From positions 96,001 to 160,000 of the forward strand of contig CAVSQW010000007.1 in the NCBI GenBank assembly GCA_963730185.1: 64,000 bases of DNA, in the 5' to 3' direction. The position numbers and the translations under genes were made by a program. This document shows positions 1 through 64,000 of the stretch, one piece after another. A model generated the notes under the pieces. It had not been told where the DNA came from and did no database searches. It worked only from the letters and a program-made list of their open reading frames with translations. Position 1 is the stretch's first letter. The number at the start of each line of letters is the position of its first letter. The stretch comes from an uncultured Gemmatimonadales bacterium (GTDB lineage: Bacteria > Gemmatimonadota > Gemmatimonadetes > Gemmatimonadales > GWC2-71-9).

Positions 1-737
1 GCGGCGTTGAGTAGACCGGCCAGGCGCCGAGCGGCCAGCGCCATCCGGTCGAGCACCAGGTCCGAGCCCGCCCGGGCGTAGTCGTCATCGATGGGGTCGT
101 CGCTCCTGACCCGGTACACCCGGTCCCGGGACAGGTCGTGCGATTCGGCCGCCCACTCCAGCACGTCGAGCGAGGGGGGTGGCAAGCGGGCAGCGCGGCG
201 GGCCACCTCCGCGTCGAGGGCCACGTCGTCCAACCCAGCCCATGCCAGGAGCCCGCTGTCCCAGACCGAGTGGAGGTTGGTCTCCGCCCCCATGAAGGTT
301 ACCCGAACGTCGTTGCCGCCCCGGTCGTGGTGCTCACCGACGTGAAGGGGCTGGTGGACGTCTCCTACGAAATGGGTCAGGTACCAGAGGGCTTCGCGTC
401 GCGCGGCCCGGGGCGCGGTCGAGTCGACCAGCATCCGCCGAAACCAGGGGATGATCTCGATCACGCAGTCGCGGGTCGGACAGTCGCGGGCCTGGACGTA
501 GCCGGCCGAGTCGATCGGGACGTCGACATAGTGCCAGGGGCCGGTCTCGCGGAGAGTCGAGCGGATCTCGTCGGCCCAGTTGGACGCGGCGATGAAGGCG
601 GAGTCGGAGCCGGCGAGCTCCACGACTCTGGTGTGGGCGGTGGGGGTCAGGTAGTCGAGCGCCACCCGGGCGATGGCCCGGTGACCCGAAGGGCCCCAGA
701 AGGCTGCCGAGACGGCGAGGAACCAGGATGCGAGCAT
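1..737 (-). CDS. S1/P1 nuclease (3' end runs off the window)
   Basis: Not in the ORF track; translated by hand from ATG 737: MLASWFLAVSAAF-WGPSGH...SNWADEIR...WHYVD...HFVGDVHQPLH...DRGGN...NLHSVWDS. These are the S1/P1 zinc-ligand motifs after a short leader. Confidence 0.93.
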   Translation of the reverse strand, partial: MLASWFLAVSAAFWGPSGHRAIARVALDYLTPTAHTRVVELAGSDSAFIAASNWADEIRSTLRETGPWHYVDVPIDSAGYVQARDCPTRDCVIEIIPWFRRMLVDSTAPRAARREALWYLTHFVGDVHQPLHVGEHHDRGGNDVRVTFMGAETNLHSVWDSGLLAWAGLDDVALDAEVARRAARLPPPSLDVLEWAAESHDLSRDRVYRVRSDDPIDDDYARAGSDLVLDRMALAARRLAGLLNA

Positions 738-765
738 GGGGAGCGACCGAGGACGTGAAAGCGAA

Positions 766-798
766 GTGGCCGGTTACCCTACCACGGTAACCGGCCAC
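766..798 (-). terminator. Probable intrinsic terminator
   Basis: 13-bp perfect stem GTGGCCGGTTACC / GGTAACCGGCCAC just after the stop of the 821..1753 gene, followed on the minus strand by TTCGCTTTC. Confidence 0.65.
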
Positions 799-820
799 CC
801 GCTGGTAAAGCCAGTCGAGA

Positions 821-1753
821 TCAGTCTTCGACGATGATCAAGAACCTGGTGTTGGTCCAGAAGTTTTCGGGGTTGGTGATCTGGAGGTTGCCCCGGAACT
901 TGCCCTTGTTGTCCGCCGGCACGTTGGCGAATGCCAGGTTCTGGTTGGTGACGATCTTGTAGTCCTTGTCCGCGCGCGGCAGCGGGATCTCCGTTACCTG
1001 GCGGCGATCGATCGCGGTGAAGAGCGACGGGTCGAGGCTGTCGGTCGGCTTCAGGGTCTCACCGGTTCGGGTGAAGATCAGGAACCGGGTGCCACCGACT
1101 TCCTTGATGATCCCCTTGTCCTCGAGCTCCTTCTTGGTGCCCACGACGTAGTAGACCGTGTTCTCCCGAGTGGTCATCGCCCCGACCGTATCGGTCAGCG
1201 TGGCGTTGGCGTCGGTGAGGGTGGTCACCTGGGCCTTGGTCTCGTTGAGCTCGGACTCCAGGTTGGCGATCGTCGTCTTCTGCCCCTCGACCATGCCCTT
1301 GAGGCCGTCGATGGTGGTCTGGAAGTCGGCGAGGGTCGCCTTCAGGCTGTCCGAGGTGGCACCAAGCCGGCGGACCCGACGCTGGCTCGCGGCGAGCCGG
1401 GACTCACTGGTCTTGAGCCGAGCGGTGATGTCCTCGACCTTCTTGAGCACCATGGCGCGATCGCTCGGTGACGCGGAGAGCTGGCTCTCCGGGTTCACGA
1501 CCGGCTCGACGCCCTTTTTCGACTTGGTGCTGACCGAGTTGAGCTCGGTATTGATGTCGGCCAGGACCTTGGTGGTCTCGGCCAGATCACGGAACAGGCT
1601 GTCCTTGGTGGCCGCGACGGCCGCCATCTGCTCGGTCTGAGTGCGGAAATATTCCGTGGAATCCGACGGAATCGACCGGACGACCTGGCCCTTGGGCGTG
1701 GTACTGCACCCCACGGCCGCCAGGACGACGATGCTAAGTAGCGCTCGGTTCAT
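821..1753 (-). CDS. Coiled-coil lipoprotein, Cbp1-like (Bacteroidota adhesin family-like)
   Basis: Lipobox AVGC, long heptad coiled coil, C-terminal domain NTVYYVVGTKKEL...FTAIDRR..EIPL...ITNPENFW...FLII. GGAGG upstream. The family call is from recall only. Confidence 0.7.
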   Translation of the reverse strand: MNRALLSIVVLAAVGCSTTPKGQVVRSIPSDSTEYFRTQTEQMAAVAATKDSLFRDLAETTKVLADINTELNSVSTKSKKGVEPVVNPESQLSASPSDRAMVLKKVEDITARLKTSESRLAASQRRVRRLGATSDSLKATLADFQTTIDGLKGMVEGQKTTIANLESELNETKAQVTTLTDANATLTDTVGAMTTRENTVYYVVGTKKELEDKGIIKEVGGTRFLIFTRTGETLKPTDSLDPSLFTAIDRRQVTEIPLPRADKDYKIVTNQNLAFANVPADNKGKFRGNLQITNPENFWTNTRFLIIVED

Positions 1754-1906
1754 GACTTACCCTCCACCTTTGATGGGCTCGGGGCTCTGGATGAACGCCC
1801 CTCGGTACAGCATGTCGGTGCAGCACGTAAGATCGCTAGTGATCTCGAGTACTCCAAGGGACGACGGGCGCGCCAGCGGTTGCACACCAATCCCCTCTCG
1901 GTCAAC

Positions 1907-1936
1907 TTGACACCCTGCGGGAACGGGCCCCAAATT
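1907..1936 (+). promoter_or_regulatory. Possible sigma-70 promoter of the TonB-dependent receptor
   Basis: Perfect TTGACA at 1907-1912, 18-nt spacer, weak -10 CAAATT. Confidence 0.4.
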
Positions 1937-1993
1937 GTTGTAGGACAACCGTTTCGGCCCCGCGAACACTCCCATACTCGTTTCGAGGACATA

Positions 1994-4813
1994 ATGCGCG
2001 CGTACCTGCGGACCTGGCTGGTGGCTGTGGCAGCGCTCGTGGCGTCGGTCGGGGTGGCGTCGGCTCAGACCGGCACCATCAAAGGCCGGGTCACCGACAG
2101 TACCCGGTCGCAGCCGCTGTCGGGTGCCCAGGTCAGCGTTCGGGATGCGTCCGGGCGACAGGTCGGGTCGGCGGTGTCCGCGTCGGGTGGCGACTACTCG
2201 GTCTCAGTGCCGGCCGGCACCTACCGGGTGCTGGTGTCGCTGATCCCGTTCGCGCCGAAGTCGTACGAGGGCGTGACCGTCACCGCCGGGGGGACCACGA
2301 CGGTCGATGTCCTGCTGATCTCCTCCACCTATCAGATGTCGGAAATGGTGGTCACGGCCGTTTCCAGGGTTCCCGAAAAGCTGACCGAGGCTCCGGCCGA
2401 GATCACCGTCATTCCGGCGGTCAAGATCCAGGAGCGGCCCAGCCTCACCGTCACCGATCAGCTGGCCGAGGTTCCCGGGGTGCAGATCTCTCAGGGCGGC
2501 TTGGTCCAGGCCAACGTGGTAGGCCGGGGGTTCAACAACATCTTCTCCGGTGCGCTGCTCACCATGATCGACAACCGGTATGCCTCGGTGCCGTCGCTCC
2601 GGGTCAACGTGCCGGCGTTCTTCCCGACCACCAACGAGGACATCGAGCGGATCGAGTTCGTGCTCGGACCCGGGGCGGCGCTCTACGGGCCCAACGCGGC
2701 CGACGGCGTGTTGGCGATCACCACCAAGTCGCCGATCACCTCGCCGGGGAACACCATCGCCTTCGAGGCGGGGGCCCGTTCGTCGTCGCCGTCGCGGCCC
2801 GCGGGGGCGCCCAGCGACGCGGCCGGGCTCTATCGGTTGAGCTTCCGGAGTGCCACGGCTTTCTCTCCCAAAGTGGGCTTCAAGATCTCGGGCGAGTACC
2901 TGAAGGGCACCGACTGGCGCTACGCCGACGCGGCCGATACGCTCTCGCCCGGCACCACGGCGAACTCGCGGACCGCGTGCTCCCTCTCGAGCCATCCGTT
3001 CGGCTGTCGCAACTTCAACCTCGAGAAGTGGAGCGGCGAGGCTCGGCTCGACGTCAAGCCGAACGAGAACACCGAGTGGATCACCAGCTACGGCCGGAGC
3101 CAGGCGGTGAGCCTGATCGAGCTCACCGGGATCGGGGCCGGTCAGGCGAAGGACTGGGTCTATCAGGACATTCAGACCCGGTTCCGCTACAAGGAGCTCT
3201 TTGCCCAGGCGTTCGTGAACTTCAGCAACGCCGGGCAGACCTTCCTGCTCCGGAGCGGTAACCCGATCGTGGACCGGTCGCGGCTCTGGGCCGGCCAGAT
3301 TCAGCACGGGTTCAGCATCGGAGCCAACGAGACGATCATCTACGGGGCCGACTACCTCTTCACCCAGCCGGTCACGGATGGCACGGTCAACGGCTCGAAC
3401 GAGGCCGACGACAACATCAAGGAAGTCGGCGGCTACGTCCACAGCGTGACCCACGTCAGTCCCAAGGTCGACGTGGTGGCCGCCCTCCGGGCCGACAAGC
3501 ACAACCGGCTGGACAAGGCGGTGTTCTCACCCCGGGTGGCGTTCGTGTTCAAGCCGAACGACGAAAACAACTTCCGGGTGACCTACAACCGCGCTTTCTC
3601 GACCCCGACCAGCAACAACCTGTCCCTCGACATCCTGGCGGGATCGGTGCCGCTCGGCGGCGGCCTGTCGTACGGGATCCGGGCGCTTGGCGTGCCGCAA
3701 GGGGGCTTCCACTTCCGAGCCAGCGGCGGGTGTACGGGCGGGGTGAGCAACCTCTGCATGCGGAGCCCGTTCGATCCGAGCAACACGCTCCTGCCGGCCA
3801 GCGCCAACCTGCTCTGGTCGGCGGCCGTGGCCGCGGTGCTACCGACCCTCCAGCAGATCAACCCGCAGCTGGCGGGCGCCCTCCAGGCCATCCCGACGCC
3901 CAGCGCCGCGCAGGTCGGGACCACGCTCCGGACGCTGAACCCGACCACGGCGTCGTTTACCGAGATCAATCCCGACAACGTCACCGACATCCAGACCCTG
4001 AAGCCCTCGATCACCAACACGGTCGAGCTCGGCTACAAGCTGGCCAAGGGGCGGAAGGCCAGCTTCTCGGTCTCGGGCTACTACGAACACCGGGAGAACT
4101 TCATCGGCCCGCTGATCGTCGAGACGCCCAACGTGTTCCTCGATCCGACCTCGCTGGCGAGCTACCTGGGCGCCGCTCTGGCCCAGGTGGGCGTCCCCGC
4201 GGCGCAGATCCCGGCCGCGGTGCAGGCCATCGCCGGCGGGATGGCGAAGGTGCCGCTCGCGACGGTCGTGCCCAACCAGGCCGGGACCGGCGGCTCGCGG
4301 GACGCGCTGGTCAACGATTCCGATCTCTTCCTGACCTACCGGAACTTCGGCACGGTCGACCTGTTCGGCGCCGACCTGGCGCTCGACTACGCCTTCAACG
4401 ATCGGTTCTCGTTCTCGGGTACCTACTCGTGGGTGAACAAGGATCTCTTCACGGCGGCCGACGTGGGCGGGCCGACCGACATCGCGCTCAACGCCTCCAA
4501 GAGCCACGGCTCGGCGGCCTTCCGGTATCGGAACGACGTGGCCGGCTGGGGCGCCGAGGTGCGGGTTCGGGCGGTGAAGGGCTTCCCGGTGAACTCGGGC
4601 GTCTACGTGAGTGAGAGCAAGAACGGGATCCTGCAGCCGACCGACAGCTACGGTGTGCTCGACCTGCAGGCCAGCTGGCGGCCCCCGGTCGGCGTTCGGA
4701 ACATGCTGATCTCGGCCACGATGACCAACGTGCTCAACCACGCTTACGCCACCTTCGTCGGCGTGCCGAAGCTCGGCCGCCTGCTGCTCACCAAGGTGTC
4801 GTACACGTTCTAG
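1994..4813 (+). CDS. TonB-dependent receptor with N-terminal carboxypeptidase-regulatory-like domain
   Basis: GAGGA RBS before ATG 1994, signal peptide ending ASA-Q, GTIKGRVTD domain, plug motifs (RGFN, IERIEFVLGPGAALYG, GVLAITTK), C-terminal Phe. Confidence 0.93.
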   Translation: MRAYLRTWLVAVAALVASVGVASAQTGTIKGRVTDSTRSQPLSGAQVSVRDASGRQVGSAVSASGGDYSVSVPAGTYRVLVSLIPFAPKSYEGVTVTAGGTTTVDVLLISSTYQMSEMVVTAVSRVPEKLTEAPAEITVIPAVKIQERPSLTVTDQLAEVPGVQISQGGLVQANVVGRGFNNIFSGALLTMIDNRYASVPSLRVNVPAFFPTTNEDIERIEFVLGPGAALYGPNAADGVLAITTKSPITSPGNTIAFEAGARSSSPSRPAGAPSDAAGLYRLSFRSATAFSPKVGFKISGEYLKGTDWRYADAADTLSPGTTANSRTACSLSSHPFGCRNFNLEKWSGEARLDVKPNENTEWITSYGRSQAVSLIELTGIGAGQAKDWVYQDIQTRFRYKELFAQAFVNFSNAGQTFLLRSGNPIVDRSRLWAGQIQHGFSIGANETIIYGADYLFTQPVTDGTVNGSNEADDNIKEVGGYVHSVTHVSPKVDVVAALRADKHNRLDKAVFSPRVAFVFKPNDENNFRVTYNRAFSTPTSNNLSLDILAGSVPLGGGLSYGIRALGVPQGGFHFRASGGCTGGVSNLCMRSPFDPSNTLLPASANLLWSAAVAAVLPTLQQINPQLAGALQAIPTPSAAQVGTTLRTLNPTTASFTEINPDNVTDIQTLKPSITNTVELGYKLAKGRKASFSVSGYYEHRENFIGPLIVETPNVFLDPTSLASYLGAALAQVGVPAAQIPAAVQAIAGGMAKVPLATVVPNQAGTGGSRDALVNDSDLFLTYRNFGTVDLFGADLALDYAFNDRFSFSGTYSWVNKDLFTAADVGGPTDIALNASKSHGSAAFRYRNDVAGWGAEVRVRAVKGFPVNSGVYVSESKNGILQPTDSYGVLDLQASWRPPVGVRNMLISATMTNVLNHAYATFVGVPKLGRLLLTKVSYTF

Positions 4814-4875
4814 CGTCTCCCGGCGAGGGGCGGGCGTCCTGCCCGCCCCGACCCGGATCTCCGATTCCGAGAACC

Positions 4876-5559
4876 ATGACTGACGCGACGCTCGCCGAGC
4901 GCCACCCCTGGCTCGCCTGGGTGGTGCCCTTTGCCGTCTTCATGCTCTTGCTGGGCGTGGTGCCCGGGCTCGGACTCCCGGCCCGCCTCGACGCGGTGCT
5001 CCGGGTCGGGGTGCCGGCGCTCGCGATTCTGCTGGTGGCCCGGCCGGCACTCGACTTCGGGGTCGCCCGCCCGCTCGCCACGATCGGGGTGGGGATCGCG
5101 GTCTTCGCGCTCTGGATCGGTCCGGACCTGCTGGTGCCCGGGTACCGGGCCCACGTCATCTTCCAGAATGCCCTGACCGGCACCACCGAGAGCGGGGTGC
5201 CGGCCGCGGTCCGCTCGGACCCCGTGGTCCTGAGTCTTCGATTCCTGCGCGGGGCGATCGTGGTGCCGATCGTCGAGGAGCTCTTCTGGCGAGGCTGGCT
5301 CCCGCGGTGGCTCGACCGTCCCGACGACTTCCGGGCCCGGGCCCTCGGGTCGTTCACCCGGTTCTCGTTCTGGGCGACGGCGGTGCTCTTTGCGCTGGAG
5401 CACGGCCCCTACTGGGACGTGGGTCTCTTGGCGGGCCTGATCTACAACTGGTGGATGACCAGAACCCGGAAGATCGGAGATCTGATCCTCTGCCACGCGG
5501 TCACGAATGCCTGTCTGGGGGTCTACGTCCTGCTGTCGGGTCGATGGGGGTATTGGTGA
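4876..5559 (+). CDS. CAAX prenyl protease-related (CPBP/Abi) intramembrane protease
   Basis: Multi-TM protein with PIVEELFWRG, FALEH and HAVTN motifs. Confidence 0.88.
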   Translation: MTDATLAERHPWLAWVVPFAVFMLLLGVVPGLGLPARLDAVLRVGVPALAILLVARPALDFGVARPLATIGVGIAVFALWIGPDLLVPGYRAHVIFQNALTGTTESGVPAAVRSDPVVLSLRFLRGAIVVPIVEELFWRGWLPRWLDRPDDFRARALGSFTRFSFWATAVLFALEHGPYWDVGLLAGLIYNWWMTRTRKIGDLILCHAVTNACLGVYVLLSGRWGYW

Positions 5560-5678
5560 GGATGGTGAGTGGTGATTGGTGAGTGGTGAATAGGGAGGGA
5601 GTCGTGAATGGGCAGTAGGCCCTACCGCCTACTCACCACTCCCTCCCTAGTCACTACTCTCCAATCACAACTCCCTAC
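5556..5678. repeat. Heptamer-based palindromic intergenic element, copy 1
   Basis: GGTGAGT-type units on the left and the complementary units on the right. 29-bp arms at 5591-5619 and 5621-5649 with 4 mismatches. Confidence 0.8.
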
Positions 5679-6238
5679 GTTCCCTTCCGGGCGGTCAGGA
5701 GGACCGTCGGTTCGGAGCTCAAGAGGCTGTCGGCGTCGAGGAAGATCCGGCGGACGCCCTTCCAGTAGGAACGCTTGGTGTGGGCGAGCTCGGTCTCGAT
5801 CACGCCCTTCCGGCGATTGGCGGCGTGGACGTACTTGCCGTCGCCAATATAGATGCCGATGTGGGTGATCCGCCGGCCCCGGCCGAACACCAGGAGATCG
5901 CCGGGGAGGAGGGCCGAGGTGTCCCTGGCGATCTCGATCCCGGCGTGGGCCTGCTCGGCCGCGGTGCGGGGCAGGTCGTGGCCGAACAGGGCGGCGATCC
6001 ACTGGACCAGGGCGCTGCAGTCGAAGGCCTTGCCGGGCTGTTTGGCGCCGAGGCGGTAGCGAAGTCCCACCTGCTGCCGGGTCAGATCGACCAGGGAATC
6101 GCGGCCGGCCAGGAGGGTGCGGCTCAGCGCTTCGAACGGCTTGGGTTGGGGGGTCTGGGCCTGGGCGCGACCGGTGGGAACCGCGGCAGCGGTGGCCCCG
6201 AGGCCCAGGACGAACGCGACCCGCCGAAAACCGTTCAT
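5675..6238 (-). CDS. NlpC/P60 (C40) cell-wall peptidase, secreted
   Basis: C-terminal part of the 602-aa track ORF; likely ATG at 6238. Signal peptide (AQA), catalytic FDCS, LPRTA, PGDLLVF, HIGIY and VHA motifs. Confidence 0.9.
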   Translation of the reverse strand: MNGFRRVAFVLGLGATAAAVPTGRAQAQTPQPKPFEALSRTLLAGRDSLVDLTRQQVGLRYRLGAKQPGKAFDCSALVQWIAALFGHDLPRTAAEQAHAGIEIARDTSALLPGDLLVFGRGRRITHIGIYIGDGKYVHAANRRKGVIETELAHTKRSYWKGVRRIFLDADSLLSSEPTVLLTARKGT

Positions 6239-6364
6239 GGCGGGCGTAACTAACCACGGAAACGCATTCCTGTCCACTTTGGAACCGGGCCGATCGGGCC
6301 TGCGGCAGCCCGACGGGAGTGATATACTTCCGTAGCACGGACTTACGGTCCGCGAGAATCCCTG

Positions 6365-7591
6365 ATGCTTCGAGTCACTCCTTTCCATCCGAGGACGTCC
6401 GTCCTCGTACAGGGCCAGGCCTGGCGCCGCTGGGCCGGGGCGACCGTGGCCTCGAGTTACGATCTGATCCCCGATCGGGAGTATGCCGCGATCCGGAGCT
6501 CGGTGGCCCTGCTCGACGTCTCTCCCCTCCACAAATATCTGCTCCGCGGGCCCGGCGCCGTTCGGCTGCTGGATCGGATGGTCACCCGGGACGTGACCCG
6601 GGCCAAGGTGGGGCAGGTGATGTACACCACCTGGTGCGACGGGCGCGGTAAGGTGATCGACGACGGGACCGTGAGCCGCTTGGACGAGACCACCTTCCGG
6701 CTCACCTCCGCGGAGCCCAACTTTCGATGGCTCGCCCGCAACGGCTTCCGCCTCGATGTCGAGGTCGAGGACGTGAGCGACTCGCTCGGGGCCCTGGCTC
6801 TCCAGGGGCCGCTGGCTCGTGACCTGCTCGAGGAGGTCGTGGAGGAGTCGGTGGCCGACCTGCGCTACTTCCGGGTAAGGCCCAATCGGATCGCCGGTCG
6901 GACGATCACGATCTCGCGAACCGGCTACACCGGCGATCTGGGATACGAGCTCTGGATCGACGCCGCCGATGCCCTCCCGGTCTGGGACGCGCTGGTGGAG
7001 GCCGGTCGGCGTTACGGGCTCACCCCGGCGGGCATCTGGGCGCTCGACCTGGCCCGGATCGAAGCCGGGCTGGTGATGCTCGACGTGGACTACCACTCGA
7101 GCCACCGGGCCTTGATCGACGACCAGACGTCGACGCCGTTCGAGCTCTCGCTCGACTGGACGGTCAAGCTCGACAAGGGACCCTACAACGGTCGGGCCGC
7201 GCTCCGGCGCGAGGCCGAACGGGGGCCGGCCTGGCGGTTCGTGGGCATCGAGGTCGACTGGGAGTCGCTCGAGGCGCTCTACGCCGAGCACCACCTGCCG
7301 CCTTCGCTCCCGACGGTGGCGTGGCGGGCCAGCGTGCCGCTCTATCGGGAGGGTGTCCAGATCGGCTACGCCTCCAGCGGGTGCTGGTCGCCGCTCCTCA
7401 AGCGCTACCTGGCCCTGGCCCATGTCCGGGCCGAGCACGCCGAGCCGGGCCGGTCGGTGGAGATGGAGATGACGGTCGAGCACCGGCGACGCCAGGCGGC
7501 GGCGCGGGTGGCCAAGCTGCCGTTCTTCGATCCCGAGCGGAAGAAATCGGGCGGACCGCCGGCCCCACGGCGCGACGGGGTGCCCGGGTGA
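6365..7591 (+). CDS. GcvT-like aminomethyltransferase / folate-binding family protein
   Basis: DVSPLHK, GKVIDDG, LALQGP, SRTGYTGDLGYEL and ARIEAG motifs. No gcvH or gcvP nearby. Confidence 0.88.
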   Translation: MLRVTPFHPRTSVLVQGQAWRRWAGATVASSYDLIPDREYAAIRSSVALLDVSPLHKYLLRGPGAVRLLDRMVTRDVTRAKVGQVMYTTWCDGRGKVIDDGTVSRLDETTFRLTSAEPNFRWLARNGFRLDVEVEDVSDSLGALALQGPLARDLLEEVVEESVADLRYFRVRPNRIAGRTITISRTGYTGDLGYELWIDAADALPVWDALVEAGRRYGLTPAGIWALDLARIEAGLVMLDVDYHSSHRALIDDQTSTPFELSLDWTVKLDKGPYNGRAALRREAERGPAWRFVGIEVDWESLEALYAEHHLPPSLPTVAWRASVPLYREGVQIGYASSGCWSPLLKRYLALAHVRAEHAEPGRSVEMEMTVEHRRRQAAARVAKLPFFDPERKKSGGPPAPRRDGVPG

Positions 7592-9168
7592 GCGGGGCGA
7601 ATCGGTACGACGCGATCGTGATCGGCGGCGGCCACAACGGGCTCGTCGCGGCGGCCTATCTCGCCCGGGCGGGCAAGCGGACCGTGGTCCTGGAACGGCG
7701 GCACCTGGTGGGCGGCGCCGCGGTGAGCGAAGAGGTCTTTCCGGGGTTCACCTTCTCGGTCTTCTCCTACGTGGTGAGCCTGCTCCGGCCCGAGATCATC
7801 CGCGACCTCGACCTTCCGGGGCACGGGCTCCAGATCCTGCCGCTCGAGAGCACCGTCACCCCGCTCGACAACGGCGACTACCTCGGGTCGTGGGCCGATC
7901 CGGACCTGTCCCGGCGGGAGCTCTATCGCCACTCGCCCCGGGACGCCGAGGCCGTGGTCGAATTCGGGCGGCTGATGCACCACATGGCCATGGCCGTGAG
8001 GCCGATTCTCGGGATGGTGCCGCCCGACCCGACCTCGCTCGCGCCCAGCGACCTCCGCGCGATGCTCAAGCTCGGCACCCACTTCCGCTCGCTCGGACCG
8101 GAGCGCTTCCACGCGCTCTACAAGCTGATGACGATGAGCTCGGCCGACTACCTGGACGAGTGGTACGAGTTCGACCCGCTCAAGGCCACCAAGTCGGCCA
8201 GCGGGATCATCGGAACCTTCCTGGGCCCCCGGTCGCCGGGGTCGGCGTACGTCCTGCTCCACCACTACATGGGCGAGATCGACGGCGCCTTCCGCGCGTG
8301 GGGCTTCGCCAAGGGCGGCACCGGGGCCATCTCCAATGCCATCGCGAGCGCCGCCCGGAGCTTCGGGGCGGAGATCCGGACCGAGGCGCCCGTCTCCCAC
8401 GTGATCGTGAAAGGCGGACGCGCCCAGGGCGTCGCGCTCGAGAACGGTGACGAGCTCGAGGCGCCGATCGTCATGTCGGGGCTCGACCCGCGCCGCACCT
8501 TCCTCGATCTGGTCGACTCGACCCAGTTGCCGGGCGAGCTGGTCGACGCCATCCGGAAGTTCCGGTTCCGGGGGTCGTCCGGGAAAGTGAACCTGGCGCT
8601 GAGCGAGCTGCCCGACTTCACCTGTCTCCCGGGTGAGGGGCCGCATCTTCGCGGGGCGATCTCGATCAGCCCGAGCGTCGAGTACCTGGAGCGGGCCTAC
8701 GACGACGCCAAGTACGGCGAGTTTTCGCGGCACCCCTACATGGACGTCATCCTCCCCTCGATGATCGACCCGGGGATGGCGCCGCCGGGCCAGCACGTGA
8801 TGAGCATCTTCGTCCAGTACGCGCCGTACCAGCTGAACGGCGGCTGGAATGACGAGCGGCGGGAGGCGTTCGGCGACGCGGTGATCGACACCCTCTCGCG
8901 CTACGCCCCCAACCTCAAGGGGGCGATCCTGCACCGGCAGGTGATCACCCCCGCCGACATCGAGCGGATCACCGGGCTCTCGGAGGGCAACATCTTCCAG
9001 GGCGAGCTGGCGCTGGAGCAGCTCTTCTTCCTCCGCCCGGCGCCGGCCTGGTCGAAGTACCGGACCCCGATCGAGGGCTACTTCCAGTGTGGGGCCGGCA
9101 CCCATCCGGGTGGTGGCATCATGGGAGCGTCGGGGCGGTTGGGCGCTCTGGCGGTGTTGGGGCGATGA
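7588..9168 (+). CDS. Phytoene dehydrogenase-like (PYROXD2-type) FAD oxidoreductase, copy A
   Basis: GTG overlaps the upstream TGA (GTGA). YDAIVIGGGHNGL FAD motif, KGGTG, YRTPI..FQCGAGTHPGGGIMGASG. Confidence 0.9.
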   Translation: MSGANRYDAIVIGGGHNGLVAAAYLARAGKRTVVLERRHLVGGAAVSEEVFPGFTFSVFSYVVSLLRPEIIRDLDLPGHGLQILPLESTVTPLDNGDYLGSWADPDLSRRELYRHSPRDAEAVVEFGRLMHHMAMAVRPILGMVPPDPTSLAPSDLRAMLKLGTHFRSLGPERFHALYKLMTMSSADYLDEWYEFDPLKATKSASGIIGTFLGPRSPGSAYVLLHHYMGEIDGAFRAWGFAKGGTGAISNAIASAARSFGAEIRTEAPVSHVIVKGGRAQGVALENGDELEAPIVMSGLDPRRTFLDLVDSTQLPGELVDAIRKFRFRGSSGKVNLALSELPDFTCLPGEGPHLRGAISISPSVEYLERAYDDAKYGEFSRHPYMDVILPSMIDPGMAPPGQHVMSIFVQYAPYQLNGGWNDERREAFGDAVIDTLSRYAPNLKGAILHRQVITPADIERITGLSEGNIFQGELALEQLFFLRPAPAWSKYRTPIEGYFQCGAGTHPGGGIMGASGRLGALAVLGR

Positions 9169-10778
9169 CGGGCGCGCCAGGCAACGGGGCGGCGGGCGGG
9201 TTCGATACCGTCGTCGTCGGCGCCGGGGTCAACGGCCTCGTGGCGGCCATCGCGCTGGCGAAGGCCGGGGAGCGGGTCCTGGTCGTGGACCGGGCCGACC
9301 AGTTCGGCGGCGAGCACCGGGTGGTCGAGTTCGCGCTCGGGTTCCGGGCTTCGCCGCTGGCGCCGGATCTGGGCTGGATCCCGCCCGAGGTTCGGCGCGG
9401 AGCGGGGATCGCCGAGCGGCTGACCGAGCTCGAGGTGGCGGCCGACCCGACGGTGGTGGGCGTCGACGGCGCGGGCGGCTTCCTGCCCCTGCATCGCGAT
9501 CCGGCGGTCACCGCGGAGCGGCTCCGTCACTATTCGCCCCGTGATGCCATTCAGTGGCCGCTCTTCGCCGGCCGGTTGTCGCGGTTGGCCGGCTTCCTGG
9601 GCTCGCTCTACGGTGGCCCACCGCCTCGGATCGACGCGTCGTCGCCGGGCGAGCTCTGGGACCTGGCCCGGTTGGGCGGGCGGCTCAAGCGGCTCGGCCG
9701 GGTGGAGATGGTGGAGCTCCTCCGGACCGTGCCGATGGCCGTGGGCGAGTTCCTGGACGAATGGTTCGAGACCGACGTGCTCAAGGGCACCCTGGCGGCC
9801 GGCGCCGTCGCGACGCTCTGCCAGGGTCCGCGGTCGGGCGGGACGGCGTTCCCCCTGCTCCACGGCCAGGTCGGCGCCGCCCCCGGCGCGATTCGCTCGG
9901 GGCTTCGGCTCCGGGGCGGGGTCGCCGCGCTGGTTACCCTACTGGTCGAGGAAGCGCGCCGGCGCGGGGTGGAGCTCCGATCGCAGGCGCCGGTGGCCGA
10001 GATCGAGGTGCGGAACGACGCCGTGAGCGGCGTCCGTCTCGAGACCGGTGAGCGGATCGCGGCCTCGCACGTCCTCTCGACGGCCGATCCGACGCGAACG
10101 CTCCTGAGTCTGGTGGACCCGTTGTATCTGGATCCCGAGCTGATCGCCGCGGTCCGGAACATCCGTTACCGAGGAGCGCAGGCCCGGGTGCTGCTGGGGC
10201 TCGACGCGCTGCCGGTGCCGCCCGGGCTGGAAGGTGGAGAGCGGGCCCTGACCGGGCGGTTGGTGCTGGCACCGTCGCTCGCCCACCTGGAACGGGCCTA
10301 CGACGCCACCAAGTACGGGGAGGTGGCGGAGGAGCCGCTGGTCGAGCTCCGGATTCCGAGCCTGCTCGAGGAGGGCCTGGCGCCCGCCGGGAAGCACGTC
10401 ATGGTGCTCGACGTGCAGTTCGCGCCGTACCGCCTCCGGGCCGGCGACTGGAGCGGCCATCGCGAGCGCCTGGGCGATCTGGCCCTCGAGCTTGCCGGGC
10501 GGGTCCTTCCCGGGTTGGCCGACCGGGTGCTCCATCGGGCCGTGCTGACCCCGGCGGACCTCGAAGCCGAGTTCGGCCTCACCGAAGGTGCCGTGAGCCA
10601 GGGCGAGATGATGCTGGACCAGATTTTGTTCATGCGCCCGGTCGCCGGCTGGTCCCGCTACGCGCTTCCGGTCCCGGGGCTCTTCCTGGGCGGCTCGGGG
10701 GCGCATCCGGGGCCCGGGATCACGGGGGCGCCGGGATGGCAGGCGGCGCAGGCGGCGCTCCGGGCCCGGGCGTCGTAG
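9165..10778 (+). CDS. Phytoene dehydrogenase-like FAD oxidoreductase, divergent copy B
   Basis: ATGA overlap. FDTVVVGAGVNGL, LERAYDATKYG and GSGAHPGPGITGAPG; collinear with copy A. Confidence 0.88.
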   Translation: MTGAPGNGAAGGFDTVVVGAGVNGLVAAIALAKAGERVLVVDRADQFGGEHRVVEFALGFRASPLAPDLGWIPPEVRRGAGIAERLTELEVAADPTVVGVDGAGGFLPLHRDPAVTAERLRHYSPRDAIQWPLFAGRLSRLAGFLGSLYGGPPPRIDASSPGELWDLARLGGRLKRLGRVEMVELLRTVPMAVGEFLDEWFETDVLKGTLAAGAVATLCQGPRSGGTAFPLLHGQVGAAPGAIRSGLRLRGGVAALVTLLVEEARRRGVELRSQAPVAEIEVRNDAVSGVRLETGERIAASHVLSTADPTRTLLSLVDPLYLDPELIAAVRNIRYRGAQARVLLGLDALPVPPGLEGGERALTGRLVLAPSLAHLERAYDATKYGEVAEEPLVELRIPSLLEEGLAPAGKHVMVLDVQFAPYRLRAGDWSGHRERLGDLALELAGRVLPGLADRVLHRAVLTPADLEAEFGLTEGAVSQGEMMLDQILFMRPVAGWSRYALPVPGLFLGGSGAHPGPGITGAPGWQAAQAALRARAS

Positions 10779-10798
10779 CCGAGAGCCGGGGAGGTCCC

Positions 10799-11929
10799 AT
10801 GTCGACGTTTCACCGCACGGCCACCAGCCATCAACCGGGCGCTCGGACCATGCCCGGGGAGTACTACACTTCGCCGGCCATCTTCGCCGAGGAGGCCGAG
10901 CGGATCGGGCTCACCCAGTGGCACTGCGTGGGCCGGGTCGACGCGATCGCGGCCCCGGGCGACTTCCTGGTCCGGACCATCGCCGGGGAGTCGCTGATCG
11001 TCCTGCGCGACCGCCGGGGCGACCTGCGGGCCCTCTTCAACGTCTGCCGCCACCGGGGCACCCGGCTCTGCGATCGCTCCTCAGGGCACTTCTCCGAGAC
11101 GATCCAGTGCCCCTACCACGCCTGGACCTGGACCACCGACGGCCAGCTGATCGGCGCGCCCCACATGCAGGAGGTGGAGGGGTTCGACAAGGGCGACTAC
11201 CCGCTCCATCAGGCGGCGGTGGCGAGCTGGGAGGGATTCGTCTTCGTCAATCTGTCGCCGGGTCCGGTGGCGCTCGAGGCCGCGCTGGCGCCGATCTGGG
11301 ACCGGTTCCGCCGGTTCGGCCTGGACCGGCTCCGCCCGGGCCGCCGGATCCGCTACGAGATCGCGACCAATTGGAAGCTGGTGTTTCAGAACTACTCCGA
11401 GTGCCTCCACTGCCCCATGATCCACCCGGAGCTCTCCTGCAAGCTGCCCTATCAGAGCGGCGCCAACGACCTGATGGAGGGCCCGTTCCTCGGCGGCTAC
11501 ATGGAGATCACCGAGGGCAACGAGAGCGTGACCGTGTCGGGCCGGCGGGTGGCGCCCTGGATCGCGGACCTCGGTCCCGAGGATCGGCGGCGGGCGTATT
11601 ACTACACCCTGATGCCCAACCTGCTGCTCAGCGTGCATCCGGACTACGTGAACTACTATCTGGTCTGGCCCGAGGCGGCCGACCGGACGGTGGTGGAGAG
11701 CGAGTGGCTCTTCCATCCCGCCGCGTTCGACGATCCGGGCTTCGATCCGGACGACGCGGTGGCGATGTGGGATCTGACCAACCGGCAGGACTGGAAGATT
11801 ACCGAGGAGAGCCTGGCCGGGATCCGGTCGCGCCATTACCGCCCCGGCCCCTATTCGGCCCGGGAGAGCGTGCCGGCGGCCTGGGATCGCGCCTATCTCG
11901 AGCTGATGGGCCGGCCGACCGGAGCCTGA
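10799..11929 (+). CDS. Rieske non-heme iron oxygenase alpha subunit (GbcA/choline monooxygenase-like)
   Basis: GGAGG RBS, Rieske CRH...CPYH, mononuclear Fe motif NWK..ECLHCPMIH and the late QD. Confidence 0.9.
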   Translation: MSTFHRTATSHQPGARTMPGEYYTSPAIFAEEAERIGLTQWHCVGRVDAIAAPGDFLVRTIAGESLIVLRDRRGDLRALFNVCRHRGTRLCDRSSGHFSETIQCPYHAWTWTTDGQLIGAPHMQEVEGFDKGDYPLHQAAVASWEGFVFVNLSPGPVALEAALAPIWDRFRRFGLDRLRPGRRIRYEIATNWKLVFQNYSECLHCPMIHPELSCKLPYQSGANDLMEGPFLGGYMEITEGNESVTVSGRRVAPWIADLGPEDRRRAYYYTLMPNLLLSVHPDYVNYYLVWPEAADRTVVESEWLFHPAAFDDPGFDPDDAVAMWDLTNRQDWKITEESLAGIRSRHYRPGPYSARESVPAAWDRAYLELMGRPTGA

Positions 11930-11965
11930 GCGCGCCCCGGTCGTCGAGGCCGGGTTGAGCCCGGC

Positions 11966-13543
11966 TCAGTCGATCGCGGTCCGTCGCCGGCCGGCGTACC
12001 GCAAGCCGAAGAAGATCGCCCCGGCCACCAGGAGCGAGCCGGCCTGGGTCGCGAGGTGCCCGAGGTAGATCTCGCCCGCGAGGAACACCGAGGACATCAG
12101 CAGGGTCAGCGTGGTCACCCGGGTGCCGAAGCGGGCGAAGGCCGAGAAGCTGATCGGCGACTCCGCCTTCTCGGCGAGTCCCACGACCGTCACGTTGGCG
12201 CTGGCCCCGATCACCGAGCCGTTCCCCCCGAGGCATGCCCCGAGGGCCAGGGCCCACCAGAGCACCGACGTCTCGCCGCTGAGCTGGCCTGACAGGTTCC
12301 CGATGATCGGGATCACCACCGCGACGTAGGGGATGTTGTCGATCAGGGCGGAGAGGATCCCGCTCACCCAGAGAATCAGGAGCGAGGCGAAGAGCAGGGT
12401 CCCGAGATCCGACAGCCCGGCGGCATGGCGGCCCCACTCGATGAACCCGACTAGCCCGTGAGAGAGGGTGTTGATCAGGCCGGTCTGAACGGCGGCGCCG
12501 ACCGCGATGAAGAGGAAGGCGAAGAACGAGAGGGTGGGCCACTCGATCTCGCCCTCGATCACGTGGAGGATGCCGTGGACTCGCTCGGCGAACGAGGCGT
12601 CCCGAACCCGGAGGTAGAAGACATCCTGCACGACCAGCATCAGAGCCGCGCCGATCGCGGCGGGCACGGCGGCCGGCATCCCGGTGAGGGGATGGGTGAA
12701 GAACCCGACGAAGATCAGGACCGCGATGACCAGGCCGGCGTTCAGGAGGGGGCGATTCCGGAGCCGGGGGACGGTTACCTCGTCGGGTTCGAGCGACTGG
12801 CGTCCGGCGGCGTAGTCGGCGGCGTAGTAGGACCTGGTGAACCAGACCAGCATGGCCATCATCGCCAGCACCGGGATGGTCAGGTTCACGACGAAGTCGC
12901 CGAAGCTGAGCCCGGCTCTCGAGCCGATCAGAATGTTGGGTGGGTCGCCGATCAGGGTCGCGGTGCCGCCGATGTTGGCGGCCATCACCATCGGGAGGAG
13001 AAAGGCCGCGACCGGAATCCGAATCTCGCGGGCCAGCTGGATCGCCATCGGGGTGGTGAAGACCACCGTGGTGACGTTGTCGGCCAGGGCCGAGATCAGC
13101 CCGGTGAACCAGATCAGGATCTGGGCGAGGAGGAAGGGTTTGCCGCCCGAGAGCTGGAGCAGCCGGGCCACGGCCCACGTGAAGACGCCGGTCGACTTGA
13201 GCACGCCGACCACCGCCATCATCGAGGCCAGCAGGATGATGACGTTGAGGTCGATCTCGGCCTGGGAGGCCTCGAACGAAATCAGGTGATAGGGCGTCAG
13301 GTAGGTGATCAGCCAGAGCAAGGCCACGGCGCAGAAGATCACCAGCACCCGGTGCGCCTTTTCCAGGGCGAGCATCACGAACACGCCGGTGATGATCGCC
13401 GCCACGAGGCCCTGTGACACGGCGTCGTGGGTCGACGCGAGCCCAGACTCGGCGGCCCAGGCAACCCCCGGCGCCAAGACCGCCAGGCCGGCGAGCAACG
13501 GCAAGGCGCGGAGCGCGCAACGGAAACGAGTGGGGATGGTCAT
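11966..13543 (-). CDS. ArsB/NhaD (ion transporter superfamily, P-protein-like) permease, copy 1
   Basis: SALADNVTTV, ANIGGTATLIGDPPNILIG, SALIDNIPYV and LGGNGSVIGASANV motifs. Start uncertain (13543 or 13606). Confidence 0.88.
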   Translation of the reverse strand: MTIPTRFRCALRALPLLAGLAVLAPGVAWAAESGLASTHDAVSQGLVAAIITGVFVMLALEKAHRVLVIFCAVALLWLITYLTPYHLISFEASQAEIDLNVIILLASMMAVVGVLKSTGVFTWAVARLLQLSGGKPFLLAQILIWFTGLISALADNVTTVVFTTPMAIQLAREIRIPVAAFLLPMVMAANIGGTATLIGDPPNILIGSRAGLSFGDFVVNLTIPVLAMMAMLVWFTRSYYAADYAAGRQSLEPDEVTVPRLRNRPLLNAGLVIAVLIFVGFFTHPLTGMPAAVPAAIGAALMLVVQDVFYLRVRDASFAERVHGILHVIEGEIEWPTLSFFAFLFIAVGAAVQTGLINTLSHGLVGFIEWGRHAAGLSDLGTLLFASLLILWVSGILSALIDNIPYVAVVIPIIGNLSGQLSGETSVLWWALALGACLGGNGSVIGASANVTVVGLAEKAESPISFSAFARFGTRVTTLTLLMSSVFLAGEIYLGHLATQAGSLLVAGAIFFGLRYAGRRRTAID

Positions 13544-13746
13544 CGGGGTCGGCAATGTGTCGGGGCCGGGCCGGTCGTCGCAAGCCTGGCGCCGCGGCGA
13601 GCCCACTCACCAACCACCTTCATCGATTCCTTCGCGCCCTCCGCGTATTCTGCGGTTGAATCAGGTCGATCGGGGCCGCGGATGGGATCGGGCCCCGGCG
13701 GAGGAACGGCAGGTCGACCGCAGTGGGCGGGGAGGCCGGGCGGCGG

Positions 13747-15294
13747 CTACCCGGCGGACCGGACGGTGCGACGGGCGATCCAGCGGGCCAGGAGGAGTCC
13801 CAGGAAGACGGTGATGGTGGTGAGGTGGGTGGGGAGCCGTCCGAGGAAGACGAATCCGGCCAGGAAGAGCGATGACGCGGCCAGTGTCATGGTCATAACC
13901 CGGGCACCGAACCGGGTGAAGTCGAGGAACGAGATCGGAACCGACGCCTTCTCGGCCAGCCCGACCACCGTCACGTTGGCGCTGGCCCCGATCAGGGTGC
14001 CGTTGCCGCCCAGGCAGGCCCCGAGCGAGAGGGCCCACCAGAGGATCTCGGTGTCGCCGGTCAGGTGCCGGGTCAGGGTGGCGATCAAGGGGATGGTCAC
14101 TGCCACGTAGGGGATGTTGTCGATCAGGGCCGAGAAGATCCCGCTGGCCCAGAGCACCAGCATCGAGGCGAAGTAGAGCGTCCCCCGATCGGAGAGCCCA
14201 AGGTGCAGCCGGCCCCAGTCCACGAAGCCGGCCACGCCCGCGGCCAGCGTGTCGATCAGCCCGGTCTGGACGGCGGCACCCACGGCGATGAACAACAGCG
14301 CGAAGAAGGAGAGGGTGGGCCACTCGATCTCCCGCTCGATGACGTGGAGGATGCCGTGCATCCGCTCCCGCATCGACGGGTCGCGGGATCGGAGGTAGAA
14401 CAGGTCTTGGACCAGGAGGATCGCCGCCGCGCCGATCGCCGCGGGCACCGCCGCCGGCATCCCCGTCATGCTGTGGGTGAAGAAGCCCACGAAGATCAGA
14501 CCCGAGATCGCCAGCGCCCAGCGGAGGAGGGGCAGGTCGGAGAGCGGCGGAACCTCCACGGCGTCGCGGTCGAGCGAGGTCCTTCCCGCGCGGAACGCGC
14601 TCCGGAAGTACCGGGCCGAGAACCACTCGAGCAGGACCATCATGCAGAGGACCGGGGCGGTCAGGTTGACCAGGAACTCGAGGAAGCTCAGCCCGGCCCC
14701 GGATCCGATCAGGATGTTCGGGGGGTCGCCGATCAGGGTCGCGGTCCCGCCGATGTTCGCCGCCATCACCATCGGGAGCAGGAACGCGGGCGCCGCCACG
14801 CCCGTCGCCCCGGCCACCTCGAGCGCCATCGGAGTGGCGAAGATCACGGTCGTGACGTTGTCGGCCAGACTGGAGAGAATCCCGGTGAACCAGATCAGGA
14901 TGGCCATCAGGACCAGCGGCCGTCCGCCCGCCGCCCGGAGCAGCCGGGCCACCGCCCAGGCGAAGACCCCGGTGGACTTGAGCACCCCCACCACGGCCAT
15001 CATCGAGGCCAGCAGCAGGATCACGTTCAGGTCGATCGCCTCGTGCGAGGCCTCGAACGAAATCAGGTGATAGGGCGTGAGGTAGGTGATCAGCCAGAGG
15101 AGGGCCACCGCCGAGAGAATGACCAGCACCCGATGGGCCTTCTCCAGCGCCAGCAGAACGAACACGCTCACGATGATCAGCGCCACCAGGATCTGGGACA
15201 CCGGATCGTGGGTGGAGTTGAGCGGGTTCGGGGCGGCCAGGGGCGACGCCGCCTGTCCGAGGGTCACGTCGATGAGGAGGGGGAGTCGGGGCAC
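13747..15294 (-). CDS. ArsB/NhaD permease, copy 2 (tandem paralog)
   Basis: Same motifs as copy 1, with long shared stretches such as LLWLITYLTPYHLISFEAS and HGILHVIE.EIEWPTLSFFA. Confidence 0.88.
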   Translation of the reverse strand: MPRLPLLIDVTLGQAASPLAAPNPLNSTHDPVSQILVALIIVSVFVLLALEKAHRVLVILSAVALLWLITYLTPYHLISFEASHEAIDLNVILLLASMMAVVGVLKSTGVFAWAVARLLRAAGGRPLVLMAILIWFTGILSSLADNVTTVIFATPMALEVAGATGVAAPAFLLPMVMAANIGGTATLIGDPPNILIGSGAGLSFLEFLVNLTAPVLCMMVLLEWFSARYFRSAFRAGRTSLDRDAVEVPPLSDLPLLRWALAISGLIFVGFFTHSMTGMPAAVPAAIGAAAILLVQDLFYLRSRDPSMRERMHGILHVIEREIEWPTLSFFALLFIAVGAAVQTGLIDTLAAGVAGFVDWGRLHLGLSDRGTLYFASMLVLWASGIFSALIDNIPYVAVTIPLIATLTRHLTGDTEILWWALSLGACLGGNGTLIGASANVTVVGLAEKASVPISFLDFTRFGARVMTMTLAASSLFLAGFVFLGRLPTHLTTITVFLGLLLARWIARRTVRSAG

Positions 15295-15427
15295 GAGGGC
15301 TCGTGGGGAGGACGGTCAAGTGTGGCGGGGCCGTGGCCGTCTTGCAAGCGCTCCTGGGGGGTAGCATCGTTGGGGGGCCCGGACCGCGCCGGGCTCCCGA
15401 CCCCCAGCCCCGAGCCCGAGACGATCA

Positions 15428-16807
15428 ATGAAGGCTGCCGCCCGTCCGCCCCTCGTCCGCCCCCTGCTCGCCTTCGCGGCGGCGGTCGTCGTCGCCGCGC
15501 CGGGCCTTTGGGCCCAGACCCGACCCTTCGGCACCCTGCGGGAGCAGGCCCGCCGCCAGCAGGGATGGCTCGCCGAGCGGCTCACCACGGTGCTGCCCGC
15601 CCTGATGCGGCGGTACGGGATCGACCTCTGGGTCATCCCGATGCGGGAGTACAACGAGGATCCGACCTTCACCTCGCTGGTGTCGCCCACCACCTTCGCC
15701 GCCCGCCGCCGGACCATCTACGTGTTCTTCGACCGGGGTGGTGATCGTGGCGTGGAGCGGATCGCGCTCGGGGGCACTTCCCAGGGTGGCCTCTACGACG
15801 CCGTCCGGGCCACCAAGACGGTCGACGCGCCGGTCGGCGGCCAGCAGGCCGAGCTCTGGGGCGACGAGCAGTGGCAGGTCCTCGAACGGGTCCTCGCCGA
15901 GCGGAACCCGAAGGTGATCGGGGTGGACGTCTCCCGGGTCTTCGCCTTCTCGGACGGCCTCTCGGCCGGCGAGTACGAGGGGATGAAGGCGGCGCTTTCG
16001 GAGAAGTGGGTGAGCCGGATGAAGCCGGCCGACGGCCTGGCCATCGACTTCATCGCCACCCGGGTGCCGGACGAAGAGGCCTTCTACCATCAGCTCACCC
16101 AGCTGGTGTGGGACACGATCGACGAGATGTTTTCGAGCCGGACCGTCACCCCGGGCGTGACCCGCACCAGCGACCTGGTCTGGTGGTGGCGCCAGCGGGT
16201 CAACGATCTCGGGCTTGGGACCTGGTTCCAACCGTCGATCGAAGTGCAGCGCCAGGGCACCAGCGAGGAAGCGCTCGGCGACGATCCCGTGATTCAGCGG
16301 GGCGACGTGCTCCACTGCGACGTCGGGATCACCGCCCTCCGCCTCAATACCGACACCCAGCACATGGCCTACGTCCTCGAGCCGGGCGAGACCGACGCCC
16401 CGCCGGGCCTTCGCCGGGCGCTGGCCAACGCCAACGCCTTCCAGGACATCCTGCTCGACGAGGTTCGGCCGGGGCGGACCGGCAACGAGATCCTGGCCCT
16501 GACCCGGAAGCGCCTGGCGGCGCTCGGCCTGAGCGGCACGATGTACAGCCATCCGATCGGGATGCACGGGCACGGCTCGGGACCGCTGATCGGACTCTGG
16601 GACTACCAGGAGGGCGTGCCCGGCCGGGGTGACCACGCCGTCATCCCCAACATGTGGTTCTCGGGCGAGCTCCAGGTCACCTCGCCGGTCCCGGAGTGGG
16701 GTGGCCAGCCGGTCCGGATGGCGCTCGAGGAGGACTTCGTGGTGGCCGCCGACGGGTCCACCCACTGGGCCCTCCGTCGTCAGGATCGCCTCCACCTGAT
16801 CCGATGA
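15428..16807 (+). CDS. M24 family metallopeptidase (Xaa-Pro aminopeptidase-like), secreted
   Basis: Signal peptide and pita-bread metal ligands HCDVG, TDTQH, SHPIG..GH, SGEL and ALEED. Confidence 0.87.
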   Translation: MKAAARPPLVRPLLAFAAAVVVAAPGLWAQTRPFGTLREQARRQQGWLAERLTTVLPALMRRYGIDLWVIPMREYNEDPTFTSLVSPTTFAARRRTIYVFFDRGGDRGVERIALGGTSQGGLYDAVRATKTVDAPVGGQQAELWGDEQWQVLERVLAERNPKVIGVDVSRVFAFSDGLSAGEYEGMKAALSEKWVSRMKPADGLAIDFIATRVPDEEAFYHQLTQLVWDTIDEMFSSRTVTPGVTRTSDLVWWWRQRVNDLGLGTWFQPSIEVQRQGTSEEALGDDPVIQRGDVLHCDVGITALRLNTDTQHMAYVLEPGETDAPPGLRRALANANAFQDILLDEVRPGRTGNEILALTRKRLAALGLSGTMYSHPIGMHGHGSGPLIGLWDYQEGVPGRGDHAVIPNMWFSGELQVTSPVPEWGGQPVRMALEEDFVVAADGSTHWALRRQDRLHLIR

Positions 16808-16853
16808 CCGGGCGCCGCGGCTTCCGGCCGCTCCCCGTCACCCCCGGCGTCTC

Positions 16854-17825
16854 ATGTTGACCGCCGTCGGGCTGGTCCTGCTCGCCTTGGTGGTCCTGGC
16901 CTTCGGCGGCGAGCTCCTGGTCCGAGGCGCCGTGGGGATCGCGCGAGTCGCGGGGCTCACCCCGGCCGTGATCGGACTCACGGTCGTCGCCCTCGGGACG
17001 TCGCTGCCGGAGCTGGTCGTGAGCGTGATCGCCTCGCTCAAGGGGCAGCCCGATCTCTCGATCGGCAACGTGATCGGCTCCAACATCATCAACCTGTCGT
17101 TCATCGTCGGTCTGGCTGCCTTGGTGCGCCCGTTGGCCATCACCGGGACCGTGGTCCGGGTGGAATGGCCGATCATGTTCGTGGCCAGCGCCGCCTTCGT
17201 GGGCTGGAGCTGGGACGGTCAGCTGACCCGGGTCGAGGCCGGGCTCTTCCTGGTGTTCCTGGTGCTGGTGATGGTCAACGCCATCCGGCTGGCTCGTCGG
17301 GAGGTCACTGCGGGCGAGTCGGCCCAGCTCGGTGAGGAAGTGGCCGCGCTGGCGCCGAAGGGCGTGCTGGCCGAGACCTCGGTGGCCGCCGCCTTGACCC
17401 TGGTCGGGATCGGGCTCCTGATCGTCGGGGGCCGCTGGCTGGTGGAGGGCGCGGTGGCGCTGGCGGAGTTGGCCGGGATGAGCCAACGGGTCATCGGCCT
17501 CACGATCGTCGCGGGCGGGACCAGCGCGCCCGAAGTCGCGACCTCGGTGGTGGCCGCCGTTCGGGGCCGCTCCGACATCGCGGTCGCCAACTTGATCGGC
17601 TCCAACATCTTCAACGTCCTCGGGATCCTCGGGGTGGCCGGGGTCATCACCCCGATCACGGTCTCGCCCGCGATGCTCGGGAGCGACGTCTGGTGGATGC
17701 TCGGCATCGAGCTGTTGCTCTTCCTCCTGATGTGGCTCCGTCGGCGCCTGTCCCGGCTCGACGGGGCCATTCTGCTCGGGGCCTACCTCACCTACCTCGG
17801 CTTTCTCCTGGGGGTCCGGTTCTGA
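16854..17825 (+). CDS. Calcium/sodium antiporter (CaCA, YrbG-like)
   Basis: Two alpha repeats: GTSLPEL...GNVIGSNI and GTSAPEV...ANLIGSNIFN. Confidence 0.92.
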   Translation: MLTAVGLVLLALVVLAFGGELLVRGAVGIARVAGLTPAVIGLTVVALGTSLPELVVSVIASLKGQPDLSIGNVIGSNIINLSFIVGLAALVRPLAITGTVVRVEWPIMFVASAAFVGWSWDGQLTRVEAGLFLVFLVLVMVNAIRLARREVTAGESAQLGEEVAALAPKGVLAETSVAAALTLVGIGLLIVGGRWLVEGAVALAELAGMSQRVIGLTIVAGGTSAPEVATSVVAAVRGRSDIAVANLIGSNIFNVLGILGVAGVITPITVSPAMLGSDVWWMLGIELLLFLLMWLRRRLSRLDGAILLGAYLTYLGFLLGVRF

Positions 17826-17969
17826 CCGTGGCTGGTGGCCGACCTGGGCCAGCCGGCGAGTTTGTCGATTACGGGGGGCGTCGTTCGACCTGGGGGCTCA
17901 AGGTTCGGGACGGGGCGACCGATACTGTTCCATCAACGAGTATACCGTGCAACGCGCACCAGGGACTCA

Positions 17970-18243
17970 ATGATCGGACCGGTCGCATCGCCACGCCCCA
18001 TCGAGCTCCTCCGAGCGAGCTCGGACCAGATCCGCCGAGCGGCGGACCTGCTGGCCGAGCATCACCGGGCAGACCGATCCCAGGCGGTCGGTCCGGCGTG
18101 CGCCCACCCGTCCGGCCCCCGATCCGGCCGACGAGGCCGATCGGGCCGCCGAGGACCGGACCCGGACCATCCTCGAGGCCCAGCGGGGCTTCGTGGCCTC
18201 CCTCCGCCTCGAACAGATCGAGGAGCGTCTCGGACCCCGCTGA
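17970..18243 (+). pseudogene. Small frameshifted gene, DksA/TraR coiled-coil-like (no Zn finger)
   Basis: ATG 17970 gives MIGPVASPRPIELLRASSDQIRRAADLLAEH. After a +1 shift near 18080-18120 the frame reads PDPADEADRAAEDRTRTILEAQRGFVASLRLEQIEERLGPR*, which contains DxxDxA. Confidence 0.35.
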
Positions 18244-18335
18244 CCCACCGGGTGGCCCCGCGACCGCCCTTCCCAAGCCTCCTGGTCCAACCTTATCCTA
18301 CGGTTCACGGACCAACGACGTAGTCGAGGCAAACG

Positions 18336-18860
18336 GTGAGCGACGAACCAGAATATCTGCGGCTCATGCGGCAGCGCCGGCACGAGCAGAGTCGACGCTC
18401 CGGGTCCGGGTCCGGTGCCCATTCCGACTATTCCGCCCAGGAGCAAGAGGCGTTGCGGTGGGCCAGGGAGTTGGCCAAGGGCACCGAGCTCCGCTCGATC
18501 CGGAACCTGGGGGGATCTCGCTACGCGGCCCTGGTGCGCCTCCAGGCCGCGAGCGGGGTCAAGTTCTTGTCCCTAGAGGGTTTTGCCGGTCGGGAGGCCC
18601 TGATCGATCGGGTCAAGCCGGGGGCGACCGTCGGCGAGGAGGTCTTGGGCGCCTACGAGGTCCGGGGCGGCCGCCCGGTCACGATCGAGCTTGGCGACGA
18701 CGGCCAGGTGGCCCTCAAGATGGGCAAGCCCCGGCCGGGGGCGAACCCGGTCAGCCCCGAGAAGATGATCCGGCGGGCGGCGGCTGAGGCGGCGGAGCGG
18801 GAGAAGTCGCGCCCCAGAGACCGGGACCGGGGCGGTCGGAGCGGGAAGACGCGGACCTGA
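18336..18860 (+). CDS. Hypothetical protein
   Basis: GAGG 6 nt before GTG, GC3-biased codons, hairpin immediately downstream. No family recognised. Confidence 0.7.
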   Translation: MSDEPEYLRLMRQRRHEQSRRSGSGSGAHSDYSAQEQEALRWARELAKGTELRSIRNLGGSRYAALVRLQAASGVKFLSLEGFAGREALIDRVKPGATVGEEVLGAYEVRGGRPVTIELGDDGQVALKMGKPRPGANPVSPEKMIRRAAAEAAEREKSRPRDRDRGGRSGKTRT

Positions 18861-18861
18861 G

Positions 18862-18883
18862 CGAGGGGGCTTCGGCCCCCTCG
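18862..18883 (+). terminator. Stem-loop with UUCG tetraloop
   Basis: CGAGGGGGC-TTCG-GCCCCCTCG directly after the stop codon; weak U-tract. Confidence 0.55.
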
Positions 18884-19086
18884 GCTCGTTCGGGGTGCAG
18901 TCGCCCCACTCCCAGGATCCACCGCAGGGCTTCGCTCGGGCTTGCCGGCTTCGCTCGCGCCATGACTAGAAGCTCATCGGCCCGGGTCACGTCCCTGTCA
19001 CCGCGACATACCAGCCGGGTCGATTCCCCTGCCAACCGCCCGGCGGGTCACTATCCTCCGGCCGTCACCCCGACGGAGGCCAGCCG

Positions 19087-20598
19087 ATGCGTCACCCATC
19101 CCGACCCGATCGCCGCGAGTTTCTCAAGGCCGCCGTCGCGGCCTGGGCTGCGCTGCCCGTGGTGCTCCGCGGCGATCCCTATCGTCCCCTGGACCGGCTG
19201 GTCCGGCGGGCCCTCGAGCCGGTCCGGATTCGGGGCCGGGTCCAGGCGGGCGGTCGCGGCCTGGCCGGCGTGGCCATGAGCGACGGCCGGATCGTGACCC
19301 GGACCGATCGGGATGGCCGCTACGAGCTGGTGACCGACGCCGCCCGGCCCTACCTCACCGTCTCGGTGCCCCGGGGCTACGAGCTGCCCACGGGCCCCAC
19401 CGGGATCGCGCGGTGCTACCGGCGGATCCGCCCGGATGGCCGGGGCGAGATGACCGCCGGATTCGAGCTCGCTCCCCTCGCCCGGGCCGACGACCACCAC
19501 CGGTTCCTCCTCGCGGCGGACATCCAGACCGAGGACGCCTCGGACGTCTCGCTCTTCCGGCGCGACGCCCAGCCCGATCTCGCCGCCACCATCGCCGAGC
19601 TCCGGTCCGAGCCGCTCTTCGCGGTGGCCGACGGCGACATCATGTGGGACCACCTCGAGCTCTACGACGACTACGAGCGGGCCGTCACCGAGCTCGGAAT
19701 CCCCTTCGTGCAAGTGGTCGGTAACCACGACCTGAACCTGAAGGCCACCAGCGACGCCGACTCGACCCGAACCTTCGAGTCGCGATTCGGGGCGCGGTAC
19801 TACTCGTTCAACCGGGGCGAGATCCACTACGTCGTCCTGGACGACGTGTTCTACTATGCGGGCGGTTACCTCGGCTATCTGACCGAAGAGCAGCTCACCT
19901 GGTTGGCCAACGATCTGGCGCTGGTGGAGCGGGGGGCGCCGGTGGTGGTGTTCCTGCACATCCCGCTCTGGTGCACCCTGTCCGAGCGGATGGGGCAGGG
20001 CCAGGCCAGCATCGCCAACGTGGTGACCAATCGGGAGGCTCTCTACCGGCTGCTCGAGCCGTTCGAGGCCCAGGTCCTCTCCGGCCACATCCACGAGAGC
20101 GACGTGGTGCACCAGGGCGGCGTCAAGCAGCGGAACCACGGGACCGTCTGCGGCGCCTGGTGGACCGGCGACATCTGCTGCGACGGGACGCCCAACGGCT
20201 ACGGGATCTACGAGGTGAAGGGGCGCGAGATCCGCTGGCAGTACCGGTCGACCGGGAAGCCGCTCGATCACCAGATGCGGGTCTACCCCCGGGGCGCCGA
20301 CCCGACCGCCCCGGACGAGATCGTGACCAACGTCTGGGCCTGGGAGCCGGACTGGACGGTCACCTGGTACGAGGACGGAGTCCGGCGGGGCGCCATGTCC
20401 CAGCGGACCGGCCTGGACCCGGCGGCCGTTGCCCAGCAGGCTGGCCCGGACCTTCCCCCGAAGCGCCCCTGGGTCGATCCGGTCAGAACCCGCCACCTCT
20501 TCTACGCTCCGGTCTCGGCCGAGGCGAGGGACGTGCGGGTCGAGGCGACGGATGGCTGGGGGAGGAACTACACGGGAGTGGTGACTCGTGAGTCGTGA
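19087..20598 (+). CDS. Tat-exported calcineurin-like metallophosphoesterase
   Basis: Tat motif DRREFLK; ADIQ, GDIMWD, GNHD, FLH and SGHIH motifs; DGTPNGY C-terminal domain. Confidence 0.9.
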   Translation: MRHPSRPDRREFLKAAVAAWAALPVVLRGDPYRPLDRLVRRALEPVRIRGRVQAGGRGLAGVAMSDGRIVTRTDRDGRYELVTDAARPYLTVSVPRGYELPTGPTGIARCYRRIRPDGRGEMTAGFELAPLARADDHHRFLLAADIQTEDASDVSLFRRDAQPDLAATIAELRSEPLFAVADGDIMWDHLELYDDYERAVTELGIPFVQVVGNHDLNLKATSDADSTRTFESRFGARYYSFNRGEIHYVVLDDVFYYAGGYLGYLTEEQLTWLANDLALVERGAPVVVFLHIPLWCTLSERMGQGQASIANVVTNREALYRLLEPFEAQVLSGHIHESDVVHQGGVKQRNHGTVCGAWWTGDICCDGTPNGYGIYEVKGREIRWQYRSTGKPLDHQMRVYPRGADPTAPDEIVTNVWAWEPDWTVTWYEDGVRRGAMSQRTGLDPAAVAQQAGPDLPPKRPWVDPVRTRHLFYAPVSAEARDVRVEATDGWGRNYTGVVTRES

Positions 20599-20703
20599 GT
20601 AGGGAGTAGGGAGGGAGTGGTGAGTGGGGAGTTGGTTCCCCTACCTTCACTCACCACTCCCTCCCGACTCACCACTCACCACTCACCACTCACGAGTCAC
20701 GAG
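20581..20703. repeat. Heptamer-based palindromic intergenic element, copy 2
   Basis: Perfect inner IR GGGAGGGAGTGGTGAGTG (20609-20626 / 20648-20665), perfect outer IR GTGACTCGTGAGT (20581-20593 / 20688-20700), tandem ACTCACC units. Confidence 0.88.
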
Positions 20704-22947
20704 GCCCCCAGGGCGTCGCTGGCCCGGTCGATGACGGCGGCCGCGGCCTCCAGGGTGCGTCCCAGCTTCACGATCTGCTGGTCCGCCTCCGGCCAGTAGC
20801 CCTGCTCGATCGCTTCCCGGACGCCCGGCATCGTCTTCACCCCATAACCCGTGTAGAAGCCGGGGGCGTAGATCTGGTGCTCATACCAAGTGCGCCGGGG
20901 CAGCCCGTCGGGGCTGGTCAGCGACTGCTCCACGCCGAGCAGGATCTCGTTGGCGCGGGTGGTGGGCCGGCCGGCCGTCGAGGCCTTCTCGAAGGCCTGC
21001 TCGTACCGGTGGGCGGCCTGGGTCAGCGCCGTCATCCCGTTGTCGAGCGGGGCGAAATTGAGATAAGGCGGCACGTCGGCCCGCTTCGGGGCCTCCTCCG
21101 GCTCCCGCGGGTCGCGGATCGCCTCGAACATGCCCTCGTCCAACTCCCGGTTCCGCTCCACCGCTTCGTCGTGCCGGGTGTGCCAGAGGGCCTTCAGCTC
21201 GTCGACGTAGCGGCCGTAGGTGTCGGCCATCCCGCCGAAGTGGAACGGCAGGACATCGGCGTTGGCGAGCCGCATGACCATCACCCCGACGGTCTGGGCC
21301 AGCGCTCGGCCGTACACGAAGTGGTGTCGTTGAACCGGGTGAAGTGCTCGAAGTCGTCGTAGATCGAGTGGTAGATGCCGTCGCCGCCCTCGCCGCCGTA
21401 CCCCATGTTCAGGGAGGCGACCCCGAGGTGCTGGAGGAAGGGCGTGAAGTCGGAGCCGCTGCCCAGCGCCTCGATCCGGAGGTCGCCCCGGACTCCGGAG
21501 CTCCTTTCGAGTCCGCGCCTGAGGCCCGGCTGATCGACGCCAGCTGCCGACGCTTCCAGGCGGTCATCCCGGTCTCGGGATCGGTGACCTCCCGGGCCAC
21601 CTCGTTGACGAACCGCTCCAGCGAGTGCGAGCCGCCCGCGTCCAGGAAGCCGCGCCCGTTCACGTCGGAGTTGATGTAGGCAACCGCCTTCCGGCGGAGC
21701 TCGTCGCCGTGCTCCTCGGCCCACTCGGTGCTTCCGATCAGACCCTGCTCCTCGCCGTCCCAGGCGGCGTAGATGATGGTCCGGCGGGGCTTCCAGCCTT
21801 GCTTCATGAGCTGAGCCAGTCCGCGGAGCTCTTCCATCTCGGCCGTGAGCCCCGAGAGGGGGTCCTCGGCGCCGTTGACCCAGCCGTCGCGATGGTTGCC
21901 GCGCACCACCCACTGATCGGGCTGCTCGGTGCCCGGAATCCGGACGATCACATCGTTCACCGGCACCGTCTTCCAGTCGAACACCAGCTTGAGGTGCACC
22001 CGAGCCGCTCCGGGGCCGACCTTGTAGGTGATCGGCAGGCCGCCCCGCCAGGCCTCGGGCGCCACCGGCCCATCGAGCGCCGCCAGAATCGGCTGCGCGT
22101 CGGCGTAGCTGATCGGGAGGACAGGAATCTTGGTGATGGTGAGGATCTCGTCCTTCGAGAGGCGGTGGGCGTCGGGCGTCGCCCCCACGCCGGGGGTGGC
22201 CGGGTCACCGGTGTAGAGCGGCATGTCCATCACGCTACCCCGCTGCACCCCGTCGGCCGGCCGGTAAGGACCCTTGGGATAGACGTCGCCCTGCCCGTAG
22301 CCGTCGTCGGCCGGGTCGGAGTAGATGATGCACCCGATCGCCCCGTGCTCGGCCGCCACCTTCGGCTTGATGCCCCGCCAGGAGCCGCCGTACTTCGCGA
22401 TCACGATGGCACCCTTGACCGAGATGCCGAGCCGCTCGAGCCGCTCGTAGTCGGCGGGGATGCCGTAGTTGACGAACACCACCGGACCGGTCACGTCGCC
22501 GTCGATGGAGTAGGCGTTGTAGGTCGGCAGCTGCTCGCTCTGGAGCGTGGAGGAGTGGTCGCCGGGCACCGGAGGCTCCCGGAGCTTGGCCACGTACTTG
22601 GTCGGCGCGATCAGCTCCAGCACCCGCTCCTTCGGCGTCGGGAAGAGGGCCTGGAACTGCTCGATCTTCGCGTCGAGGCCCCAGCTGGTGTAGAGCTTGA
22701 CCAGCCACTCGGCATTGTCGCGGCCGTAGGCCGAGCCGAGGGCCTGGGGGCGGGCGGAGAGACGCTTCATGTAGGAGCGCATGCTGTCGGGGACGGGGAG
22801 CGCCTTGAATTTGGCCTCCCACTCCCGCTCGACTCGGCTTCCGTCGGCCGAGAACCCGCTGATCGGGTCGTTCGGTGACTGGAAGGCGGGGAGCAGGAGT
22901 AGCCCGAGCGTGAGCGGAAAGGCAGCGGTGAGACGGGAACGACGCAT
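20697..22947 (-). pseudogene. M28 glutamate carboxypeptidase II-like (PA + peptidase + TfR dimerisation domain), frameshifted
   Basis: Three track ORFs join into one protein: GNHRDGW, AEDP, WDGEE.GLIGS, then LGSGSDF..YHSIYD, then YAPGFYTGYG. Indels near 21490-21510 and 21321, possibly sequencing errors. Confidence 0.85.
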
Positions 22948-23233
22948 CGGTTGATCCTCGAGGTGTCTTGGGGAGGAGCTGAGGGCGCAGGCCGGGACCC
23001 GGTCGGGGCCGGCGCCCCGGGGAGTTTAGCCCGATCCGGCCCGGGACACGAGGTTGGCGCCCCGGGGCACCCCTCTCACCGGAGAGGCGCACCACTGATC
23101 GGCATCGAGTTCACCTCTCACCTCCGCGGGCGCCGGGCCGGTGGCGGCCGAATGGCGCCGAACGGGCCGACGGCTCGAGAGGTCGAGGCCCCCCGGTCGC
23201 GTTCCTCTCCGGACCAGTGCAGATTGGTCGCCG

Positions 23234-24250
23234 ATGCCTCCTTTGCCGCCCGTCGCCCGGTTCGAATCCGACACCGGCGTTCGGATCTACCGGATCTCCT
23301 GCCAGGCGTTTCCCACCCTGGTGGCCCACGCCTACCTCCTGATCGGCGCCGGTCCCGTCACCCTGGTCGACACGGGGAGCGGGTACGGCGACTCGACCCG
23401 GCAGCTGCTCGAGGGGCTGGACCAAGTCCGGACCGAGTTCGGTGAGGCGGTGCGGCTTCGCGACATCCGCCGGATCCTGATCACCCACGGCCACGTCGAC
23501 CACTTCGGCGGGCTGGTGCAGGCCAGCCGGCCGATCACGGCCGAGGTCGGAATTCACGTGCTGGACAAGTGGGTGCTGGTCTCGTACGAGGAGCGCCTGC
23601 TGGTGGCGACCAAGGCGATGCGGGCCTTCCTGGCCCAGGCCGGCGTGGAACGGGAGCGCCAGGCGGGGCTGATCGAGCTCTACCAGTTCTCCAAACGCCA
23701 TGTCCGGAGCGTACCGGTCGACTTCACCCTGAGCGACGGTCAGGAGCTGGACGGGCTCCGGTTTGTCCACACCCCGGGCCACTGCCCCGGGCAGGTCTGC
23801 ATCCGGATCGGCGACGTGCTCCTGTCGGCCGACCACGTGCTCCCCGTGACGACGCCGCACCAGTCACCCGAGAGCATCACCGCCTGGACCGGGTTGGGCC
23901 ACTACCTCGAGGCGATCGCCAAGATCGGCCGGGAAGACGGGGTCCGGCTGGCGCTTGGCGGGCACGAAACCCCGATTACCGATTTTGCCGACCGCCTGGT
24001 GGCCATCCGGGCCGACCACGATCGGAAGCTCGACCGGATCCTCGGCCTTCTCCGGGAGCCGCCCGGCCTGACCATGGCCGGGCTCACCGACCGGATGTAT
24101 CCGACGGTCAAGGATTGGAACGTGCTCCTGGCCCTGACCGAGGTGGGCGCGCACGTGGAGTATCTATACGAGAGGGGGGAGCTGCACGTCACCAACCTCG
24201 ACCAGGTCGAAACCGAGGAGAATCCCGGGCTGGTGTTTGCCAGGGACTAG
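23234..24250 (+). CDS. MBL-fold metallo-hydrolase
   Basis: LVDTG, THGHVDH, TPGH, ADH and GGH motifs. Likely ATG at 23234. Confidence 0.88.
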   Translation: MPPLPPVARFESDTGVRIYRISCQAFPTLVAHAYLLIGAGPVTLVDTGSGYGDSTRQLLEGLDQVRTEFGEAVRLRDIRRILITHGHVDHFGGLVQASRPITAEVGIHVLDKWVLVSYEERLLVATKAMRAFLAQAGVERERQAGLIELYQFSKRHVRSVPVDFTLSDGQELDGLRFVHTPGHCPGQVCIRIGDVLLSADHVLPVTTPHQSPESITAWTGLGHYLEAIAKIGREDGVRLALGGHETPITDFADRLVAIRADHDRKLDRILGLLREPPGLTMAGLTDRMYPTVKDWNVLLALTEVGAHVEYLYERGELHVTNLDQVETEENPGLVFARD

Positions 24251-24470
24251 CGACTCGTGAGTGGGGGGTGGTGACTGGGGAGTGGTGACTGGTGACCGGG
24301 GAGTGAGTGGGCGGCAGGGAGTCGTGGCTATACCTCGTACTCCCTCCGACTCCCTCGTCCCCCCGCGACCTGCTCCGATCCTCGTCAGGGCGCTCGTGAG
24401 CGGAACGGGCCACCCTACCGCCAACTCACGACTCCCTCCCTGCTCACCACTCACGAATCACTCGTCACTC
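24251..24470. repeat. Heptamer-based palindromic intergenic element, copy 3 (longer spacer)
   Basis: G-rich left arm (GACTCGTGAGTGG, TGGTGAC units). The right arm CCCTACCGCCAACTCACGACTCCCTCCCT is nearly identical to copy 1. Confidence 0.8.
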
Positions 24471-25737
24471 CCACCCGGATCGCCTCCAGCACCTTGTCGC
24501 CGAAGAGATCGATCTCGTCGACGGTGGTGTAGACGTTGGGGGTGATCCGGAGGCCGCTGAACTGGGGGTGCCCGATCGGGGTGGTCTGGATGCGATGCTT
24601 GCTCAGGAGCCAGCCGTAGAGCTTGCCCGGGTCGATGCCCTCGATGCTCAGCAGCGCGATGGCCCCGGCGTAGGGCGTGTCGAGCTGGGTTGGGATCGAG
24701 ACCCGGTCGCTCTCCGCCAGGAGGCGTTTGGCCCACCGGTCCCGGAGGTAGCGGAGCCGGGCGATCTTCCGATCGGCCCCGATCGCTCGGTGGAACGCCA
24801 GCGCCGTCGAGATGGCGTTGTGATTGGCCGCCGGATGGGTGCCGATCTCCTCGTACTTCCGGACGTTGTCGTCCATCGACGCGGGGGCGGCCATCAGGGG
24901 CCAGAGTTTCTTCTGCTTCGCTTTCCGGACGTACAGGAAGCCGGTCCCGATCGGCGCCAGGAGCCACTTGTGGAGACTCGTGCCGTAGAAGTCGCAGTCC
25001 AGGTCGTCGTGCTTGAAGGGGAAGTGGGCGTAGGCGTGGGCCCCGTCCACCAGCACCTCGATCCCGAGCGGCCGGGCCATCTCCACCAGTGCCCGGACCG
25101 GCATGATCTGGCCGGTCAGGTTGGTGATGTGGGTAACCTCGAGGGCCCTGGTTCGGGGGGTGATCGCGGCCCGGAACTGTTCCACCAGGTATTCCGGGGA
25201 GGGTGGCGGTACCTTGAACGAGATCGACTTGACGACGATCCCTTCGCGGCGGGCCCGCTGGTCCCAGGTGGTGAGCATCCGGGGGTAGTTCTGATCGGTG
25301 ACGATCACCTCGTCGCCCCGTTTCAGGTCGAGCCCCATGATGTACGTCTCGTTGGCCTCGGACGCGTTCCGGGTGATGGCCATTTCCTCCGGATCGCAGC
25401 CGAAGTCGCGAGCGAGATCGCGGCGGACGCTCTCGATCCGGGGCTCCAGCACTCCCCACATGTGGTTCACCGGGATCTCGTTGCTGAACCGGAGATCGCG
25501 GATCATTTGCTCGAGCACGTGGGTCGGGGTGGGGCAGACCCCGCCGTTGTTGAGGTTCACCATGGTCCGGTCGGTGTCGAAGGCGCGTTGGATCTCGCCC
25601 CAGTAGAGCTCGTCGTCCGGGCCGCCGTCCCCTCGTTCCGCGGCGCGGAGAACACGGCGAAAGGCATCGGAGCGGAACGCGGGTGCCAAGGCGGAGGCGC
25701 CCACGAGCGACTGGACGAAGTCTCGACGGCTGGCCAT
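24451..25737 (-). CDS. Tat-exported class V PLP-dependent aminotransferase (isopenicillin N epimerase-like)
   Basis: SRRDF Tat motif, NLNNGG, VDGAH and SLHKW (PLP lysine). Confidence 0.9.
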   Translation of the reverse strand: MASRRDFVQSLVGASALAPAFRSDAFRRVLRAAERGDGGPDDELYWGEIQRAFDTDRTMVNLNNGGVCPTPTHVLEQMIRDLRFSNEIPVNHMWGVLEPRIESVRRDLARDFGCDPEEMAITRNASEANETYIMGLDLKRGDEVIVTDQNYPRMLTTWDQRARREGIVVKSISFKVPPPSPEYLVEQFRAAITPRTRALEVTHITNLTGQIMPVRALVEMARPLGIEVLVDGAHAYAHFPFKHDDLDCDFYGTSLHKWLLAPIGTGFLYVRKAKQKKLWPLMAAPASMDDNVRKYEEIGTHPAANHNAISTALAFHRAIGADRKIARLRYLRDRWAKRLLAESDRVSIPTQLDTPYAGAIALLSIEGIDPGKLYGWLLSKHRIQTTPIGHPQFSGLRITPNVYTTVDEIDLFGDKVLEAIRVGVTSDS

Positions 25738-25832
25738 GGTAGGCTCGTAGTGGAAGGATTGCTCTAATCATCGGGGCCCGGGCGGTCCTGGGCAAGTTCG
25801 GGGGCACGCGACGTGCTTTTGTCGTTCTGACC

Positions 25833-28800
25833 ATGCGATATCCGGCTCGAGCCTCTCGGACGGCCTCCCGCCATCCCGTTGCCATCGCTGCGGTTAGGAA
25901 CGGCGATGCAACTCGGTGCGGTGGGCTGGGACGGCGTTTGCTCTGGCAGCTTGCCACGGCGGCCACGGTGGCGGGACTCCTGAGCCTCGCGGCCTGCGGC
26001 GGCGATCCGACCCTGGCCGGGGCCTTGGCGCCGCCGGCCCCAGGCAGCCTGGCGGTGACGGTGACGGGCCTTCCGGCCGGGGCGCCGGCCAACCTGACCC
26101 TCTCCAACGCGAGCGGATACCAGCGCGCCCTCACGGGGTCGGAGACGATCCCCGACCTGGTGGCGGGCAGCTACACCCTGGCGGCGGCCGGCGTGACTGC
26201 CGATGGTGACGGGTACGACCCCGCCCCCGTCACCCAGTCCCTGTCGGTGCATGCCGGACCCTCGACCACCTCGGCCAGCGTCGAATACGGGATCTCGACC
26301 GGCCGGATCGATCTCGCCATCACCGGTCTCCCGGCCGGCGCCGACGCGGCGGTGACGGTGAGCGGCCCCGACGGATTCGACCTGCCGGCCCCGTCCAGCG
26401 GCCAGCTCAAGGGTCTCGCGCCGGGTACCTACACCGTCCGGGCGGCCCCCCTGACCGTCGATGGCGACGGCTATGCGCCGTCGGTCGATTCCGTTCTCGT
26501 GCTGGTGACGCCGGGCACGACCCCGTCGCCGGCATCGGTGGCCTATGCGATCGTGACCGGCCGCCTCGATCTCGGCATCGCCGGGGCGCCGGACGGCACC
26601 ACGCCGGCCGTGACGGTGACCGGGCCGAACGGCTTCGAGGACACCGTCGCGGCCACGACGTCCTTTACCGGCCTCGAGCCGGGCACCTACGCCGTGGCGG
26701 CGCCCTCGCTCACCAGCGGCGGCCATCGTTGGGATGCCGAGGTCGCCCCGGCGTCGATCGAGGTGCCGGCGAGCGCCACGCCGGCCTCCGGGGCGGTGAC
26801 CTATGGCCTGGCGACCGGTGCCCTGACCGTGACCGTGACCGGACTGCCGGCCGGCGCCTCGGCTGGGTTGACGCTGACCGGTCCAGGTGGGAGCCAGCCG
26901 ATCACCGCCACGACCACGCTGGTCGGTCTGGCGCCGGGCGACTACACCCTCACCGCCGCGTCGGTCTCGGCCGGCGGTGGGACCTGGCTCGGCTCCCCGG
27001 CCACCCAGCCGGTCACGGTGGCGGCCTCGCTCACGCCGGCGGCCGCGAGCGTCGCCTACGCCCGCGGAACCGGGACCCTCGACCTGACGATCTCCGGGGT
27101 TCCGACCGGCGCCGCGGCGCTGGTGGTGGTCACCGGGCCGAACGGGTACTCCCAGAGCCTCTCGGCCTCCCAGACGTTGGGTGGCCTCGATCCCGGGGGC
27201 TACACCGTCGCCGCGAGCAACGTCACGGCCAGCGGCCAGACCTACCTCCCGACCCCGGCGTCGCAGCCGGTGGCGGTGTCGATCGGCGCGACGGCTGCGG
27301 CCACGGTGACCTACGGGCTCCAGGGGGGCGCTCTCGCGCTGGCGGTCACCGGCTTGCCGGGCGGCACGGCGGCTTCGGTGCAGGTGACCGGTCCCGGCGG
27401 CTACAACCACTCGGTCACGGCGTCGACGACCCTGACCGGCCTCCTCGCCGGGAGCTACGCCGTGGTCGCCGACTCGGTCACCAGCGGCGCGACCCGGTAC
27501 GGGCCGACGCCCGCCTCGCAGAACGTCGCGGTCACCAGCGGGAATACGGCCGCCGCGGCGATCGCCTACGCGGCCGCGCCCCCGCCGGGGACGACCCTGA
27601 ATCTGGTGGTCGACGGGATGTACCTGACCCAGGCCGCGCAGCGGTACGACGGGTCCGTCCCGCTGGTGGCGGGCCGTGATGCTTATCTCCGGGTGTTCGT
27701 GAAGGCCAACCAGGCCAACAGCGAGACGCCCGCCGTCCGGGTGCGCTTCTATTCGGGCGGTACCCTGACCCAGACCTCGACGATCACCGCCCCGGGCGCC
27801 AGCGTGCCCACCGCAGTGACCGAGGGAACGCTTGCCTCGTCCTGGAACCTGCCGGTGCCGGGCGCCCTGCTGCAGCCGAACCTCAAGGTGCTGGTCGACG
27901 TCGACCCCACCAACGCGGTGGCCGAGTCGAGCGACACCGACAACAGCTTCCCGGCCAGCGGGACGCCGTTCGCCGTGGACGTCCGCTCGCTCCCGACCTT
28001 CCACGTCCGCTTCGTTCCGGTGCTCCAGTCGGCCAACGGGCTCCAGGGCAACGTCAGCTCGGGCAACCAGGCGCAGTACTTGACCGACGTGCTCAAGATG
28101 CTGCCGATCGGTGCCTACGACGCCGACATCCACTCGGTCTACACCACCACCGCGGCGGCGGTCGAGTCGAGCAACGGCAATGGTGCCTGGGGCACGATCC
28201 TGAACGAGATCTGGGCCCTCAAGGGCGCCGACGGCAGCACCCGGTACTACTACGGCGTGCTCAAGGCCAGCTACTCGAGCGGCGTCGCCGGGATCGGCTA
28301 CGTCGGCGGCGGCATCAACTCGGCCCTCGGCTGGGACCATCTGCCCAGCGGTTCCGGCGTCATGGCGCACGAGCTGGGGCACAACATGAGCCGGTCCCAT
28401 GCTCCCTGCGGCGGAGTGGCCGGCCCTGATCCGAGCTATCCCTACACCGGGGGCCAGCTGGGCATCTACGGTCTGGACCTGACGACCCTGGCCCTCAAGT
28501 CGCCGACGACGACCTTCGACCTGATGGGCTACTGCAATCCGGTCTGGATCAGCGACTACAACTGGAACGGCATGCTCCAGTACCGGCAGAGCAACGCCAA
28601 CTACGCGCCTCCGGTCGCGCCGACGGCGGGTGACGGGCTCCTGGTCTGGGGTCGGGTCACGCCGCGAGGCATCGTCCTGGAGCCGGCCTTCCCGGTCCGG
28701 GCGCCGTTCACGGCGCCCGCGGCCTCGACCGCGTACCGGGTCGAGGGAGTCTCGCTCACCGGACAGGTCCTCTTCAGCTACCCGGTCCAGCCGGTGGAGG

Positions 28801-29180
28801 CGGTCGACGACGTCCAGGCCCCCGAGCTCCAGTTCGCGGCGGTCCTGCCGGTCTCACCGGCCGTGTCGCAGCAGGTCGCGACCCTCCGGTTCGTGACCCC
28901 CTCGGGGACCGCGGTGCGGACCTCGCCGCGGGCGGCGTCCGGAGCCCGGACCCTGTTCATGCCCGACCCGGGCGCGTCGGCCGCCCGCCCGAACGCGCTC
29001 CAGGCCGCGCTTCAGTGGGACGGCGCGACCTATCCGATGGCGCTGGTCCGCGACGCCGCGACCGGACAGATCCTCTCGTTCGCGCGAGGTGGCCAGGCCA
29101 CGATCTGGACCCGGGCCGCGGCTCTCGACGTGACCTTCTCGGACGGGATCCAGGCCCGGAGCGCCCGACTCACGCCCTGA
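25833..29180 (+). CDS. Large lipoprotein: six Ig-like repeats plus M66-like zinc metalloprotease
   Basis: Lipobox LAAC; six ~87-aa repeats (G.L.V..TGLP.G...V.VTGP.G...L..G.Y); AHELGHNMSRSHAPCG and Met-turn DLMGY. Start uncertain. Confidence 0.82.
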   Translation: MRYPARASRTASRHPVAIAAVRNGDATRCGGLGRRLLWQLATAATVAGLLSLAACGGDPTLAGALAPPAPGSLAVTVTGLPAGAPANLTLSNASGYQRALTGSETIPDLVAGSYTLAAAGVTADGDGYDPAPVTQSLSVHAGPSTTSASVEYGISTGRIDLAITGLPAGADAAVTVSGPDGFDLPAPSSGQLKGLAPGTYTVRAAPLTVDGDGYAPSVDSVLVLVTPGTTPSPASVAYAIVTGRLDLGIAGAPDGTTPAVTVTGPNGFEDTVAATTSFTGLEPGTYAVAAPSLTSGGHRWDAEVAPASIEVPASATPASGAVTYGLATGALTVTVTGLPAGASAGLTLTGPGGSQPITATTTLVGLAPGDYTLTAASVSAGGGTWLGSPATQPVTVAASLTPAAASVAYARGTGTLDLTISGVPTGAAALVVVTGPNGYSQSLSASQTLGGLDPGGYTVAASNVTASGQTYLPTPASQPVAVSIGATAAATVTYGLQGGALALAVTGLPGGTAASVQVTGPGGYNHSVTASTTLTGLLAGSYAVVADSVTSGATRYGPTPASQNVAVTSGNTAAAAIAYAAAPPPGTTLNLVVDGMYLTQAAQRYDGSVPLVAGRDAYLRVFVKANQANSETPAVRVRFYSGGTLTQTSTITAPGASVPTAVTEGTLASSWNLPVPGALLQPNLKVLVDVDPTNAVAESSDTDNSFPASGTPFAVDVRSLPTFHVRFVPVLQSANGLQGNVSSGNQAQYLTDVLKMLPIGAYDADIHSVYTTTAAAVESSNGNGAWGTILNEIWALKGADGSTRYYYGVLKASYSSGVAGIGYVGGGINSALGWDHLPSGSGVMAHELGHNMSRSHAPCGGVAGPDPSYPYTGGQLGIYGLDLTTLALKSPTTTFDLMGYCNPVWISDYNWNGMLQYRQSNANYAPPVAPTAGDGLLVWGRVTPRGIVLEPAFPVRAPFTAPAASTAYRVEGVSLTGQVLFSYPVQPVEAVDDVQAPELQFAAVLPVSPAVSQQVATLRFVTPSGTAVRTSPRAASGARTLFMPDPGASAARPNALQAALQWDGATYPMALVRDAATGQILSFARGGQATIWTRAAALDVTFSDGIQARSARLTP

Positions 29181-29233
29181 GCGGACCGGGGGGCGGCCTG
29201 CGCGCGAGGCGGGGCGGGTCCTAGATTCCAGGC

Positions 29234-30100
29234 ATGCCCTCCTCCTCCGTCCTCGTCACCGGGTGTTCCACCGGCATCGGTGCCGCCGCCGCGCTCGACC
29301 TCGATCGGGCCGGCTACACGGTCTTCGCCGGGATCCGCCGGGCCGAGGACGCCGACCGGCTTCGGGCCCGGGGCTCGGAGCGGCTCCGGCCGATCGAGCT
29401 CGACGTAACCCGGGCCGACCAGGTTGCCCGGGCCGCCGGGCTGATCGAGGCCGAGACCGGCGCGACCGGTCTCCGCGGACTGGTCAACAACGCCGGCATC
29501 GTGGTCGGCGGTCCGCTCGAGTTCCTGCCCCTCGAGGATTTCCGAGCGCAATTCGAGGTGAACGTCTTCGGCCTCCTCGCCGTGACCCAGGCGCTGCTGC
29601 CGGCCCTCCGCCGGGGCCGGGGCCGGATCGTCAACATCGGGTCGGTCTCCGGAAAGACCGTCACTCCGCTGATCGGAGCCTACGCCGCGTCCAAGCACGC
29701 GCTCGAGGCGATGTCCGACGCCCTCCGGCTGGAGCTCGCGCCCTGGGGGATCGAGGTGGCCCTGATCGAGCCCGGACCGGTCCAGACCGCGATCTGGGAC
29801 AAGGGCCGGGAGGCCCTGGCCCGGGCGCCGGAGGTGTACTCGGACCGGGCCCTGGAGCTCTACGGCCCCCGGATGGCGGTAGTCGGCAGGCTGGCTGCAT
29901 CCAGCGGCGCCGCCGGCGTCACCACCGGCCCGGTGGTGGCCGCGATCCGTCACGCGCTCGAAGCCCGCCGGCCCAAGACCCGGTATCTGATCGGCAGGGG
30001 TGCCTGGCTCCGGGCCGGTCTTCGCTGGCTGTTACCGGACCGGGTCATGGACGCCCTGATTCAGCGCTATCTCCGCCGGATGGAGCGAGCCGGCGCGTGA
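29234..30100 (+). CDS. SDR family oxidoreductase
   Basis: TGCSTGIG, VNNAG and YAASK motifs. Confidence 0.93.
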   Translation: MPSSSVLVTGCSTGIGAAAALDLDRAGYTVFAGIRRAEDADRLRARGSERLRPIELDVTRADQVARAAGLIEAETGATGLRGLVNNAGIVVGGPLEFLPLEDFRAQFEVNVFGLLAVTQALLPALRRGRGRIVNIGSVSGKTVTPLIGAYAASKHALEAMSDALRLELAPWGIEVALIEPGPVQTAIWDKGREALARAPEVYSDRALELYGPRMAVVGRLAASSGAAGVTTGPVVAAIRHALEARRPKTRYLIGRGAWLRAGLRWLLPDRVMDALIQRYLRRMERAGA

Positions 30101-32076
30101 GGGCGAGGTCCGCGCTGTGGATGGCCTTGCTCGGGCTGGGCGCCTGCCTCGACGGGGCCCCCACCGGCCCGAATGGGGCTGGCCCGGCCCCGGCCGGCGT
30201 GGCGCTGGTCCCGGCCTCCGCGACGCTCGAGGTCGGCGGCAGCCTGACCATGGGTGTGCCCGGGTCGGAGCCGTTCACGCTCGAGTCCGACGACCCGTCC
30301 ATCGCGGCGGTCGGACCCGGCGGGGTGGTGCGAGCTGTTGGGCCGGGGACCGCCAAGATCAGGGCCTACACCGCGATTGGCCGAGCCGACGCCAGGGTGA
30401 CCGTCGTGCCCGTGGCCAGCTCGCTCGATCCGCTGCTCCGCGACCGGGGGATCACCGACGCCAGTCTGCTCGGCATCTGGGCCGCCGACGAGCAGGTGGC
30501 GTACGCCGTGGGGGTCGCCGGCGTCTTGCTCGAGACCGACGATGGCGGCGCGTCGTGGCGGCGGATCGCGCTGCCCGCCAGTCCCGACCTGCTCGCGGTC
30601 TGGGGCTCGGGACCGGGCGACGTCTACGCCGTCGGGTCGAACGGGGCGATCCTTCACTTCGACGGGACCGCCTGGTCGCTCGAGCCCACCGGCACCACGG
30701 GGCTTTTCTTGGCCGTCTGGGGCTCGGGGGCCGACGACGTCTACGCCGTGGGCGCCGACGTCGCCATGCACTACGACGGCCACGCCTGGGCGCCGATGCC
30801 CGGCGCCGAAGGCGCCGAGCTCTGGTCGGTCTGGGGCACCGGTCCGACCGACGTGTTCGCCTCCGGGCAGAACGGCGTGATCCTCCATTGGGACGGCACT
30901 CGCTGGACCCGGATGACGGCGCCAACCCAGTACGTCCTCTTCGGCCTCTGGGGTACGGCGCCGTTCGACGTCTGGGCGGCGGGGATCCGCGGCACCGTGC
31001 TTCACTACGACGGCATCGCCTGGCGGCAGGTGCCGGTGCCGAGCGCCGGTGACTTCTTCGCGCTCTCGGGCCGGAGCCAATCGGACATCCTGATCGCCGG
31101 AAACGGCGGGGCGGTGCTCCGGTACGACGGGTCGACCTGGTCGTACCTGCCCCAGACCGCCACCCGCGAGAATCTCCGAGCCATCGCCTTCACGCCCGCG
31201 GGCGTCGCCCGGATCGTGGGGTGGTCCGGCACCGTCATCCGGAGGGAACCGGTCGGCTGGGCCAGGGAGACCGGCTCGGCGGTGCTGCTCTCGTCCGTGG
31301 CCGATCCCGACGGCCGGGTCACGATCGTCGGAGGGGCCGGCACCGTGCTGGAGGGGCCGGTGACCGGCCCGTTCGCCCGGGTTGCCGTGCCGACCCGGGA
31401 CGATCTCTATGGCGTGGCCCGTCTGGCGGACGGCGATCTGATCGCCGTGGGCGACCGGGGCACGATCCTCTGGCGCCGGAATGGAGTCTGGATCGCCGAG
31501 GGCGCCCCGACGTCGGTGCTGCTGCGGTCGGTCTGGGCCGATCCGTCCGACGCCGGCCGGATCGTGATCGTGGGAGACCAGGGTGTCATCCTGACCCGGC
31601 ACGACGGGACCTGGCGCCGGGAGGCGTCGCCCACCACCCGCTTCCTCCGCCACGTGTACGGCGCTGCCCCCGACCTGATCATGGCCGTGGGCGACAGCGG
31701 CACGGTCGTCCGCTACGACGGGCTTCGCTGGTCGGTCATGCCCACGCCGGTGACGACCCTTCTCCGGGGCGTCTGGGTGAGCGGCCCGGACGAGGCCTAT
31801 GCGGTGGGGGAGCAGGGGGCGGCCATCCGGTACGACGGCCGGCGTTGGTCGGAGCTCACCTCGCCCGTGCCTCGGGCGCTCCGGGCCGTGTACGGGGCGG
31901 GGCCGACCGAGCTCTACGCCGTCGGCGAGGAAGGCACAGTGGTGCGGTTCAACGGGGTGGGCTGGCAGCGCCTCGGATCGCCGACCACGAGCTACCTGCT
32001 CGGCCTGGCACCCGGGCCCGCCGGCGGCCTGCTGGCCGTCGGGACCAACGAAACGGTGGTCCAGCTCACCCGCTGA
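30097..32076 (+). CDS. Lipoprotein with Ig-like domain and 14 beta-propeller repeats
   Basis: GTGA overlap, lipobox LGAC, Big_2-like segment, 14 repeats of L..VWG.GP.DVYAVG..G.ILHYDG..W. Confidence 0.82.
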   Translation: MRARSALWMALLGLGACLDGAPTGPNGAGPAPAGVALVPASATLEVGGSLTMGVPGSEPFTLESDDPSIAAVGPGGVVRAVGPGTAKIRAYTAIGRADARVTVVPVASSLDPLLRDRGITDASLLGIWAADEQVAYAVGVAGVLLETDDGGASWRRIALPASPDLLAVWGSGPGDVYAVGSNGAILHFDGTAWSLEPTGTTGLFLAVWGSGADDVYAVGADVAMHYDGHAWAPMPGAEGAELWSVWGTGPTDVFASGQNGVILHWDGTRWTRMTAPTQYVLFGLWGTAPFDVWAAGIRGTVLHYDGIAWRQVPVPSAGDFFALSGRSQSDILIAGNGGAVLRYDGSTWSYLPQTATRENLRAIAFTPAGVARIVGWSGTVIRREPVGWARETGSAVLLSSVADPDGRVTIVGGAGTVLEGPVTGPFARVAVPTRDDLYGVARLADGDLIAVGDRGTILWRRNGVWIAEGAPTSVLLRSVWADPSDAGRIVIVGDQGVILTRHDGTWRREASPTTRFLRHVYGAAPDLIMAVGDSGTVVRYDGLRWSVMPTPVTTLLRGVWVSGPDEAYAVGEQGAAIRYDGRRWSELTSPVPRALRAVYGAGPTELYAVGEEGTVVRFNGVGWQRLGSPTTSYLLGLAPGPAGGLLAVGTNETVVQLTR

Positions 32077-32116
32077 GGCAGTCAAGTCGGGGCCCGCCGG
32101 GACCGATACTCTCGAG

Positions 32117-33346
32117 ATGCCCGTTTCGTCGGTTCCCCGGGCGGAGCGCCGGCTGGGCCTCGCGCTGTCGCTCTATGTCGGGCTCGTCATCGCCATCGTC
32201 ACGTTGGTGCCCTTCCGATTCGACTGGCCGCCGGTCTGGCGCCTGGTCGGCTATCGGGGGCTTTCCGACGTGCTCGCCAACGTCGCCCTCTTCCTCCCCT
32301 TCGGGTTCTTCGTCGCTTTCGGGGGGCGAGGCCGTCCCTGGTTGGCGGGCTGCGCCTTGAGCGTCGCGGTGGAGCTGCTCCAGCTCACCCTGCCGAGCCG
32401 TTCGCCGTCGCTGATCGACGTCACCACCAATAGCCTGGGCGCCGCGCTGGGCGGGCTTGCCTTCCGGATCACGGCCTCGCGGCTGGAGCGCCGTCGGGAC
32501 CAGAGTCGGGTGTTCGCGCTCGACCTGCCGCTGATGGGGCTGGTCTACCTGTTGGTGCCGCTCCTCTGGCTCTCCGGGCTCGCCGCCGGGAACGAGGCCG
32601 GTCGGATCGGCCTCGCGGCCCTGGTGCTCGGGGCCGGGGCGCTCGGGCTCGGCGCCGTAGACCGGCACGCGTTCCGTCCCCGGGGCGCCCGACCCTGGAG
32701 CGCGCCCCTCGCCGCGACCGTCGGCGCCCTGGTCGGGCTTGCCCCGGGGTGGCTGGGCCGCCCGGTCGTGCTGGTCGGCCTGGCCGTCGGGGCCGGCCTC
32801 GCGACGGCCGGGGCGTCGCGATTTGGCTCGGGTCGGGAGGAGAGCGGCCAGCGATACGAGCTTCCGACCCTCGTCCGCATGGCCCTGCCGCTCGGGATCT
32901 ACCTCGCGCTGGTGGCGCTCTGGCCGGTGGCGGCGCTCGGCTCGGCTTGGCACGGCACGCTGGCCCTGGCGGGCGAGATCGGCGCCGTGGGCCAGGTTGC
33001 CATCCTTCGGTTGCTGGAGCTGGTGGCCGGCGTGACGGTGGCGGGCTACGCCGCCGCCGAAGCCGGCGGGCGCCTGCAGGCCCGGCGGATGAGTGGCCTC
33101 GTGGGGATGATGCTGCCGGTCGGGCTCGCGCTGGGGCGCGGCTTTCACCCCGCCTATGGCACGAGTCTGGTCGAGGTCACCTTGCTGGCGGTCGGCTTCC
33201 TGCTGGGTGGGCGTCTCTATCACCTCCAGCGGCGCTACCTGCGGGCCCTGCTGGGTCGGGTCGAGCCGCGGGCTCGACCCGAACCCGGGCCGGCCTATCG
33301 CATTGGGCCGCCGGTTGCCGCGGAGGGAGCCCCGAAGTGGAGGTAG
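32117..33346 (+). CDS. VanZ-like membrane protein with extended TM region
   Basis: DVLANVALFLPFG, VELLQL.LPSR and DVTTNSLG motifs followed by further hydrophobic helices. Confidence 0.82.
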   Translation: MPVSSVPRAERRLGLALSLYVGLVIAIVTLVPFRFDWPPVWRLVGYRGLSDVLANVALFLPFGFFVAFGGRGRPWLAGCALSVAVELLQLTLPSRSPSLIDVTTNSLGAALGGLAFRITASRLERRRDQSRVFALDLPLMGLVYLLVPLLWLSGLAAGNEAGRIGLAALVLGAGALGLGAVDRHAFRPRGARPWSAPLAATVGALVGLAPGWLGRPVVLVGLAVGAGLATAGASRFGSGREESGQRYELPTLVRMALPLGIYLALVALWPVAALGSAWHGTLALAGEIGAVGQVAILRLLELVAGVTVAGYAAAEAGGRLQARRMSGLVGMMLPVGLALGRGFHPAYGTSLVEVTLLAVGFLLGGRLYHLQRRYLRALLGRVEPRARPEPGPAYRIGPPVAAEGAPKWR

Positions 33347-33834
33347 AGGACGTCGTTGCCCGCGGGTGACAGGGTCGCGATGTAGAGCCGGTCGTAGTCG
33401 GCATCGGTCAGCTCGGTCACCGTCTGTCCCGTCAGCTTCTCGACGATCGCCGGGACCAGGTTGCTGTGGGTCACCACCAGGGCTCGGCTGCCGGGGGCCA
33501 AGCCCTTGAGCCGGGCGACCAGATCGTCCACCCGGGCCGCGTCCATCGGCTCCGGCGCCACATGGATCTCGCGGGCGAGGGGGAGCGCCGTTTCCTGGGT
33601 CCGCTTGAACTGGGACACCAGGATCGTGGTGATCCGAGCGTCCCGGAGCATGGTGGCCAGCGCCTCGGCCCGGGCCCGGCCCTCGCGGGTCAGCGAAGGG
33701 TCCGGCGTCTCGGGTCCCTTCTCGGCGTGCCTAACGATAAAGACGGTCACCGGCGCCGCGGTCTGGGCGGCGGCAATCGGCGGGACGACGAGCGCGGCCA
33801 CCAGGCCGAGGCGGGCGAGTCGGAATCGTCGCAT
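33295..33834 (-). CDS. Exported histidine phosphatase (phosphoglycerate mutase/SixA-like)
   Basis: Signal peptide (AAA-Q), VRHAEK, RTQETA and VVTHSN. Confidence 0.85.
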   Translation of the reverse strand: MRRFRLARLGLVAALVVPPIAAAQTAAPVTVFIVRHAEKGPETPDPSLTREGRARAEALATMLRDARITTILVSQFKRTQETALPLAREIHVAPEPMDAARVDDLVARLKGLAPGSRALVVTHSNLVPAIVEKLTGQTVTELTDADYDRLYIATLSPAGNDVLYLHFGAPSAATGGPMR

Positions 33835-34073
33835 GGGGGGCTCCCGGGCCCGGGCGGGCCCTGCGTGGGGGTTCGGTTCGGCGGCCGACACCGCCGCAGA
33901 GGGCGAGAAGTTAACCGCCGACCGAGGCGCCTCCCACCCCCGGCCCCCTTTCCCGTCTGTGCGCACGTACCGGCCGGAAATCGTCCTGGGTATGTTGCAT
34001 CCGCCGCCCGATCGGAAAGGAACGCCCCGGGGGGGTGGCGTGACGGCGGCCGTTTCTCTGGATGGGAGTGCGG

Positions 34074-35498
34074 ATGAGACGACGGACGTGGTGGATCGCG
34101 GCGCTGGCCCTGGCGGGCTGCGCGACCAACCCGGTGACCGGCAAGCGGGAGCTCGCGCTGGTGTCGGAATCGCAGGAGATCGAGATGGGCCGGCAGGCGG
34201 CGGCCGATGTCCGGCAGCAGATGGGTCTGGTGCCGGACTCGTCGCTCCAGCGATACGTGCGCGGGATCGGGCTCGAGCTGGCCGCCAGCTCGGAGCGGCC
34301 GCAGCTGCCCTGGTCGTTCGACGTGATCGACGACGCCTCGGTCAACGCCTTCGCCTTGCCGGGCGGCTTCATCTTCGTGACCCGCGGGATCGTCACCAAC
34401 ATGACCAACGAGGCCGAGCTCGCCACGGTGCTCGGCCACGAGATCGGGCACGTGACCGCGCGGCATTCGGTCCAGCAGATGTCCCGGGCCCAGCTGGCCC
34501 AGTTGGGCCTCGGCGTCGGCAGTCTCCTGAGCGACCAGGTCGCCGCCCTGAGCGGCGTGTTGGGCCAGGGGCTCGGCCTTCTCTTCCTCAAGTACAGCCG
34601 CGACGACGAGACCCAGGCCGACCAGCTCGGATTCCGCTACGCCTTGAACGACGACTACGACGTCCGCGAGATGAAGAGCATGTTCGAGATGCTCCAGCGG
34701 GTCAGCGCGTCGGCGCAGGGCGGTGGGTCGTTGCCCCAGTGGCTGTCCACCCATCCCGATCCCGAGAACCGGATCGCCAAGACCGACCAGCGGCTGGCGA
34801 CGGTCACCCGCGATCTGAGCAAGGCCAAGGTGAACCGGAGCGGGTTCCTCCAGCACGTCGACGGCCTGGTCTACGGGACCAATCCCCGGCAGGGTTACTT
34901 CGACGGTACCCGGTTCAATCACCCGGACCTGGCGTTCAAGATCGACTTCCCGGCCGGCTGGCAGGTCGAGAACCAGGCCAGCGCCGTGGTCGGCGGCAGC
35001 CCCCAGCAGGACGCCATCTTCGCGCTCAGCATTCCGACCAAGGACGCGCCGACCCAGGCGCTCACCACCTTCGCCGCGCAGCAGGGAGTGCAGGTCTCGG
35101 GGCAGTCCAACGTCACGATCAACGGTCTGCCGGGGGTCTCGGCGGCCTTTCAGGCACAGGGCCAGAACGGCCAGGCGCTGGCGGGTGACGTGGTGTTCGT
35201 GGCCTACGGGGGGAGCACCTACCAGCTCCTGGGGTACGCCGCCGCCGCCAGTTACGCCGGCTACCGAAGCGTCATCCAGCAGAGCGTCCAAAGTTTCGGA
35301 CGGCTCACCGATCCGGCGGCGCTGGCCAAGCAGCCGGTCCGGATCAAGCTGGTCCGGCTCTCCCGGGACATGACCGTCGACGAGTTCGTCCGCCAGTACC
35401 CGAGCGCGGTCCCGGCGGCGACGATCGCGCTGATCAACGGCGTGGGCGCCACCACCGACGTGCTGAAGGCCGGCACCGACGCCAAGCGGGTGCAGTAG
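34074..35498 (+). CDS. M48 family zinc metalloprotease lipoprotein (BepA-like)
   Basis: Lipobox LAGC, NAFALPGG, HEIGH, YSRDDETQAD and STHP. Start 34062 or 34074. Confidence 0.9.
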   Translation: MRRRTWWIAALALAGCATNPVTGKRELALVSESQEIEMGRQAAADVRQQMGLVPDSSLQRYVRGIGLELAASSERPQLPWSFDVIDDASVNAFALPGGFIFVTRGIVTNMTNEAELATVLGHEIGHVTARHSVQQMSRAQLAQLGLGVGSLLSDQVAALSGVLGQGLGLLFLKYSRDDETQADQLGFRYALNDDYDVREMKSMFEMLQRVSASAQGGGSLPQWLSTHPDPENRIAKTDQRLATVTRDLSKAKVNRSGFLQHVDGLVYGTNPRQGYFDGTRFNHPDLAFKIDFPAGWQVENQASAVVGGSPQQDAIFALSIPTKDAPTQALTTFAAQQGVQVSGQSNVTINGLPGVSAAFQAQGQNGQALAGDVVFVAYGGSTYQLLGYAAAASYAGYRSVIQQSVQSFGRLTDPAALAKQPVRIKLVRLSRDMTVDEFVRQYPSAVPAATIALINGVGATTDVLKAGTDAKRVQ

Positions 35499-35537
35499 CC
35501 CGCTCGGGTGTAGCGGGTCGGACCCGGTACCCCGCGC

Positions 35538-37372
35538 TCAGGTCAGCGAGGCGATCTCCAGCCGGGCGGCGGTGCGGTAGGCCACCCGCTCGGCGAACTC
35601 CCGGGTCAGCTCCCCGATCATCGCCCCGGGGGCGGTGAAGGAGAGCGCCGACTCGGTCCGGGCCCGCCCCAGCGCGGCCACCAGCTCCAACAGCGATTGC
35701 GCCAGGCGGTCCCGGGCCTCCTCGGTCCGGGTCACGCCGGTCCACCAGCCGGCCGGCAAGGCGGGCTGGTAGGCCGAGTCGATCCGGAGCCGAGCCAGGT
35801 GGTGGTCCAGGGCGGCGAGCTCGGACGCCGTGTCCGCCGCCGCCAGGGCGAGGGGCTCGAGCTCTTCCAACAGGCGGCGGCGGGTGCGTTTGCCGGCCTC
35901 CCGGGCCACCAGCTCCCGGCTCAGCCGAGCGACGTCGGCCAGCAGATCGCGGGCGGAGCCCGGCGGGAGCTCCGCGAGCCGGTCGCGGAGCGCCGCCGGC
36001 AACTCGACCGCTTCCGAATCGCGGGTCCGGGTCAGGATCGCGGGTCGCTGGAGCTCCAACCGGGCGGCGGCCAGGAGGAGCCCGGCCATGGCCGGCCCGG
36101 TCCAGGCGAACCACGGCGCCGCGACCCGGCCCGCGACCAGTCCCGCCAGTGCCACCGCCGCCACCAGGAGATAGAAGCTCGACGGAATCGCCGTCCAGAA
36201 GCCCGCCTCCGTCCGGGTCGCGACCCGAACGTCCCGGTCGCGGAGCCACTGGGCCAGCGCGTCGGCGCGGGTGGCCGGCACCCGGATCAAGGGGCGATGT
36301 CCGGCCGCGGCGTCGGCCAGGGCCGCGGCTTCCGAGAGGCCGGGGTGGAGCGCTACCAGCTCGGCGATCGTGGGGTAGAAGGACGGGCCGGCGTGCTCCA
36401 CGAAGAGCAGCCGCTGCCCGTCGCGGTCGGCGGTCGGGTCGCAAGCCTCGCAGAGCGGCGATCCCGGCAGGGCGGCTGTGCCGCAGATCATGCAGCGCGC
36501 CTGGACCGGCCGGGCCGCCGGTTCCGGCGCGACGTCCGGCTCGGTGTCGGGTCCCCTCAGGCCGGCGATCAGCCCGTCCGCCGTGGTGAACCGATCCTGC
36601 GGGGCAGCCATCGTGGCGGCCGCCACCACCTCGTCCAGCCAGGCCGGGATCTCGGGGCGGACCTCCCGGGGATGGAACCCGCCGGCGAGCGGGGTCGGCG
36701 GGAGGTGCAAGGGGTGATCCGGCAGCCGCCCCGTCAGGGCCTCGAACAGGGTCATTCCCAGGGAGTAGAGGTCGCTCCGGCCGTCACCGCGAGCCCCCGC
36801 CAGGACCTCGGGCGCGGCGTACCCGAGGGTGCCCGCCAGGCGCCGGTGGCGGTGAGGGACGGCTGACCCTCGGCCCAGGCAGAGCCGAAGTCGGTGAGGA
36901 AGGCGGTGCCTCGCTGGTCGAGGAGCACGTTCTCGGGCTTCACGTCCCGGTGCAGGATCCCCTCGCGGTGCGCCGCGGCGAGCGCCGATGCGACCATGGT
37001 GGCGGCCGCCACCGCGTCGTCGATCGCGAGCGGTCCATCCCGGACCAGGCGCCGCGCCAGGTCGGTGCCCCGGATCAGGTCCATCACCACGAGCGACCGG
37101 CCCTCGTCGTCGAGGTAGTCATGTACCCCGACCAGATTCGCGTGGTGGAGGCCGCGAACCAGCTCCACCTCGCGGCGGAGCCGCTCGCGGGCCTCCCGGG
37201 CCCTGGCGGGCGGGGGAACCAGCAGCTTCAGCGCGATTTCCCGCCCCACCAGGGTGTCCCGCGCCGTGTAGACGATGGAGTGGGCGCCCCGGCCGATCTC
37301 GCCGATGATGACGTAACGCCGGGCCAGGATCACTCCGGCCGTCAAGCCGACGTCCGGATCGATCGCGGTCAT
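35538..37372 (-). pseudogene. Ser/Thr protein kinase with Zn ribbon, TM hairpin and helical tail; single frameshift
   Basis: IGRGAHS, ALK, HRDVKPEN and DFG. Adding one C at ~36840 gives GALAGTLGYAAPE...SDLYSLG in frame with ORF 35538..36755, which carries CMIC..CEAC. Confidence 0.85.
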
Positions 37373-37956
37373 CGCTGGTCGATCCGGCTGAGCATGTCCC
37401 GGGCGCTCTCCCGCCAGCCATCCTCCACGTCGTAGGTCCTCAGGAACGCCTGGAGATGGGCGCGGGCCCGCTCGGTTTGTCCCAAATCGAACTCGGCCGC
37501 GCCGGCATGGTAGAGCGCCATGTAGTGGTTGGGCCAGAACTCCGCCACCAGCTCCATGATCCGCCCCGCCGATCGATCGTCACCCGCGTCCGCGATCGGG
37601 TGACCGATCTCGAACACGATTCCGGCCGCCCGCCAGCGGTGGGCGGGCTCGACCGCCTCCAGGAACTCGCGGGCCCGGTCGATCCGGCCCGCGATCGCGA
37701 AGCAGGCGGCCGCGTAGCCGGAGCCTTCCAGCGTGTGCGGGGCGGGCAGTCGGGCGGTGGCCGATTCCACCTCGAGCGCGTTGCAGAACGGCTTGACGAC
37801 CTGGAACCAGATGGCGCCGTCGGTCCCGCTCGCGAGGCCGCCGGCCGGCATCGGCGGTTCAGCCCTGGGGCGGTCGCTCCGGGGTTCGCGGAGCGACACC
37901 GCCGCCAGGGACAGTACCAGAAAGGCCAGGCCGGCGAGGTAGTGGAGCCGCAGCAT
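37369..37956 (-). CDS. Hypothetical membrane-anchored protein with TPR-like C-terminus
   Basis: N-terminal hydrophobic helix, WPNHYMALYHAG...ARAHLQAFL TPR-like helices, ATGA coupling to the kinase. Confidence 0.7.
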   Translation of the reverse strand: MLRLHYLAGLAFLVLSLAAVSLREPRSDRPRAEPPMPAGGLASGTDGAIWFQVVKPFCNALEVESATARLPAPHTLEGSGYAAACFAIAGRIDRAREFLEAVEPAHRWRAAGIVFEIGHPIADAGDDRSAGRIMELVAEFWPNHYMALYHAGAAEFDLGQTERARAHLQAFLRTYDVEDGWRESARDMLSRIDQR

Positions 37957-38031
37957 GCCGGCGAGCGGTGCAAGCGGTGGGCCGGTGCTCCCGCGCTGCA
38001 AGATGCTGCAGGGCCCGGATCGGGCGGAGGG

Positions 38032-39324
38032 TCAGCCCCGGGTGGTCCGCCGGCGGAGGAAGTCCATCAGGATGAACTGGCCGAGGGTCATGGTGTTGGT
38101 GAAATACGCCTTGCCGCGGCACATCTCCGCCACCTTCATCACGAATTCCACCAGGCTCCGATCCCGGGCCAGCATGAAGGTGTTGACCATGATCCCGGCT
38201 CGCCGGCAGGCGGCCACCTCCTGGAACGTGCGCTTGAGGATCTCGGGGTCGAGGCCCATCGAGTTGAAGTACACCTTGCCGTTGGGCAGGGTCACCGCGG
38301 AGGGCTTACCGTCGGTGATCATGATGATCTGGCGCATGTCTTTCTTCTGCGCCAGCAGCAGCCGGCGGGCCAGCTTGAGCCCTTCGGCGGTGTTGGTGTG
38401 ATAGGGACCCACCTGCGCCGCGGCCAGGGTGGCCAGCGGGATCTCCTCGGCGGTGTCGTGGAAGAGCACCACTTTGAGGGAGTCGCCCGGGAACTGGCTC
38501 CGGATCAAATGGGTGAGTGCCAGGGCGACCTTTTTGGCCGGGGTAAATCGATCTTCGCCGTAGAGGATCATCGAGTGGGAGCAATCCAACATCAGCACGG
38601 TCGCGGCCGATGACCGGTACTCGGACTGGTGGACCATCAGGTCGCGATAGTCGAGGTCGATCGGCACGCCGAGGCCGTTCCGAGCGATCGCGTTCCCGAG
38701 CGTGGCGGGCACGTCGAGGTTGAGCGTGTCCCCGAACTGGTACGGCTTGCTGCCACCCTCGGCTTCGATGCCGGTGGCCAGGTACGCCGTCTCGTGGGCG
38801 CCCAGACTGGCCTTGCCGATGCTGCCCAGCAGGTTCTTGAGGGTGCGATACCCGAGGAAGTCGAGGCCTCGGTCGGTGAGGTCGAATTGCACCTGTTCGG
38901 CGGCCGCGCGGGCCTGGCCGCCCGGCCCGGTGACGGCGCTGTAGCCCGAGGGCATCTTGGGGGCGTCGCTCAGCTTGAGATAGCCCTCGTCCATCAACCG
39001 CTGCACGATCTGGTCGAGCAGCTGGGCCAGCTGGCGCTCGATCTCCCGGTCCCGCTCCTCGTCGCCGGTGCCCTCGCCCCGGAGGTAGCGGGTCATCTCG
39101 GGCGTGAGCTGGCCGGACTTGAGCAGGGCATCGAGGATCGCCTCGCGGAGCGCGTCGATCGAGCGATCGCCGCCTTCGGGCGGATCGGCCCACCAGGGCC
39201 AGTCGCCGGGGCCGCCGGCAAAGCCCGACTGGAGGAGAAAGTCGCCGAGCTGGTCGAGAAGCGCCTGCAGGTTGACCGCGTCGGCCAGCTGGGGCACGTA
39301 CCGGGAGTAGGTCGTGAACCGCAT
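38032..39324 (-). CDS. VWA (MIDAS) domain-containing protein
   Basis: DCSHSM (DxSxS), HTNT and ITDGKP motifs. Confidence 0.9.
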
Positions 39325-39389
39325 ACTCCAACGTTGCCGATACTCGGGGCCGGGGGCAAGGGCGAGGTCCGGCCGTTCCGGGAGCTGCT

Positions 39390-40706
39390 ATGTTTCCCTC
39401 CGTGCCGCTTCCCATCCGTGCGACCGTGCGTCGGGCGCTGACCGTCGGGGCGCTCCGCCACCGGAACTTCCGGCTCTTCATCATCGGGCAGTTCGTGTCG
39501 CTCTGCGGCACCTGGATGCAGAACGTCGCCCTGGCGTGGCTGGTGCTCCAGCTCACCGACTCGACGCTCCAGACCGGTCTGGTGACCACCTTCAGCACCC
39601 TGCCGGTTCTGTTGTTCACGCTCTACGGCGGGGTGGTGGCCGACCGGGTCAACCGCCGGCGCTGGCTCATCTGGCTCCAGGGCCTGTTTCTGGTCGAGGC
39701 CGCCGTCCTGACCGGATTGACCGCGACCGGCCGGATCACCGTCCCGTGGATCTACGGGCTGTCGATCGTGGCCGGGGTGGTGACCGCCTTCGAGATCCCG
39801 ATCCGCCAGTCGTATCTGATGGAACTGGTGGGTCGGACCGACCTGATGAGCGCCATCGCGATGAACAGCACGTCGTTCAACCTCTCCCGGGTGGCGGGGC
39901 CGGCGGCGGCGGCGGCGGTGACCGCGGCCTTCGGTGCGGCGGCCGCCTTCGGCGTGAACGCCGTGAGTTTCGTTGCGGTGTTGATCGCGCTCTACTTGAT
40001 CAACCCGGCCGAGGCCGCGGGCCCGCCGCGGTCGCCCCACCGGGCCCGCTTCCGGGCCGGGCTGGAGCATGTCTTCGGTGATCGCCTGGCGCGGACCTTG
40101 ATCATCCTGGCGACCGTGTACACGCTCTTCGCGGCGTCGCTGGTGGCCATTCTCCCCGCCTATGCGGCCAAGGACGTCGGGGCCGGGGTCGGTGGGTACG
40201 GCGGCCTGATGTCGGCCTTCGGCGTCGGCGCGGCCTTCGGCGCGATCACTCTGGCAGCCATCGGGGGACGCTTCGCCCGCGAGCGCGTGGCGCTGGCGGC
40301 CGGGATCGGGCTCGGGGCCTCGGTCCTGCTCCTCGGCGTGGTACACCGGTACCCCGTTGCCCTGCTGCTCATTCTGGTGGCCGGGCTCTGCATGGCCTTG
40401 AGCGCGATCATGACCAACACGATTCTCCAGACGGGCGCGCCCGACCATCTCCGGGGACAGGTGGTGGGGCTCTATTCGTTCGTGGTCATCGGCCTGGCCC
40501 CGATCGGGTCGGCGGAGGCTGGCTGGGTCGGCGAGCAGTATCGTCCCGCCACGGCCATCGGCCTGGGTGGGGCGGTGTGTCTGGTGGCGGCGCTGATCGG
40601 CGCGTGGCGCCTGGGGCTCTTCGCCCGCCGGCGGCGCCCGCCGGTGGCGGCTCGGATCCCGGGGCCCGAGGCAGGTTCCACCGGCGGTGGGGGAGGGACG
40701 CCGTGA
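39390..40706 (+). CDS. MFS transporter
   Basis: ALRHRNFRLF..GQ..S..GTWMQ and GGVVADRVNRR motif A; about 12 TM segments. Confidence 0.9.
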   Translation: MFPSVPLPIRATVRRALTVGALRHRNFRLFIIGQFVSLCGTWMQNVALAWLVLQLTDSTLQTGLVTTFSTLPVLLFTLYGGVVADRVNRRRWLIWLQGLFLVEAAVLTGLTATGRITVPWIYGLSIVAGVVTAFEIPIRQSYLMELVGRTDLMSAIAMNSTSFNLSRVAGPAAAAAVTAAFGAAAAFGVNAVSFVAVLIALYLINPAEAAGPPRSPHRARFRAGLEHVFGDRLARTLIILATVYTLFAASLVAILPAYAAKDVGAGVGGYGGLMSAFGVGAAFGAITLAAIGGRFARERVALAAGIGLGASVLLLGVVHRYPVALLLILVAGLCMALSAIMTNTILQTGAPDHLRGQVVGLYSFVVIGLAPIGSAEAGWVGEQYRPATAIGLGGAVCLVAALIGAWRLGLFARRRRPPVAARIPGPEAGSTGGGGGTP

Positions 40707-41365
40707 TCATTACGGTTTCGCGGGAGATGGGCGCGGGCGGGGCCGAGGTCGCTCGACGGGTGGCGCACGAGCTCGGCTGGCGGGTGGTCGACAACGAGCT
40801 GGTCGACCGGGTGGCGGCCCGCTCGGGGTTGCCTCGGGAGGAAGTCGAGGAGCGCGAGGAGCGGGCGCCCGGATTTCTGGAGCGCTTGGTTCGGATGGCG
40901 AGCCGAGCCGTGCCCGAGGTCTTTCCCGCGGCGGAGGACGTGCCCGAACCCGAGCGCGACGAGGCGCGACTGGTGCAGTGCACCGAGGCGGTGGTGGCGG
41001 AGATGGCGGCCGAGGGGCGGGTCGTGCTGGTGGGCCGGGCCGCGCCGGCGGTCATCGGGCAGAACCGGGACGCGATTCACGTCCGGGTCGTGGCGCCCCG
41101 GCCGGACCGGGTGGCGGCCGTGGCGGCGGCGCGCGCCGTGCCCGAGGGCGAGGCCGAACGGCTGGTGGACGAGTCGGACCGGAACCGGGAGCGGTATCAC
41201 CGGCAACACTATCAGCGGGATTGGCGCGACGCGACCAACTACGACTTCGTCATCAACACCGGGGCGGTGGGGGTCGACGGCGCCGTGGCCGCCATCGTAG
41301 GCCGGGCCAAGACCCGGTGGCCCGACGCGACGCGGGAACGGCGGCGGGGTGGCAGCGCGGGTTAG
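40703..41365 (+). CDS. Cytidylate kinase-like family protein
   Basis: GTGA overlap; ITVSREMGAGG, VLVGRAA and YDFVINT. Confidence 0.87.
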   Translation: MIITVSREMGAGGAEVARRVAHELGWRVVDNELVDRVAARSGLPREEVEEREERAPGFLERLVRMASRAVPEVFPAAEDVPEPERDEARLVQCTEAVVAEMAAEGRVVLVGRAAPAVIGQNRDAIHVRVVAPRPDRVAAVAAARAVPEGEAERLVDESDRNRERYHRQHYQRDWRDATNYDFVINTGAVGVDGAVAAIVGRAKTRWPDATRERRRGGSAG

Positions 41366-42272
41366 GGGCGCCGTCCCGGTCGTGCTGGCGGCCGTCATCG
41401 GGGCCGGATGCCACCCGGGGCGGCCCGCGGTGACCGTTCCGCTCGACGACTGGAAACCGTTCCTCTGGGCCACCGTCGCCTCGGACACCACCCGCTTCGA
41501 CCGCGCGGCCATTCTGGTGCCCGACCCACGCGGGCAGACCGGGGCCGGTTTGCTGCAGCTGGATCTCGCGGGGAGCGGGGCGCTGCCCTACGGGTACCCG
41601 TCCGCCGTGGAGCCGGATCCGAGCTTGCTCGACGTCCGGCTCCACGGCCTGCTCACCGCTTGGCAACCGGTGGTGCCGACGAGGTCGGCCCCGGGTGCCC
41701 CTCCGCCGGCCCGCTTGGACCGGCTCGGCACCCTGGGCCTGCCGGCGTTCTCGGTCACCCTGCTCCTGATCGACTTCAAGCGCCAACGGTACGGGACCTT
41801 ACCCAGTCGGCGGGGCGACCCGCCGGCCTTCCTGACCGGCCGGCCAGCCGTGCCACTGGAGGGGGCGGGCGATCGACTCCTGGTGCCGCTGTCGGTCGGG
41901 ACGACCGGGCTCCACCGGGTCATGCTCGACACCGGCCTGAGTCCGTTTCCCCTCTGGGTCGACTGCCCCACCTGGAGCCGCCTGACCGGCCGCGATCGGG
42001 CTGCGCCGGGTCAGGCGCGCTATCGGATCGATCACCCCGAGGGCGAGTTGACCTTCGTGACGGGGGTGACCCGCGACCCGGTCCGGTTGGGGGAGCACTC
42101 GCTCGGGCGGCTGGAGGTCGTGTGCCTGACCGACGGGCCGGCCGAGGCGGCGTTCGACGCCTGGCCGTTCCGGGTGGGCGGGGTGCTGGGGGCCCGGGCC
42201 TTCGGCGACGGGACCCTGTTGGTGCTCGATCCGCGTAACGGTCGCCTCTGGGTCGAGTCGGCCGGGCAATAG
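41349..42272 (+). CDS. Putative lipoprotein with retropepsin-like aspartic protease fold
   Basis: GAGC lipobox-like; VMLDTG and GGVLG in the C-terminal half; degenerate LQLDLA in the N-terminal half. Confidence 0.55.
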   Translation: MAARVRGAVPVVLAAVIGAGCHPGRPAVTVPLDDWKPFLWATVASDTTRFDRAAILVPDPRGQTGAGLLQLDLAGSGALPYGYPSAVEPDPSLLDVRLHGLLTAWQPVVPTRSAPGAPPPARLDRLGTLGLPAFSVTLLLIDFKRQRYGTLPSRRGDPPAFLTGRPAVPLEGAGDRLLVPLSVGTTGLHRVMLDTGLSPFPLWVDCPTWSRLTGRDRAAPGQARYRIDHPEGELTFVTGVTRDPVRLGEHSLGRLEVVCLTDGPAEAAFDAWPFRVGGVLGARAFGDGTLLVLDPRNGRLWVESAGQ

Positions 42273-42276
42273 GCGC

Positions 42277-43737
42277 TCAGTCGTCGAACTCGCGCCGCTT
42301 CTCGCGGCCGGGCCGGAGGGCCGACCACCCGATCTCCTCGTTCCGGCTGATCCGCTTCTGCGCCGCCAGGGCCTCGAGCACCAGCTCGCAGCCGGCCACG
42401 GCGGTGCCGGGATCGGTGGCGTCGCCCAGGGCCAGGTCGCGAACCAGGGGGAGGAGGCCCGGCACCACCCCGAACGCCTTGACCGCGACGTCGCTCCGCT
42501 CGTCGCCCCCGACCTTGAGCGCCTGCCCCCCGTCGAACCAGGCCACGATCGCCTCGATCCGCTCGGCGTCCTCCTCGCGAGCCCGGTCCAGGAAGGTGTG
42601 GTTGGCGGCCCGGCGGATCAGCTCCCGGGCGATGGTGTCGCTCCCCTGGAGCTCGCCCTCGTACTCGAGCTCGAGCTTGCCGGTGATGGCGGGCAGCGCC
42701 GCGTAGAGATCGCTGACCCGGGGGACCGCCGGCGTCTCGGCGTGGGCCAGGCTCCGCCGCTCCGCGTTGGACACCACGTTCTCGATCAGGCTGATCGGCA
42801 ACCGCTGGCTCACCCCCGACCGCTTGTCGATCCGCCGGTCCACCCTGGCCTCGAACGCCACCCGCTCGATCGCCTCGCGGATGAACTCCGGGACTTCGAC
42901 CTGCGGGCCGGCCCGGTCCACCCAGGCCTCCTGCGCGGTGATCCGCATCCCCAGGTCCACGTCACGGGGATAATGGGTCAGGATCTCGGCGCCGATCCGG
43001 TCCTTGAGCGGCGTGATGATCTTGCCGCGGGCGGTATAGTCCTCCGGGTTGGCGGTGAACACCAGGAGGACGTCGAGCGGCAACCGAACCGGGTAGCCTT
43101 TGATCTGGACGTCGCCTTCCTGCATGATGTTGAAGAGGCCCACCTGGATCTTGCCCGAGAGGTCGGGGAGCTCGTTGATCGCGAAGATCCCGCGATTGGC
43201 CCGGGGCAGGAGCCCGAAGTGCATCGTCAGCTCGTCGCTCAGGAGATGCCCGCCGCGGGCCGCCTTGATCGGATCGAGATCGCCGATCAGATCGGCGACG
43301 GTGACGTCGGGGGTGGCCAGCTTTTCCACGTAGCGGGCGTCGCGCCCCACCCAGGCGATCGGCGTGGCGGAGCCCAGCTCCTGAATCGTCTCTTTGGCGA
43401 ACCGCGAGATCGGTGCGAAGGGATCGTCGTTCACTTCGCTGCCGGCGACGATCGGCATCCAGTCGTCCAGGAACCGGACCAGGCTCCGGAGGATCCGGCT
43501 CTTGGCTTGGCCCCGGAGGCCGAGGAGAATGAAGTCCTGGCGGGCCAGGAGGGCGTTGACGATCTGGGGAACGATGGTGTCATCGTACCCGTGGACGCCC
43601 GGAACGAGCGCCTCGCCGCGGCTGATCGCCGCCAGCAGGTTGTCTCGGATCTCGTCGCGGACGGTTCGGGCTCGTCGCTCGGCGGAGCCCCAGGGGCTCG
43701 ATCGAAGCTCCGCCAGCGTGGTTGGTCGGTCGGTCAT
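42277..43737 (-). CDS. Magnesium-chelatase-like AAA+ ATPase
   Basis: GLRGQAKS Walker A variant, AINELPDL Walker B variant, FTANPEDY and PLKDR. Confidence 0.88.
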
Positions 43738-43851
43738 GGAGTCGTCTCGTAGTCAGAGCCGGAAGCGGCCGTCTCTCCTTCGAAGGGTAATCGACGGGTG
43801 CCAGAGGGAACCAGCCAGGGCGAGCCAGGCACCGCTAAGTCGTTGTGGTAT

Positions 43852-43880
43852 TTGACAGAAAGGCCACGGGTCGGTAAGCT
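43852..43880 (+). promoter_or_regulatory. Sigma-70 promoter of the small lipoprotein gene
   Basis: TTGACA-N17-TAAGCT. Confidence 0.65.
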
Positions 43881-43954
43881 TCCAGTCTTCGCCCGGTCAG
43901 ACAACCGCCGGTCCGCTGGACCCCCCGGAACCCAACTGAATGAAGGAGTACCCA

Positions 43955-44131
43955 ATGAAGAAGCTCCTTGCCGTCGTTGCCCTCGTGACGCTCGCCGCGT
44001 GCGGTGAAAAGAAGGCCCCCATGCCGGCCGCCGATACCGCCGCGGCCGCCGCGCCGGCGCCTGCCGCCGCCGCTGACACGACCATGAGGGCCGACAGCGC
44101 GATGGCAGGCGACACCGCGCACAAGATGTAG
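43955..44131 (+). CDS. Small Ala-rich lipoprotein (58 aa)
   Basis: AAGGAG RBS, MKKLLAVVALVTLAAC lipobox, own promoter and terminator. Confidence 0.85.
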   Translation: MKKLLAVVALVTLAACGEKKAPMPAADTAAAAAPAPAAAADTTMRADSAMAGDTAHKM

Positions 44132-44149
44132 GCTGGGCCGCTCGAATCT

Positions 44150-44180
44150 CGAAGCCCCGGCGGTCGTCGCCGGGGCTTCG
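44150..44180. terminator. Stem-loop between convergent genes
   Basis: 13-bp perfect stem CGAAGCCCCGGCG / CGCCGGGGCTTCG. Confidence 0.65.
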
Positions 44181-44201
44181 CGCGTTCCAACCGGTGCACC
44201 C

Positions 44202-45179
44202 TCAGCCCGCCAGAGAATCGAACGGGAGGGCCACGACCTGGACCGTCCCCTCGCCTTGGCGGAGTTTCGTCCCGAGCTCGACCTCGTGCCGAAGCCGGGC
44301 CAAGGCCATGCGGGGCGTGCCATCGACTTCGAGCTGGGTGGTCACGCTGCCGACCGTCCGGTCCTCCAGCGCCAGCGCGTCGCCCGACGGGGCCCGCCCG
44401 TTGGTCGGTACCACGCCTCGCAGCAGCCAGTTCGGGTGGCCGCGGAAGTGAATCCGCGCCACGGTCTCCTGGCCTACGTAACATCCCTTGGTGTAGGACA
44501 CCCCGTCGATCTCGTCGAACCGGACCTCTTGCGGCAGCGTCTTGGAGCCGATGTCTACCCCCAATGTCGGGAAGCCGGCCAGCACCCGGGCGGCCCGAAG
44601 GTCGCTTCGCGTGCCGACTACCGCTCCCGCGTCCCGCAAGCTCTTCGCGATGCCCGCCAACGCCTCGGGCGGACCGGCCACCACCCACGCGAACGGCCCC
44701 GTGGCCTTCGCTCGGCCGACCCAGACGGCCCCCGGGCCGCACTCCACCAGGGCGGCCTGACCGGCGCCCAGATCCGGGACGCACCCGAGCGACTGGCCCA
44801 CCTCGGCCGCCCCGCCCCCGAGCAGCCAGATCGCCCCCCAGGCGTCGGTATGGTCCGTGACCCGGGCCAGTCGCGGCGGCAGCTGGCGACCGAACAGCTC
44901 CAGCGCGGGTACCCGTCCGAGCGGGTCGGCCAAGAGGAGAAAGGCGCCGCCGTGCCGCATGACCCAGAAGTCCACCGCGATCATGCCTTTGGGGGTGAGC
45001 AGCCCGGCGTAGATCAGGCTGCAGTCGCCCGGCTTCTCGACGTCGTTGGTCAGGAGACCTTGGAGGCAGGCCACGGCACCGGGACCCTCGATGCCGAGGA
45101 GCATCGGGTGGTCGGGCACGAGCACGGCGCCGGCTCGGAGCCGGGCGAGCTCTCCGACGGATAGGCGAATGGTCTCCAC
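44202..45179 (-). CDS. ygfZ: YgfZ-like folate-binding Fe-S repair/tRNA-modification protein
   Basis: Signature KGCYVGQE and LQGLLTND. Confidence 0.88.
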   Translation of the reverse strand: METIRLSVGELARLRAGAVLVPDHPMLLGIEGPGAVACLQGLLTNDVEKPGDCSLIYAGLLTPKGMIAVDFWVMRHGGAFLLLADPLGRVPALELFGRQLPPRLARVTDHTDAWGAIWLLGGGAAEVGQSLGCVPDLGAGQAALVECGPGAVWVGRAKATGPFAWVVAGPPEALAGIAKSLRDAGAVVGTRSDLRAARVLAGFPTLGVDIGSKTLPQEVRFDEIDGVSYTKGCYVGQETVARIHFRGHPNWLLRGVVPTNGRAPSGDALALEDRTVGSVTTQLEVDGTPRMALARLRHEVELGTKLRQGEGTVQVVALPFDSLAG

Positions 45180-45213
45180 AGTAGGGAAGGTAACCAGCCC
45201 TTCCCGACTGGGG

Positions 45214-48200
45214 TCAATCCGAGCGCATGACCGCCACCGGATCGACCCGGGTCGCCTGGCGGGCCGGCACCCAGGAGGCGATCAGGGCGGTCGCGAGCAC
45301 CCCGAGTGTTGCCAGACCGTAGGTCAGCGGATCGTGGGTATCGATGCCGAACAGCTGCGACTCGATCAGTCGGGAGCCGGCGACCGCGAGGCCGAGGCCG
45401 GCGACCGCCCCCAGCGCGACCGGGAGGATTCCCTGGATCACGACCTGGCGCCGAACCCCCCCGGGGCTGGCGCCGAGCGCGAGCCGGATCCCGATCTCCC
45501 GGTGGCGCTGCTCCACGGCGTGGCGGAGCACGCCATGCAGCCCGACACCGGTGAGTACCACCGTGGAGACCGCGAAGAGAACCAGCAGCGTCATCGTGAG
45601 TCGCTGCCGGGCGGTGCTCTCCCAGAGGAGTTGGCGGACCGGGTCGATCGAGACGGTCGGCACCGCGGCATCGATCCTGGTGAGTACCGTCCGGAGCGCC
45701 GGCGTCAGGGCGTCGGGCGCCAGCGACCCCCGGATCAGCAGCGTAGCCCGCGTGGTCTGGTCGTCGAAAGGGTGATAGAGCTGGAAGTCGTCGACGCCGA
45801 GCGCCCCGAGGCCGAGGCCGGCGGCGGTGCCTGCCACCCCGACGATTCGGAGCCAGCGTTTGCCGTCCAGCCGGATCCGGCCACCGACGGCACCTCCCCG
45901 GGGCCAGAACCGTCGAGCCAGGCGATCGTTGATGATGACGGCGTCGGGCTCTCCCTCTGGAAACGTGGGGTCGAACGAGCGCCCGGCCAGGATCGGAACG
46001 CCCAAGGTCCGGAAATAGCCGGGGTCCACCTGGTTGGAGGCGAAAACCCTCGGGGTGTCGCCTGGCGTCAGCGTCAGGCCGTCGACCTCGAGTGAGCCGA
46101 ACTCGATCCCGAGCTGAGGTGGCGAGTTGTCGGCCAGGGTGGTGCCCGTCACCCCCGGGATGGCCTCGGCCTGCTCGGTCAACGCCCGATAGAAAGGCGG
46201 CCGCGACGGGCCGTTCGGATACCGCCAGCTCGGGAGATCGATCGACACCGCCGTCAGCTGGTCGGCGGCAAAGCCGACGTCCGCCGTGGTGAGGTTCCAG
46301 ACCGTTCGGACCAGGAGGCCGGCCCCGACCAGGAGGGTGAGCGACAGTCCCGCTTCGAGCCCGATCACCAGCCGCCGCAGCCGAGGGGCCCGATCGGCGG
46401 ACCGTCCCCCGCTCCTGAGGAGCCCGGGCGTACCCATTCGGCTGGCGCGCCAGGCGGGGACCAGCCCGGCGATCAGCGCCACGATCAGCGTCAGGGCCAG
46501 CGCGGTGGCCAGCGAGCGGTGATCGAGTCGCACCGTCGCCAGCGCGGCGAGCCCGGGCCCCCGGGGAGGGTTGGCCGCCACGGCCCGGAGGAGCGAGGCC
46601 CCGAGAGCGAGGCCGGCGAGCCCCCCGAGCGCCGCCAGCACCAAGGACTCCACCAATCCCTGGGCCAGGAGGCGAAGCCGAGACGCGCCCAGTGCCGCCC
46701 GGGTCGCGAGCTCGCGGGAGCGCTCCACCGCCCGGGCCAGCAAGAGGTGGCTTACGTTAGCCGAGGCCACCAGCAGGAGGACGCCGACGGCGGCCAGGAG
46801 GGCATAGAGGCTCTGCACCGTCCCGCGCCCGATCAGGTCGGCCGGCGTCGCCACCGTCATCGTCCAGTCCTTGAAGTCCGGATCGTCGGCTGCAACCGCA
46901 GCCGAGATCACGGCCAGCTCGCGATTCGCCTGGACCGGCTCGACGCCGGGAGCGAGACGGGCCAGCATCTGGATCGAGCGGGACGGCGGGAGGCTCGACT
47001 CCGGCGGAATCGGGACCCAGAGGTCGATGGACCCGCTCAGCCCGGGGACGGTCCGGAGGGTCGCCGGTGCGATGCCGACAATCCGGTACGGCTCGCCGTC
47101 CAGCGTCATCGTCCGGCCCACCACGCTCGAGTCGCGCCCGAACCGGCGGACCCAGAGGTCACGGCTCAGGATGGCTACCCGGGTGCCCTCGACTCGCTCG
47201 GCCCGTGAGAAGGGCCTCCCTCGGAGGAGCGGCACCCGGAGAAAGTCGAAGAACCCGTCGGCGACGCGGACCGCCGTCAGCTGCTCGGGGTCGAGGGCGC
47301 CGCCCAGCACCATCGTCTGCCGGTCGTACGGCTCGACCCTGGTGCCGCTCCCGAGGCCTCGCCGGATCTCGGGCAGCAGCCGGGCCGGGGGGAACGATCG
47401 AATGGTGCTGGACGCCGTGAGCCGCTTGGTCTGGAAGATCGGAGTGAGCCGGTCGGCGTCCGGCAGCGGGTAAGGCTGGACCAGCATCCGGTCGACCACG
47501 GTTCCCATGGCGGTCGCCCCGCCGATCCCGAGCGCCAGGGTGAGCACCGCGGTGACGGCGAGGCCGGGTCGGCGGCGGAGCGAGCGAAACGAGATCTTGA
47601 GGTCGTCCCTGAGGGCGACGAGCTGATGCCGCACGGTCGAGACCTCCGGCTGGGTCGAGCGGACGGGCGCCTGCCGCGGGCTCCCGACCCGCCGCCAGGG
47701 CCACCGGCGCCGACCGCCGGCGGTCCGAAGCTCGGCGACCAGGGCCAGGGCGGAGCCGAAGCCCCCATCCTCGGCGCGGCGGAGCAGCGCTTGCTGCGCG
47801 GCGGTCGCGCCGGTCCCGAGCCACCCCGCGGCCAAGGCTGCCAGGGCCCGGCGGTCGGTCGCGGGGCCGGACTCGCCGGCGGGATCGGGGTCCAGGCCGC
47901 CCGCGAGGATCGTAACCCGGTCTCCCGTGAGCCGGATCGTCTCGGGGGAGAGGGCGCCGTGGACGGCGCCCCGCTCGTGGGCGAAGTCCAGGGCGGCTGC
48001 GACCGTCTCCAGCGTCGCCACCGCCCGAGCCGGGTCAAGCGGACCGGCCTCGGCGACGACCTCGTGGAGCGGGCGGCCCGGGGCGGGGGCCGCCGCCAGG
48101 TAGAGGCGGCCGGCCGCCTCACCGGCATCGACGATCGGCGCGATCGCGGGATGGTGCGGCAGCCGGATCCAGGCGCCGACCCGGCGGAAGAAGGCGCCGC

Positions 48201-48582
48201 CGTCGGCCGGGGCTACCCGCTCGGGATCGAAGAGGCGGAGCTCGGTGCTCCGTCCGAAGCGGCGTCCCCGGGCGGCGTACCACTCGCTCCCGCGGTCGCG
48301 ACGGACGATCCCGTCCACCAGATAGCGCTCGGCCAGCGCGGAGGCGACCCTTGGGTCGGGGACCGGCGGCCCGGGCTCGATCTGAAACAACTCGTCGAAC
48401 GAGACCTCGAACAGCGCCAGGAGCCGCTCCCGGGTCCGGGCCGACGGGCTCGGATAACGGCCCCTGAGCAGATTCGACCAGTGGCCGCGCGAGATCCCCA
48501 GCCGGATGGCCAGATGGTTCTGGCTCAGCGGGCTTCTGGCGACGAGGTCGCGGAGGCGGTCGAGTCGGACGGTGATCCGCAT
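45214..48582 (-). CDS. HTH + pseudokinase + duplicated MacB/FtsX (ADOP-type) permease fusion
   Basis: LSQNHLAIRLGISRGHWSNLL (XRE-like HTH); degenerate kinase ALAERY...VHGALSPETI; TLALGIG, RELATRAALGA, REIGIRLALGA and VPARQATRVDP permease motifs. Confidence 0.85.
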   Translation of the reverse strand: MRITVRLDRLRDLVARSPLSQNHLAIRLGISRGHWSNLLRGRYPSPSARTRERLLALFEVSFDELFQIEPGPPVPDPRVASALAERYLVDGIVRRDRGSEWYAARGRRFGRSTELRLFDPERVAPADGGAFFRRVGAWIRLPHHPAIAPIVDAGEAAGRLYLAAAPAPGRPLHEVVAEAGPLDPARAVATLETVAAALDFAHERGAVHGALSPETIRLTGDRVTILAGGLDPDPAGESGPATDRRALAALAAGWLGTGATAAQQALLRRAEDGGFGSALALVAELRTAGGRRRWPWRRVGSPRQAPVRSTQPEVSTVRHQLVALRDDLKISFRSLRRRPGLAVTAVLTLALGIGGATAMGTVVDRMLVQPYPLPDADRLTPIFQTKRLTASSTIRSFPPARLLPEIRRGLGSGTRVEPYDRQTMVLGGALDPEQLTAVRVADGFFDFLRVPLLRGRPFSRAERVEGTRVAILSRDLWVRRFGRDSSVVGRTMTLDGEPYRIVGIAPATLRTVPGLSGSIDLWVPIPPESSLPPSRSIQMLARLAPGVEPVQANRELAVISAAVAADDPDFKDWTMTVATPADLIGRGTVQSLYALLAAVGVLLLVASANVSHLLLARAVERSRELATRAALGASRLRLLAQGLVESLVLAALGGLAGLALGASLLRAVAANPPRGPGLAALATVRLDHRSLATALALTLIVALIAGLVPAWRASRMGTPGLLRSGGRSADRAPRLRRLVIGLEAGLSLTLLVGAGLLVRTVWNLTTADVGFAADQLTAVSIDLPSWRYPNGPSRPPFYRALTEQAEAIPGVTGTTLADNSPPQLGIEFGSLEVDGLTLTPGDTPRVFASNQVDPGYFRTLGVPILAGRSFDPTFPEGEPDAVIINDRLARRFWPRGGAVGGRIRLDGKRWLRIVGVAGTAAGLGLGALGVDDFQLYHPFDDQTTRATLLIRGSLAPDALTPALRTVLTRIDAAVPTVSIDPVRQLLWESTARQRLTMTLLVLFAVSTVVLTGVGLHGVLRHAVEQRHREIGIRLALGASPGGVRRQVVIQGILPVALGAVAGLGLAVAGSRLIESQLFGIDTHDPLTYGLATLGVLATALIASWVPARQATRVDPVAVMRSD

Positions 48583-48749
48583 GGGGCTCGCTGGCGATGG
48601 TGGCACGCCGGCGCACCGGGGTCAAGGCCTTCGCGCCACCAGGTGTTTCGCAACGTTCGGTGAGGCCGTTCCGGCGGCCGGGCGGGGCGGCTTGCCCCCC
48701 CGAAACGGGCGGGCTTACCCTTCGACCGACCCATTCCGAATGGACTCCG

Positions 48750-49115
48750 ATGGCGCACACCCCGATCGACCTGGCGGAGAAGCTCAGCCGGATTCCCGAG
48801 CTCTGGAGCCCGCGGATCGTGGCCGAAGTCAACGGTCAGCACGTCAAGCTGGCCCGGATCCAGGGTGAGTTCGTCTGGCATCGGCACGACGACGAGGACG
48901 AGCTCTTCCTGGTGGTGAAGGGCCGGCTCCGCCTCGAGCTTCGCGACGGGGCGGTCGAGCTCGAGCCGGGCCAGTGCTACGTGGTGCCACGCGGCGTGGA
49001 GCACCGTCCGATCGCCCTCGAGGAGACCCACATCCTGATGTTCGAGCCGGCCGGAACGCTCAACACCGGCAACGTCCGGAGCGAGCGCACCGTGGCCGAC
49101 CCGGCCTGGCTCTGA
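48750..49115 (+). CDS. Cupin domain protein
   Basis: GEFVWHRH..EDELF and VPRGVEHRP. Confidence 0.9.
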   Translation: MAHTPIDLAEKLSRIPELWSPRIVAEVNGQHVKLARIQGEFVWHRHDDEDELFLVVKGRLRLELRDGAVELEPGQCYVVPRGVEHRPIALEETHILMFEPAGTLNTGNVRSERTVADPAWL

Positions 49116-49126
49116 ACGGAGCCTCC

Positions 49127-49489
49127 ATGCCGAGACTGATCGCCGGCCCGACCATCGTGGAAGCCGCCGGCAACCCGCCGAAGCGGATCGAGGAGTTCGT
49201 CGGCCGGGTCAACTCCGCCCACCAGGCCGTGAGCGTCGCCCGGATGGTGTCGCCCGGTGGCTGGCAGGAGCCGGGCCAGCGTCCCGGGTTCGAGGAGATC
49301 ACCGTCGTGCTCCGGGGGCTGCTCCAGGTGGAATACGAAGGCGGAACGATGCAGGTGCGGGCCGGCCAGGCGGTGGTGACCGCGGCGGGCGAGTGGGTTC
49401 GCTACAGCACGCCCGGTGAGGATGGCGCCGAGTACCTCGCCGTCTGCCTGCCCGCCTTCTCTCCCGCGACGGTTCATCGCGATTCCTAG
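49127..49489 (+). CDS. Cupin domain protein (EutQ-like)
   Basis: KRIEEFVGRVNS, GWQEPGQRP.FEE and VCLPAFSP. Confidence 0.85.
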   Translation: MPRLIAGPTIVEAAGNPPKRIEEFVGRVNSAHQAVSVARMVSPGGWQEPGQRPGFEEITVVLRGLLQVEYEGGTMQVRAGQAVVTAAGEWVRYSTPGEDGAEYLAVCLPAFSPATVHRDS

Positions 49490-49490
49490 C

Positions 49491-50774
49491 ATGGACCGGG
49501 AACGGTGGCGACGCCTCGAGGAGGTGTTCGACCGGGCCAGCCGGCTCACCGGCGACGACCGCTTGGCGTACCTGGACCGGTCCTGCGTTGGCGATCCCGA
49601 GCTCCGCCGCGAGGTGGAGACCTTGCTCGGGGCCGACGATCATCCCAGCGGCTTCATCCGCCGGCCGATCCTCGACGCCGCGGCGCTCCGGCTCCAGACC
49701 CCGGTGCCCCCCGGTACCCGCTTCGGCGCCTATCGGGTCCTCCGGCTGCTCGGTCGGGGCGGGATGGGGGTCGTGCTGCTGGCCGAACGGGCCGACCAGG
49801 AGTACCGGGCCAAGGTGGCGATCAAGGTGCTGGACGGGGCCATGGCCACCGCGCGCGATGCCCGCCGCTTCCGGGTCGAGCGCCAGATCCTGGCCGACCT
49901 GGACCACCCCAACATCGCCCGGCTGCTCGACGGCGGCACCACCGAGGACGATCTGCCCTACGTGGTGATGGAGTACGTCGACGGCGAGCCGATCGACGAA
50001 TACTGCGACCGTCACCAGCTCTCGGTCCGCCAGCGGGTGGATCTCTTCCTGGCCGTAGGCGACGCCGTGGACCACGCCCACAGCCGCCACGTGATCCACC
50101 GGGACATCAAGCCGGGCAACGTCCTGGTCACGAGCTACGGCGCCCCCAAGCTGCTCGACTTCGGGATCGCCAAGCTGACCGAGCCGGAGCCGGGCGCCGA
50201 CCTCCCCCGGACCACGACGACCGGCGCGATCCGGATGACCCCGCACTACGCCAGTCCCGAGCAGCTCCAGGGCGGCCCGGTCACGGTCGCCACCGACGTC
50301 TACTCGCTCGGGATCCTGCTCTATCGCTTGCTGGTGGGGCGGCTTCCCTACCGGTTCCGGAGCCCGACGCCGATCGACATCGCCGACGTGGTGCTCCGCT
50401 CGGAGCCGGAACGACCGAGCGACGCCCTGACCCGGAGTCACGATACCGAAACCACCGCCGGCGCCGCCGAGCTGGCGGCCCACCGGGGGCTGTCGGTCCG
50501 CCAACTCCGGAAGGAGCTCCGCGGCGACCTCGACGCGATTCTGCTGACCGCGCTGGCCAAGGATCCCGCCGCCCGCTACCCGGGGGTGGTGGACCTGGCG
50601 CGCGATCTCAGGCGCCACCTGACCGGCATGCCGATCGGGGTGGTGCCGAGCCGGACCGCCTACCGGACCGGCAAGTTCCTGCGTAGGAACGCGGCTCTGC
50701 TCGGCTGGATCGGCTTTGGGGTGGTGACGATCGTGATCCTGACCGTGGTGGTGACCCTGGCCTTGATCCGCTGA
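49491..50774 (+). CDS. Membrane-anchored Ser/Thr protein kinase
   Basis: LGRGGMG, VAIK, HRDIKPGN, DFG, YASPE and DVYSLG; ends in a single TM helix. Confidence 0.93.
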   Translation: MDRERWRRLEEVFDRASRLTGDDRLAYLDRSCVGDPELRREVETLLGADDHPSGFIRRPILDAAALRLQTPVPPGTRFGAYRVLRLLGRGGMGVVLLAERADQEYRAKVAIKVLDGAMATARDARRFRVERQILADLDHPNIARLLDGGTTEDDLPYVVMEYVDGEPIDEYCDRHQLSVRQRVDLFLAVGDAVDHAHSRHVIHRDIKPGNVLVTSYGAPKLLDFGIAKLTEPEPGADLPRTTTTGAIRMTPHYASPEQLQGGPVTVATDVYSLGILLYRLLVGRLPYRFRSPTPIDIADVVLRSEPERPSDALTRSHDTETTAGAAELAAHRGLSVRQLRKELRGDLDAILLTALAKDPAARYPGVVDLARDLRRHLTGMPIGVVPSRTAYRTGKFLRRNAALLGWIGFGVVTIVILTVVVTLALIR

Positions 50775-50777
50775 CGG

Positions 50778-52175
50778 CTACGCCCCGCCGGGCCGGATGT
50801 TCTGGTTGACCCGGAACAGGTTCCGGGGATCGTACTTGGTCTTGATCGCGGCCAGCCGGTCGTAGTTCTCGCCGTAGCTGGCCCGGAGCCGGGCCTCGTC
50901 CGCTTCCATCATGAAATTCACGTACCCGCCGCCCGAGGAATGCGCCTTGGTGGCGTTCCAGTACTCGCGCGCCCACCCGGTGATCCGTTCGTCGTCCCCG
51001 GGGTCGGTGCCGACCCCGGCGATGACCTGCGAGAACCGGGCGTCGCGGCGGGCGAACGCGGTCGCCCCCGGCGACACCCGGTGGACGGCGCCGTCGATCG
51101 GGTAGAGGTGCATGGTGGAGAGCATCGAGGGCAGCCGGTCGCAGTAGTCCACGTTGGTCGCGATGGCCTCGTCGCTCAGTCCCCGGAGGAAGTGTCCCTT
51201 CCAGTACCAGCGCAGGCCGGGCGGGTAGAGGCCGTCGTGGAGGCCCTGCAAAGCGGGGTAGGGAACCGGCCCGACGTGCTCGAAGACCGGCTCCGCGAAG
51301 CGGTGGACTGCCCGGAGCACCCGGTCGCCGTGGGCCGGGGAGCCGGTGCAGCACCAGACCACCCCGCACATCCGGCGGCCGTGGATGTCCCGGGGAAACA
51401 TCGGGGCCGGCGGGACGGTCAGCGCCGCGAAAAAGCCGGTGATGTCGCGCGGCGCCCGGGCGATGAACCCGGCGTACCAGTCGAGCGCGTCGGCCATCCG
51501 ATCCAACGGCCAGAAGGTCGGGCCACCGGTCACCGTGTCGACCGGGTGGACCCGCAGCTCGAACGAGGTGACCACGCCGAAGTTGCCGCCGCCGCCCCGA
51601 ATGGCCCAGAAGAGGTCCGGGTGCTCGCGGGGGCTCGCGGTCACGAAGCGGCCGTCGGCCAGCACCAGGTCGGCCGAGCGGAGGTTGTCGATGGTGAGGC
51701 CGTAGCGCCGGGTCAGGTAGCCGTGGCCGCCGCCCAGGGTCAGTCCCCCCACCCCGGTGGTGGACACGATCCCGCTCGGCGTGGCGAGGCCGAAGGCGTG
51801 GGTGGCGTGGTCGACGTGGCCCCAGGTGGCCCCGGCCTCGACCCGGACCGTCTTCCGCCGGGGATCGACCCGGATACCACGCATCCGGGAAAGGTCGATG
51901 ACCAGACCCTCGTCGCAGAGCCCGAGCCCGGGCGCGCTGTGGCCCCCGCCCCGGACCGCGATCGGGAGGTCGTGGAGCCGCCCATAATTGACGCAGGCGA
52001 TCACGTCGGCCACGTCGACGCAATAGGCGATCGCCGCTGGGCGGCGGTCGATCATCCCGTTGTAAACCCGGCGGGCGTCGTCGTAGTGCTCGTCTTCCGG
52101 ACGGATCAACGGACCGCGCAGGGCGGTGTCGAGGCCGACGAGCGTGGATTGATCAAGGGTGGCTGGCAGGGACAC
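50778..52175 (-). CDS. FAD-linked oxidase (berberine bridge enzyme-like)
   Basis: RGGGHS (covalent FAD His), DLFWAIRGGGGNFGVVT and KYDPRNLF. Confidence 0.92.
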   Translation of the reverse strand: MSLPATLDQSTLVGLDTALRGPLIRPEDEHYDDARRVYNGMIDRRPAAIAYCVDVADVIACVNYGRLHDLPIAVRGGGHSAPGLGLCDEGLVIDLSRMRGIRVDPRRKTVRVEAGATWGHVDHATHAFGLATPSGIVSTTGVGGLTLGGGHGYLTRRYGLTIDNLRSADLVLADGRFVTASPREHPDLFWAIRGGGGNFGVVTSFELRVHPVDTVTGGPTFWPLDRMADALDWYAGFIARAPRDITGFFAALTVPPAPMFPRDIHGRRMCGVVWCCTGSPAHGDRVLRAVHRFAEPVFEHVGPVPYPALQGLHDGLYPPGLRWYWKGHFLRGLSDEAIATNVDYCDRLPSMLSTMHLYPIDGAVHRVSPGATAFARRDARFSQVIAGVGTDPGDDERITGWAREYWNATKAHSSGGGYVNFMMEADEARLRASYGENYDRLAAIKTKYDPRNLFRVNQNIRPGGA

Positions 52176-52400
52176 GAGGCCTCCTCACGCGGGGAGTCGG
52201 ATGGGCTCGCCCAAGTGTCCGGGCGCCGGACGGCGCCTCGGGATCGACCCGGGCCAGCAGAGGCGGGAGGGATGCGGAACGACTCGAAGGCGGACGCCGG
52301 GGGGCGCGTCACCACGTCGCCGATCGGCGGAACCCGACCGGCGGCGCCCCGGCCGATCACGCGCGGCGAGGCGCTCAGAAATCGACTTCCCGGACTGCTC

Positions 52401-53681
52401 TCAACTTTGAGCGTGGGCCCGTTGGTCGGAGAAGTCAACCCGAGTGTCGTAAAATCCGGCGGCGGCGTACGACCGGTCTAGGATCTCGACCGGGTGCGCC
52501 ACCCTGGTCGGGAGGCCGCGTGCCCTGAGCCCCGCGCCGATCTGCATCAAGCAGCCCGGGTTCCCGGTCACGATCAGGTCGGGCGGCGGCGTCGCGTCGC
52601 GGATGACGTCCAGTTTGGCGTCGAGGACGTCGCGGGAGAGGGCCGGGTGGAGCACCCCGTAGATCCCGGCGCTGCCGCAGCACTGATCGGCGCCCGGCAG
52701 GAGGCGGACCCGAAGCCCGGGGATCGCCCGGAGCACGACGAGCGGCTCCGCCTGGACCCGCTGGGCGTGCTGGAGGTGGCAGGGGGCGTCGTAGGCCACG
52801 TCGAGGTCGAGCGGCGCGCCCGGTCGCGGACCCCGCTCGGCGAGGAGCTCGGTGACGTCCCTGACCCTGCCGGCCAGCTCGGCCGCTTCGGGGTCGTCCA
52901 GGAGGTGGCCCAGATCCTTGAGCAAGGCGCCGCATCCGGCGCTGTTCACCACGACCCGGTCGGCCCGGCCGGCGAACGCCTCGAGATTGGCGCCCGCCAG
53001 CCGGCGGGCGCCGGCCCGGTCGCCGGCGTGCTCGTGGAGCGCGCCGCAGCAAACCTGGTTCGGGACCTCGACGACCCGGTAGCCGTTGACCTCGAGGACC
53101 CGGCGGGTGGCGTCGTGGACGTGATCGAAGAGGCCCTCCATCACGCAGCCGCGAAAGAGCGCCACCGTGGGCCCGGTCGGCGAGGACGCGGGACCAGCGC
53201 GGCGGCGCGGCGGCGCGAAGGGCGTGGTGGCCTGGAGCATCCCGAAGAGGAAGCCGGTCCGCCCGTCGCTCGCCAGCCGGGCCGGCAGGCCGGTCTCCCG
53301 GACCAACCGCGCCGCGCCGAACGCCGCGCGCCAAGCCCAGCGGGCGCCGAACAGGGCGAGGACGGCCCGGGCCCGGGCCGGAATCCCGTTGGCCGCGGCC
53401 AGGCGCTCGCGAGCGGCCTCGAGCCCTCGGCCGTACCCCACGCCCGACGGGCAAACGGGCTCGCAGCCCCGGCACCCGAGGCAGGCGTCGAGATGCTGCC
53501 GCAGGGCCGGGTCGGTCGGGCGGAGCTCGCCCCGCTCGAGGGCCCGGATCAGCACGATCCGCCCCCGCGGGCTGTCGCTTTCGTCGCCGGTGGCGAGATA
53601 GGTGGGGCAGGCGCTCAGGCAGAACCCGCAATGGACGCAGGGATCGAGCGCCTCGAAGCCGTGGCGCCCGGCGTCAGCCAC
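52401..53681 (-). CDS. glcF: Glycolate oxidase Fe-S subunit
   Basis: Two CxxCxxCxxxCP motifs and two CCG domains; downstream of glcD and glcE. Confidence 0.87.
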   Translation of the reverse strand: MADAGRHGFEALDPCVHCGFCLSACPTYLATGDESDSPRGRIVLIRALERGELRPTDPALRQHLDACLGCRGCEPVCPSGVGYGRGLEAARERLAAANGIPARARAVLALFGARWAWRAAFGAARLVRETGLPARLASDGRTGFLFGMLQATTPFAPPRRRAGPASSPTGPTVALFRGCVMEGLFDHVHDATRRVLEVNGYRVVEVPNQVCCGALHEHAGDRAGARRLAGANLEAFAGRADRVVVNSAGCGALLKDLGHLLDDPEAAELAGRVRDVTELLAERGPRPGAPLDLDVAYDAPCHLQHAQRVQAEPLVVLRAIPGLRVRLLPGADQCCGSAGIYGVLHPALSRDVLDAKLDVIRDATPPPDLIVTGNPGCLMQIGAGLRARGLPTRVAHPVEILDRSYAAAGFYDTRVDFSDQRAHAQS

Positions 53682-54888
53682 GCTGGCTGCCCTCCGCGGG
53701 CACCATCAGGATTCCTCCGGGGTCGAACACCGCGCGAAGGCGGCCCGTGAGGGTGCCCACGCCTTCGCGGAAGGCGCCGAAATGGCCCACCTGACTCCGG
53801 AGCGGCCAGGGCGCCCGTTCCAGGGTGAGGGGGATCTCGCGCTCGGCCAGCCGCGAGCGGAGCGCGATCAGGCGATCGTGGGAGGCGGCGCCGGTCCATC
53901 GGACGCCACCCCGAATCAAGCCGGCGCTCACCCGCTCGGCCCCGAGCGACTCCGCCAACAGCTCCACCGTGTCCGCCATACTCTCGGGGAGGGCGCCCAG
54001 GCGGAGGGTGACCGGTCCTTCGAGCGCGGCGCGGGCCAGGCTCCGGACCGGGTCGGTCGTGCCGCTCCGGTCGAGGGTCGTGAATCCGATCGGCAGCCCC
54101 GCCGCGGTCAGGCCCGCCACGGCGGCGTCGACGCCGGCCCGGGTGCCGACGAACTGCGCCAGCAGGGTCCAGTCCCGCGCTCCCGTCAGGCCCGGCGAGG
54201 CCAGCTCGAGCCCGGCCGGCTCGATCCCCGCGGCGGTCAGCCGGGCGGCACCGTCGAGGAGCTGGTCCATGGTGCCCCGGGCCGCCAGGGCCACCCCGCG
54301 CTCCGGAGCGGCCCGGAGCCGGAGGTGGACCTCGGCGATCAGTCCGAACGTCCCGAAGCCGCCCACCTGCAGCTTGGTGAGATCATAACCCGCTACGTTC
54401 TTTACGACCGTCCCGCCGGCCCGCACCACCCGCCCGTCGCCCGCGACCACCGTGGCGCCGAGAACGTGATCGCGGACCGGCCCGAAGCGCTGGGCGAGCG
54501 AGCCCGCCGTGGCCGTGGCCAGGATCGAGCCCACGGTCCGCTCCCGGAGACCGGGCGCGTCGAGAGCCAGCCAGGCCCCGTGCGAGGCCAGGCTCGCTTC
54601 GAGCTCCGCCAGGGACAGGCCTGCTTGCACCGTCGCCACCAGGTCGGCGGCGCTCAGACTCACCACCCGTCGCATCCGGGTGGTGGTGAGGGCGAAGTCG
54701 GCCGGGGCGTCCGGCGGCATCCAGGTGCCGGCGCCCTCCAGCCGGACCCGCCAGCCCTGCTCGTGGGCCAGCCCGAGCAGCGCGGCGGCCTCGTCGGTGG
54801 ATCGCGGCGCCACCCGGGGCACGCCGTCGCTGGCCTGACCGGTCTCGCCGGCGATTCGCTTGAGTGACTCTCGCATATCCTGACTCAT
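53674..54888 (-). CDS. glcE: Glycolate oxidase FAD-binding subunit
   Basis: ATGA overlap with glcD; GGTVVKNVAGYDL and FDPGGI. Confidence 0.85.
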   Translation of the reverse strand: MSQDMRESLKRIAGETGQASDGVPRVAPRSTDEAAALLGLAHEQGWRVRLEGAGTWMPPDAPADFALTTTRMRRVVSLSAADLVATVQAGLSLAELEASLASHGAWLALDAPGLRERTVGSILATATAGSLAQRFGPVRDHVLGATVVAGDGRVVRAGGTVVKNVAGYDLTKLQVGGFGTFGLIAEVHLRLRAAPERGVALAARGTMDQLLDGAARLTAAGIEPAGLELASPGLTGARDWTLLAQFVGTRAGVDAAVAGLTAAGLPIGFTTLDRSGTTDPVRSLARAALEGPVTLRLGALPESMADTVELLAESLGAERVSAGLIRGGVRWTGAASHDRLIALRSRLAEREIPLTLERAPWPLRSQVGHFGAFREGVGTLTGRLRAVFDPGGILMVPAEGSQRG

Positions 54889-56303
54889 GGCGCCCGTTCC
54901 TCGCGCCACTCGCGGCAGAAGTGGGTGGGAATGACCTTGCCCGGGTTGGCCCGTTGCTCGGGATCGAAGGCCCGGCGGACGTCGCACATGGCCGCCAGGC
55001 TCGGGGCGTCGAAGATGAGCGGCATGTAGTCCAGCTTGTCGGACCCGACGCCGTGCTCCCCGGTGATCGATCCTCCCGCCGCGATGCACGCGGTCATGAT
55101 CTCCCGGCTTGCGTCCCGCACCCGCCCGCTCAGCTCGGCGTCACGTCGATCGTAGCAGATGTTAGGGTGGAGATTGCCGTCGCCGGCGTGGAACACGTTG
55201 CAGATGGTCAGGTCGTACTTCCGTCCGATCGCGCCGATGGCGTCGAGGACGTCCGGTAAGGAGGACCGGGGCACCACGGCATCCTGCACCACCAGGTCCG
55301 GCGCCACCCGGCCCATCGCCCCGAACGCCTTCTTCCGTCCCTGCCAGAGGCGGGCGCGATCGTCGTCGGCGGTAGCCGAGCGAACGGTCCGGGCGCCATG
55401 CGCGTGGAGCAGACGCTCCACCAGCACGGTCTCCGCGGCCACGGCGGCCGGGGCGCCGTCGAGCTCCACCAGCAGGACCGCCGCCGCGTCGACCGGATAC
55501 CCCGCTGCGTAGATCGACGACTCCACCGCCTGAATGGTGCCCTGATCCATCATCTCCAGCGCGGCCGGGACCACGCCGGCCGCGATGATCGCGCTCACCG
55601 CCTCGCTCGCCGCCCGGACCGCGTCGAAGTCGGCAAGGAGGGTGCGGATCGCGGCGGGGCGCCGCTCCAGCCGCACCGTGATCTCGAGGGCGATCCCGAA
55701 CATCCCCTCCGAGCCCACGAAGAGCCCGACCAGATCGGGGCCCCACGGGTCGCCCTGGGGGCTCCCCAGCCGGGCCATCGAGCCGTCTGGCAACACCACC
55801 TCGATCTCCACCACGTGATTGGTCGTGACGCCGTACTTGAGACAGTGCGGGCCGCCCGCGTTCTCGGCCACGTTGCCGCCGATGGTGCAAGCGGCCTGGC
55901 TGGACGGATCCGGGCAGTACTGGAGTCCGAACGGCGCTACCGCCTCGCCCAACTTGGCGTTGACCACCCCGGGCTCGATCCGGGCCCGGCGGGTCCCCGG
56001 ATCGATCGCCAGGATGTGGTTGAGCCGGGTGAGCGGGATCAGCACCGTCTCGGGATCGGCGAGCGCGCCGCCGGAGAGACCGGTGCCGGCCCCCCGGGCC
56101 ACCCAGGTCACCCCGAGTCGGGCCAGGCGGCGAACGAGGGCCACCACTTCGTCCCGGGACCCGGGAAGGACGGCGAGCCGAGGGAGCGACGCATGGGTCG
56201 GCAGGCCGTCGGCCTCGTAGGTCCGCCGCTCGGCCTCGCGAATCCGAATCCAGCGGGGGCCCACGATGGCGGCCAGGTCCGCGGCCAGCGAGTCGGTGGT
56301 CAC
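54885..56303 (-). CDS. glcD: Glycolate oxidase subunit GlcD
   Basis: RGAGTGLSGG, PDPSS, NAGGPHCLKYG, HAGDGNLHP and GEHG. Confidence 0.9.
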   Translation of the reverse strand: MTTDSLAADLAAIVGPRWIRIREAERRTYEADGLPTHASLPRLAVLPGSRDEVVALVRRLARLGVTWVARGAGTGLSGGALADPETVLIPLTRLNHILAIDPGTRRARIEPGVVNAKLGEAVAPFGLQYCPDPSSQAACTIGGNVAENAGGPHCLKYGVTTNHVVEIEVVLPDGSMARLGSPQGDPWGPDLVGLFVGSEGMFGIALEITVRLERRPAAIRTLLADFDAVRAASEAVSAIIAAGVVPAALEMMDQGTIQAVESSIYAAGYPVDAAAVLLVELDGAPAAVAAETVLVERLLHAHGARTVRSATADDDRARLWQGRKKAFGAMGRVAPDLVVQDAVVPRSSLPDVLDAIGAIGRKYDLTICNVFHAGDGNLHPNICYDRRDAELSGRVRDASREIMTACIAAGGSITGEHGVGSDKLDYMPLIFDAPSLAAMCDVRRAFDPEQRANPGKVIPTHFCREWREERAP

Positions 56304-56310
56304 CGGCGTC

Positions 56311-56958
56311 TCAGGAGTGCCGGGCCCCGCTTCCGTTGCGCGAAGCCCGCCGGTGTACCAGCACCCGCGCCTCGAGATCGGCCAAGAGGCCAGGCAGGGC
56401 GTGGAGCAGACGGGTGACCCGCTCGGTGGCGGAGCGAAGGGTGAGGAAATGCTGCTTGACCGGAAAGTCCCACTCGAGGAGCGAGGCGACCTGGAACGTC
56501 AGCTGGGAGGCCTCGTCGCTAAACTCGGCGTCGTGCCCGACGTCGGTCAGGGCCGCGAGGGCGCCGGCGTAGCGCTCGGCCAGGAGCCGGAGGGACTCCA
56601 GATCGGCCTGGCTCGGCACCTGAACGTCGGGGAGATCGTCGAATGGCGACGTCGCTCCGACGAGATAAGGCTTGGGGCCCGCCAGCAGCCGGTCGAGTCG
56701 AAAGCGGTCCTCGCCCGACACCACGATGTTGGAGCGGCCGTCGGGGAGGGGCTGGACCGCCCGGACCCGGGCGACGCAGCCCACGGCGCCTGGCGTGGGA
56801 AGGCCGCTGTCCGGACCCGGCGGCAGCAGGCCGAAGCGATGGTCGCCCTCGACCGCGTCGGTCAGCAGGGTCCGATAGCGTGGTTCGAAGATGTGAAGCG
56901 GCACCAGCGCGCCCGGAAAGAGGACCAACGGCAAGGGAAAGAGACCGAGGGACGCCAT
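56311..56958 (-). CDS. Lon protease N-terminal (substrate-binding) domain protein
   Basis: LFPLPLVLFPG..PLHIFEPRY; likely ATG at 56958. Confidence 0.88.
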   Translation of the reverse strand: MASLGLFPLPLVLFPGALVPLHIFEPRYRTLLTDAVEGDHRFGLLPPGPDSGLPTPGAVGCVARVRAVQPLPDGRSNIVVSGEDRFRLDRLLAGPKPYLVGATSPFDDLPDVQVPSQADLESLRLLAERYAGALAALTDVGHDAEFSDEASQLTFQVASLLEWDFPVKQHFLTLRSATERVTRLLHALPGLLADLEARVLVHRRASRNGSGARHS

Positions 56959-57119
56959 GCCGAAACCTAATGGCCTTGGCCGGTCGCGACAGACGGCTCG
57001 CGGTCGCATCGTCGGCCGCCATTCGACGCCCCGCCTGGATCGGAGCTGGGTCTGGCAACGACTCGGGGCGCTCTGGCGACCTGGCCGGAGCGCCCCTCTT
57101 CGGTGCGGCGGGCGCGGGG

Positions 57120-58013
57120 TCAGGCGGCGACGGTGGACTGCCGCAGGTACTTCACCTCGGGCGAGTTCCGGAGCTTTTCGAAGGCCCGCTCCCGGATCTG
57201 GCGGACCCGCTCGCGGGTCACCCCGAGGAGGGCGCCGATGCCTTCCAGCGTCAGGGCTTCGGAGCCCTCCTCGAGCCCGTAGTAGAGCGAGAGGATCCGG
57301 CGCTCGCGCGGCGTCAGATAGCGGTCGAACATCTGGACCAGGAACTCGCGCTGGAGCCCGGCATCGACCAGGTCCTCGATGTCGCCCCCGGCCGAGCCGG
57401 CCACCCGCTCGCCGAAGCTCGGCGCCGCCGAGTCGTGCCGCTCGACCGGCGCGTCCAGGGAGACCTCGACCGAGGATACCAGCCGCGCGGCGCGAATCGT
57501 GTCGACGGACTCGTTGAGGACCTGGGCGGTCTCGGCGTCGGTCGGCGAGCGGCCCAGCTCCTGGCTCAGGAGGGCCTCGATCTTGGCCATCCGGAGGAGG
57601 GCGGCGTTCTGGTTGAGCGGGATGCGGACGGTCCGGGTCTGCTCGGCGAGGGCCTTGAGGACGCACTGGCGGACCCACCAGACGGCATAGCTGATGAACT
57701 TCACGCCGTGGGCCGGGTCGAATTTCTTGACTGCCTTGAGCAGGCCCTCGTTCCCGATCGCCACCAGCTCGGCCAGGTCGAGGCCGTGGCCCTGGAACCG
57801 CTTCACGTAGGAAATCACGAACCGGAGGTTGGCGGTCACCAGGCGGTCCATCGCCTCCTGATCACCCTTCCGGGCGCGTTTGGCGAGCCGGACCTCTTCC
57901 TTGGGATCGGTGATCATCGGGAGCTTGCGGATGTCGAGCAGATACTGATCGAACGAACTGGACGGGGACGAGCGGCCCGGTGCGCGGCCCCGGCGATCGC
58001 GGACAGTGCGCAT
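57120..58013 (-). CDS. RNA polymerase sigma-70 factor, RpoD/SigA family (no region 1.1)
   Basis: NLRFVIS, KFISYAVWW and GVTRERVRQI; GGAGGT RBS. Confidence 0.92.
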   Translation of the reverse strand: MRTVRDRRGRAPGRSSPSSSFDQYLLDIRKLPMITDPKEEVRLAKRARKGDQEAMDRLVTANLRFVISYVKRFQGHGLDLAELVAIGNEGLLKAVKKFDPAHGVKFISYAVWWVRQCVLKALAEQTRTVRIPLNQNAALLRMAKIEALLSQELGRSPTDAETAQVLNESVDTIRAARLVSSVEVSLDAPVERHDSAAPSFGERVAGSAGGDIEDLVDAGLQREFLVQMFDRYLTPRERRILSLYYGLEEGSEALTLEGIGALLGVTRERVRQIRERAFEKLRNSPEVKYLRQSTVAA

Positions 58014-58106
58014 ACCACCTCGGAGGTGCGGTGTGGTCCTGCGTTGTGCGAGAGACGGCCCGTGCGGGCCTCGAGATCCAGCGGATCCTGCCGTGCTGCG
58101 GAACCG

Positions 58107-58135
58107 AATATAGGAAATCGTTAGGTGCCGGTCAA
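58107..58135 (-). promoter_or_regulatory. Sigma-70 promoter of the sigma factor gene
   Basis: Minus strand TTGACC-N17-TATATT. Confidence 0.65.
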
Positions 58136-58267
58136 CGGCCGCGATTCGTCAACATTGCGAGTACGTTAGGCAGAAACAAGTTAGGCAGTTCATCGACACG
58201 GCGTGGACAACGGCGATGTGCACGGTGTCGACGAGCGCGGTAAGTGGTGGTCCCGCAATCAGTTGCG

Positions 58268-59386
58268 CTACTTTTCCGTGTGGACGCCGTGTGGATATCG
58301 GCCGGCGAAAAAATCTCGGGACATGCCTAACGCTTGCCTAACGTCGTCGTCCGTCGCCGTCACGGTCCACGGCCGCTCCCGCCCCGTGCCCGGGGCGCGG
58401 GGGAGGGCGAACCGGAGGACCTGGCCCTCCACCTTCTTGTCGCGCCGCATCAGCGCCAGCAGAGCGTCGTCGTCCACCCGGGCCGGGAGGCCGAGCCGGA
58501 GGCCGAGGTCGGCAAGGCGGCCGGCCAGCTCGGGGGCGAGGCTCGGATCGGCCTGGCCGAGGAGCGCGGCCAGGGCCGCCTCCACCACCAATCCGGTCGC
58601 CACGGCCTCGCCGTGGCTCACCTGGTAGCCGGTCCCTGCCTCGATCGCATGGCCCACCGTGTGGCCCAGGTTGAGGACCGCCCGGAGGCCGCTCTCCCGC
58701 TCGTCGGCCGCGACGATGTCCCGCTTGATCGCCACGCTGGTCCGGACCAGCCGGGTCAGGGCCGCCTGGTCGCGGCCCAGCAGGGCGACCCGCTCGGCGT
58801 GAATCCAGTCGAAGTAGGCCCGGTCGGCCAGGAGGCCGTGCTTGACCGCTTCGACCAGACCGCTCCGGATGTGGGCGGTGCGGAGCGTCAGGAGAGTGGC
58901 CGGATCGGCGAGCACGGCGGCCGGCGGATGGAAGGCGCCGACCAGGTTCTTGCCGTGCCGGGTGTTGACGGCGGTCTTGCCGCCCACCGACGCGTCGACC
59001 ATGGCGAGGAGCGAGGTGGGCACCTGCACGACCGGCACCCCGCGGAGATAGGTGGCGGCGACGAACCCGGCCAGATCGCCCACCACGCCCCCGCCGACGG
59101 CCAACACCACGGTGTCGCGCCCGTAGCCCAGATCGAGCATCCGGTCGGTGAGCCCCCGCCACCGGGTCCGGGTCTTGGAACCCTCGCCCGGGGGGACCAC
59201 CAGGGTCGGCGCCTTGAGCGGCACCTCGACGGCCCGGCCCACGTTGCGATCCGTGATTACCACCACCCGCCGGCGATCCGCGACTTCGGCCAGGAGGTCG
59301 GGCAGGGCGGCCAGCCCGCCGGGCCGAACGTCGACCGGATAGCGGCCCAGAGCGTGGGCGACCCAGAGTCGCTCGTCGTCGCTCAC
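58268..59386 (-). CDS. aroB: 3-dehydroquinate synthase
   Basis: GGGVVGDLAGF, PTSLLAMVDASVGGKT, LNLGHTVGHAIE and DKK. Confidence 0.95.
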   Translation of the reverse strand: MSDDERLWVAHALGRYPVDVRPGGLAALPDLLAEVADRRRVVVITDRNVGRAVEVPLKAPTLVVPPGEGSKTRTRWRGLTDRMLDLGYGRDTVVLAVGGGVVGDLAGFVAATYLRGVPVVQVPTSLLAMVDASVGGKTAVNTRHGKNLVGAFHPPAAVLADPATLLTLRTAHIRSGLVEAVKHGLLADRAYFDWIHAERVALLGRDQAALTRLVRTSVAIKRDIVAADERESGLRAVLNLGHTVGHAIEAGTGYQVSHGEAVATGLVVEAALAALLGQADPSLAPELAGRLADLGLRLGLPARVDDDALLALMRRDKKVEGQVLRFALPRAPGTGRERPWTVTATDDDVRQALGMSRDFFAGRYPHGVHTEK

Positions 59387-59928
59387 CAGGGGACGTCTCC
59401 CCGCCCCTCCCGGTGGTTGGCGACCCGGGCCAGGGTGAAGAGCAGGTCGGAGAGCCGATTGAGGTAGATCAGGAAGAGCTCGGGGACGGACTCGTCGGAG
59501 GCCAGCGACACCACGCTTCGCTCCGCCCGGCGGCAGACGGTCCGGGCCAGGTGAAGTGCGGCGGCCTTGGGGGTGCCGGCCGGCAGGATGAAGCGCGTGA
59601 GGGCCGGCAGCTCGCGATCGGCGGCGTCGATCAGGGCCTCGAAGGCCGTGACCCGCTCGGGGCCGAGAGCCGCCTTTTCGAGAGCCGCCCGGACCTTGTC
59701 CGGATCGGGCGTGGCCAGATGGCCGCCGATCGCGAAGAGGTCGCGCTGGATCTGCTCCAGCTCGGCGGCGAAGAGGTCGGTCGGCTGGGTGGCCCGGACC
59801 ACTCCCAGGGTGGAGTTGAGCTCGTCGACGTCGCCGTAGGCCGCGACCCGGGGGTGATGCTTGGAGACCCGACCGCCACCGAACAGGCCGGTCGAGCCTT
59901 CGTCTCCGGTTCTGGTATAGATCTTCAC
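59383..59928 (-). CDS. pduO: PduO-type ATP:cob(I)alamin adenosyltransferase
   Basis: KIYTRTGD.G.T, GDVDELNS, RTVCRRAER and YLNRLSD; likely GTG at 59928. Confidence 0.92.
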   Translation of the reverse strand: MKIYTRTGDEGSTGLFGGGRVSKHHPRVAAYGDVDELNSTLGVVRATQPTDLFAAELEQIQRDLFAIGGHLATPDPDKVRAALEKAALGPERVTAFEALIDAADRELPALTRFILPAGTPKAAALHLARTVCRRAERSVVSLASDESVPELFLIYLNRLSDLLFTLARVANHREGRGDVPW

Positions 59929-60007
59929 CGCCGCCTCTCGAGTCCAGGACACAGGGCCGCTCCGAGTCGGGAAGAATAGGGCGGCGGTCCGGCCGATGAC
60001 AGCGGGG

Positions 60008-61549
60008 CTAGCGCCGGCGGCGGACCTTGGCCGCCCGACCGATGTCCACCACCACGCTGTCGATCGCCCGGATCATGGCCCGGCCACCCAGCGTGTGGTG
60101 ATTCGCCTGGACGCTGAAGATCCGGATCGGCGCCCGGCCGAACGCGGTGGAGTCTTCGGTCGGCTCGAGGTAGCCCGACAGGGTGTTGACCTGGCCGATG
60201 CTCCCGGTCTTGGCCCGGACCAGTCCCTCGAGCGGGGTGTCGTGGAACCGGGTTCGGAGGGTGCCGATCTCGCCGGCCTGGGGAAGACCGGCGGCGAAGG
60301 TTCGGTAACCCGGACGGTTCCGGATGAAACGGAGGATCTTCGCGAAGGTCAGCGGGGTGACGAGGTCCTTGGCGGAGAGGCCGGACCCGTCGTGGACCAG
60401 GAACTGGGTCGAGTCGATGCCCATCGAGTCGACCAGAAAGCGGCGCTCGATCCGGAGTCCCTCGTCCCAGCTGCCGGCCTCTCCGAACGCCCGCCCCAGC
60501 TCTTTGCAGAGCGTCTCGGCGTACCAGTTCTGGCTCACGTTCAGGATCGCGAAGATCCAGTCGGCGAGCGGCCGGGAGGCGATCTCGGCCAAGGGCGTGG
60601 TGGCCCGGGCCGGCGCCGTCGCGGCGGAGTCGGCGGTGGCCCGCACGGTGCCGCGGACCGCGATCCCGGCCGCTTCGAGGGCCCGGCGGAAGGCGAGGGC
60701 GGTCCACCGGTTCCCGTCGGGGGCGGCCAGGGTCAGCTGGCGGGGCGACGAGCCCAGCCGGACGGTCCCGCTCACCGTGACCCGCCAGCTCCCGGGCTCG
60801 CGGGCCACCTCGAGGTCGGCGGTGGTGTCGTCGATGGTGGTGGTCCGATTGACCAGCTCGACCGCGCCCAGGTCGGGGTCGAGGGCCAGCCGCGCCGGCG
60901 CGCCGGGGCTCAGCGCGGGGGTGACCTCGAGCGTGAAGACGTTCTCGTGGAATCCCAGCGCGGTGACCGGCGCGGCGTAACCCCAGACCAGGTCGTCGTT
61001 CTCCCAGGTCGGGTGCACGGCGGTGGGCTCGAACCAGCTGCCGTCGCCGATCACGTCGCCCTCGACCACCCGAACTCCGCGCTCGCGAACCTGCGCGGCC
61101 AGGCGGTCGAGCGGGGCGCTGGCCACCGAGTCGCAGACCCCGACCGCGAGGGTGTCGAGCCCGAAGCACCGGGGGCCCCAGGTCGGATCGCCCCGGCCGT
61201 AGAGGACCAGGTCGCCCTCGAGGACGCCGTCGTGGATCGGGGCCGCGCCGTACACGGAGGTCCGGACCGTCCAGTCGGGGCCGAGCCGCGAGGTCGCGAC
61301 CGAGGTGACGATCAGTTTGGTGTTGCTGGCCGGCATGAAGAGCCGCTCGGCGTTCCGGCCGTACAGGAGCTTGCCGTGCCCGTCGAGCACCGCGATTCCC
61401 CAGAGGTTCCGGTCGAGCGGGGGGCGCTCGAGCCGGCGGGTCAGGCGTTTGGCCAGGGACTGGGCGGCGAGTGGCGGCGGAGTGGCGACGGTGTGGACGC
61501 CGCCGGTCAGCAACGTCATGACGAAGGCGACTGTCTTGGAGCTAGGCAC
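60008..61549 (-). CDS. dacB: D-Ala-D-Ala carboxypeptidase/endopeptidase (PBP4)
   Basis: PASNTK (SxxK), SQN, DGSGLS and AKTGS. Confidence 0.92.
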   Translation of the reverse strand: MPSSKTVAFVMTLLTGGVHTVATPPPLAAQSLAKRLTRRLERPPLDRNLWGIAVLDGHGKLLYGRNAERLFMPASNTKLIVTSVATSRLGPDWTVRTSVYGAAPIHDGVLEGDLVLYGRGDPTWGPRCFGLDTLAVGVCDSVASAPLDRLAAQVRERGVRVVEGDVIGDGSWFEPTAVHPTWENDDLVWGYAAPVTALGFHENVFTLEVTPALSPGAPARLALDPDLGAVELVNRTTTIDDTTADLEVAREPGSWRVTVSGTVRLGSSPRQLTLAAPDGNRWTALAFRRALEAAGIAVRGTVRATADSAATAPARATTPLAEIASRPLADWIFAILNVSQNWYAETLCKELGRAFGEAGSWDEGLRIERRFLVDSMGIDSTQFLVHDGSGLSAKDLVTPLTFAKILRFIRNRPGYRTFAAGLPQAGEIGTLRTRFHDTPLEGLVRAKTGSIGQVNTLSGYLEPTEDSTAFGRAPIRIFSVQANHHTLGGRAMIRAIDSVVVDIGRAAKVRRRR

Positions 61550-61709
61550 TTGTGGGCTCGATCCCCAACTTTGGCGAGGTGCGTCGTCCAGCGCGGCGGA
61601 GCTGACAATGTGCTGGAATGAGGTGGCGTAACAGTTTCAGGCTACTACATTTAGGGGTTCCGGTCAATCGCCGGAAGGCCGCGCAACCGGAGGGGGTCAC
61701 GGCGAAGGG

Positions 61710-63857
61710 ATGTTGCGGAATTGGGCAGTGGGTCGAATTGCCGTCCGAATCGGGATTGGCGTCGCGCTCGGGATCGGTTTCGTTCCGGCGGCGGGGCCCG
61801 TGCGGCTGGCCGCGCAGGACACCGACCTGATCGTCCGCAAGCTGGACTTCGAAGGCAATCACTCGATCGACGATCAGTCGCTCAAGGCCGCGATCGCGAC
61901 CACCAAATCGAGCGACTTCGCGACCTTTCCGTTGGTGAGCTGGATGGGGCTGGGCGAGAAGCGCCGGTTCAACGAGCGTGACTTCCGGATCGACGCGGCC
62001 AGGATCCGGCTCTTCTATCAGCTGTCGGGGTTCCTCGACGCCCAGGTCGATACCTTGGTGCGCCGGACCGACGAGAACGTCTACATCACTTTCCGGATCC
62101 ACGAAGGGCAGCCGGTTCGGATCACCAAGTTTTCGATCGAGGGGCTGGACTCCCTCCCCGATCGTGCCGACGTGGTCCGGGATCTTCCGCTCGGACTCGG
62201 CGATCCCTATAACCGGTACCTGGTGCTCGCCACGGGCGACACCATCCAGTCCCGGCTCCTGGATCGGGGGTACCCCACCGCCACCGTCTACGTCGGCCGC
62301 CGCGAGGTGGACCGGGAGGCGCACTCCGCGAACCTCCAGCTCATCGTCGATCCGGGCCGCTCGGCCCGGATCGGCGCGATCCGGGTGGTTGGGACCAACG
62401 AGGTGGACTCGGTCTTCGTCCGGACGCTCCTCACCACCAGGCGAGGGCGCACGTTCCGGCAGAGCGATCTCTACCGGAGTCAGCTCAACCTCTACCAGTC
62501 GGGGCTCTTCCGGTTTGCCTCAGTCACCGTGGACACGCTGGCGTTCAGCATCGGCGACCCCTTGGTGCCGCTGCTGGTCCAGGTCGACGAGGGCCCGATG
62601 CACCGGGCCCAGGCCGGGGTGGGCTACGGCACCAACGATTGCTTCCGGGCCAACGTCGGGTGGACGGCGCGGAACGTCGGGGGCAACGGCCGGGTGTTCG
62701 ACGTGTCGGCCCGGCTCTCCAAGATCGGGGTGGCCGGCTTTCCACTCGGCCTCCACGCGGAGCGGTCGTGGGTGTGCGGGTCGCTCGACCGGGACACGAT
62801 CGGATCGCGGGAACCCAACTTCGGCACCACGGTCTCGTTCCGCCGGCCGGCCTTCCTGTCGCCGTCGAACGCGCTCACCGCGTCGGCCTTCGCGGAGCGG
62901 CGCTCGGAATACCTGGTGTACCAGCGGGAGGACATCGGCGCCAGTCTGACCTTCAATCGAGAGACGTTCAAGCGGATCCCGTTTGTGCTCACCTATCGGG
63001 TCTCGTACGGCTCTACCAAGGCGGACCCAGCCAGCTTCTGCAGCGTCTTCAACGCCTGTATCGCGTCCGACATCCAGGAGCTGGAGCGGCGCCGGGTGCT
63101 GGCGACCCTCACGGCGTCGATCAGCCGCGCCCGGGTGAACAGCGTGATCGACCCGAGCCGGGGCTCGATCTACAGTGCCGAGGTGACCCACAGCTCGCGG
63201 TTCATCGGCTCGTCCCGGCTGGCCCAGTTCACCCGGGTGGTCGGTGACGGCTCCTGGTATCGCGCGCTGGGGAGCGAGGTGGTGCTGGCGACTCACCTCC
63301 GGGGCGGCCTGATCTTCTCCCCCGGGGTCGAGCTGGGCGGCGCCAGCGGCAATTTCGTGCCGCCGGAGCAGCGATTCTATGCCGGCGGCGCCAACGACGT
63401 GCGGGGCTACGACCGGAACGAGCTGGGGCCGGTGGTCTACGTGGTGTCGTCCGACCTGGCCAACGGTGGCGACCCCAACCGGAACGACGTGCGGGTGGCC
63501 CCGATCGGCGGCAACACGGTAGTGGTGGGCAACGTGGAGCTCCGGCTGCCGTCGCCGGTGTTGCCAGGCCGGCTCCGATGGGCGGCGTTCGTCGATGCCG
63601 GGGGGGTGTGGGCGCGGGGCACCACGGTGCCGTCGACTCGCGCCATTCGCGTGACGCCGGGGCTCGGACTCCGGCTCGCCACGCCGCTCGGCCCGGCCCG
63701 CCTCGACGTGGCGTACAACGGCTACGATCTGCCGCGCGGCACGCTCTACGTACTCGATGCCGCGACCGGCGACCTCACCGCGCTGCGGGACGACTACCGC
63801 CGGCCGGGCTCGACGACCGGGCTCAACCTGCAGATCTCCGTGGGGCAGGCGTTCTGA
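61710..63857 (+). CDS. BamA/TamA family outer-membrane protein
   Basis: Signal peptide, POTRA-like repeats, RFYAGGANDVRGY, TPLGPARLD and terminal GQAF. Confidence 0.9.
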   Translation: MLRNWAVGRIAVRIGIGVALGIGFVPAAGPVRLAAQDTDLIVRKLDFEGNHSIDDQSLKAAIATTKSSDFATFPLVSWMGLGEKRRFNERDFRIDAARIRLFYQLSGFLDAQVDTLVRRTDENVYITFRIHEGQPVRITKFSIEGLDSLPDRADVVRDLPLGLGDPYNRYLVLATGDTIQSRLLDRGYPTATVYVGRREVDREAHSANLQLIVDPGRSARIGAIRVVGTNEVDSVFVRTLLTTRRGRTFRQSDLYRSQLNLYQSGLFRFASVTVDTLAFSIGDPLVPLLVQVDEGPMHRAQAGVGYGTNDCFRANVGWTARNVGGNGRVFDVSARLSKIGVAGFPLGLHAERSWVCGSLDRDTIGSREPNFGTTVSFRRPAFLSPSNALTASAFAERRSEYLVYQREDIGASLTFNRETFKRIPFVLTYRVSYGSTKADPASFCSVFNACIASDIQELERRRVLATLTASISRARVNSVIDPSRGSIYSAEVTHSSRFIGSSRLAQFTRVVGDGSWYRALGSEVVLATHLRGGLIFSPGVELGGASGNFVPPEQRFYAGGANDVRGYDRNELGPVVYVVSSDLANGGDPNRNDVRVAPIGGNTVVVGNVELRLPSPVLPGRLRWAAFVDAGGVWARGTTVPSTRAIRVTPGLGLRLATPLGPARLDVAYNGYDLPRGTLYVLDAATGDLTALRDDYRRPGSTTGLNLQISVGQAF

Positions 63858-64000
63858 TGCGCCGGGCCGTGGCGCGGGGCGTGTTCGTCGGGATCGCGAC
63901 CCTGATCGCGGCGATCCTGGGAGCCACCGGCGCGGTGATCCTGACCCGGCCGGGGCGCTCGCTCCTGGCTCGACTGGTCACCGAGGAGTCGAACCGGCTG
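63857..64000 (+). CDS. Probable TamB-like protein (5' fragment)
   Basis: TGATG overlap; MRRAVARGVFVGIATLIAAILGATGAVILTRPGR N-terminal anchor. The call rests on gene context. Confidence 0.55.
   Translation, partial: MRRAVARGVFVGIATLIAAILGATGAVILTRPGRSLLARLVTEESNRL

Follow-up and report, generated by a model that had tools for sequence, protein, structure and literature searches.

What could one protein do that begins with a DNA-binding head, continues with a catalytically dead kinase and ends in a complete ABC-type permease? A single gene with this composition lies on the 64,000-nucleotide stretch of DNA analysed here (the window), which comes from an uncultured Gemmatimonadales bacterium. 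We consider it fairly probable that the XRE-type head binds a repeat above its own promoter and activates its own gene according to the state of the duplicated (ADOP) permease. The parts of the gene are as follows.

45214..48582, minus strand: full open reading frame (P0001), HTH, pseudokinase and ADOP permease, 1122 aa
48373..48582, minus strand: XRE/Cro-type HTH, residues 1–70, N37 variant (profile match, alignment, AlphaFold)
47890..48345, minus strand: pseudokinase from N-lobe to beta8, residues 80–231 (alignment, AlphaFold, Foldseek)
47635..47889, minus strand: shortened, remodelled lower C-lobe and linker, residues 232–316, predicted with low confidence (pLDDT, alignment)
47632..47647, minus strand: candidate internal start for a permease-only product, GGAGG at 47647–47643 and GTG at 47634–47632, codon 317 (sequence, family enrichment)
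45214..47613, minus strand: duplicated MacB/FtsX (ADOP) permease, residues 324–1122, with 8 predicted TM helices (profile matches, hydropathy)

A single frame and its family

Translation of 48582–45214 on the minus strand gives 1122 residues with no internal stop, and GC3 is 0.9 across the whole ORF. The ATG at 48582 is the start position of the relatives; an alternative GTG at 48606 is possible. The gene is flanked by a YgfZ/GcvT-like gene and two cupins, with no ATPase or PadR gene found among the flanking genes examined, and a profile search of the genome gave no TIGR03433 (PadR) match near 141–145 kb of the same contig (C7). An earlier note on this DNA had described just such an uninterrupted frame without an adjacent ABC ATPase or PadR gene, and on both counts it was right.

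The note had also advised verifying the joints in reads. In two public soil runs, contigs about 95–98% alike cross both the HTH–kinase joint (48270–48647) and the linker–permease joint (47532–47715 and 47686–47868) free of gaps; no single piece spans the whole gene, and the listed pieces omit 47869–47975 and 48253–48269. Among 40 of 111 strain differences listed, 20 fall in the ORF (12 silent, 8 missense, 0 stops) and 2 in the kinase region, too few for an estimate of selection. Three single-base gaps at 48057–48063 (one contig each, two runs) were set aside as other DNA because the match of the piece listed is partial, 37 nt long and loose at its ends. An artefact of assembly or gene calling that fused separate genes could appeal to the want of an independent contig across the full length, but it is already largely refuted by hundreds of collinear relatives and by the gap-free crossing of both joints, and we regard it as scarcely credible.

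The fusion defines a conserved family of 216 clusters at 90% identity, with kinase-bearing and kinase-free branches. We collected 152 HTH–kinase–ADOP relatives, mainly from Gemmatimonadota, 149 of which keep K, HxD and DFG, so that the search for active-kinase versions suggested earlier was amply answered. A further 80 HTH–permease fusions have no kinase and belong to Acidobacteriota wherever named. One genome can carry as many as 20 matches to the HTH, and most of these lie in frames about 900 aa long. Because kinase-free relatives exist and the kinase-bearing ones share their HTH–permease arrangement, the HTH and permease constitute the core. Neither a stop or frameshift between the parts nor a lack of homologues sharing the fusion, either of which the note took as fatal to its reading, was found; with 216 clusters and a cognate upstream DNA site, its membrane-tethered one-component architecture stands as a conserved type.

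The N-terminal XRE-like HTH is likewise supported: Pfam HTH_31 matches residues 9–64 (E 3.8e-8; 33.9 bits, above the gathering score of 27), and AlphaFold predicts a helical fold at pLDDT 94–98. In alignment with relatives it keeps 25 of 33 family-conserved residues and has lost 8. Its identity of 0.55 is the lowest of the family, all other members reaching at least 0.59. This HTH falls within the kinase-bearing group in a midpoint-rooted tree of 69 columns; a quick tree leaves the gene unplaced, on the longest branch of the family (3.46). A kinase may have been inserted once into an older HTH–permease gene as an optional tuning module, the direction of gain being read from that midpoint-rooted, 69-column tree.

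A kinase without catalytic residues

The match to Pfam Pkinase is weak and confined to residues 143–216 (E 0.01); NCBIfam models of Ser/Thr kinases reach E 4e-11 on the ORF. None of the ten catalytic or ATP-binding residues tested (Gly loop, beta3 Lys, alphaC Glu, HxD..K..N, DFG) is kept. Alignment with 124 relatives confirms every catalytic loss named in the note, in family numbering G93R, G95D and G98S in the Gly loop, K115R, E133R of alphaC, D208A, K210S, N213T and DFG to AGG. Judged by these residues, this copy does not qualify as an active Hanks-type Ser/Thr kinase. The AlphaFold check that had been proposed models residues 80–231, and only these, as a Hanks-fold pseudokinase, that is, a kinase fold without catalytic residues; Foldseek matches this model to PknB (E 4e-10). 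In the lower C-lobe, pLDDT falls below 50 over residues 232–282 and 284–302. The stretch between kinase and permease is about 70 residues shorter here, the ADOP part beginning at residue 324 versus about 390–407 in relatives.

The family kinases are of the non-RD type: 121 of 124 have an HCD catalytic loop, in contrast to the 59 kinase matches of this genome, 52 of which have HRD. Scores against kinase models (maximum 66.8 and median 53.5 bits in the family; 60.2 and 40.8 for the other kinases of the genome) do not settle the origin of the pseudokinase, for which collinearity and the HTH tree are better evidence. This copy groups within the kinase-bearing relatives; it has lost catalysis but retains the core fold pattern. 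Three kinases among the 152 are defective: this one, P0084 (a small catalytic-loop lesion) and P0164 (a large internal deletion), the lesions of the latter two being perhaps sequence errors. Protein searches with residues 1–300 and 1–100 found no second dead-kinase lineage, a metagenome scan gave no dead-kinase relative among the matches listed (one of them a distant kinase match), and a DNA search of 21 congeners found no syntenic copy. With 149 of 152 kinase relatives intact and 80 relatives free of a kinase, the dead kinase represents a lineage-specific loss, and the note's idea of the pseudokinase as adaptor is not supported as a design principle.

In this lineage alone, the pseudokinase could still be under selection as an adaptor, one that dimerizes or binds a partner and without which the permease signal would not be relayed. 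Losses fall chiefly on catalytic residues: none of 10 is kept, compared with 26 of 53 conserved sites of other kinds (p 0.004, the family p-values being inflated by relatedness of the sequences). The hydrophobic core pattern is retained (42 of 53 columns versus 12 of 71), the N-lobe to beta8 is modelled as kinase-like, and catalytically deficient variants of EFR still signal, according to PMC8463890. However, retention of a fold is expected of any domain inside a needed fusion, the AlphaFold model took its alignment from relatives with intact kinases, the domain is absent in 80 relatives, a lone lineage was found and most of the lower C-lobe is deleted; we consider such an adaptor unlikely. 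We favour a remnant that, after the loss of catalysis, would have been retained as a folded spacer, and the protein would therefore behave like the kinase-free form.

Upstream repeat, internal start and permease

Two candidate elements lie upstream of the gene.

48640..48660, minus strand: candidate operator, direct repeat CCGAAC-GTTG-CGAAACAC-CTG (family pattern, matrix score)
48597..48625, minus strand: candidate sigma-70-type promoter, TTGACC, 17 nt, CACCAT (sequence, spacing profile)

A family direct repeat, CGAAC-N5-CGAACACTTT, occurs just above the promoter of 62 of 78 genes versus 7 of 6532 control windows. Seven of ten exact matches in five genomes stand in front of a family gene; the other three, in genome G365, fall before or inside unrelated genes, and control matches number two. 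HTH residue S32 pairs with GAGCAC in 5/5 genes (0/86 others) and is scattered over separate parts of the tree; N37 pairs with GA-A in 7/7 genes, this one included (2/84 others). The repeat is thus shown statistically to be family-specific and to co-vary with HTH residues 32 and 37, which suggests that the HTH binds it, and the candidate site here fits the N37 variant of its own HTH. This operator scores 16.2 bits, versus 21–37 for 57 of 58 family sites, and has lost its T-tract. It is the second-best site in the genome, one intragenic site reaching 19.7 bits, and a matrix scan of the genome gave no convincing second target.

A TAnnnT box follows the site by 39–41 nt in 40 of 77 family genes, and the candidate promoter here stands as far from the operator as is usual in the family. 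A consensus promoter scan returned no sites, this candidate falling under the threshold with a weak −10 box. Some 16 nt separate the end of the site from the −35 box below it, an activator position, so that a head bound to the direct repeat would probably exert positive autoregulation. The degenerate operator, the weak −10 box, the 8 of 33 HTH residues lost and the lone dead-kinase lineage count against the preferred model, as do the three exact repeat matches away from family genes.

Ahead of the permease, a Shine–Dalgarno sequence with a start codon recurs in 19 of 27 genes of the kinase-free branch and in 39 of 69 that bear a kinase; about 7% of controls show one. This candidate second ribosome start is thus conserved in the family, and it would yield a headless permease. 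That the whole head is decaying here, the permease from this start alone still working, is a reading that the good internal GGAGG and GTG, the long branch, the low HTH identity and the degenerate operator would suit. Against it, 316 codons stay free of stops and frameshifts despite change in about 70% of kinase residues (the kinase region is down to about 30% identity, yet still open), GC3 remains high throughout, the HTH is much better kept than the kinase, and HTH and operator variants still match; we hold decay to be very unlikely.

The permease is complete, as the note had stated: TIGR03434 covers residues 324–1122 (model positions 1–803) at 701.8 bits, over the curated cut-off of 622.3, with two stretches each of the MacB_PCD and FtsX repeats and eight hydropathy peaks. 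The two motifs for ATPase coupling, at residues 621 and 1026, have both stayed intact, and the closest solved structures by sequence in the PDB are MacB. Family permeases are as dissimilar mutually (31.6%) as against free ADOPs (32.2%); median identity of the HTH is 69%. Of the 67 ADOP matches in this genome, 31 have a PadR no more than 600 nt upstream, and just 2 have a MacB-type ATPase within 6 kb. Such an ATPase lies within 6 kb at 6 of 80 family loci, where the family gene heads or adjoins a cluster of ATPase, with or without adaptor, and elsewhere in this genome an operon combines adaptor, ATPase and two ADOPs (candidates in trans at 75.6–77.7 kb of contig C12). Because of the coupling motifs, these loci and that operon, the absence of a neighbouring ATPase does not mean the absence of an ATPase, and the note's proposal that such permeases signal rather than transport is not established by these data. 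The permease likely uses a shared ATPase supplied in trans.

The same evidence could describe an autoregulated transporter without sensing, performing MacB- or YbbP-like export or extraction, with the HTH merely setting the expression level and the internal start yielding plain permease. For this purpose, however, an unattached repressor of the PadR kind would suffice, and 31 of the 67 ADOPs here have one; both the activator geometry and the strict retention of the kinase, seen in 149 of the 152 relatives, point to a signal path. We therefore rate a plain transporter as rather unlikely. In the self-activation model that we prefer, a MacB-type ATPase encoded elsewhere would dock on the permease, and ligand binding or ATP-driven movement would join two heads on the two repeats.

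Wider meaning and known systems

ADOP permeases occur in dozens of copies per Acidobacteriota or Gemmatimonadota genome, and we found only two passing mentions of them in the literature. It is likely that all members activate their own gene from the membrane; if true, this would be a first readout for a large, unstudied permease family of soil bacteria. With a fused regulator and a defined operator, each ADOP becomes a reporter assay for what switches the permease on. The natural series of no kinase, intact non-RD kinase and dead kinase makes it possible to ask if mechanical action of a type VII ABC permease is enough to drive transcription, with no phosphorylation involved. As a tentative generalization, about which we have more doubt than confidence, ADOP permeases may serve soil and sediment bacteria as a large set of receptors, in which sensor-permeases with variable periplasmic parts draw on one common ATPase motor and act on transcription by way of interchangeable cytoplasmic heads (free PadR, fused XRE-HTH, or fused HTH with non-RD kinase), with a simple residue–base operator code for each fused HTH and both head-bearing and headless products of each gene. 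In the gene described here the relay would outlive the death of the kinase, and would therefore be conformational and not based on phosphorylation.

Our literature search, with subscription journals and supplements outside its scope, found no paper on HTH–ADOP or HTH–kinase–ADOP fusions. Beside the ADOP (TIGR03434) and Acidobacterial PadR (TIGR03433) families, the permease part here is a full member of the former; the regulator is an in-frame fused XRE-type HTH, which may be accompanied by a kinase and has a direct-repeat site to itself, unlike the separate PadR of the PadR–ADOP cassette. The kinase fold resembles those of the Hanks-type kinases PknB, PknI and PknA, this copy lacking the catalytic residues and much of the C-lobe, and the non-RD family kinases recall receptor kinases such as EFR of plants (PMC8463890, in part).

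Permease activity governing transcription of its own gene would be a likeness to BceAB–BceRS. In Bacillus subtilis, the MacB-like permease BceAB forms a sensory complex with BceS and controls this kinase, hence its own transcription (PMC7828314, in excerpt). Here there is a single chain with a Hanks-type kinase, dead in this copy, or none, no histidine kinase or response regulator, two periplasmic domains and an ATPase that is usually not adjacent. Like the type VII ABC systems YbbAP–TesA and MacAB–TolC (PMC12646458), this protein has a permease that is duplicated internally and possesses a pair of periplasmic domains and a pair of coupling helices; 8 TM helices are predicted here, in contrast to the 10 of YbbP. 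This gene has no dedicated ATPase gene, and adds a cytoplasmic regulatory head.

ToxR and CadC are examples of transmembrane transcription regulators. Like the proteins of this class in a survey (PMC10269533, part of the text), ours joins a DNA-binding domain and a transmembrane and extracytoplasmic part in one ORF. The word 'permease' does not occur in the survey's main text, and the membrane part here, in contrast to those regulators, is a whole type VII ABC permease.

The fusion and its degenerate kinase

The gene comprises 1122 stop-free residues on the reverse strand (48582-45214), organized as follows:

Residues 9-64: HTH_31 (Pfam)
Residues 143-216: weak Pkinase match (Pfam)
C-terminal to these: two MacB_PCD and two FtsX domains (Pfam)

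By NCBIfam, the duplicated-permease (ADOP) model TIGR03434 is matched over its entire length and beyond its cut-off score; Ser/Thr kinase models reach E 4e-11. At 95-98% likeness, contigs of two public runs read gap-free through both domain joints, with no single contig spanning the gene. The three-part, one-frame fusion described in an earlier note thus stands, and the homolog search that it proposed recovered 149 intact HTH-kinase-ADOP proteins among stored sequences. The fusion is a genuine, conserved architecture; an artefact, for which the lack of one spanning contig might speak, is scarcely credible. The flanking genes encode a GcvT/YgfZ-like protein and two cupins, and neither an ATPase nor a PadR gene is among them, as the same note had it.

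Of the residues conserved in the family, the window protein retains 25 of 33 in the HTH and 26 of 63 in the kinase, with mean identities of 0.55 (HTH), 0.32 (N-lobe) and 0.26 (alphaD-beta8) versus family medians of 0.69, 0.69 and 0.58. None of ten catalytic or ATP-binding positions, picked from established kinase motifs, is kept (p 0.004 versus other conserved sites), and the window protein is hydrophobic in 42 of 53 hydrophobic columns versus 12 of 71 polar ones. AlphaFold, guided by 37 intact relatives, models residues 1-231 confidently and 232-302 poorly, and Foldseek matches the modelled head to PknB, PknI and PknA. On these grounds the kinase, judged by its residues, is without catalysis, and its upper fold is probably retained. 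The note's dead kinase therefore holds down to every catalytic residue in the window, but not as a family rule, the 149 stored relatives being intact. The dead kinase fits a tolerated folded spacer whose frame stayed open. A head decaying as a whole, to which the low HTH identity and the degenerate operator could point, seems very improbable beside this open frame and the better-kept HTH.

Two other kinase genes lie in the window:

37372-35538, reverse strand: Ser/Thr kinase gene interrupted near 36800 by a frameshift; its 206-aa N-terminal part (Pkinase E 1e-30) runs on, in a different frame, into a 405-aa ORF
49416-50774: intact-looking kinase, 0.8 kb upstream of the fusion gene, with an N-terminus similar to that of the kinase-TPR genes that flank two relatives (see below); it could act in trans

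Kinase-bearing and kinase-free branches

With the first 90 residues of an intact relative as query, 216 clusters were found; of the 120 listed, nearly all are ~1200 aa long and combine kinase, MacB_PCD and FtsX domains. The names of relatives and same-group genomes point to Gemmatimonadota. The catalytic loop reads HCD in 121 of 124 aligned relatives (HGD in one, broken in two), versus HRD in 52 of 59 kinase hits of the window's genome. Lys, HCD and DFG are all present in 72 of 73 genome loci of judgeable length. One kinase-bearing member on a long branch (L054, protein P0222) is the only one seen with HRD in place of HCD. Of 401 Gemmatimonadota genomes sampled, 14 carry the gene (one match weak), at up to seven copies each, and the loci read share no conserved neighbours. 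By sequence reading rather than profiles, ECF-like sigma factor and kinase-TPR gene pairs flank two members (L016:2059-5273, L016:10673-13739 and L018:10359-13381).

An HTH-only profile, run against 1.84 billion representatives, revealed a second branch among the best 150 of 730 matches, in which the same HTH leads to an ADOP through a ~20-65-residue linker, without a kinase. Both named proteins among nine looked up are from Acidobacteriota, where 9 of 401 genomes match the HTH and three carry 16-20 copies. In these three (G445, G554 and G773) the frames are mostly ~900 aa, and the copies read differ in operator variant and recognition-helix residues, which suggests insulated paralogues. All stored proteins with the HTH comprise the 149 intact fusions, 3 defective ones, 80 HTH-ADOP, 9 with a partial kinase and 30 fragments. 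That the pseudokinase is a required adaptor is improbable in view of this branch, even with EFR, a non-RD kinase, described as signalling without catalysis (PMC8463890).

On an HTH tree of 69 columns and 101 rows (30 random earlier kinase-bearing rows, all later ones and 46 long kinase-free ones), the kinase label needs two changes. A group of 51 kinase-bearing rows, with support 96, includes the window HTH, and kinase-free rows are the more diverse; the tree is midpoint-rooted, so we infer the direction of change.

Candidate operator, promoter and internal start

Of 78 genome loci with sufficient flanking sequence, 62 have the direct repeat CGAAC-N5-CGAACACTTT, of period 10, upstream, versus 7 of 6532 control windows; most of the 16 loci missing it have one-base variants. 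Seven of ten exact matches (five genomes) precede a family gene. Related variant repeats precede kinase-free genes, three of which (L150, L156 and L163) show period 13, not 10. In a site alignment scored ad hoc, from which 15 of 106 distinct rows were dropped for poor site match (91 kept), Ser32 of the HTH is paired with GAGCAC in 5/5 versus 0/86 rows and Asn37 with G-A at positions -1/0 in 7/7 versus 2/84, p-values being inflated by kinship. Ser32 occurs in L126, nested among Arg32 rows of a starred clade, elsewhere in L082, and in three kinase-free loci; Asn37 is shared by the window, one pair that bears the kinase, three loci of the kinase-free branch that have a related site, and L177 as a fourth. 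Each pairing involves at least two to three lineages.

48660-48640: candidate window operator, GAAACAC site

Because Asn37 and this site are both present, head and operator appear still to match. Without the T-tract, the window operator scores 16.2 bits versus 21-37 for 57 of 58 family sites. Activators usually bind above the -35 box; a -35-like word follows the site by 15-17 nt in 30 of 77 loci and a TAnnnT box by 39-41 nt in 40 of 77, a spacing that puts the site in an activator-typical position. The window's candidate promoter (TTGACC 17 nt and CACCAT 40 nt past the operator) fails a strict scan.

In 19 of 27 kinase-free genes (two of the 27 being mis-anchored misses) the permease is immediately preceded by a start codon that has an SD-like word, 4 nt or longer, versus 58 of 857 control positions; the same holds for 39 of 69 kinase-bearing genes versus 158 of 2284.

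Codon 317: candidate window internal start, GGAGG + GTG

This pattern suggests that a head-less permease may also be produced; alternatively, it would be what remains of the place where the gene originally began.

Permease, probable shared motor and proposed mechanism

Eight TM helices are predicted in the window permease, which also carries both coupling motifs and has MacB as its best solved-structure match. Family permeases are 31.6% identical among themselves and 32.2% to free ADOPs, with best hits within their own class in 113 of 136 cases; by sequence, the family looks like a constant head on variable permeases. PadR precedes 31 of the 67 ADOP matches in the window's genome, and only two lie near a MacB-type ATPase, both in one operon:

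Contig C12 of the window's genome, 68.9-77.7 kb: HlyD-like adaptor, MacB-type ATPase and two ADOPs; downstream, a second ATPase-like match and a response regulator

With this operon, and a MacB-type ATPase within 6 kb in 6 of 80 family loci, a shared motor is more likely than none. AT-rich stretches at C12:427022 and C7:716403 of this otherwise very GC-rich genome are possibly foreign DNA or bin contamination.

We favour, with somewhat better than even confidence, a membrane-tethered positive autoregulator. The permease state would govern two HTH heads, which would sit on the operator's two repeats and activate their own gene from the membrane; the kinase would be an optional module that died in the window lineage. 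An autoregulated transporter without sensing, which the MacB likeness and the two coupling motifs would suit, is unlikely; on the side of sensing, BceAB and BceS are described as a sensory complex with mechanotransmission (PMC7828314).

An ADOP cluster is reported as highly translated, its role unknown (PMC3914696), and YbbP is described with a duplication and two coupling helices (PMC12646458). The main text of a transmembrane-regulator survey does not contain the word "permease" (PMC10269533), and the literature listings searched contain no description of HTH-ADOP or HTH-kinase-ADOP fusions; supplements may list the architecture. By analogy, the window protein would work like the Bce-type and ToxR-type membrane regulators, yet it is a member of neither.
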